DNA of 52,290 nt, counting the filler, from Ylistrum balloti (taxonomy: Eukaryota): assembly GCF_031769215.1 (NCBI RefSeq). It is 2 parts of 2 records of this genome, joined end to end, with 100 filler letters (N's around TTAATTAATTAA, not from the genome) between each part and the next. Parts side by side here need not be neighbours in the genome. Positions count along the whole stretch, not along the records: positions 1 to 29,277 come from NW_026781947.1; 1 more part is not named here. One strand, written 5' to 3'. A model generated the notes under the pieces. The model had not been told where the DNA came from and did no database searches. It was given only the letters and a program-made list of their open reading frames with translations. The position numbers were made by a program, and so were the translations under genes. Shown here in pieces: positions 1 through 52,290 of this stretch (position 1 is its first letter; each line of letters starts with the position of its first letter).

Positions 1-500
1 GAGGACTTTCATTAGAATCAACACCAACAAAGAAAGGACCTTTCGTAAAGGGAGGACATTTTGGAGGTCCTCTCTTTTCCACCTCCTAATTTTCCTTATT
101 CAGCAATAAATTTTCATTTTTTTTACAAAAAAGCCCGTCCTTTCTTTGTCCCAAAATTGGACAGTGTGTGATGCTCTTCACACAAAAATATCGATGGTGT
201 GTTTAACTTTCATTAAACTTCGTACACACTTGGCGGGGAAAACTTTTGGGTGCGTATAAAATTACAATTTTAAAAGAAGCGACGCGCAACCTTTTTTCTC
301 GCTTACTCTTACTGTAATAGAAGTATACGGACAGCAATATGCATATACCGAAATAAACATGGCATTCCAATATTTTAATCTTGAGACAAGTTATATCTTT
401 CGAGCTAGATAAGTACATTTCGTTTCGTCAGATTCCGTGTTCTTTTTCTTAACAATACATAAGCTGACATCGGCTGCGCCTCTCCGAGGAGTGAGGCGCT

Positions 501-3500
501 ATGCCTCTTACGAAAAGACTGCGTTCTTTAACAGAGGTAAGTTATCTGTCACATTTTATCTTAACAACGGTAGCTAGCCCCCATGAAAAATTATATAGCT
601 TTCCAACATTTAAAACTGAATTAACTTTGTTAAAAATAGCTTGATTCAACAACTTTATTTCCCACTTGCTTATAATGGCCGCCTCTGTGCGGGATCTCTC
701 TAGATTTGTCATTGTAACTTGACATTCCCGCTCATTTATTTTTGCTATGTTTACAAGCACAAATCTGGAGAGATTCCGCATAGTGACGGTCATTCCAAAT
801 AATAAAATAAGTGGAAGTAAGTGTACATAGTTTACAACATCTAATTGTTTTGATACATATGCACGTACACTGTAGGTAGAAAAATGTTTTATCTTTCAAT
901 CGACGTATAATTTATAAATATCGCGTTGTCATAAATTATCTAAAATATTGCTTGAACGCCGACCCTTGCAGTTCGCGTTTTTTTTGTAAGGAAGAATACT
1001 CTAACTATTGACCGCGACCATGTCAAAAATAAAATCGTGGTGAGATAGTCAGAACCCTTCAGACTACTCTTGCCTTAATTAAGGGGTTAGGCCGATTACA
1101 GGTGGTTCACACCTCCTTTGTTTATATAATTCTAAGCCAGTGCCCTAGTGTCTGGGTTGAGTGGGCTGACTGTAATATATTATATATCAATGTATGATGA
1201 GGACTTTTTACTTCCCCCACTGCAATTTTGAAATTGCACCTGATGCATGCATGTATAATGCTAAACTGCAGTAGTTTAATCTGTGTCCAACATATTGTCT
1301 GGTAAAGCAGCCAGGAGAGAACACATTTAACTTGTCAAAATTCATTATACATGTAACTTATCTCCAGCTGTATTGAAAAAAGGAAAGAAAAAAAAATCAT
1401 GTATTCCTGAATTCTGGGTCTGAATACTGGTCCACTCTTATTATAATACTATGACTACTTCCTGCAATTGATAAATAAAATATCACAAAAAGAAACTCCA
1501 TCAATTTTACAAGGTTAGAAGTGATAGTGTATTGTAATGTCTGGTATCTACTTGTTTTGCATGAAATTTGTTGAGCAGAATGTAATTTGTATAAGAACAA
1601 AAGGAAGTTTGTAGGAGAACATAGCTTTGTTCCTAGTGCTATTAGATTTTTTTTAAGGCTGTCACGGGTACAAAATGTTGGCCCCGAGTACTCGAATTTC
1701 AATACCTGACCCGTAACCAACAATGGTCATGAGTCGTTAGTCTACATGCATACAGTGTTACATGCACAGAGAGGACAAATTTACCTACGTGTAGTGTGGG
1801 GCTTGATACAGTCTCATATAAGGGGGAGGGGGGGGGGGGGGGGGTATAATAAAATCATTTGGAATCGTATGCTTCCTTGCTGATATTTCAGTATTTACTC
1901 ATTGCAAAACTTCATCCTGTAAACGAGAGGATTAGGCTCTATAATGCTAACGTTGTGACAGAATATGAAGAAATCAATTTGCATATAATATGCCCAACAG
2001 AAAGTAGCAGTCCCATGACAATTCTGATCCGGAAAGTCTCTAGCTAGTTTTATACATGTATACGACCATGATTAAGGTTTCAAGTACACATGGCTGCTTG
2101 AGCCAGAGGTGACGGTTTCTGTAATGAAATACAAGTGTGAGTATAAACATTAGTAATACATTGTTGCGTGTGAACATATTGGATACAGAAATTGTAATGT
2201 CATCAGAGTAAGAAATTTTATTGATTTAATAAAGTTTTACTGGTAACATTGACATAAGACCAATATTTCCTATTTTGACGTGTACTCGGGTAGACATTTT
2301 TGAAACAGGTCACTGTTCAAACCCGACCCGTGTCCGGGAACTCATGACAGCCCTAATTTTTTTAACCATCAATTTCTGTATAGCCCCATTTTTGAGAGAT
2401 TTTTCTTGAAATCTTAACAGATTTTTATAATTGTGTAATATATTTTCTTTTCAGAAAAAGAGTAATGGTCCAAAGACAAGGCCACTTGATGACTTCATCA
2501 TTGTAAATATACCAAAAAAAGGTATAGCATCTTTTGTATTGAAAATCCATTCAGAACAATTTAAAAGGATCATTAAATATATTGTCAGACATAAAAAGAA
2601 AAGTGTTTAATATATATTTTATTTCTTTTTCATGCATGTCGATTTACTTCAAGAATAATTTTTTGCTAAAACTACAGAATAGAAGAGTAGAGTAATGATT
2701 TACAACTGCACAAGGACTTGATGGTATTAATGATGTAGTAAATAAGAAATTTAACTGCCGATCCTAGTGCTTATAAATCTCACTTATAGTGTTCAGGACA
2801 GTACATTATTTACATATGTCACATCATCATCTAATTAATTCATTATACAATTCTGATTAATTTGTGTTAAACTTATATATTATGTATTCAGACTGAGATT
2901 TATTTGAGCTAGCATCAGTCATTAGATATTGTGTGTTAAGATTATAGTTGACAAATTAAATATGCAGAATTTAATATCAAAATGTAATCTTTTCCCATAG
3001 GTAAAGGTGTGCTGGCAAAAAAATATATACCAAAAGGGGACACTGTGCTGGAGTATTGTGGTGTCATAAGGACAGATGAACCACATCAAAGTGAGGATGA
3101 CACATATATTTTTGAATGTGTCTTCAAAGGCAAACAGTACTGGTATGTAAGATAGCATCCTGGTTTATTGCATGGTGTCCTAATTTCAGCTGGGCATAGT
3201 TTGCAGGTAGACCATTGCATATTAAGAACAAAATCCATCCAAGTGCCCAACAGAACATTTACATAGGTAGTGTTAGTGCAGTTTTTTTTTTAAAGCAGCA
3301 TTTTCAGGAAATTGGGAAAATTAAAAATTACTTATTAAAGCCAAAACAAAGTAATTTTTTTCAATTTCTGTTTTTATATTGGCCGGAAAAAATTCCTATG
3401 TTTTTATATTGACCGAGTACTCGTACTGTAATCATTTCAAAGGTTTCTGAAAATAAATGGCCCCATTATAGTTCCGTAATGTTAATTACAGGTAAACTTT

Positions 3501-6500
3501 CCTAGTTTTGAAATTTTTAAGAGATCCACATGCTCTTGTTTTTCTTTGTCTTTAATCAGTAATTTCCGTACTGCATGCTCTGTCTAGATTCCACCCCAGA
3601 TCTTGTTTTTAGTCTCACCCCAGCATACAAAATGGTGGCACCCATGTTTTTGTTTTGTTTCACTTTGGGACGATAATTAAGCAAGTTAGTGTCACTACAC
3701 ACTGTTTTAACATGACAGAATTCAAGAATAGATTCTTATAATATAGTTTGCGTTGTTCAGTACAACTTATATAGGTGTCGTATTTAAGTTGAAATCTGTT
3801 CTCGAATCATCTGCTTAATAGGCAGAATGCTTTTCACCACTAGGGCTTATTTGCCCTTCACAGTAAGAACTACGCTAATATTAGCACTTTGAGACATTTG
3901 GTTATATAAATTAGAAAAGGATGTTTACAGATTTAACATATTTAATTATTGTGACCTTAAAAGTGGGTCAAGGTCATTTATACTTGTATTGTAAAACTTG
4001 ACTACCAATGACATTCACATCTTACATACTACTAGTTCCAAATTATTCTAATGTTCTATCGACTCTTCATAAAGTTCTGGTATTGATGAATGTAAGAACT
4101 CTGTCCTGACGGAAATAAGGGACCGTGCCTTGGCTAGCATTAAAAGGGTGACTTTAATTATATCATAATATATGGAAATAATTTGTCGTGTTCACCAGCT
4201 TTAATTAGATCGGAGACCCTGGTGTCTACATTTTAGAGACCCCAATCAGAGTTTTTGCCAGGCATCTATAGTACCGGACCCATTCCCAATTTCAATCTGT
4301 ATTTTCCCAATTTGAATTAAAACAAGAAAACCTTAAAATATCATGCTAACAGTTATTACGAGTTTTCAGTCATTAGGCCTAATCATGTCGACCACACAAA
4401 TGTACACACGTATATTGGTAAGCGTGCGCTGGGAAGTCAAATCATATATGCGTTTGAATTGCACGTTGTATAAGGACTTGAATGCAAAGCGTTTACGGTA
4501 CATTGACATGTTTTTTAATGGTATTGTCACATAATTCTAAATACTACACAAAAAAGATTTTGGTGAAGGATTCATAGGATTTGGTGAAACTTACTAGTAT
4601 TTTCCCAAAATTTATGAAATACCAATGATATTTTCCCAATTTGTGGTAAATGCCGATGATATTTTCCCAATTTTTGCTCAGGGTCCCTTTCCCAAAATAG
4701 CTGGCAAAAACCCTGCCAATGTGGTTATTTGACAGTGATTTCACTATACTACAACCTGTTGTAAGTCTTCATTTTAAATCAGTGATCTTCAGTAAATAAT
4801 TACCATCTCGGCGATTGCATACAATAGTACGCGTTCAGCCCAAGCCGGATGTCATCAGTCTCCTCATACTCAACGTGTTAACTGTCATTAACCATTAATT
4901 ATACAATCAGCCAAGCCTTTCATGCTTGTTAGGTCACCTGGGTAAATTTGTTTACTTAAGGTAATTACATGTGTTAGGGTCACCCTCATTGTGGTTTCCT
5001 AATTATCAATGGATCAGACCACATCAAATGTTTCATCGCAGTGACCAGTCAATTAATTTTTCTGTAGAATATTTTTTTTAAAATCTGATCTCCAAAAAGT
5101 ACCTGCGCACTATACGCAAGTGCGCACTCTATGCGAATATTTACGGTAACACAAAAAACCTCTTGCCGTGTATTAATATTTTTCACTACCATATTTGTCC
5201 GCCAATAGGCCCATGCTCAGTAATAAGCCCACCCCCTTTTTTTTACCAACATTTGGGGGGGGGGATGTCCGGTAATAAGCTCATCCCCCATTCCGACCTC
5301 AGCAGTAAAAAAATCATGTAATGTGCACACTTGTGTAATATGAGTACCCTCAACTTAGGGTCTAAAAATGCTTAAAAAAATGCTTCTATTCGGGTAATGT
5401 TTGCATGATTTTCCTGTCAAAAACAATGTCCAACATACCTGGAACACTCACTCACTTGAGCATAAAATCTGTTTGTTCATGGTTTCTCAGCGAAGTGGGA
5501 TAATTTTACAAATAACATTTCTGATTTTCAATAAATTTATAATGAGAAATCAAAACATGACAAAGTTTTAGCGGTATGCCAACTTTTTTTTCACAGGTTA
5601 GCTGCAACGCATGATGATGGATCACTAGGCCGTCTGATAAATGATGACAGAAAGCCAAACCTGAAACCAAAGATGGTTCCGATTTGTGGAGAGCCCCATA
5701 TTTTCTTCTATGCCATCAGAGATATACATCCAAGGGAGGAATTGTTATACTGCTATGGAAATGGTCCATATCCCTGGAGAAATACTACAAATGTAAAGGA
5801 CTCTCCAAATGATCTTGTATCCAGTATACAGAAGGATAGTATACCTGTGACAGAAACTGATGATACTGCTACATACAGTTCCAATGAACCAGCATCTGAC
5901 ATTTCTGTGTCAATGGTCAACATCCCTGCATCTGCAACTGATGCCAGCAAACCAGATACTGACTTTTGTAAGTATAAATTATATATATGTTACACTTTTT
6001 TTTATATTGTTATGTCTTTATTTCTCTTGTGACACAGGAGGAGGATGAAAATAGGGTTCTAAAGACCTCTGATGAACAAATAATAAACATGTATCCCAGT
6101 AATCATCAGGAACAAAGTAAGATTATTTATCCTTTTGCAGTGATTTTTAGTAAACAATTAAGTAATTATATTATTTGCTGTATTGTAAAATCAAAAAAGA
6201 GAAACCATTTCATCTTTCTGTCACAAAGTTTGTATTTGAAACACATTCCTGTATTATCACTTTACCTGATGTGTATATATTACATTTTCAGTAACTACAC
6301 ACAGTCCTGAATGTATGTTACCAGATGTAACTGATGAAGATGTGATGGCTCCCTCATCGGTTGACAAGCATGACAAACCATCAAATCTACCAAGAGATAC
6401 AGTTGCTACCCTGGATGATGGCATTGATAACACCCCAGTTTCAACGACAAATGTACAAGTAGTTATGATGGAAACTGATGTTACTGCTACATACAGTTCC

Positions 6501-9500
6501 AATGAACCATCATCTGACATTTCTGTGTCAATGGTCAACATCCCTGCATCTGCAACTGATGCCAGCAAACCAGATACTGACCTTTGTAAGTATAAATTAT
6601 ATATATGTTACACTTTTTTTTTTTTTTTGTTATGTCTTTATTTCTCTTGTGACACAGGAGGAGGATGAAAATAGGGTTCTAAAGACCTCTGATGAACAAA
6701 TAATAAATATGTATCCCAGTAAGTATCAGGAACAAAGATTTTTTATCCTTTTGCAGTGTTTTCAGTAAGTAAATAAAGTAATATTTATTTATTTATGAGT
6801 ATTATCATGATTGGCTGTATACATGTGGAGAATTGAAACAGGGAAAAAATGTTCATCTGTCTGATACAAAGTTACCTTCTGTATTGCCACTTTACCTGGT
6901 GTGTATATTATATTTTCAGTAACTACACACAATCCTGAGTTTAAGTTACCAGATGGTGAAGATGTGAGAGCTCCCATATCAGGTGACAATAACCATGATA
7001 GAACATTAAATCTACCCAGAGATGCAGTTGCAAGCATTTGTGATGAATTCACTCCAATTTCTAGAGCTTGCTTTTATGTTCTGTCTGGATTTCGAATTAC
7101 TGAGGTATGTTAAGTATGTGAGTGGACAATGTGTGTTTTCAGTACACAACAAAGTTATTCCATGCCATAGATAACAGAAAGTGTGGGTTGGACTGTAGAC
7201 TTTTTATATGTTCATGTCAGTATTAAAATATTTATCATTTGTTCATTCCTTAATACCCACTTTTCATCTGACCTGCTTTCATGTAATTTTTACTTTTTTC
7301 ATCCAAACTCTTGGCTTCAGTACTACCTCTGGATGGTTTTCTAACTAACTAAATAGGGTCTTTCTATGTTCCATCGGCCGAAGGGTAAATGCCTTTAGCC
7401 CATCTAGATTTAAATCTATACATATGTTAGGGCTTTGTGTTAAATGTCTGTACTTGTGATGTGATTATCTACAACTTATTTGTATCTTGACAGAGGGGCA
7501 GACTGCCTCAAAAAATTAACATATTACTTGTCTTCAGCACAGTCGGTATAACTTCACTGATCATATACATCTAATTATTGTATGTTTAAATAGGAAATCA
7601 AAAAGAAATTCAGAAGAGTGGCCATTGCATCAGGATTTAGGAAATGCAGATACCTTGACTCCTTCTCATCATCTGTTACCCATGTACTAATGAAAGAAGG
7701 TAGGTTCAAGTTGTTAGCTAAATCTTCCTGTTTTGTGGTTTTAATTTCAGTGATTAATTTGGATGCATCTTATAGTATATAAATCTTGATTTTCTTATTT
7801 TTGCAAAGGATGTTTTTAGACAGGTAACATTTTACTTTTTTTTTTTACTTTTTTTTTTTAACCTATATTTTTTTTTTTTTTTAACCTATATAACATGGTT
7901 TTGGTATATCAGATAAAATTTAAACTTGGACATACATTGAGGGTTCATCGTCACCATCTTTGCAAGATTGTGAATCTGCTGATCCGTTATATGAGCCATC
8001 TGATACCGACACAGATGAAGAGTAGGTATTCATAACATGGTATTCTTCATTAGCTTCTCCTAGTTAGGTTAAAAGACGCAACCTTGTTTCCCAAATCAAA
8101 AATTTCTATTGCATTCAGTTTTTATGTCGCCTGCTTTAGCAGGTGACAGGTAAGTATTGCTATGTCGGCGTTGGCGGTATCATCCACCCTATGGTTTCTG
8201 TGTGATAACTTGAGTTATCTTGGACCGATCAAACTCAAACGTCACACAATGCTTCCTTACCAATAGAGCTTGCCTAGGGTTGCTTTTCAGGGTCGATGGT
8301 AACAGGTCAAGGTCACTATTGTTAAAAATAGATTTTTTTTTCTGTGCGATAACTTGAGTTCCTCTGTGCCAAATAAAGTCAAACTTCACACAATACTTCC
8401 TTATCAAAAGTGCTTGCCTGAGATTGCTTTTCAGGGTCGAGGGTCAAAGGTCAAGGTCACTCTTACTATAAATAGAAAATGGGTTTCTGCTTGCTTTGCA
8501 GGCGACACATCAACTTTCGTGGAATTCTTGTATGAGTACTGTTTAATATAAAATTTACGAAAAGATATTTATACATGTGTTAATGTTCAAAATCATTAAA
8601 TCATAAAAATAGCAAAAAAAAAAAAAAAATGAAATAATTTAACTGTATACTGATGTATTTCACAAAAGATGTCTTCCAATGACAATACCATTTAATATGT
8701 AACTTGCACCATTTTTAGCTCACCTGGTCCGTGGTGTCCGTCAACAATTTCTTTAATTGACTTCTTATAAACTACTGGGTGGAATTTGGTCAAATTTGGC
8801 TGCAAGTATCCTTGGCTGGTGGGGATTCAAAAATGTACAAATGAAGTGGCTGACCCCCCAGGGGCCTGAGGGGCAGAGCCCAAAATGGGAAATTTGGCCA
8901 TATAGCTTTAAGCATCTTCTTCTCTGAAACTAAATAATGACTATCAATCATATTTCGCTGGATGAAGCATCCTCAGAGTCGAGAATTCAAAAATTTACAA
9001 ATGAAGTGGTTGCCCCCCATGGGACTGAGGGGCGGGCCTAAATGGGGTACTTTGGCATTATTACTTTAAGTATCTTCTTCTCTGAAACTAAATAAATGCT
9101 GTGGGTCATATTTGGCAGGAAGCATTGTCAAGAGTTTGGGATTCAAAAATGTACAAATTGTCAAGCTGACATTGGAGGTGGGGGGGACAACTTATGCCTA
9201 GAACTCTTGGTCATAAAGATCCAGGTGAGCAGTACATTCCCTCTGGGCCTCTTGTATTACATTATTACTGTAATTTATTTTATTTCATTTATTTATTTAC
9301 TTATTATTTTTCTGTTTGTCCTCGGTGTACTTCCGTAGTGTAGATTCCTGTTGCGTATTATTATTAATTATTTTAGTACCAGAAGCAAGTACTGAGTCCA
9401 AGTGAGTTATATGGTGTGCATGATTACACTAACTTTTTTCCCAGTAAATGATTAAAAACAAGATAAGCTTTGAAAGTATTTTTATATCTCTGCAACGGAG

Positions 9501-12500
9501 TTTGGGGGTTAATTTGGAAACAGCTTGTCCATCCATCCCCCCATCTGTCTGCAGACAGACCTTGCCCACTCAACTCTTCCTACAATTTTCATTCAAAATC
9601 CTTTAAACTTAATAGGCTGTTAGAGTTAAAGTTGAAGGTGTGCTTCTTGATGTTATTTTTCATCTTCCCAACCATTTTTATGAAAGTTAGGCCCCTTTAC
9701 ATTTTGCTCAATTATTATTTCCACAAAGACACATACAAAATTTAATCAAACAGTCTCTGGATTAAAGATAGGATCATAATAATTGAAACTTAGCAAATCG
9801 TGTAACCTATTAATGCCTATAAATATCATTCATAGGTGTTCCAGTACCGTTTCTATGGAAACATGATTGGGACTATGGTTGATTGATAATGAAAAATTGG
9901 TATACAGGTGTTGTTCGACATGAGAAACACCAAGGTGAAGTTCATTTTGTGAAATTATAGTTGCCATGGTAACCAGGTCACTATACACAGGTTTTTGTGA
10001 AATAGCCATAACTCATCAACCCTGTGGTCATTTTTATTGAAACTTGGTCAAATGGTGCAACTTATTCCAGTACCATTACTATTAAAACATGATTTAGGCT
10101 TTTGTTTGGACGAAAATGAAATAGTATCAGATTTTCACGGAAATTGGTATATAGGTATTGTCTTTCATCAGGAACACAAAGATGAAGTCCATTTTCTAAT
10201 GTGAAAATATGGCCTTCGAGGGAGGCTTCTGATTTGTCAAATTTAGATATTGTTGGAATTTTTGTGAAAATTGAGTCAAAGGTATTGTCTGTGAGGAACA
10301 TGGCAATGCAGTTCTTTTTCTGATTTTAACACCTGAAACAGTGTATGGGGCATATATACTGGAATCACTTGTCAGACTCCGTGGCTAAAACAATGCATGT
10401 ATAAATTCTTTGCATCTGCAGGGGTTTTAGCTATCTTCATGATGACAGTTCTAGTTATAACATAAACGGTCCTTTTCCATCTATAACATGGACCGTTTTC
10501 AAAAAAAAAATGCTTGTATCACTTGCCAGTTTTTAGTACAAAATGTTTTTTAGTATTATATATTCATTGGAAGAAAATTATATCCTGGTTGGATCTAGTC
10601 TGGCAGTATTTTCATTTAACTACACTTGTATAGTACTTTAAAAGTTCTTTATTTGAATTTTTTAAAGGTGGAAACAATTTATTTACAATACTTCTATGAG
10701 CTGTTGATTAACACCGGAAATCAATCAATCCATGCCATACTTTAATATGTAGTTAGCTATAGGTAAAAATCAATTGTTTTATGCAATATTTCATATCATT
10801 TGGTAAATGATCTAGAGAGGTAGAGGTTGTCTTACAGAGTATCTGAAATTGAAATGAAAAAATTCTAACCTATGACAGTACAACCAGATATATCTCTTGC
10901 ATTCCCATCAGTTACTAATGATGTCGTCCAGACATATTTCTAGCTTTTAGTTAATTTTTACAGAGTTATTGACAACTCAGCCAGATCAGATGACTCAAGT
11001 GAAATCCCAATCTTGGATCCCAAGGCTTTGAATCAGACTGAAGAAAATATCCAAAAAGATGGAGTTACAGTTAAACTGTTTTCTCAGAATAAAAACAGGA
11101 AAAAAATTTGGGATAAAAAACACTACTGCCTATATTGTAACAAGCCTTTTGCAAAACTTCCTCGACATTTGGAAACTCAGCATAAAGATGAAATTGATGT
11201 AATAAAATTGCGTTCACTAGACAGGCGTAGTAAAGAACAAAAAAGTGCAAGAGCTACTCTGATTGACAAGCTGAGAAAAGCCGGTAACTATAACCATAAC
11301 ATAGAAGTTCTGAAATCTGGACAAGGAGAGGTTGTACCAAAGAAAAGTTTAAGTAAGTCAAGAAGCAGTGATGATTATTTGCGATGTAGACATTGCCTTG
11401 GATTTTACCTAAAGCATGATCTATATCGGCATGTCAGCAAGTGTACCTTCCGTGAGGAAAAACTTGTTAAAGGGACAAGACACCAAAGTAATAGTGCTTT
11501 TCTTCTGCCATCAACTGCTTCAGAAAAGGCTGGTTCAGATTTTCAGAAGGATGTCGTCGCCGACATGAGTGTGGATAACATTTCACTGTGTGCAAGAAAT
11601 GACGAGTTAATCATTCTGTTTGGGGAAAAGCTTTACAAAAAACATAAAGCTTTGCCCCACATGCATCAATACATCCGAACAAAAATGAGGGAACTGTCTC
11701 GTTTTCTACTGAAGGCACGAGAGGAAGATGAAGATATAGTTACATTATCAGATTGCATCCAAGCAAACAAGTTTGAGACCTGTGTCAAAGCTGTGAGATC
11801 ATTATGTGGAGTTAAATGTGGCACAAAAGCGGATATCCCATCTTTAGCTTTGAAAATTGGATTTTCATTGAGCAAATGTGCCAATATCAGATTATCAAAA
11901 GCTCTGGTAGAGGGTGATTCTAAGGTACAGGATAATGTGGAAAGGTTTCAGAGACTGTATTCTATGGATTGGAATACTGAAGTTTCTTCCACAGCATTAA
12001 AAAGTCTAGAAACAAAGAAGTGGAACAAGCCTTCATTGCTTCCACTCACAAATGATGTAGTGAAGTTCCAAAAGTACTTGGACCAGCAAATTGATGCCAA
12101 CATAAAACTTCTGGAATCAAAAAACGCCCAAGGTTGGAGGCCATTGTGTGAAGCTATTTTAGTTAGCATCATACTGTTCAACAGAAGAAGGAGTGGTGAA
12201 GTGGAGAGGTTGTCCTTGGATGTTTTCAGTCTCAAAAGCAAAACTGACCTCATGCCAGACGTGAAGGAAACCCATAACAATTTGGAAAAACATCTTGTGG
12301 AGAATTTGTCAAGAGTGGAAACTCGTGGAAAGCGGGGAAGAAAGGTGCCAATTTTGTTCCCCAAAAAAACAGAGGAAGCACTGGATCTTCTCATACAATA
12401 CCGATCAGCAGCTGGAATAGAAAAGGGAAACCCATATGTGTTCGCTAACAACGCAATAGGCTATGTACGCGGAGCTGACTGCATGAGAAGTACAGCATCG

Positions 12501-14299
12501 GAAGCAAAGTTAGAAAATCCAGAAAATATGAGGTCTACAAATTTAAGAAAACATGTTGCAACACTTTCGCAAGTTGTTAACTTGAGGGACAATGAACTAG
12601 ACATTTTAGCTCAGTTCCTTGGACACGATGTGAAGGTCCATAGAAATTTGTATCGTCTCCCTGAGGATACTATTCAAATTGCTAAAGTGGGAAAATTACT
12701 TATGGCAGCAAACAAAGGAACATTGGGAAAGTTTTCTGGAAAGTCTTTAGATATTAGCATTGACCAAGAAGGTAAAAATAAATAAGACATATAATTATAG
12801 TGTATCATTGAGTTCTTTAATAGGTTTATTACGGTGGTAATGATGCTTTTAGAATTTTTATATATCATGTTCTGTACTCAAAAAGTTCAAACTGCTTTCA
12901 TGAAAGGTCACATTGATAATATCTTTTGGCATCTGCCATGACCAATGTAGTTAGTAAGGATATCTAATATTGTTTCAATAGTTTCATTACAGAAACAGTT
13001 GGTATTTCATTCTTATGTTAAATAGTTATTTTGAATACAATTGTACAATTAAATCATTTAATTTGTCCTTGTTACAGTGTCTGATGAATCCGAATCTGAG
13101 GATGAAACTACACAGTCTACAGAAGTCAGAGATCAAGGTAAATAACATGCATGAATTGAAATACAGTGGACCCACGATAATCCAAACGCCTAAAATCCGG
13201 AAAACTCACAATCCAGACAAAATGTTTGGGAACAGATTTCTTTAATGTTATTTGTACATAAATTCGGCAGTCCGGAAAACTCGTAATCCGGACGATTTAG
13301 GCTGGAAATGAAAGCGTCTGGATTTTCGAGGGTCCACTGTAAATGCCATGTTGTAGATCTTTTATGTCTTGGCCAGTTGGCAGAACCTGTCTTCATCTCG
13401 TGACTTTGGCAGAATATACCTGTGAATGAGCTTTTAGTAAATGTATTGTAGGAAAGCCTTCAAACATCAGTAAAGATGTAAATGTCCCATCATTTTTTCC
13501 CCGCAGATGATGCAGATCAAGATAATGAGAAAGCAGGAAAGAGAAATAGCAGAAAATCTCTCCACAGTACAGAAGCCACTTGCATGACACAGAAACCAGG
13601 TATTTTTTTATGTTTATACATCATATAGAATAAAATAGGGTGGTCGGGTGGTGCAGTGGATAGCGCACTTGCCTTTCACCAAGGCGGCCGGGGTTCGATT
13701 CCCCGATCGGACGTGAAAAGGTATGGGGTCACCTGCCCGACCACGTGGGTTTCCTCCGGGTTCTCTGGTTTCCTTCCACACAAAGACCCCTCGCGCGCTA
13801 ACACCTGGGCCAACAAGAGTGATTAATATAAGTTGTATAACTTGTTTCATAATTGTTGTAAAATAAATAAAGTTTATAGTTTATAGAATAAATGATTGTC
13901 ACAGTAAAATATAACTTGTGTATCTGTATATCATATTATATCTGGACCATAAGTGTCTGTGGTACATACATGTAATTGGATTTAAAGATAGAAGTAACAA
14001 AAAAAGTTTGTAATTTATACTGAAAAGGGTTTTAAGAGCAGTTCACAAAATAATCCTGTATAGTTTATCTTGTTTCTTTAATAGGAAGTAGGAGAACTGT
14101 AAAGAGAATACCATGGACAGAAGAAGAGAGAAGTGCTGTTAAATCAGAAATGGAGCATTTTCTTCATATCAGGAAAACTCCAGGAAAACTGGACTGTGAC
14201 AACTGTTTACGCAAATATCAATGTCTGAGTAGAAGAAATTGGAAAAACATCAAAAACTTTGTCTACAATTGCATTCAAAGTTTAAAGAAATGTCATTAA
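501..14299 (+). CDS. Multi-exon gene: SET-domain lysine methyltransferase fused to tyrosine recombinase plus C-terminal Myb/SANT-like domain (Crypton-like transposase)
   Basis: Manual splice model: join(501-536,2455-2521,3001-3142,5597-5967,6292-6585,6920-7104,7594-7699,7913-8021,10964-12771,13078-13137,13507-13599,14085-14299). All introns are GT-AG with matching phases (0,1,2,1,1,0,1,2,1,1,1). The total is 3486 nt = 1162 codons, with one in-frame TAA at 7921-7923. An alternative path (skip 7594-7699, use 7913-8025) is fully open at 3384 nt. The protein starts MPLTKRLRSLTE-KKSNGPKTRPLDDFIIVNIPKK-GKGVLAKK and ends NIKNFVYNCIQSLKKCH*. Exons 7-8 are the least certain. Confidence 0.82.
1654..2355. 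mobile_element. hAT-like MITE in intron 1
   Basis: TIRs TAAGGCTGTCA / TGACAGCCCTA, with 8-bp TSD ATTTTTTT at 1646-1653 and 2356-2363. Confidence 0.7.
3001..5775 (+). CDS. SET domain (exon 3001-3142 plus 5' part of exon 5597-5967)
   Basis: Spliced translation GKGVLAKKYIPKGDTVLEYCG...YIFECVFKGKQYW/LAATHDDGSLGRLINDDRKPNLKPKMVPICGEPHIFFYAIRDIHPREELLYCYGNGPYPWR. It contains SET motifs GxG, EYxG, GRLIN and ELLYxYG, and resembles the KMT5A/SETD8 type. Confidence 0.9.
4247..4715. mobile_element. MITE with 15-bp TIRs and 5-bp TSD
   Basis: TIRs CAGAGTTTTTGCCAG / CTGGCAAAAACCCTG (1 mismatch), with CCAAT at 4242-4246 and 4716-4720. Confidence 0.7.
5853..7050 (+). repeat. Tandem ~620-bp duplication of an exon-intron-exon block
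   Basis: 5853-6470 is highly similar to 6471-~7050 (GAAACTGATG...CCAGATACTGAC.TTTGTAAGT...CACAGGAGGAGGATGAAAATAGG...TTTTCAGTAACTACACAC). Confidence 0.9.
8119..8531 (+). mobile_element. Non-autonomous Helentron-like (HINE/DINE-1-type) element
   Basis: It starts in a T run. Subterminal IR TGTCGCCTGC (8125-8134) pairs with GCAGGCGACA (8498-8507). It has a 5' local palindrome and ends in CTTGT. Confidence 0.6.
8712..9255 (+). mobile_element. Non-autonomous Helentron-like (HINE) element
   Basis: TTTTTAGCTCACCTGG at the start, CCAGGTGAGC at 9221-9230, and a 3' end GGGCCTCTTGT. Confidence 0.65.
9479..10456 (+). mobile_element. Helentron-like (HINE) element, possibly composite
   Basis: TTTTTATATCTCTGCA at the start, TGCAGGGGTT near the end, and a 3' CTAGTT. 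The internal sequence is of the same style as 8712-9255. Confidence 0.45.
10964..12771 (+). CDS. Large exon: Zn-finger-like motifs plus tyrosine recombinase (lambda integrase fold) catalytic domain
   Basis: ORF 11013-12785 extends 5' to the acceptor at 10962-63 and ends at the donor at 12772. It has CLYC..RHLETQH and CRHC..RHVSKC motifs. YR motifs are NRRRSGEV (R), RGKRGRK (K), STNLRKH (HxxR-equivalent), LGHD (H) and VHRNLY (catalytic Y at 12651-12653). Confidence 0.92.
13164..13339. mobile_element. Tc1/mariner-type MITE
   Basis: TIRs CAGTGGACCC / GGGTCCACTG, flanked by TA on both sides. Confidence 0.8.
13635..13881 (+). mobile_element. tRNA-derived SINE
   Basis: A box TGGTGCAGTGG (13649-13659), B box GGTTCGATTCC (13692-13702), central CACGTGGGTTTCCTCCGGG core and AT-rich tail. 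11-bp TSD TATAGAATAAA at 13624-13634 and 13882-13892. Confidence 0.85.
14085..14299 (+). CDS. Terminal exon, Myb/SANT-like helical domain
   Basis: After acceptor TTTAATAG it reads GSRRTVKRIPWTEEERSAVKSEMEHFLHIRKTPGKLDCDNCLRKYQCLSRRNWKNIKNFVYNCIQSLKKCH*. W-T-x-E-E and R-x-W patterns are Myb-like. It is absent from the ORF track. A candidate AATAAA lies at 14839-14844. Confidence 0.75.
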
Positions 14300-15286
14300 A
14301 TGATGTCTAAGTAGGCAATATAGACATAAAAAGAAAAGCAATTTCAAGTTACATGTTGGAAAATATAAATGAGATTCATTGCAATTAAAATGAAATTTTG
14401 TAAGAATTTTTGAATATTCTTTTTATTGAAGTTTTATCATGATAATAATTGTAAGGTAGAGATTGCATGATGGATTGATAAAGGATAATTGTTGTTTTGG
14501 CAGACTCAATTCGGTCAAGGGGATTTATAAATGAAATTTAGAAGATGCATTATTTAGTGTTAAGATGAAATACCATTTTGTTGATATTTACCTTCTACAC
14601 TAGTTGCATTAAAAATATTTGTAATGGAATGAAATTTGAGAAGAAAACTGTATATTTCATGCTTTGTCATCCTTTACATATTGCAGTGTACAAGTTTGAC
14701 TGTGATCAAACTTACTGGTAATGATTATTCTTGTTCTCTATAACATTACTGTATCAGATACGTCACTTTTTTTTTATTTTAAAAGTGGCAGAAGGTCACA
14801 CAATGTGTTAAATTCTGTTCATTGATGCTTAATGCAGGAATAAAGTTCACTTATATTGAACATTTCATTTGCATGTTTTATTCCTCATGTATTTTTTTAA
14901 GCTATTGAGTAAACAAGTAATCATTGATAGTTTGATTGAAAAAAAAAATGACTTTGGCGTTACTTTACATTGCCAAATAAATTCAAACTGAGGTAAAATT
15001 TGATTACTTTGTATTGCACAAGGGTCTAAACACAAGACATGCATTGTCATGGCAAATGAAATGTCAGACGTAGTGTTTCACCTTTTGTTGCTGAGATATA
15101 AAGTTGTTATTCAATGACAGTTTAAAAAATGCTTTTGGAATCCACTTTAGAATAGAAATTATGTTGGATCATAATGACTTTTGTTTTTGTTGTCCTAATA
15201 ATGAGACGGATTCAATTTACGGAAATAATTTCATTTTTCCCCCAATTTTTGACATGTTTTGTTCTTATCTTTGTCAGATGGTAATA

Positions 15287-15463
15287 CAGTGTAACTTGTC
15301 TAAACCGGCCCCTGTGTAATCCGGATCTCTCTGTATTCCAGCCAAAATGTTTGGTCCCAGCACTGGAAAATGTAAGCAATGTTGACCTCTACGAACCGGA
15401 CACCTGGGTAAACCGGCCAAAAAGTTTGGTCCTGGTGACATCCGGTTTAGACAAGTTACATTG
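15287..15463. mobile_element. Tc1/mariner (pogo-like) MITE
   Basis: 22-bp TIRs CAGTGTAACTTGTCTAAACCGG / CCGGTTTAGACAAGTTACATTG, flanked by TA on both sides. Confidence 0.85.
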
Positions 15464-15559
15464 TATATTGCATCTGTTTGTGGTGCTTGTGTTCGATTTG
15501 AAAGAAATAATAAAAAATAAACCTCAATGATTTATCTCGCCTTTTGTGTTACTTAATAC

Positions 15560-16027
15560 AATATTGCCCCTAGGGGCTGATAACAGGGACAAAGGATCAA
15601 ACCGAATGAAAGATTGAATTTACTATTTGATATCTTTTCACTGATAAACATTTGATTATAACATGGAGCAAAGTTGGTGAGAACTAAACTTGGAGCCAAT
15701 TTACCAAAGGTCAATGTCACTGGGGGAAAGGTCAAGGTCAAATGTGGTATCTAGTCACTGATAAATGTTTTGTTTTCACATGATGAAGCAAAATTGACTG
15801 GAATCAAACGAGAAGTAAAATGACAAAAGGTCAAAGTCACTGGGCAAAGGTAAGAAAAAATCCGCCCCTGGTCGCTGGGTTAGAGCAGAGACCTATATCA
15901 CCATGGTTATATAACTAGGTCTCTGGTTAGAAGCCTGTTTGATATCTCTTATTATGAAAACAAAATATCAGTTATATGTATAAATACATCAGAACTCAGG
16001 TGACCATTAAGGCCCATGGACCTCTTC
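15560..16027 (+). mobile_element. Degraded Helentron-like (HINE) fragment
   Basis: Repeated AAAGGTCAAGGTCA motifs as in 8119-8531, and a 3' end TCAGGTGACCATTAAGGCCCATGGACCTCTT resembling the end of 8712-9255. The start is approximate. Confidence 0.45.
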
Positions 16028-16216
16028 TATATAGTAAAAGAATTATGAACTTTTTACTTTGTCAAAATGCTGTTCTATTTGCTAGAAGAAAACATTAACA
16101 AAGGCGATTGACTGCATAGAAAACGGATATTAACCGATGTATCTTTTTCTATGGATAGTCAATATGAACGTATTAGCCAAGTAATACATATATATGTATA
16201 GGACATGTATGTACAG

Positions 16217-16680
16217 TCACGTCCTCTTTTTGGAGGTTACACACGTCCTCTCTTTGGAGGTGTCTGACGTCCTCTGTATGTTCACACACGTCCTCTGTAT
16301 GTACACACACGTCCTCTGTATGTTCACACACGTCCTCTTTTTGGAGGTTACACACGTCCTCTCTTTGGAGGTGTCTGACGTCCTCTGTATGTTCACACAC
16401 GTCCTCTGTATGTTCACACACGTCCTCTGTATGTTCACACACGTCCTCTCTTTGGAGGTATCTGACGTCCTCTGTATGTTCACACACGTCCTCTGTATGT
16501 ACACACACGTCCTCTCTTTGGAGGTAACACACGTCCTCTGTATGTAAACACACGTCCTCTGTATGTAAACACACGTCCTTTGTATGTACACACACGCGTC
16601 CTCCGTATGTACACACACGCGTCCTCGTTTTGTATCTAAGACACATTTGTCCTCCCTTTGTCGCAAATGTCCTCTCTTTT
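16217..16680. repeat. Composite 21/24-bp minisatellite with constant ACGTCCTCT core
   Basis: 21 GTCCT sites from 16221 to 16669, with spacings 24,24,21,21,21,24,24,21,21,21,24,21,21,24,21,21,23,23,28,20. There are two unit types: ACGTCCTCTGTATGTTCACAC and ACGTCCTCTYTTTGGAGGT(TACAC/GTCTG). Confidence 0.95.
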
Positions 16681-16846
16681 CATTCATTTTCAAATGATAA
16701 TAACGAAGCATTTAAATTACTTAGGTTAAATGAAAATTACGTGGTGAGTATACCTTCCAAGCCCGTTGTTTGCAGTCATTAATTACTGTGATAATACCAT
16801 TATATGTGAGTGCCCTTGGTTTACCTTTGGGAGCCAGGTCCTGACT

Positions 16847-17012
16847 NNNNNNNNNNNNNNNNNNNNNNNNNNNNNNNNNNNNNNNNNNNNNNNNNNNNNN
16901 NNNNNNNNNNNNNNNNNNNNNNNNNNNNNNNNNNNNNNNNNNNNNNNNNNNNNNNNNNNNNNNNNNNNNNNNNNNNNNNNNNNNNNNNNNNNNNNNNNNN
17001 NNNNNNNNNNNN
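16847..17012. other. Assembly gap (N run)
   Basis: Run of N. Confidence 1.
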
Positions 17013-19410
17013 TATCCCCATTGTCTTTACTTGGAATACCAAGGACAACTCCATCGCTCCTACCTCTATTTCCGACGATACGTCTCCACGACGCAGTTCA
17101 AGGACAAAACAGATACACCAGACATCTTTAATAACAACAAAAAAAAGTTTGCTAATGAATATTTACTCTGCTGGTCAATAGTCTGGAATTATTCAGACAT
17201 AGACAAGTGGTCATTATTGGTCACCAGCTCTGATCTGACCAGCTAATACATACCCCAACAAAACCCTTCTTGCCTGTAATGATTACGAAGGATTTCACAC
17301 ATGCCAGATATAAAATTTACAGATTCACACAGTTTGTGTATGAATTATATATAATATAAAGAGTCTGTAACATTGATACTGTAACGACAGACGTGTTTAG
17401 ACTATGTACATATCTTAGTAATTAAAAAACTCTCCGAAAAATAACTTTAATATGATGTATAATAGATTGGATCTATACACATTTTTAACCACAAACATTT
17501 TTGTCCATGAAAAATGACACAAATAACTTTGACTTTTCTATCAATTGCATTGCATTTTTCTCCGTTGCTTCACAATTAAGGCCCTTAGCATAACTGACGA
17601 GCCATTACCAAACAAATGTATGATGCAGGTTAAATAATTTGGCTCTGCCGTATTTAGCTCTAAATTTCTAGTTAAGAGCGTTATTCACTTGTTCATCTTT
17701 TGTACAATCTTCAAATCATCCATCTGGAGTTATGTACCTTGTGACATTATCAGATATGTGAAAAAAAATTAACGGAAGTATGGGGCTAGTGCACCTTCCA
17801 ATATAAATTTCAACATTCTTTTCGCTTAATTTTAGTTTTCCCCATAGGTCGCCCCCAGGGTTTCAAACTCAAGCCCCTAAACATCACTAACGAGTTCTTG
17901 AAGACGAAACAGCAGTATGAGGCAGTTTATTTCATTAACTGGCACTTCTGTATTCTTAATTTGTGTATTTTCTGCATTCTTTAACTTGTAAATACGTGTA
18001 CATGTATATCTAAGAAAAGAAAACAACACATCAGCTATATATGGTTATCCTTCCCAGTCTAGCTGCTGTTTTTTGGATGTAATTTCCGAATAACGGTGCC
18101 ATGTGTTTAGTTGACAGGAGTTATTGCATAGAAAGTTGTCTTCTAAAACAAATATGATAAATCGATAACTGTTAGGGGCCATATGTCCGTACTACCCTGT
18201 CGGTCTCGTGAAGACTTACCTGATGTATACATATGTATCAGATAACAGCAGCCACAGCTATACACCTGTGACTTCAGAAAACTAATTGTGTCTGGTTGTC
18301 TGATAGTGCTCTGAAAAGGTATTCATGTTCCCCCCAGGCGATCGGGGTGTGATTCTTCGCGATGACAATGTCCCCTTTCCGAACGTTTTGGTTTTCATCG
18401 GACACTCCGGTTTCCTTCCGTTCATAGTAAACATCTTCTGCACTTCCATTTGAACCAATGATTTTTATTACCAGCTTATACCATGCAGTTTCGCCATTGC
18501 TGTACAGTGTTTGCACCTGACATGACACACTGATGAGCTGTTATCCAATAATCGAGGTCATCATCAAATCTAGAATGAACACAATCGGTAAGACAGTGTT
18601 CCTTACAAGCATTTCACCAGCTCTAGTTACATATAAACTGTTTTCCAAATTCAATATGGCCGTCTTTTTGTTTGCTGGGTTTGTCCTCCTGTGAACAGCA
18701 AAGACCACTTTGAGGCGACATTTCCCTGTAGAAGCCGGCTTCCCAATTTAACAACACAAAGAAGTTTAACTACATCTCGCCTACGGACTCCACCACCTTA
18801 GCACAGACCGGTCCGTTTTTTCATCTTCCCGGGAAACACAAACCCCCAACGGGTAGGTAGCGTCAAGAACTACGCACCAGAGATGACGGAGGCATACATT
18901 TTGCGTTTTAACCAACTGCGGTATCGCAGCCCCATTCAATTTGTTGTGACAAGGAGAATTATTATATTTTGAAATATTTCAGAAAGGGGCAAATATTCAG
19001 GGATCTCCCCTGGCAGTGTTTAACCAATAGTCATTTAACATTTTGATCGTTTTATCTGCTCTAAATGTGGCAAATGTAATTTGGGTCTTCATTGCTGAGG
19101 AACACAATATCATAACTATTCATATATTGTTTGAAAAATGTTCAGGTAAACTCTGGTTAACTTCAACAAACATTTCAAAACACCGAGCATTACTGTGGCT
19201 TCTAAGCGATCGACTATTGGTCTCAAGGCTACGATTCTATAACAGTTCCTTAATTTATGCTTGATCACAACTCTATCTCCCACATCCGTGGCAATCTATA
19301 CATTTGTATAATGACAGTGGAATACTTGTATGTTATATGTTATCTATATATGTTTTCCCCTGCAATTTATGCATTAATCATTAACTGCAGTGTGACACAT
19401 GAACTAATCC

Positions 19411-19850
19411 TGTACCCAGAATCATGTCTCTCTGTCTGTACTCGGAACTCAACGTATGAATTTAGTACCCTGAATCACGTTTCTCTGTCTGTACTCGGAA
19501 CTCAACGTATGAATTTAGTACCCTGAATCACGTTTCTCTGTCTGTACTCGGAACTCAACGTATGAATTTAGTACCCTGAATCACGTTTCTCTGTCTGTAC
19601 TCGGAACTCAACGTATGAATTTAGTACCCTGAATCATGTCTCTCTGTCTGTACTCGGAACTCAAGGTATGAATTTAGTACCCTGAATCACGTTTCTCTGT
19701 CTGTACTCGGAACTCAACGTATGAATTTAGTACCCTGAATCACGTTTCTCTGTCTGTACTCGGAACTCAACGTATGAATCTAGTACCCTGAATCACGTTT
19801 CCCTGTCTGTACTCGGAACTCTAGGTATGAATTTAGTACTCTGAATCATG
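19411..19850. repeat. 53-bp minisatellite, ~8 copies
   Basis: Unit TGAATCACGTTTCTCTGTCTGTACTCGGAACTCAACGTATGAATTTAGTACCC, with copies starting at 19471, 19524 and onward. Confidence 0.95.
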
Positions 19851-21256
19851 CCTTATTTAATAATTTTTAACTTAAACAAAGCAAGGCTTGAGCACAAAAT
19901 TCATGCTTGAGCATGAGAACGGTTTCATGAATACGGGCCCTGGTCTTATTCTCCATTCTCCTTTCTTTTGGTCATATTTTTAACATAATTATATTGAATT
20001 CGAGTTAGGATTATAATTATGCTGACATGTTGGTACATGTAACTTGACCGACACATAACCATTTGAAGGACAAATTAATCTGTGGTGTAGTTTTGTATCT
20101 CAGAATGATGTACCGATAGCGCAATGGCTATTTTTGCATAGAGTCTGTTTGTATGCATTTGTCTGCCTGGAGTAGATGCATTTGTTTGGGTTTCCACTGG
20201 TGATGATACCACTGTAATTTGTCTGTGGTTCCGTGAGATAATCAAACCTTTGATTCCCCCAGACATTTTCGTCGATTGTCTCCCTATCATTGCCACTAAT
20301 GGTCAATGCGCAATCTCTTTAATCTTACACGAGTGTTATTTTTGGAATAATGCTACCGTTGTAATTCCGTTTCTGTTATTTTACGATAATCTAGCAGAAA
20401 TCTATAATGAATTGATTCCATCACTGGTGACAAGACTCCCGAACCCGTGGCAGGATTTTACGACGAGATGACATCCGTTCAATTCGGTCCAGACAGGTAG
20501 AGCAACATCAGATATAACAGACAAGTGTGTATCTCAGAGAGCAAGTCACACGCGGACGCCGCTTTGTGTATAAATAAACTGTACACATGTTTATATACAT
20601 ACGACATAAAATACAAACATATTGAAGTCTTGTGTAGAAGTGATAAACCTGGAGCCGGCAAATCAATCTCTGGGATTCTAGCAAAGTAACAATAGAGACT
20701 TCGATTGTATATTAAATTTAAAGCTTGCAGCAATACGTAGGCTTCAACGAAACATTAGACTATGAACAGAGTGTAGTCGTCCACAGTACATTCGGCTAAA
20801 GTCAATGAAGGTATGTATATAAATGATACAAATTGGGCTATTGGAAGAATGCTGTATAATTCACCTATCTCGACAACTTTCCATCTGATTTTCTTCAGGG
20901 TGAATTATAAGTGTGATGAATTCAAATTCCCTTTTGTGAACTTTCCATTTCTGGATAGCAAGATGCTTTTCTTTACTTTGTTCTAATTTCAGAACGTGAC
21001 ATTACTTACATGAATTCACTTAGCTTTATAGGACAGGAGTCGTAGATGAAGTGAAAGACGTTAACCCTCTTGGAACATGATTTTTTCATCATTGATATTT
21101 TCACAGGAAGAAAAGGGCGTTAGGGTTTGGACAATAGAGTGTTCAAGAGCACACTTTGGCTTTGGAATTCGTATAAAACACGTCAGGTCAGGTCAATACC
21201 GCCCTCTTTATTCTATTTTTAGTCATTATGGTATCCTGAAGTCATATTCCCATAGT

Positions 21257-21412
21257 CCGACCTTGTACAATATCAGCTGACAGTCCGACCTTGTACATTA
21301 TCAGGGGCTGACAGTCTTACCTCCGACAATATTAGGAGCTGACAGTCTGACCTCTGACAATATCAGGAGCTGACAGTCTGACCTCCGACAATATCAGGAG
21401 CTGACCTCTGAC
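21257..21412. repeat. ~31-bp minisatellite, ~5 copies
   Basis: Unit ACAATATCAGGAGCTGACAGTCTGACCTCCG. Confidence 0.9.
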
Positions 21413-35585: not shown

Positions 35586-36856
35586 ATTTTGTGTTAACGA
35601 GTTTCAAGTTTAAAAGACATCTAGTTCAGTTAGTGTTTTAGTTTTTGAAAGACTGGTTCAGTTAGGTTTCATATAAGACTCAATGTTCTTTTTCAGGTTA
35701 ATAGTGAAATTATCTCATTGACATGGTTAATTGACTTTATATTACTCATAACATGTACATTAGTGTTTATTATAACTTCATGAGTAAATTTAGTAACTAT
35801 CAATTCAATATTATGATAACAGTAAAGAAACAAATTTTACTTAAAATTCTTTACTTAAAAATGTGTATTTTCAGTTGATCAGAATAATGCTTTGGAAATG
35901 ATCCAACTATTTTTCTATGAAGAGAAAGATGTAATGTATGACGTAATGTATGACTGGAACTCTCCGGTCTCCAGAGGTAATAAAGGAATTCTGGCTAGCA
36001 GTCAGCATGGCGTCACGTTTTGAATATACAACATTGATATAAAGAAAAATTCAAAATCGTTAACATACAATGAAAAAAGTATCAGGGAGAGAATTTCCCC
36101 TTGGAAGAGCCCGATCTCGTTATCGAAGAAGTCCGAGATGCGACCTTTAAGACTTACACACGATTTCACACTTTCATATAAGGATTTAATCAATTTCAAA
36201 AGTTTCCCGCGTATTCCCAATTTTGATAATTTAAACCACAAATTTATACGATCAACTCGGTCAAAAGCCTTTTGAAAATCCACGAAGCAACAATACAAAC
36301 GTTTGTTGTTACTAAAAGACTTTGTAATTATTGAATGTAATGCAAATACAGCAGCAAATGTACACATTCCAGGGCGAAACCCAAATTGGGCGTCAGATAT
36401 TATATCATATGTTTCGCCCCATTTCAATAATCTACTATGTGAATAATATTCCAAGACAGTAGAACTTTCTCGGATAACAAACATTCATTTAATATACCAT
36501 CTAATCTATGTGCTTTTCCACGTTTCAATGAAATTATTGCTCGTGATTTTTCATCAATATAGATTTCATAATCTAATTCATTATATACTGGTATATCGAA
36601 TTCATTTTCAGTAAACAAAAACGAACCATAGTCTATATTTGTGCCGTTTCTAGGATTAGCGTCACTACCTCTTGACAAATCCTTAAAATAATTATATAAA
36701 ATATTCAAATTTACTTGAGGTCCCGATGACTTTTTCCTTGCAAACTTCTTATAGAATTGACGCGGATTATGTTTTCGTAGATATTCTAGCATGTCTCCTT
36801 CTATTCGAATATATTGTCTCTTTTTCTTGGATTCTAATGTTTTATATGCTCTCTTA

Positions 36857-37030
36857 CAACCAGGTGTTCTGATAATTTGACTTAACTGACTTGAAGCTAG
36901 AAATGAAACGTGTGAATCGGTAGGGGGTCTCTTATCGCACGGGGCTTAACCTACCTGTCATAAATTAAGACAGGGTGTTATTTACACAACGACAACTTGC
37001 AACAAACAATACAATACACACGTACAGTTA
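36857..37030 (+). repeat. 174-bp direct repeat, right copy
   Basis: 170/174 identical to 29856-30029. It abuts the truncated 5' end of the LINE. Confidence 0.9.
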
Positions 37031-37164
37031 AAGACATGATATTTATAATTGTGCTCATATTCTACGTGAAGTCACAATTGAATACGTTTGAATTTATCCA
37101 AATTGGTCGTGACCCAAATCATATTAATGTATTATTATCCGAGCCTAACATTCTTTAAAATCTC

Positions 37165-37715
37165 GTACCATGTCTCTCCTTAAATCTGGTGCTCACCCCA
37201 GTGCACTTAACCTTCTTACTGTAGCTAAACTGGTTAAGATTAAAGTGTATCCGTCTGTATTGTATGGTTGTGAACTATGGATATTCTCAAAAGCTGAAAT
37301 ACCCATGTTAGAAAGAGCACAAAATTTTATTGTTAAATCCATCAAAGGTTTTGAAAAACGGACGAGAACCGATATGTGTAACTCATTATTAGGTTGGACA
37401 TCTATTGAAGCTTATATTGATACAAGAAAGTTACTATTTTTGAGGCGAGTATATAGTATGAACAATATTTGCCACTAGATTTTTATGTTTAATACGAATA
37501 TTGCAAAACAAAGTGGGTTTATACCAGATATTGTACGGATCCTACGAAGGTATTCATTGTATGGTATTTTTTCAGATTTTATAAGAACGGGCTCGTTACC
37601 TGGTAAACGACAGTGAAAAACATTGGTAAATAAGTACGTATATATATTTGAAGAAAATGAATTGAAACAAAGAATGTCAAATGACAGTGACTTCCGGTTT
37701 GCGTCGATTCATAAC
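37165..37715 (+). pseudogene. LINE ORF2 3'-region fragment
   Basis: VYPSVLYGCELW...LERAQNFIVKSIKG...LLGWTSIEAYIDTRKLLF is typical of the post-RT region. It contains stops. Confidence 0.75.
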
Positions 37716-37724
37716 ATTGCTTAT

Positions 37725-39096
37725 GGAAACTTATAGCATTACTGCTAAGCATGTAGCTTGTTCAGCAAGTAGAGCTTTAGGTTTGCTAATTGCTAAATGT
37801 AAGGCTATGGGAGGACTTCCTTATAGTACTTACACTAAATTGTACGATGCTACCGTGTGGCCAATAATAAATTATGGTGCTGCTATATGGGGCTCTAGAC
37901 AATATAGTTGTATTATGGCAGTTCAGAATAGAGCGTGTCGTTTTTATTTAGGATTAGGTAGATACACACCCAATGCCGCTGTTCAGGGGGACATGGGTTG
38001 GAAACCAGTTGTGATTAAACAGTGGACAGCTGTTTTTCGCAATTGGGGTCGTTTTTTAAATGACATACCTCATGATAGGCTTAATAAGCACATTTTTAAT
38101 TGGTCTTATGATAGAAGTGTTATCGGTTGTAACAATACCCAACATGTGGTGCGTGAGAGACTGAGAAATCTAGATCTGTGGAGTTTTGTAAGTGGTCCAT
38201 TTAGCACTAAGGATCTTTTGAGGCAAGGTGAACTAAAAGGTATGGAACAGTTTGTAGAAGTTTGGAAAGAAGATGTGAATAGAGTGAACAGTAGAGGTGT
38301 GGGACAAGGATGTAATAAGTTAAGAATTTACAAACTTTTTAAGAAAGACTTTGTGACCGAAAAATATGTACAGATGATGATGCCCAAGGGGCACAGAAGT
38401 GCATTAGCTAAATTTAGAAGTGGTGTTGCTCCTATTCGTATTGAAACAGGACGGTATGAAAGACTACCTGTTGAAGATAGAATGTGTTTCAATTGTATAA
38501 ACAGTGTGGAAAATGAAAGTCATGTATTTTTTGATTGTCCATTATACTCTGGTCTTTGTGATAAATTGAATGCTCATGCTGCTCGAGTTGTCGAGGATTT
38601 TGATACTTTACAAATTTCTGAGAAATTATCAGTAATCCTTAGTAACCCAGAACTGATAGGTAATACTGCCAAAGTCTGCTTTCACATCTTAAGCAGCCGT
38701 AGGCATCTGCTATTTAGATAGTTTCCCTGTATGTCATCTAATCATAATGCATTATATTTCAGTTGCTAGGATTACTCTGTACTTTCTGTACATTATCAGC
38801 CATATTATTTCTTACTATTGTGACATTGTATATGTTCTACTCCAGTCTATACAAGTATATTTAAATGTTAAAACTTACTTGGAGACTTAAGTAATTAGTA
38901 TTTTTTTTAGGTAATTTCTTTTTTAAGTAAATACTTAAGATAGTGTCTCATAATTCAGTTTTATGAATGGACATCAGATATTGCTGGGTATGCATGCTGT
39001 CTTAAAGTTTTAAATGTGTACTAGTTTAACTGTATTTTACCAATTTTATTCTGATGTGTGACACTTAAATAAACAATATTGAATTTAATTGAATTG
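37725..39096 (+). mobile_element. 5'-truncated LINE (ORF2 C-terminus, 3' UTR and tail)
   Basis: KLYDATVWPIINYGAAIWG, KLRIYKLFK, AKFRSGVAPIRIETGRY and CFNC..ENESHVFFDC, with a stop at 38721. It ends AATAAAC...TTGAATTTAATTGAATTG. Confidence 0.88.
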
Positions 39097-39796
39097 CAAA
39101 ATATCCTCGGTACTGTAGATCTATACATTGTATTTTATGATGGTGTGTAACCCCTCGCAGGTCTAGCAATACAGAACTGTGTCATGTTTATGGAAAATTT
39201 TACAATGATTCTATAACTCATATTGTTCTAAATTGTGATGCAGGTATTAGAGACGAATTATGGTGCTATGTTATTAACATGTCAGATATTCAATTCAGTG
39301 TCCATATACATAACTTATCATATTTCGAATTAACTAATGCTCTGTTAGGCAGTCTATTAAAGTATGATTTATCTCCAGAGAAAACGGAACATTTCAGATT
39401 AGGCGCTATATCATATGTGTGTCAAATGTTGAAAAACTATTATCAGTAATCTGTTTTTCTGGTACATATAAGTACCAAAACCCTATATCTTGAAAATGTG
39501 TTGAAAGAATAGTTTAGTGAAATACTTCTTATTAACTATCAAAACATATTGTAACTTTATATATATGTATGTGCGTGTTGGTGTGTACGTGTGTAAATTT
39601 ATGTAATTTATTGCTGTTTATATAGTTGTCTTTGTAAATCTTCATATTTGGAGGAAATAAAGATAATAATAATAATTGTTGTTGTATATATACAAAATAT
39701 GTAACAGGTTATCAATACATCATACTGGTACAGATTTGGAGAGCTAGATATATAGAATAATTAAATATCAAATAAAAGGAAAAGATAATAACTTAC

Positions 39797-39986
39797 GTCT
39801 CCGATGTCTTGGAGGAATTTCCTGGATCGAACTTGGATCTCGTTGTCGCATAAATATCGCACGAGGAAGTGGGAATCCTGTCTGCCAAGTGTTCTTTTCG
39901 TCATGTTGATCATGCGGTCAGAAGTGGTAGCCGCACCCGTATTTACGTTGCGCTCTTGCACAACAACCCAGATGGCTCGTTAATCG
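39797..39986 (-). CDS. Candidate first coding exon of an unidentified host gene
   Basis: Acceptor TATTGTTTTCTTAG and donor GTAAGT. ATG at 39913 gives MINMTKRTLGRQDSHFLVRYLCDNEIQVRSRKFLQDIGD (phase 0). Downstream exons were not identified. Confidence 0.35.
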
Positions 39987-40258
39987 CTAAGAAAACAATA
40001 TATGACAGGTCTCGACGGTGTGTTCCCGGGATGCCAACATTTTTAAAATCACAACATGACATGTTATTGTTATAGTGGTTAGAAAGGGATAACAGTTCAC
40101 ATTATTATATAATACTTACCTGTATACGGTGGTGAGCCATGTATACTGCTTACCTGTATATCTCTAAGTGGTGAAAGTTAATTAAGTTAATTAAAACAAT
40201 ACAACAACTTTAAGTATGCCGATTCTGGTTAAGGCTGTCCGATACTTCAAATGATCGT

Positions 40259-40935
40259 ATGGTGAAACGTCTACACGATTGGTCTAAAACCAGGAGGGAA
40301 AGCTGGGATAAACGTGTTGGAAAACAGTTTAAAGAACATAATCTTGATGATTTTCTATTGCCTAATGCTATTCCTGGTTATTGTTTGAACCTAGCTAAAC
40401 GTAACTTCATTACGGTGGATAGTACTAAGTGGTATAGTGATCTATGGAATGATTCAGGGAAAATTAATTTCAATAAGTTGCGTACTTATCATACCTTTAA
40501 GAAGGAATTGTCCACTGAGTCTTATATACATCATGTCGTTAACTTTAGACATAGGCAAATATTAGCCAAGTTCAGATGTGGGAATTTAAAATTGAGTTTT
40601 TTTAGGTATTCCCGCCCACCTTTAGCAATTACTCCCTGTCCAAAGTTTTTAGAATTAGAACATTCAGATAAATTTTATTATATTATGTCTACTGACGGTT
40701 TCCAAACAGTCTTAGCCTCTTCCTTATATCATATGTACAGAAGAAGGTCTGCTTTTATTTATGTTTAATCCATAGTTTTTTTACATGTATATATATTTTA
40801 ATACTATATCGATCGTGTCTCGTAAGTCAAAATGGCTGGATGTCAATACATTTTACTAACCAGAATATTTTACTTGTACTGAACAAATATTTGTATTATT
40901 GACATGTCACACGTAAATACAATAAATACAATACA
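40259..40935 (+). pseudogene. LINE ORF2 3' fragment with tail
   Basis: NKLRTYHTFKKELSTESYI...RQILAKFRCGNLKL, then AATAAATACAATACAAT near 40920. Confidence 0.75.
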
Positions 40936-40951
40936 ATTAAGTTAGATGTGA

Positions 40952-41700
40952 GCAGAACTCCAAGCCAAGGTAGGAGACATTGTACAGAAGTTACCAACTT
41001 TCAACACCGCGAAGTCAACTTTATACAGAGCCCGACGCAAACAGTCACCCATTTTTATTGAAAGCAACATTTTGCTAATCAACAGACACCCAAACTACCA
41101 ACCACTACCGCAGACATTCAACTAGATGGAAAATGGCCCCAGACTCTCGACACACGTAATTTCGCCCTAAAAGTATATTTTCCATTAAGTGTTTATAATG
41201 CATCGTTACCCGAGTACAATAACACCACATCAGCCCTCTAAACATATTTCGTATATCAAAACTACACGTGTGCGCCCGATCAGGTTTAAGAAAACATCGT
41301 CAGAACGACGATTAGTATTAATGTACACACAACAAGATCGATGTTGTGTTTATTGCTAAAATCAAATATCAAAATATTTCTTGTAAATATTTAATTAAAA
41401 TGTTAACAAATTAAATATATATAAATCTAAAAAAAATCCGTCTGTTTGTGAAAATAAAACTGATAGACCGCATTCGGTTTCTGCTAAGTATGAACTTACA
41501 GGGGAAATAACGACAAAACAAACATCGTATTTCGTTTTCAAAACAAATTTTAATAATATCAAAGTTCAAAATAATTTAATAGTGAAAGGATACATCTGAA
41601 ATGGAAGAAGAATATATATATAATAAAGTTTCGCACTAAAAAATAGTTTTAGAGCGAAACAACCCAGGCAAACGGTAATTAGCGCGAAACGACCCGGAAC
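40952..41700 (+). mobile_element. Mutator-like (MULE) remnant
   Basis: 40952-41140 reads AELQAKVGDIVQKLPTFNTAKSTLYRARRKQ.P//KLPTTTADIQLDGKW, matching the pre-catalytic region of animal MULE transposases. Repeated GCGAAAC(A/G)ACCC motifs lie at 41655-41697. Confidence 0.55.
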
Positions 41701-43976
41701 ACTATAAATAGCCACATTCTGACGACAGTTTCCACATTGTGGTTAGAAAGTTAGCTGAATTCTGAAGGAAGCAGAGAACTGTTCGGTATGATGTTCGAGT
41801 ACACCTTTCTAATAAACTCTGTTGTTAGGTATTTGGCACCTAGAAACATTTAATCCAGATTGTTGTTACATGTATGCGTAGTCAAAAGATTCCATAAGAT
41901 ACTGTTACATTGTACTGCGAACGGGGTCATCATAGATGTATTATCATCAAGGGTCAAGGGAAGCAACTCCCGATGATACTTGTTTCCCTACACGGTAATG
42001 ATGGGCTCCACGTTTAAGAATCCCCTTAAATACAGTCCTGGTTATTTTCACTTAAGTTTAAATAAGTGATAACCTTTAAAGTAAACGTTGTCATAAGTTT
42101 TGTTGAATTTATATTAATCAAATATCTAAGAATTATGTACATATCATCTGTTTTATTTTCTGTTGATTGTATTGAGACTGGAAAATCGTATCCAGAATTT
42201 ATTATATGCTATGAACACATCTTTATCATCTGAAATATTTGCAGTTAAATGGAAATAACTAAACTGTGCATAGAACGAAATGTAAAATAGATACGTATAG
42301 AAATCCATTAAATCGTAACATCAATGTAGTATAATGTCTTACATTGTTTAAGTTAATGCGAACTTATTCACTATACGCTTTGCTTCATTGTTGATAAATG
42401 TGTTTTTCTTATATAGAATACAAACAATCTTTAGAGTAAGTGTTACAGAATTCCCTTCCGTTCTCCTCCCTAATGTATTTTACCATCAGCTGGCAGTTTT
42501 TCTAATTTACCAAACATTCTCTTTGACGTCTGAACCACTGCTTATAAAAGTTTCTAGTGCTGTGGAACGTATTACAACATCCGGGCCCTTCTTCCCCCAA
42601 AACCTGTCTGTGAACAGTTCTACATTATCACTATCTTAGAATTTTTTCTAATATAAGAAACCATATCTAACACTATCTGTATATATGTATAGTAGATCTG
42701 ATTTGTTGTTATAAACAACACACACTAGTAGTACTTGCGGCTTAACAAGTGATTTCTATCAGCACGGGTTACTGAAGTCTCTTGTAAACATATTGCGACT
42801 TCGCCTATTAGACGAAACCTAATAAAACGTGTTATCTCGTGTATTTATGATCAACTTCTTCAACACAAAGCTCACAACTAATCAATCAGCCCTCATATAT
42901 GATATTTAAATTAATTGAAATTAATAATTAAATAATCTTTTTATTGCATTTTAATAAGAAAACAAGATATATATTCGATTTATCCATAAAAGAACTGATG
43001 TATAAAAAGAATTCGGAAATATTCGGACATTCTTCGACGTTGGACAGTTTGACTTTGAACTTGACAACAAGACAACACCATTTTAAATTCGTCGCTTTAC
43101 GTGGTATTCTACTATTTTATGGTGTTATTTTTGTTAACCCCTAATTAGAGAAAACAAGAAATGTAGATGGAAAAAAAGTAAATGGAAACCAATTTACTTA
43201 ACACTGGCTTCATATGTGACCGAACAGAGAAATTGCCGAATTTATTTAATACGGTGGCTTAACATCACCCCTACCATTGGTAACGACTACGAAAGTTGTA
43301 TCGTCACTAGTGATAAAAAGATGTTTCTTATATCGTCACTGCTTTTATTTTCAAATTGACGTACTCTTCTATTTCACTGGCTGAAATGTAATAGAGCAAT
43401 GTCTGAGACAGTTAAGACGGCGATGTTCATTGTTCGCTATACTTCAAACTGCGGGTGTTGTCAAAGCAGAAGACGCTTACTATTCTGGAACACTTGATCC
43501 TTATACTTTTTCAGGAGTCTCCGTGAAAATATTTCTTTTCTTCATATTTTGCCCTAGTTTTATGTAATTTGAGTTTGAATTATGATTACGTTGACTGGAA
43601 TTTATGTTTCTTGTTTAGATGTTCCTACAATAGTGACGCCCATTTGTAAAGGTAAGCTTGTCATACATTATGAGTAGCTTGTCGATAATTTATGTGAACT
43701 CCAGTTCTAGATATCATGAAAATAGTGTTCAAGGGGAAATATTGATCGTGTAAGTCATACATTTATTCGCTTAGAAATGAACTAGAATGGAATTGGAAAG
43801 TTGTTCTACATTCTGAAGAAATGAGAAAAAGATAAAAGAAAATTATATTAAATTTCATGACGTTTATCAAATTTAACACTTTTGTTATATAAATATTGAC
43901 AAACTGCAAAATGGTATTCATATCATATAATAAAAACCTTAAGAGAAGTTAAGTTAAAAAGTACATACAAGACTGG

Positions 43977-44493
43977 TCACATACAACACCCATCACATAC
44001 AACACCCGTCACATACACCACTTGTCACATACAACACTCATTATATACACCACTTGTCACATACAACACCCATTACATACAACACTCGCCACATACAACA
44101 CCCGTCACATACAATTGTCACATACAACACCCGTCACATACAACAATTGTCACATACAACACTTGTCACATACACCACTTGTCACATGCAACACCTGGCA
44201 CATACAACACTCGCCACATACAACACTCGTCACATACAACACCCGTCACATACAACAATTGTCACATACAACACCCGTCACATACAACACCCGTCACATA
44301 CAACACCCGTCACATACAACAATTTTCACATACAAGACTTGTCACATACAACACCCATCACATACACCACTTGTCACATACAACACCTGGTACATACAAC
44401 ACTCGCCACATACAACACTCGTCACATACAACACTTGTTACGTGCAACACCAATCACATACAACACTTGTCACATACAATACCCGTTACGTAC
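43977..44493. repeat. ~16-bp minisatellite, ~30 degenerate copies
   Basis: Unit CACATACAACAC(C/T)(C/T)GT. It explains ORFs 44022, 44054 and 44179. Confidence 0.95.
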
Positions 44494-47400
44494 AACTGAT
44501 TCCTTTAAACATCAATGATAACGAGATAATCTATTAGCATTAAGATTGAACTGTAATTCAAAATTCATATTTAAAGCATTATCAATTGTTATTAATTAAT
44601 ACTATAATAATCTAGCACAGCGATATAAAAGTGACGAGATTGGTGCTACAGTAGATGTGTAAGCATACATTTTTGTTTTATGTTCTGTCTAGCTGAAATC
44701 ATCCACGGGGTTGCCGCCACCATTTGGCTTGTCATTACAACTGTGTTCCTCATCGTTGCTGTTATCTGGCTGTGGCTTATAGTACGAAAATTGAAAGGTA
44801 AGGGACAGTAATACTATATATATACTGTTAGATTGATTAACAAAATACTTCAGAAAATTACTGGGAAATTATTAATTTTCGTTTGGGATTTATTTTCCTT
44901 TGAATTCGAAGGAACACCTAATGAATCCATGAATCCATGTGTCCACGTAGTGATGGCATCAGTTTAATCAAGGACATTTTATTTCGCTAGCCACGAAAAT
45001 TGTTTCGAAATCAACGAAAATTGAACCCCACGATAACATTTTTTTTACAGAGTATTCGCGGTATAAATGAATTCTGGAACATTTTGTTTATATTTTCTAT
45101 TTTATTTATTTGTATTAATTCATTATATTGATATACACAATGTACAACAATTCAGAAGTATTTTTCAGCATTTGCACTGATATCGTATAATTATGCATAT
45201 TGTTTACGTAAGCATCAAATAATAACAGTAGTTGGAAGACAACGAAAAAATAACAACACGTCGACATAATTATAATCCAAAGTAGAATTCAATAAAACCA
45301 GGGCAAAACATCGACAAGAGAAAGATTGCAATCTCCTGAAAAGGTACAAGGAGAATAAACCCAGGTTCCGGAAGAATAAGCGTCCTTCAGATTTTTTTGA
45401 GGCGTTACACTATGTACAAAAATAATCGAGTAAAACATGGACAACATTTAATAGGAATATAGCGTTGGACCGACCTCGATGTTCTAATGCCAAACTATGA
45501 ATCCATGCAGAATATGGCATAATCTCCTTGATATAACGTGCTCGTGTTGGTGCATAATTCTTTTAGGATATTAAATCGAAATTAATGATAGATTATCATA
45601 ACTATCCCATAATTTGTTTGGTTTCATCTCTAAACAATACGCGACGTGTATGGATACACTTAAAAGCACCTTGGTTTTGTTCTCTTTATTCTCTGTAAAT
45701 GCAAACATGTCACGTGATATTGATATTTTTACGCTTCTTTTTATTAACAGAACTTTTACATGAACGTTTAGACTACGAGATGGTGAATAGGTAAGTACAC
45801 AATCTATGACATAAACAAAAACGTCCATAGTTACAGAATTGTACATAAATAGAAGTATATACATCAAACATATCTTCATCAGTATAGTATATTGATTTAA
45901 GAATAAGCTAAATAAGTATTGACATGAAATGTATATGAGTATTCTATAATGTACGTATATTTGTGATAGATATTAACGCCCCACTTTCTTTTGACATCGT
46001 AGATTTCCAGACAAGGATGAGCATGTATACAACATGCCTGAAACTGATGAAATACCTACTACGTAGACAGTGGAGGAAGAAGAGGACGACTAGGCCTTTA
46101 GATATATATCTGTGGCAATATTTACGTCTCTCGTTTATATCATGAAATTAACGAGGAGTCAGTAGTTACATAGTTCAAAATGAGATAAACTCGATTTTTT
46201 TATACTACAAACTCGGTGTGTTCTTTTTTGTAAGAACTTCTATTCTACAAACTCGATGAAATTGGGAATAGATAGACAAAAAAAGAAAAAAAATCCTTAA
46301 CAATGAAACAAGAAGAATAAGGTTAGTTATTCCGGGTTTCACAGACGGCACCCGCCATGTGATTCTGAGTCAATCATAATAATGTCACGTTGTCAAAAAT
46401 TAAGCCATGTCAATGAACCGGGGTCATTAGGTACATTATCATCGATCACTTCCTACGTCATATTTCACAAAGATTTTTTACCACTTTCATTGAGAATAAA
46501 ATTCTCACCGTAGTCTTCATCAACCTGCTTCTCTAGGGAATTGATTTGTAAATGATTTCATTACTGTTTAGTGGGTAATAAAATAAAGTAACGACCCGAA
46601 GTCAATTACTTGGATTGATCTACATTAATTAATAATAATTAATAATAGATTTCAGGAGCGTGTGTAAATCATACACGAAACAGATGACCCCCGTTGCCGT
46701 TTACATGGTTCTAAGTATAAACATTGTTCTTTTGGTTGCGATGGATCAAATTGGTAAGGGTTGCATACCTTTTCACATTCAGAGAACTTTCAAGATGAAG
46801 CCAAATGGCTGACGAAAGTCAATCTTTTTTCAATTCAATGTTGGGAGGTTGTTTAAGGTAAAATGAAGGTGACAACATACAAAGCCGTCTTAGAGCAGAC
46901 TAACTGCAACTGTAACTTGTTTTGTAGACATATGTTATCATATTATAGTGTTAGGTAACATGTTTTGTACAAAAATAAAATACCTATCGCACACCAGACT
47001 TTTTTTTATCTATTGTCATACAAGGAATGCATCACCCTGGCCATGGTTTATATATTAATGATGGAAACACTACACAACATTTATGTAATTATGGGTCTAT
47101 GTTTATGTGATATAACCATTCCATGTTTCTGTTGACCTGCCCCCTTTACTGTGTAAAATAACATACCACACAACTCCTGGCTGACCAACCGGAAGTGGTT
47201 TATTGCCGCTTACGTAATACACAACAATTACATAGCCGCTTATAGCATTACAAAATTATGTTACATACTGGGTGTTAGTATAACTGGACATCTTTGTATT
47301 GAATAAAAAGTTTTCGCAACCACTGTTACAGAGAGCAAACATGGACAACGTCACTTCCGGTATTTAGAAAAAGGTTCACGGGGTCTGTCTAAAGTAAAAT

Positions 47401-48036
47401 GCAAAAAGCAAAGATTGAAGGAAGACATCTCGCATCTTGAAACAAATACATAACAGATAATTGTTCCTTTCATAACCCAAGTTATTCTGTAGCAATATCC
47501 TGTATAAATATTGCTAAAACTCTCTTAATGTATAAGAATACTAAACGTACTAGCGATGCGGCCGTGCAAAATAGGGAGTTTGAAAAAGTCTATGTTGACA
47601 CATTGAACTCCAGACTTGATGAATTTCAAAGAGTGATAATTGACCATTTACTAAATTGTCTTACAAGTCTTGCAACAACCTCACTTCCTTCCCTCCCTCC
47701 CCCCCCCCCACCCCCACTCCTTTCCATATCGTTTTCCCAAATTTTTCGTTATCATTAAGGTCACTTATTTAGAAAAATCAAAGCGAAATTCATATTTAAT
47801 TGTTGAATATACCTTAATCCAAACCAAAATGTGATAAAAGTTTCAATAACATTTATGTTTCAGCTGTACACTAAAGATCATAAAGAGACACACTGGTGAA
47901 TATCAGATGAAATGTTGTCTTTATGTTCACTAAATAAAGATAAATACATAACAGTCGGTAAGTCATCGGGATTAAAATTTCTCTACACTATAAAGACATA
48001 ATTGTCACATAATGTTTGTGATCTATGACCCTACAA

Positions 48037-48280
48037 TATGACATTAGTGATCACCTCACGTCTGTCTTTATGACGTCACTTTACATTATGATATTAGCGA
48101 TCACTTCGCAATTGTCGTTTATGACGTCACTCTACAGTATGAATGGCAACACAACGTGTTTTCTTTGTGACGTTTTGACAAGAATATGACTATATTGATC
48201 ACCTAACTTTTGTCCTGTGTGAGGTTACTTTAAAATATCACAATAATGGTAACTTGATATATGTCCCTTATGATGTTAAT
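48037..48280. repeat. Degenerate ~51-bp tandem repeat
   Basis: TATGA(C/T)ATTAG(T/C)GATCAC...TTTATGACGTCACT units, with TGACGTCA at 48071 and 48122. Confidence 0.65.
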
Positions 48281-48427
48281 CTTCAATTTATCAAAAAGTA
48301 TTATACATAATATAGGTTAGGTTCACGACTTTGCTTTACAATATTAAATTCATATCCATGTATTACTGCTATAGCACAATAGTAACAAACGTCATGCTTT
48401 GTTAATATGAAAGAATACATCTTGTAA

Positions 48428-51400
48428 TGGACCTTACTAATCCGGATGTTTTATTACCGGTTTGGTTTCGACTTTATTGTGATCTTTTGACCTGGGCGCG
48501 GCCATACTTGACTTGCAGCGAAAAACGTTCTGTAGCTATACGATAACAGAAAAGGGACTATCGTATAAAATGGATATGTACAAGAAACCATCTAAAGCAC
48601 TTAAACATCAAGGAAGCCAGATTAAAGAAATGATAAGTGGTAAAATAACGTTAAGTATTATAAGAAATAAATATCACGAGTGGCTTAAGGAGCTTGAACA
48701 TTTTATGGTGACCCATTCTGAAATTTTCCCTAACTTGTCTGAAGATGAAAGGGACGATTTTGATACCCAACATGAGCAATATGATGTGTTCCTTAGAAAC
48801 ATGAAAGGAGAGAAAGAGAGTTACTTTCTTAGTCATGACCCTAAAGAAGTTAAACAGACTAAAGCAAAAAGTCACGTATCGCAAAAGACATCTTCAAGTC
48901 TCGAAACAGTCAGGGCTGAACGCATAATAGAAGAACAAACAATCGCGACTCTCAGTGCTAATAAACGAAATATGGCAAAAAGGCGTAAACTTGAAATGGC
49001 CAGATTAACATCAAAATTTCAAGAAGAAGAACTTGAAGTTAATACCGATTTAGAAATTTCGACAGCAAAAACTGCAATACTAAAGAAATACGAACAGATG
49101 GAAGGAATTTCAGTTGAAGGTAGTGTAGCTGGTTATCTAAATCCGTATGCGCCTTCTTTTAAACCGACTTTCGAATCGAATCATCTACAAAGTGCAGATC
49201 GAGTGCAAACAGAAACTGACGAACACTCGAATGACTTTCTACGGCAGCCTGTCGGTGCTGACAACAATCTATTGAAGCCTGCTGGGTCAGATGGAAATCT
49301 ACGGAAGCCCAGTGATGATATTAGCACACTATTTGTACCGCAGCCCGGAACTGTCTCAAATGTGAATGGCGTTTCTCAAAATGATGCGAATGACACTGCA
49401 AACGTTGTGCAAAATATTGTCAAATACTTACGAAAGCCAACGCCAGAAATAAGTAAATTTGATGGCAACCCTATGGAATACCATAGATTCCTTCGTCAAT
49501 TCAAAATACCGAGACAGATTCTGAAAGGATGAATTACCTGGAACAATTGACCTCTGGAGAAGCTAATAAAGTTGTTTCTGGTTTCGGTCACTTACCTGAT
49601 GCGGTCGCTTATATGTCAGCAATGAAAACTCTAGAGGAACGTTATGGTGATAATGACGTCATAGTATCCGTGAAATAGGCTTTAGAATGGCCACCGATAA
49701 AGGATGCCAAATCGCTGGATGAATTTTCGCTTTTTCTCGCAGAATGTGAAAATGCGGCCTCTAGCATAAATAGTAGTTCAGTGCTAGACTTCTCGGAGAA
49801 TATCAAACGTTTGTTATCGAAGCTTCCAGTATATATGCATGATCGCTGGAGAAATATAGTAGTACAAAACAAGGAAAACAAGAAAAGCGTCCAGTTTGCA
49901 GTCTTTACTTCGTTCCTCAGAAGGAATCAAAGAAAGCCAATGATCCAACCTATGGAACAGCTGCGATAAGCGGAACGACAAAAAATCGTTACTCGAGTAG
50001 ACCTACTGGAGCTTCCGCCAACATCAGTGGGATAGTGAATGAACCGAGCTCATCAAATGCAACAACCTTTGACACCGTGCATGTGGCATGAGATGTTCAT
50101 TTTGTGATGGTGCACATAAATTAGAGTTGTGCAAGTCTTTTATCGCCAGGAGCCTAACAGAGAGATATACTCACCTTAAAACGAAGGGCCTTTGCTTCGG
50201 GTGCCTCAATAAAGGTTACATGACGAAAAAGTGGTTGTCTCAAGTTCTTGAACTGGAGCATGCCAGAATTAACAGATGCTACAAACCAAAAGGCTTTGGC
50301 GAAATAACTTCGTGCCAATTACATTGCTTCTTCTCTGATGCCAGCGAACTTGGCACAGGAATAGCCATCTACTTGCGACTACGAAATCAAGACGGAGAGA
50401 TCTATTGCACATTTGTATTAGGAAAGAGTAGAGTTGCCCCTCTTAAAGTAATAACTATTACTAGGATGGAACTTACTGCCGCGAACGTAGCTGTCAAACT
50501 CGCCAAACTAGTGTCTGAACAGCTAGACATGCAAATAGACCGAAATATTTCTGGACTGACAGCACGTCAGTGTTGAAATACATTGCCAATACGAAAATGC
50601 GGTTCCATACATTTGTTGCAAATAGGCTAGCGGTTATTCACGAGGCAACCTCTGTACAAGACTGGAACTGTGTTAGCTCTAAACAGAATCCTGCGGATTG
50701 TGCATCTAGGGGAATCCACAGGGTTGACAAATTCATTGGCCATGATGAATGGTTCAAAGGACCGGAATTTCTCTGGAAATGTGAGGGAGAATGGCCTACA
50801 ATCTCTGAGTCTTCTGTCGTGGAAGACAATTTGTCAGATGACCCAGAGGTGAAGGAGACAGTGTTTTCTGCCTTACTACATACTTTGACGGATGATCCAA
50901 TCACGAAGTTGACACAAGATGTTTCTGATTGGTGGAGATTGAAAAAGAAGTTGTGACTCGTGTTAGCAAATCTAGATTAACTTCAATCGAACTAACAAAC
51001 AATGCTGAGAAATTTCTCATCAAACGTGAGCAGCGAGAAGCCTTTTCGAAGGAGTTATCGGATATTCGCTCACCCAGCAAACTAGTCAAGCTCTCGTCAA
51101 AACTAGTTAAACTAGATCCGATGCTGGACGATGGAATTATGAAGGTAGGAGGAAGATTGGATAGATCCAATATGACGTATGAAGCGAAACACCCGATCAT
51201 CTTGCCCAAAAACTCGAGGATCGCAAGACTGATCGTAGCAGGTGTGCACAAATCCAATGGCCATCTAGGCAAGAACACCATCCTGTCTATCGTCCGACAG
51301 AAATATTGGATACTAGGGGCTTCCGACTTAGTGAAATCAGTGACATCCAAGTGCGTCTTATGTTGGAAATATCAAGCCCCTCTACAGAAACAGAATATGT

Positions 51401-52290
51401 CAGATCTTCCTAAAGAGAGACTAAGATCCGATCAATCGCCCTTTTCAGAAGTGGGTATGGATTACTTCGGACCTTTCGAAATGAAACGCGGAAGGTGTTT
51501 GATAAAGCGGTATGGTGTTATATTTACCTGCTTGGTTTCTAGAGCCGTCCATCTTGAAGTTGCGTCGTCTTTGGATACCGATTCCTGTATCAATGTCATA
51601 AGAAGGTTTATTTCTAGACGCGGGAAACCGAACTTCATCAGGTCGGATAACGGGACCAATTTCGTTGGCGCGGAAAAGGAAATGCGAGCATCCATCGAAA
51701 CGTGGAATACTGATCACATCCGTGACAATCTTATGCAAAAGGACATTCATTGGGAATTTAATCCTCCCTCGGCCTCGCACTTTGGGGGAATCTGGGAGCG
51801 ACTAATCGTGCGCAAAGTGCTCTACGGTGTGATGCATCAACAAATAGTGTATCTGGACAATGAGGGCCTTCATACTTTGTTTTGTGAAGTGGAATCGATA
51901 TTAAACGGAAGACCACTTACCGAATTACCCGACGGTCCTAACGATTTAGAAGCACTTACCCCGAACCATATTCTATTACTGCGGCCTGGGGAATTGTTTC
52001 CACCCGGAACATTTTAATATACCGACAATTATGTTCGCCGAAGATGGAGACAAATACAATATCTGGCGGATATATTTTGGAATAGATGGACCAAAGAATA
52101 CTTACCTCTTCTCCAACAAAGACAAAAGTGGTTTCGTGTGGAACGTAACATCAAAATAGGAGATCTGGTTCTCGTAGCTGACAATACTCCGCGAAATTGT
52201 TGGAGTCTTGGGAGAATCGTCGACGTTGAACAAGACTCCAATAAAGTTGTTCGTGTCGTTAAAGTAAAGACTGCTTCAACTACTTTGACG
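48428..52290 (+). mobile_element. BEL/Pao LTR retrotransposon, degenerate and internally deleted, truncated by the window end
   Basis: PBS-like TGGACCTTACTAATCCGGAT at 48428-48447. Gag has KFDGNPMEYHRFLRQF and a CSFC..H..C / CFGC knuckle. The RNase H region has LHCFFSDASE and GKSRVAP. The integrase has H..GH..CVLC, MDYFGP, SDNGTNF and GGIWER. After TAA 52015-52017 the frame continues [20 protein letters not shown]...KIGDLVLV (DUF5641-like). Confidence 0.93.

Follow-up and report, generated by a model that had tools for sequence, protein, structure and literature searches.

Does a single gene of the scallop Ylistrum balloti join a SET domain to a tyrosine recombinase and, if so, is it a gene of the host or of a mobile element? 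The question concerns positions 501-14299 of the window, i.e. the whole stretch of 52,290 nucleotides that was analysed, where a first-pass annotation made from the sequence alone had proposed a twelve-exon fusion carried by a Crypton-like element. Splice-border and frame tests bore out the gene structure: twelve canonical GT-AG exons on the + strand, all with AG/GT borders and in matching phase as announced, join into a single open frame of 1133 codons with TAA at 14297-14299 as stop (Table 1). In the protein encoded in the window, a split SET domain precedes Ser/Thr-rich repeats and what is left of a BRCT domain; two zinc fingers and a tyrosine recombinase come next, and the C-terminus is a tail of three helices. 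That SET, two zinc fingers, recombinase and tail belong to one gene is upheld both by this frame and by the RefSeq model P0133 (XP_060081505.1, 1415 aa) on the 98%-identical paralogous locus L002, which shares these exons and has two BRCT domains in addition; since this independent model uses the same exons, the junctions in the window are not a chance reading.

Table 1. Features of the SET-recombinase gene and of the repeated unit around it, in window coordinates.
Feature	Position	Strand	Evidence or remark
Repeated (putatively mobile) unit copy	197..17012	+	Left end ~197-203 (...cgatg/GTGTGTTTAACTTTC); right end within masked N run
Exon 1	501..536	+	ATG and MPLTKRLRSLTE; donor GAG/gtaagt; matches P0133 residues 1-12
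Exon 2, pre-SET segment	2455..2521	+	P0133 residues 12-35 at 96%; AG/GT borders
Exon 3, SET N-terminal half (GxG, EY motifs)	3001..3142	+	Pfam SET positions 1-42
Exon 4, SET C-terminal half (RLINDD, ELLYCYG, PWR), then Ser/Thr-rich	5597..5967	+	Pfam SET positions 55-105
Exon 5, 98-aa Ser/Thr-rich repeat exon	6292..6585	+	Paralogue L002 has two such exons
Exon 6, third repeat-type exon, ends with BRCT1 start (ACFYVLSGFRITE)	6920..7104	+	P0133 residues 402-463 at 97%
Exon 7, BRCT1 continuation	7594..7699	+	Comparison with P0133
Deletion breakpoint 7882/7938 and 5'-truncated acidic exon remnant 7939-8021, acceptor lost	7882..8021	+	Alignment to L002
Exon 9, 25-nt mini-exon (LPEASTESK)	9377..9401	+	Used in RefSeq model P0001, locus L001
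Exon 10, two zinc fingers, then recombinase core-binding and catalytic domains	10964..12771	+	590-aa ORF of ORF track; 186 homologues
Exon 11, acidic linker	13078..13137	+	100% match to P0001 and P0133
Exon 12, linker	13507..13599	+	Paralogue models; frame test
Exon 13, conserved C-terminal three-helix (homeodomain/Myb-like) tail and stop codon	14085..14299	+	Homologues; model
Subterminal array, ~16 copies of 21-bp unit (ACGTCCTCTGTATGTTCACAC)	16206..16619	.	Near unit right end; also in L001, L002
Masked or gap N run over unit right terminus	16847..17012	.	L001/L002 common boundary ~165 bp past match of 16846

The comparison with L002 also reveals what the window copy has lost. Positions 20188-24366 of L002 have no counterpart in the window, i.e. 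4.2 kb comprising BRCT exons and one repeat exon; as the paralogue carries BRCT exons that are absent here, the window copy is a deletion derivative. Of BRCT1, some 50 N-terminal residues are retained (exons 6-7); its remainder and the whole of BRCT2 are missing, and this truncated BRCT between SET and recombinase had gone unmentioned in the first-pass annotation. Besides the scallop paralogue P0133, BRCT is present in P0003 from Argopecten, the BRCT of which exon 6 resembles, and in P0115 from oyster.

At the window locus itself (contig JAUZWB010001132.1), RefSeq gives three models instead of one (one of 403 aa that includes SET, the others of 446 and 152 aa), which favours another reading, namely separate or dead genes, where a SET-only transcript arising after the deletion would end in intron 7, the recombinase and tail fragments would be unlinked and the twelve-exon path would never be spliced. 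The same reading draws on the splice path of the paralogue from e7 to e8, which is out of frame in the window according to the frame test, and on the substitutions of this copy: exon 4, in its SET part, carries D84A relative to the paralogue, at an Asp kept in 163 of 165 relatives, and the recombinase exon differs from that of L001 by seven non-synonymous and two synonymous changes, which look neutral but are too few to decide. Against it, all twelve exons have canonical splice sites and the frame of the deletion copy stays open via the mini-exon used in P0001, which keeps e10 in frame with e5 or e7; besides, the recombinase exon 10 contains neither stop nor frameshift, and the divergence between copies is lower in exons than in introns (0.45% vs. 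1.1%). A 3-bp deletion at 12749 is, like D84A, a mark specific to the window copy. Separate or dead genes are regarded as quite unlikely.

Regarding the SET domain, the Pfam profile (PF00856) matches in two pieces, i.e. profile positions 1-42 at 2988-3152 (E 4.5e-06) and 55-105 at 5535-6029 (E 1.2e-09), and the two halves join over a GT-AG intron (3142/gtatgt ... cacag/5597) with a split codon TG/G. The domain had been placed at 3001-3142 and 5597-5775; its presence stands, with both pieces recognised, but the C-terminal exon ends at 5967 rather than 5775. The nearest solved SET structures are those of KMT5A/SETD8/PR-Set7, the H4K20 mono-methyltransferase (E 1e-26 vs. 3e-20 and 1e-17 for the next families in the PDB), with which the fusion clade has the GxG, EY and ELxYxYG motifs in common, the tyrosines of Y-x-Y-G included. 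The two differ in that SET is N-terminal in the fusion family vs. C-terminal in KMT5A, and in that the cofactor motif NH(S) of KMT5A is replaced by ND in 161 of 165 members of the SET clade as well as in the window (RL(V/I)ND vs. RLINHS). On the SET profile, KMT5A (about 97 bits) is outscored by 150 clusters or more from the element clade (at least 122.6 bits), and 37 of the best 150 representatives carry the zinc-finger-recombinase core.

Exon 10 did not disclose its nature through sequence profiles. Pfam on the recombinase ORF of the window alone gave no integrase match, and the profile of 50 homologues searched against the PDB returned only weak zinc-finger matches (Ros/MucR, Sgf11) and no recombinase, so that a comparison of folds was needed. 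The AlphaFold model (pLDDT 86) matches XerH, XerA, IntI, lambda Int and Cre over 370-410 columns (Foldseek), residues 215-595 aligning with the whole of XerC/D, and this predicted fold confirms the exon 10 protein as a two-domain tyrosine recombinase with a SAM-like core-binding domain and a catalytic domain. The claim that all catalytic positions are in place held for R410, K457, R529, H555 and Y564, which are invariant or at least 90% conserved among the 50 homologues, but not for the His of HxxR, which is an invariant Thr (T526) among them; these residues were assigned by sequence pattern rather than by residue-level structural alignment. Of note, next to its second zinc finger the window copy has P549R, which turns YLPC into YLRC. 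With ND instead of NH in SET and Thr for the HxxR His in the recombinase, neither activity is assured, and methyltransferase activity of the fusion, as well as any role in silencing or repair, is purely inferential.

The tail is located at the extreme C-terminus in 34 of 120 homologues and in 96 of 313 fetched proteins. Its model has three to four confident helices (pLDDT 94), and structurally it comes closest to homeodomains and Myb domains, with TM of 0.6-0.75 and non-significant E values (at least 0.8); no Pfam match was obtained for the tail in the window, nor any Pfam match to Myb or homeodomain in 30 tails. What had been described as a Myb/SANT-like tail is, by this model, a tail of helix-turn-helix type, putatively DNA-binding, the kinship of which with Myb domains or homeodomains is tentative. 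Among the profile matches foreseen for the gene product, SET was obtained with Pfam; Phage_integrase was reached by 6 of the 50 recombinase relatives but not by the window ORF, and Myb was not recovered.

The gene is borne by a repeated unit, which in the window is 97.8-98.8% identical to positions 9694-33413 of L002 and, from 6236 on, to L001, the identity reaching as far as the masked N run and the flanks being unrelated on both sides. This unit is found at three scallop loci at least, again with unrelated flanks; of the three known scallop copies, one is 5'-truncated. Haplotigs of one locus were considered and rejected because the flanks differ on both sides. Neither a reverse transcriptase nor a second long ORF is present in the window unit or in the delimited fish unit, where no other gene was called; a DIRS/Ngaro retroelement was rejected on account of the absent reverse transcriptase. 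In the window, no inverted repeats were found, and the Rfam search gave no match.

Beyond the scallop, proteins with SET, recombinase and tail recur in teleosts, poison frogs and starfish, often as identical copies on several chromosomes, and 27 fetched proteins present the three parts in this order. The suspicion that similar fusions might lie among entries named 'uncharacterized protein' in other species proved right in many animals. In zebrafish, a 983-aa protein is identical at 4 chromosomes, the loci being 99.97% identical over 25 kb; there are 8 identical entries, and the identical region exceeds 25 kb, with ends beyond the compared stretch. In Rhinichthys, two units of 23.4 kb, 99.99% identical, lie between different host genes, and some copies sit inside introns of other genes; in oyster a single cluster holds 135 sequences. 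When the recombinase tree is labelled for SET presence or absence, 21 changes are needed and the SET label appears scattered, truncated models included; as truncated models and isoforms confound this tree, the fusion is not dated by it.

Dozens of dispersed genes with an N-terminal SETD8-type SET and a long C-terminal region conserved between phyla have been reported in Hydractinia, Hydra and sea urchin as 'novel KMT5A-like genes' and treated as host H4K20 methyltransferase paralogues, neither recombinase nor integrase being mentioned (PMC10368294). Likened by description, they very likely belong to the same family as the scallop fusion. Their reading as host genes in cnidarians and sea urchin has its counterpart here, that is an anciently domesticated SET-recombinase gene, made of a KMT5A paralogue and a recombinase-derived DNA-binding module, which would have been copied by segmental duplication. 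Such a host family would account for the intron positions, common to scallop and fish genes and kept across phyla, for the strong conservation of SET and tail residues, for the regulated embryonic expression of the N-terminal-SET KMT5A-like genes (PMC10368294), and for a scallop in which only three copies are known, one of them truncated as is typical of duplication or rearrangement. It is hardly reconciled with copies that are 99.97-99.99% identical while lying on different chromosomes or scaffolds, that end sharply at common points between unrelated flanks and that sit inside the introns of other genes, nor with copy numbers that are variable and high (the oyster cluster and the identical zebrafish entries above), nor with a SET label that, like the truncated models, is scattered across the recombinase tree; in addition, the catalytic pentad is conserved, unlike in domesticated DUF3504 proteins. 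A host gene family is deemed unlikely. The stretch from 197 to about 17012 is probably a single copy of a DNA element that is large (17-24 kb), contains introns and has one gene; this element belongs to a metazoan-wide family and is most likely self-mobilised by its tyrosine recombinase. The intron positions common to scallop and fish also speak for this reading, since the fish relatives that share them and the domain order occur as near-identical copies on different chromosomes.

As for how such an element would move, the ends of the units offer a lead. (TG)n is found at both ends of both Rhinichthys copies and at the right end of both Brachyhypopomus copies, and a (GT)16 tract abuts the left end of scallop L002; these tracts at unit junctions suggest that the units insert into TG microsatellites via the recombinase. 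There is a precedent in animal recombinases with C2H2 and SAM-like domains, which insert into simple repeats (PMC10871703). (TG)n is also the commonest microsatellite of vertebrates, and the tracts could belong to the element rather than to the target. In the mechanism proposed, the recombinase would be guided by the zinc fingers and the tail, which may bind the subterminal repeat array, and would excise the unit as a circle, which would re-insert by crossover within a short shared core, probably the (TG)n tract, TG microsatellites serving as ubiquitous attachment sites. More speculatively, the tethered SET, together with BRCT where present, might target nucleosomes or repair factors where recombination takes place, likely through H4K20-type lysine methylation and the binding of damage-response phospho-proteins. 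The 5'-truncated scallop copy is not predicted by a clean circle-integration model.

Insertion into simple repeats by zinc-finger-bearing tyrosine recombinases is also a property of nimaviruses (PMC10871703), and the identical zebrafish region extends past the compared ends at more than 25 kb, both of which would suit a piece of a large endogenous DNA virus, or of a cargo element of much greater size, whose integration module alone would be the SET-recombinase gene. Yet the scallop and Rhinichthys units are delimited (17-24 kb) and contain only this gene and tandem repeats, and no viral genes were called at any locus; a viral or cargo origin is regarded as highly improbable. Likened by description, the nimavirus recombinases similarly combine animal C2H2 and SAM-like N-domains and take a large element into simple repeats, but they differ in being carried by viruses with genomes of some 200 kb and above, in targeting (TAACC)n or 28S rDNA, and in lacking SET (PMC10871703).

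With the self-mobilised element as the preferred account, a wider proposal can be put forward more tentatively, as a possibility somewhat short of an even chance: giant tyrosine-recombinase transposons with introns may form a superfamily that extends across metazoans and has (TG)n microsatellites as attachment sites; their own KMT5A-derived methyltransferase (and BRCT in bivalves), tethered to the recombinase, may serve to mark or mask the chromatin where they recombine, and the unexplained KMT5A-like expansions of cnidarians and sea urchins, which switch on when the zygotic genome is activated, may be these very elements. If true, dozens of 'KMT5A-like' annotations in fish, amphibians, echinoderms, molluscs and cnidarians would be transposon genes, a reading of consequence for studies of H4K20 methylation in the early embryo. 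Besides, if the link to (TG)n is real, a eukaryotic recombinase with a simple and ubiquitous target would be of relevance to genome engineering and to structural variation associated with microsatellites. In the literature searched, no description of the SET-recombinase family as a transposon was found.

Among known mobile elements, Cryptons come closest; they were reportedly described by Goodwin et al. in 2003 as tyrosine-recombinase DNA transposons. Their recombinase is the sole enzyme, reverse transcriptase is lacking and introns may be present (PMC3212892); the recombinase as sole enzyme, the lack of reverse transcriptase and the presence of introns also apply to the scallop unit. Cryptons have neither terminal inverted nor long direct repeats; the short direct repeats that bound them are regarded as the substrate of crossover. 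A C-terminal DNA-binding domain is carried by fungal Cryptons, whereas animal Cryptons have been described without C-terminal domain and terminal repeats (Kojima & Jurka 2011, PMC3212892). Relative to Cryptons, the scallop and fish family adds SET, two zinc fingers and a conserved tail, and differs in its size (17 to more than 25 kb), its many introns and its (TG)n-tract ends. None of 50 family members matches PF12012, PF11917 or PF12550, i.e. the DUF3504 (CryptonA), DUF3435 and GCR1_C (CryptonF) families, with an E value of 0.1 or less; DUF3435 clusters reach an Atlas feature score of 0.88, which is a lead only. The label 'Crypton-like' of the first-pass annotation thus keeps an operational sense, that of a recombinase-only, multi-copy element, but does not extend to the described Crypton lineages, for want of membership in their Pfam families, and the element is best filed as a variant of Crypton-type elements.

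The association of a methyltransferase with a transposition enzyme calls for comparison with SETMAR (Metnase), in which a SET lysine methyltransferase and a mariner transposase form one polypeptide; SETMAR is a single-copy primate host gene with a captured DDE transposase and, to our knowledge, this domesticated host gene is the only familiar SET-transposase fusion. The likeness lies in SET and a transposition enzyme within one polypeptide, but here SET travels in a multi-copy tyrosine-recombinase element across several phyla. A transposition enzyme fused to a histone-type methyltransferase in an active-looking element would be an example, taken from nature, of a mobile element that writes the chromatin of the site it occupies. 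DIRS1-type retroelements are likewise eukaryotic recombinase elements with a methyltransferase-like domain; they nonetheless possess reverse transcriptase, RNase H, inverted terminal repeats and a domain of the DNA-methylase-like kind, whereas the scallop unit is devoid of reverse transcriptase and its SET is of the protein-lysine type.

The gene of the window is a fusion of a SET domain and a tyrosine recombinase within a multi-copy, sharply bounded unit, both enzyme activities and a chromatin role being putative; the observation of the first-pass annotation, a twelve-exon gene of this kind in a Crypton-like element, is confirmed and its interpretation is supported in its core. Over plus-strand positions 1-16000, the ORF listing holds a single long ORF (590 aa) and otherwise many short pieces. 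Rebuilding guided by homologues gave thirteen candidate exons, each bordered by AG/GT, twelve of which (e1-e7, e9 and e10-e13) form the announced open chain, with a frame of 1133 codons; the exon coordinates first proposed are broadly upheld, save the end of the SET C-terminal exon, corrected from 5775 to 5967. The announced SET domain is present as two separate Pfam matches joined across a canonical GT-AG intron with TGG as the split codon, the junction reading '...KGKQYW-LAATHDDGSLGRLINDD...'. The Ser/Thr-rich exon and its intron show an unequal tandem duplication, and the exon varies in copy number among the three scallop loci. Besides, a tRNA-like sequence with an odd anticodon (ARAGORN) lies in intron 12 within a stretch of ~220 bp, which turns up again, inverted, at the far end of this contig as well as in L001 and L002, the two other scallop loci, and is probably a tRNA-derived SINE.

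Coordinates of features in the window and in related loci
Feature	Position	Strand	Remark
Twelve-exon frame	501-14299	+	ATG 501, TAA 14297-14299
Long ORF	11013-12785	+	590 aa
SET match, first	2988-3152	+	profile 1-42
SET match, second	5535-6029	+	profile 55-105
SET intron	3142/5597	+	gtatgt ... cacag
Ser/Thr-rich duplication	5848-6117 vs 6466-6737; 6271-6327 vs 6899-6955		
Deletion breakpoint	7882/7938		L002 20188-24366 absent
tRNA-like sequence	13643-13713	+	intron 12
Inverted ~220-bp copy	29072-29277	-	
Unit, left end	197		= L002 9694
L001 entry	6236		
Array of 21-bp units	16206-16619		subterminal
Masked N run	16847-17012		holds right end
Minisatellites	19412-19848; 23265-23741		53 bp x 8; 24 bp x 20
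Match to locus L003	1059-22643		100% identity
L001 telomere-like repeats	9840-9891		(CCCTAA)n type
L002 Methyltransf_33 gene	5423-9452		
Zebrafish inverted copies	1523-3233 vs 25104-23390		L004-L007
Zebrafish inverted pair	16214-17157 vs 19980-19037		944 bp, L004-L007
Brachyhypopomus satellite	about 14.6-47 kb		L008/L009

Regarding the SET domain, the closest solved structures are KMT5A/SETD8 chains (E 1e-26, the next families reaching 3e-20 and 1e-17), and the clade retains GxG, EY and both tyrosines of ELxYxYG. Where KMT5A has RLINHS, the clade has RL(V/I)ND (N in 165/165, D in 161/165). In SET enzymes, the His of NHS is important to cofactor binding and activity, and with ND in place of NH throughout the clade, activity cannot be assumed. 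For the recombinase, a profile search against PDB sequences gave no recombinase match; an AlphaFold model based on an alignment of 50 homologues (pLDDT 86) matches XerH, XerA, IntI, lambda Int and Cre across both domains, and its residues 215-595 match XerC/D as well. All catalytic positions had been claimed present: R410, K457, R529, H555 and Y564 are indeed conserved among the homologues, the His of HxxR being replaced by an invariant Thr, which leaves an R-K-R-H-Y pentad that resembles that of type IB topoisomerases. The two zinc-finger-like motifs are borne out by conserved C/H sets at 59/69/74 and 142/145/157/161, with weak matches of this region to Ros/MucR and Sgf11. The tail, which is the extreme C-terminus in many relatives, is modelled with confidence as a three-helix bundle, most similar in structure to homeodomains and to Myb domains (TM 0.6-0.75, E-values non-significant); a Pfam search of the tail gave no match. 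The designation Myb/SANT-like stands as a fold class and not as family membership.

This architecture is widespread in animals. An exhaustive SET-domain profile search returned 149 representative clusters with E < 1e-30, the zinc-finger-recombinase core lay downstream of an N-terminal SET in 37 of the 150 best SET-profile clusters, and the order SET, recombinase, tail was found in 27 of all fetched proteins. As had been anticipated, members are annotated as uncharacterized proteins in many teleosts, poison frogs and the starfish Acanthaster, besides the scallop, and SET-only fragments carry the automatic name KMT5A-like. Under that name, 65 genes were reported in Hydractinia, 24 in Hydra and 61 in sea urchin, recombinase or integrase being nowhere mentioned (PMC10368294); from the published description, these very probably belong to the same family. 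In the literature searched, no paper connects SET domains to tyrosine-recombinase elements, and a consensus entry may already exist in Repbase or Dfam. Intron positions are concordant among scallop, zebrafish and Rhinichthys: introns lie directly upstream of the GxG motif, past YC/YW and immediately past '...LD.I.I..E', zinc fingers and recombinase share one exon, and the tail lies in the last exon. The simplest reading is an old gene structure common to scallop and fish. A recombinase tree labelled by SET presence or absence was uninformative because truncated models were among its sequences. Ten fetched proteins (P0160, P0260 and eight others) combine SET and tail with little or none of the recombinase, and could represent either broken copies or splice isoforms with a possible regulatory role. 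A BRCT pair lies between N-terminal region and recombinase in the bivalve members P0003 (Argopecten), P0115 (Magallana) and P0133; one oyster cluster comprises 135 sequences at >=90% identity, and P0024 (Triplophysa) has a HECT match, possibly a gene-model artefact.

The 590-aa ORF has 186 relatives, the top one (98% identical) from Ylistrum balloti itself, and cluster listing and contig look-ups identify the contig of this gene as JAUZWB010001132.1 (GCA_031769215.1), where RefSeq splits the locus into three models of 403 aa (with the SET), 446 aa and 152 aa. At the paralogous locus L002 (JAUZWB010000665.1), a single model, XP_060081505.1 (P0133, 1415 aa), has the same exons and starts with the same MPLTKRLRSLTE, running from SET through Ser/Thr-rich repeats, two BRCT, an acidic stretch and zinc fingers plus recombinase to the tail; at L001, the 814-aa model P0001 begins in the repeat exon and includes the 25-nt mini-exon e9. 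A deletion in the window left only a remnant of BRCT1, nothing of BRCT2 and an acidic exon without its acceptor, and the P0133 splice order (path B) is consequently out of frame there; in the frame test, paths A and F via e9 remain open. Compared with P0133, the 1133-aa product lacks a single 98-aa repeat as well as 183 residues of the BRCT region, and differs by 16 substitutions and one deleted residue, including D84A in the SET (Asp kept in 163/165 related domains) and P549R adjoining the second zinc finger. Divergence from L001 is 0.45% in exons and 1.1% in non-exon sequence, and the changes in the recombinase exon comprise 7 non-synonymous and 2 synonymous ones, a neutral-looking pattern at low power. 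The window copy can be read as a deletion derivative that arose recently from an intact element and is decaying.

The three scallop loci have unrelated flanks, and the likeness of L001 and L002 ends ~165 bp past the point matching window position 16846, i.e. inside the masked run. Zebrafish has genes for an identical 983-aa protein on four chromosomes, and since the identity of 99.97% extends over the whole of the four 25-kb loci, the unit exceeds 25 kb and ends beyond them; in Rhinichthys, a 23.4-kb block common to two scaffolds (99.99% identity) is flanked by different host genes. In both the window unit and that of Rhinichthys there is only one long ORF and no reverse transcriptase, and inverted repeats were not found in the window. 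The unit fits an operational Crypton, i.e. a recombinase-only DNA transposon; the term Crypton-like holds operationally (sole recombinase, no reverse transcriptase, multiple copies) and not by sequence membership in known families, as Pfam families derived from described Cryptons had no match among the recombinase family members searched.

Regarding the ends, both Rhinichthys copies have like-oriented (TG)n tracts on either side, with tract lengths and outer flanks differing between copies, both Brachyhypopomus copies end in '...AAGTA(TG)n' before the flanks diverge, and the left junction is (GT)16 followed by GTGTGTTTAAC in L002, and ...gatg followed by GTGTGTTTAAC in the window. Described Cryptons carry at each end direct repeats of 4-6 bp, taken as crossover substrates (PMC3212892), and (TAACC)n serves as the insertion target of nimaviral recombinases that include a C2H2 part (PMC10871703). 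Given these precedents and the junctions of a few copies, crossover is proposed to take place within the TG tracts, which could be the element's own sequence instead of its target. Close to the right end lie the array of 21-bp units in scallop and a longer array in Rhinichthys, both candidate protein-binding arrays.

Other repeats accompany these loci: zebrafish L004-L007 have 3.2-kb tandem units upstream of the gene with inverted copies downstream, and a further inverted pair; two minisatellites lie in the window flank outside the unit; and telomere-like repeats adjoin the left junction of the 5'-truncated copy in L001. The intact scallop copy begins ~240 bp after a gene with a Methyltransf_33 domain, and in Brachyhypopomus a satellite of ~1.16-kb units (at least 25 copies) inside an intron lengthens the SET-recombinase gene to 42-55 kb.

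Follow-up and report, generated by a model that had tools for sequence, protein, structure and literature searches.

Conserved GTCCTC sites and a subterminal tandem array in a putative Crypton-like element of the scallop Ylistrum balloti

RESULTS

A multi-exon tyrosine recombinase gene within a repeated unit

The DNA analyzed here (the window, 52,290 nucleotides in total, filler included) is from Ylistrum balloti, and the part of it described below belongs to contig JAUZWB010001132.1 (locus L005) and is 100% identical to it. Positions 1 to 16846 are the visible part of one copy (copy A, plus strand) of a repeated unit whose left end is at or beyond window position 1 and whose right end falls within positions 16847 to 17012. 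On the plus strand of this unit, a multi-exon gene (501 to 14299, with the start codon at 501) encodes a protein with SET, zinc finger, tyrosine recombinase, and three-helix domains, together with a BRCT domain in copies that retain the relevant exons. Its exons include 501 to 536, 2452 to 2523, 3000 to 3143, 5598 to 5966, 10962 to 12770 (two zinc fingers and the recombinase), 13077 to 13136, 13506 to 13601, and 14084 to 14299. The 590-amino-acid open reading frame at 11013 to 12785 is 98% identical to a Y. balloti protein. There is no other long open reading frame in positions 1 to 16846, and neither a reverse transcriptase nor another transposase was found there. The public record annotates copy A as three gene models of 403, 446, and 152 amino acids. 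Contigs from runs X8 and X10 contain a GT..AG joint from 13597 to 14083 and extend over 14083 to 16025 and from 16592 to beyond 16846.

Pfam searches of the full 1,415-amino-acid product (P0121) returned two domains, SET (3.8e-19) and BRCT (9.4e-10), and gave no match for the recombinase or the C-terminal domain. As Pfam is blind to these two regions, we relied on predicted folds. The AlphaFold model of the 590-amino-acid exon product has a mean pLDDT of 84, and its top Foldseek matches are all tyrosine recombinases (XerH at 2e-05, XerA, IntI, Cre, lambda Int, and Tn1549 Int) aligned over 370 to 420 columns. The model confirms that the large exon product has the predicted two-domain tyrosine recombinase fold, with a core-binding and a catalytic domain. 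Across 34 homologs, the arginines of RRRSGE (391 to 393), K440, R512, H538, H543, and Y547 are invariant or nearly so; these residues were assigned as catalytic by their order and motif, not by superposition, and the His of HxxR is not evident. The last exon is modeled as a three-helix bundle of the homeodomain/Myb type (pLDDT of 91), with TM scores of ~0.6 to 0.8 to known structures and E values that are not significant. The same domain order is seen in homologs from fish, echinoderms, cnidarians, insects, and molluscs, frequently as numerous copies. DUF3504 was not matched at E values up to 1, either by the exon product or by residues 960 to 1300 of P0121.

Several other repeats are present in and around the gene. 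At 5848 to 7100, an exon-plus-intron unit of 618 to 628 bp is repeated three times in tandem and encodes a repeated acidic, serine-rich linker; an oyster relative (L003, 3536 to 10600) has 11 to 12 tandem units of 600 to 740 bp at the same gene position, and every one of them contains a (CT)n tract. A tRNA-derived SINE (13614 to 13880, with the tRNA-like head at 13643 to 13713) is found in the intron preceding the last exon; contig depth over it reaches up to 62,000, and there is an inverted partial copy of this SINE at 29102 to 29169. Within 13089 to 13341, a second high-copy repeat, at 13162 to 13341, has inverted arms of 28 bp. A MITE-like insertion of 183 bp occupies positions 15284 to 15466, and its terminal inverted repeats are 25 bp long and 96% complementary; contigs of X8 and X10 skip 15284 to 15464 exactly, and the insertion is thus absent from those animals. 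It is high copy there, at a depth of ~12,000. Run X5 (coded organism B) has no contig over the recombinase exon at 10900 to 12900 and normal depth over 13893 to 16846, a pattern that may reflect a presence/absence polymorphism, a genotype with copy D only, or a filter artefact.

Four copies of the unit share a right end

The unit is 17 to 24 kb long and occurs in four copies in the Y. balloti genome, on four contigs with unrelated flanks, at 98 to 99% identity. Copy A, which runs from window position 1 or earlier into the stretch at 16847 to 17012, has lost 4.2 kb with the BRCT exons (approximately 7722 to 7938, compared to 20187 to 24367 of L004). These exons are kept in copy B (L004), which is 23.7 kb long, starts at the point matching window position 197, and carries an intact gene for the 1,415-amino-acid protein. 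Copy C (L001) begins at window position 6236, where it adjoins telomere-like and satellite repeats. Copy D (L007) joins window positions 486 to 5969 to 15171 to 16846, so that the SET exons, 10 array cores, and the right flank are kept and the recombinase is lost. The right end is common to all four copies, and the left ends differ. The unit thus occurs as several similar copies at unrelated loci accompanied by a nonautonomous derivative, as expected of a Crypton. With only four copies, a recent segmental duplication is a possible alternative.

At the right end, copies B and C can be aligned for 14 to 22 nucleotides beyond the point matching 16846, after which each has a GT microsatellite, followed by unrelated sequence (based on coordinates and TRF). 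In the window, the right boundary lies inside the N stretch at 16847 to 17012, and the sequence from 17013 onward is unrelated to the continuations of the paralogs. This stretch, which the sequence-only reading had taken for a gap, is not an assembly gap but a deliberate mask, as it corresponds to 166 letters in the public record of L005 and both sides are collinear. Copy B has (GT)n on both sides, with its left homology starting at ~197 beside a (GT)n tract. We considered and rejected the possibility that copies C and D also start at GT runs, as (GT)n adjoins the left end of copy B alone. In the repeats that precede copy C (L001, 6588 to 9890), a 450-bp satellite is intermingled with telomere-like (TAACCC)n; they lie well inside a 177-kb contig.

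A GTCCT-core array near the right end

An array of GTCCT-core units occupies positions 16206 to 16680 on the plus strand, 0.2 to 0.65 kb inside the right end of the unit. It contains 21 cores, the first at 16221 and the last at 16669, with start-to-start spacings of 24, 24, 21, 21, 21, 24, 24, 21, 21, 21, 24, 21, 21, 24, 21, 21, 23, 23, 28, and 20 bp. The array is built of 24-bp B units (..GTCCTCTCTTTGGAGGT.. / ..ACGTCCTCTCTTTGGAGGT..) and 21-bp A units (..GTCCTCTGTATGT.. / ..ACGTCCTCTGTATGT..), followed by three degenerate end units. TRF reports a period of 111 bp (3.2 copies, 87% matches), and the order BBAAA occurs twice, at 16206 to 16316 and 16317 to 16427, with 96% identity between the two blocks. 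The core count, the predominance of 21- and 24-bp spacings, and the 111-bp unit occurring twice are all as the sequence-only reading of this DNA had described them.

That reading had also connected the array to the left end of the window, 16 kb away, and these matches hold. The B-unit halves TTTGGAGGT and GTCCTCTCTTT are present at 60 to 68 and 67 to 77, respectively, within the interval 60 to 77 where they had been placed. The direct match between the array end and the left region, put at 12 of 12 positions, in fact extends to 13 of 13 (16669 to 16681 and 67 to 79). The inverted match was said to extend imperfectly, and it does so over 27 of 32 positions with two gaps, giving a score of 35 against a shuffle maximum of 26. 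The longer motif GTCCTYYCTTT occurs 10 times in 29 kb, compared to 0.10 expected, with six occurrences in the array and four at 29 to 147; there are none elsewhere in the 29 kb scanned. GTCCTC occurs 28 times, against 7 expected.

Helical phasing, which had been proposed for the array, applies to part of it. The 21 bp of an A unit is two helical turns, and runs of A units are in phase, but the array as a whole is not, as each 24-bp unit introduces a shift of ~100 degrees and 111 bp corresponds to 10.6 turns. Nor is phasing a conserved property: in relatives, the units are 21/24, 35, 67, 90, or 149 bp long, or the sites form irregular, nonrepetitive clusters. Spacings in other lineages range from 14 to 93 bp and do not keep to multiples of ~10.5 bp, as those of a helically phased array would.

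The array is a minisatellite in the usual sense of tandem units of 10 to 100 bp that vary in number between copies, with 20 to 23 units in the paralogs L001 and L004 and 10 cores in L007. The first two and the last five units are the same among copies, and the interior turns over. Contig depth in public Y. balloti runs is ~93 to 126 over the 3' region and 270 to 390 over the array, where contigs fit several places. Contig depth over the array is ~1 to 4 times that of the recombinase exon, compared to 62,000 for the SINE 2.5 kb away, which argues that the array is not a genome-wide satellite. The earlier reading had held that this is not an unrelated minisatellite, and had named paralogs lacking the array, or scatter of the repeat through the genome, as findings that would count against it. 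Neither was found: each of the four genomic copies of the recombinase unit carries the array at an identical position, and its contig depth is low. To the question raised there of whether such arrays accompany other copies of the YR gene, the answer is that the array flanks them, and also one derivative without the recombinase (L007). We conclude that the array belongs to the element and is subterminal.

Outside the element, the window holds further minisatellites that are unrelated to the array in sequence, at 19412 to 19848 (53 bp, 8.2 copies, 96% matches), 21254 to 21412 (31 bp, 5.3 copies), and 23265 to 23741 (24 bp, 19.9 copies). A G23 tract (1822 to 1844) and a C45 tract (26808 to 26852) form an inverted pair 25 kb apart and are probably unrelated homopolymers.

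Conservation in Argopecten

In the recombinase exon, Y. balloti and Argopecten irradians share 50% identity at four-fold degenerate sites (K of ~0.84), and neutral DNA should therefore not align between these species. Most introns and the rest of the 3' region indeed gave no alignment. The array end units (16621 to 16685, plus strand) are the best-conserved part, with 50 of 65 positions (77%) identical to A. irradians, including the exact 17-mer AAATGTCCTCTCTTTTC. The unique right flank of the array (16686 to 16846, plus strand), which is identical in paralog L001 and ends in CAGGTCCTGACT (16835 to 16846), is 62% identical to Argopecten over ~160 to 170 bp and has exact blocks, among them the terminal CAGGTCCTGACT. 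Alignment scores are 70 for the end units (null maximum, 21) and 66 for the flank (null maximum, 30).

In Argopecten, the array is built of 35-bp units in which ACACA.AGTCC and TTTGTATG are retained. Its orientation is opposite to that of the gene, and 133 bp separate it from a (GT)n tract. We dropped a mini-element reading of this locus, as on inspection the 133-bp interval that separates (CA)n from the array has no obvious likeness to the scallop left end. The Argopecten copy beside the inverted array (L002, 19364 to 21171) has a frameshift in the recombinase exon at ~20635, seen as two tblastn segments in different frames, and is thus probably decayed.

A conserved site cluster upstream of the gene

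Four sites form a cluster at the left of copy A, two on the minus strand (29 to 39 and 47 to 57) and two on the plus strand (67 to 77 and 137 to 147). The inner two make up a head-to-head pair, GAGGAC-N9-GTCCTC (52 to 72), an 11-bp palindrome. A further palindrome, GTGTGTGA-N6-TCACACA, lies at 164 to 184, just before the point at which copy B homology starts, and a TATA-like box read from the sequence, GTATAAAATTA, lies upstream of the gene at 254 to 264 on the plus strand, 110 to 230 bp downstream of the cluster. Window positions 24 to 300 align with A. irradians (L008), where all four GTCCT/AGGAC cores are kept, as are the pair (GAGGAC-N9/10-GTCCTC), the palindrome at 164 to 184, and the TATA-like box at 254 to 264. 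No (TG)n is present at the A. irradians left side. Judged by this alignment, the left cluster is a conserved feature 5' of the gene, and is neither a chance occurrence nor copy-specific flank.

The sequence-only reading had placed the same motif at the left end of the element. The motif does recur left of the gene, but the cluster need not mark the terminus of the element. Copies B, C, and D, which start at window positions 197, 486 (copy D), and 6236 (copy C), are without it, and the left cluster is therefore not needed for the existence of a copy. We also tried window positions 60 to 200 as a decayed copy of the right flank, and local alignment gave nothing beyond the motifs themselves.

GTCCTC clusters, site pairs, and right ends across the family

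Sites of the same kind occur with more distant members of the protein family. Two oyster copies (37% protein identity) have a common right boundary at a (TG)n tract and, within 320 bp of this right end, one exact GTCCTC and one GTCCCTC, without an array; this is not significant alone. At a tarpon locus (44% identity), a 150-bp stretch lying 4 kb upstream of the gene contains three copies of TGAGGACC and two of GGTCCTCA; the cluster includes a head-to-head pair with a 10-bp spacer, and there are two GGTCCTC sites 2.7 kb downstream of the gene.

A scan of metagenome contigs gave 80 family loci, some of which are near-duplicates. Clusters of at least three GTCCTC sites number 26 among these loci, compared to 12 for the next of 60 hexamers of the same composition. 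Because the raw cluster ranking is dominated by AT-rich and microsatellite words, frequency-matched hexamers were used as controls: clusters of at least five sites per 400 bp are found for GTCCTC at 8 of the 80 loci, whereas the 713 such hexamers average 0.68 and reach 5 at most. The clusters lie 2 to 8.5 kb downstream of the recombinase exon, with sites mostly on the same strand, and a cluster of at least four sites is present at 7 of the 20 metagenome loci that have at least 5 kb downstream. They are nonrepetitive in L018, L020, L028, and L055 and consist of tandem units of 67, 90, and 149 bp in L040, L054, and L035, respectively. Arrays or clusters of many sites are found, independently and with differing unit structures, in six or more lineages. 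Lineages with sites are 36 to 47% identical in protein, with the exception of one subgroup (62 to 71%).

Orientation and distance to the right end follow a recurrent layout. Sites are in direct order on the plus strand in L018, L020, L028, L040, and L055, and these clusters, like the window array, lie 27 to 190 bp from the right end in cases where the contig extends that far; in L035/L036, the array and the gene have opposite orientations. In L020, L028, L037, L040, and L055 (four lineages), (TG)n begins 27 to 54 bp after the last site, with the junction ACACGTATG(TG)n. The oyster junction is ACAAGTATG(TG)n and that of Argopecten is ACGAGTATGTGTGG. Many family sites are preceded by ACACAC, like the scallop units. 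The subterminal right-end position assigned to the array by the sequence-only reading is borne out, and both this place and the one left of the gene are conserved in Argopecten and in relatives with less than 50% protein identity.

Head-to-head pairs GAGGAC-N-GTCCTC have spacers of 8, 9, or 10 bp (six pairs, five lineages) or 28 bp (three pairs) and no others. The reverse arrangement has no occurrence within 40 bp, and 118 control tests gave nine matches in all. In L031, a (TG)n run lies left of the pair.

Other repeated words are found at some right ends. In L039 (10150 to 10282), ACTCCACT occurs three times before a terminal GTATG(TG)n, and in oyster TGTAGTG occurs four times before (TG)n; in oyster copy L006 (17470 to 17870), the complement CCACTACA occurs three times just beyond (TG)n. 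These words may be lineage-specific replacements of the site.

As the GTCCTC clusters of relatives are tandem with various units or nonrepetitive, it is the site that is conserved, and not the repeat unit or its phasing. These comparisons show conservation of the hexamer and the bases immediately around it, of its position close to the right end, and of the pair, but not of the repeat unit or of its length or phase. The alignments and counts indicate that the GTCCT core is kept across the protein family, together with a layout of direct sites, short spacer, and GTATG(TG)n. They likewise indicate that the head-to-head pair GAGGAC-N8-10-GTCCTC, which lies across the gene from the right-end array, is family-wide.

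DISCUSSION

We conclude that the unit is best explained as a low-copy, Crypton-like element, of a SET-BRCT-recombinase family for which we found no description. Cryptons are eukaryotic DNA transposons whose movement depends on a tyrosine recombinase (Goodwin 2003; Kojima and Jurka 2011, PMC3212892). Those of animals were reported to have no terminal repeats and no C-terminal domain, and CryptonA recombinases are similar to DUF3504 with E values of 8e-12 or better (PMC3212892). For Crypton ends, a 2026 review gives short direct repeats alone (PMC13465315). The scallop element resembles Cryptons in its single, intron-bearing tyrosine recombinase gene without a reverse transcriptase, in its near-identical copies at different loci and its deletion derivative, and in having no terminal inverted repeats and boundaries that are hard to define. 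It differs in its length of 17 to 24 kb, in its SET and BRCT domains, and in its subterminal array, site pair, and GTATG(TG)n right end, and its protein differs from those of CryptonA in lacking similarity to DUF3504. To our knowledge, no cis-acting sequences are known for animal Cryptons, and, as the main survey detected no terminal repeats (PMC3212892), ideas on their boundaries and mechanism have been conjecture. In the literature outside Repbase, we found neither a SET-BRCT-recombinase element nor GTCCTC sites nor a right end with GTATG(TG)n described.

The arrangement of the sites has parallels among characterized tyrosine recombinases. A head-to-head pair across a short spacer is the standard core-site layout of these enzymes, with typical spacers of 6 to 8 bp. 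FLP is the eukaryotic tyrosine recombinase of the yeast 2-micron plasmid, and its target, FRT, has one motif three times, two head to head across a spacer of ~8 bp and a direct copy beside one arm. Window positions 29 to 77 have the same layout (minus, minus, spacer of 9 bp, plus). In contrast to the scallop element, FRT has arms of 13 bp, lacks a long array, and functions in plasmid amplification rather than transposition; the two are unrelated in sequence. The internal resolution site (IRS) of TnpI in Tn4430, and lambda attP and Tn916/Tn1549 with their arm-type sites, combine an inverted core pair with direct accessory repeats, and accessory sites gather extra protomers and give the reaction its direction. 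In these bacterial systems, the accessory sites number two to five and binding has been shown experimentally, whereas the scallop element has up to 21 sites and a different protein architecture. At the level of sequence, the family has two features of a recombinase site set, namely an inverted motif pair with 8 to 10 bp between hexamers and further direct copies of the motif near the element end.

The array also resembles an ordinary minisatellite, or the repeats of bivalve MITE/Helitron-type elements, in its tandem 21- to 24-bp units, its higher-order structure, and its variable copy number. It differs from these in that the core hexamer is kept where the repeat unit differs or is absent and is tied to one gene family and to one element end. 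We therefore favor, with moderate confidence, the reading that the scallop array is a cluster of candidate GTCCTC binding sites that has been multiplied in tandem, and that it serves as an accessory block at the right end of a Crypton-like element. Observations that weigh against this reading are the three Y. balloti copies without the left cluster, the inverted arrays of A. irradians and L035/L036, the limited share of metagenome loci with clusters (7 of 20), and the one or two sites of oyster.

Other explanations account for parts of these observations. If only the end units, the pair, and the terminal motif were functional, the array body could be a neutral minisatellite shaped by slippage or unequal exchange, and we consider this unlikely but deserving of attention. 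It would accommodate the different unit numbers of the copies (10, 20, 21, and 23), the turnover of the interior between stable edges, the different unit lengths of the two genera (21/24 and 35 bp), and the greater conservation of the last units. Oyster and tarpon have approximately two sites, and minisatellites abound in the genome, the window holding three others. However, the independent many-site clusters of at least six lineages are hard to explain by a neutral body, and the array persists in both scallop genera at a K of ~0.84. It is rather improbable, in our estimation, that the sites act instead in transcriptional or chromatin control, as a promoter-proximal operator and a 3' element bound by a host factor or by the three-helix or zinc finger domain of the element's own protein, for autoregulation or for targeting of SET. 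The left cluster is just upstream of the conserved TATA-like box and the start codon at 501, the protein has chromatin-type SET and BRCT domains, and copies B and D exist without the left cluster, all of which would suit such a role. Against it, the direct clusters of many lineages adjoin the right end and (TG)n, not promoters, and the pair with its 8- to 10-bp spacer has the classic layout of a recombinase core site; moreover, a site for a host factor would need to be kept alike in chordate, mollusc, and other elements.

We give very little credence to the suggestion that the array acts as RNA, either within a long 3' untranslated region, through its structure or by binding protein, or as a source of small RNAs. 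Runs X8 and X10 do show a spliced joint and contigs through the array end, although the RNA nature of these runs is a guess, and B units can form a small hairpin. These hairpins are nevertheless weak (z of -1.4), A units have none, and the window has no Rfam match. The array is also inverted relative to the gene in A. irradians and L035/L036, where a transcript would carry the complement. Scarcely credible at all is the reading in which an unrelated satellite, or the interior of a foreign transposon of the bivalve MITE/Helitron type, came to lie near the gene by chance and makes up the array. Bivalve genomes hold many MITE/Helitron-type elements with central repeats, and a MITE and SINEs are nested nearby, but the array is in the same place in all four copies, is conserved beside the gene in another genus and in distant relatives, and has low depth, and the remaining 12 kb of the 29 kb scanned do not contain its pattern.

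Returning to the reading of the array as an amplified cluster of binding sites, we consider that the element's own protein probably binds GTCCTC, as the site covaries with that protein family across phyla and this protein is thus its most economical reader. The head-to-head pair would be the core site at which two recombinase protomers exchange strands. The direct sites would be accessory and would load several protomers on the right end, and the loaded end would then pair with a partner site, as with FRT, the Tn4430 IRS, and the lambda attP arms. The direct sites themselves are unlikely to be a half-site at the crossover, as their distance of 27 to 190 bp from (TG)n is too great. Site number and spacing would be free to drift, and such drift could have led to the 21 sites in a 21/24-bp minisatellite here and to the 2 to 13 sites in other arrangements elsewhere. 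Recombination anchored at the right end would account for four copies that agree there but differ in where they begin on the left, although, with so few copies, later deletions or segmental duplication at microsatellites may be responsible instead.

A broader proposal is more tentative, and we put it forward as a possibility that may well not hold in full. GTCCTC, the pair, and GTATG(TG)n could be the cis recombination signals of an undescribed, animal-wide superfamily of large Crypton-like transposons with histone-methyltransferase-type SET domains and BRCT domains of their own. In this proposal, the signals would form a site set like those of FRT or the IRS, the elements would integrate at (TG)n or generate it, and the variable left ends would result from right-end-anchored recombination with secondary sites.

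The analysis provides a candidate site set for one widespread family, made up of a hexamer, a pair whose spacer length is defined, and a motif at the terminus beside (TG)n, which makes the mechanism testable with oligonucleotides and a reporter. The same set is a signature for finding full-length and nonautonomous copies in any animal genome, and some (TG)n microsatellites may be element ends. The scallop minisatellite may thus be better understood as an amplified cluster of candidate binding sites than as junk.
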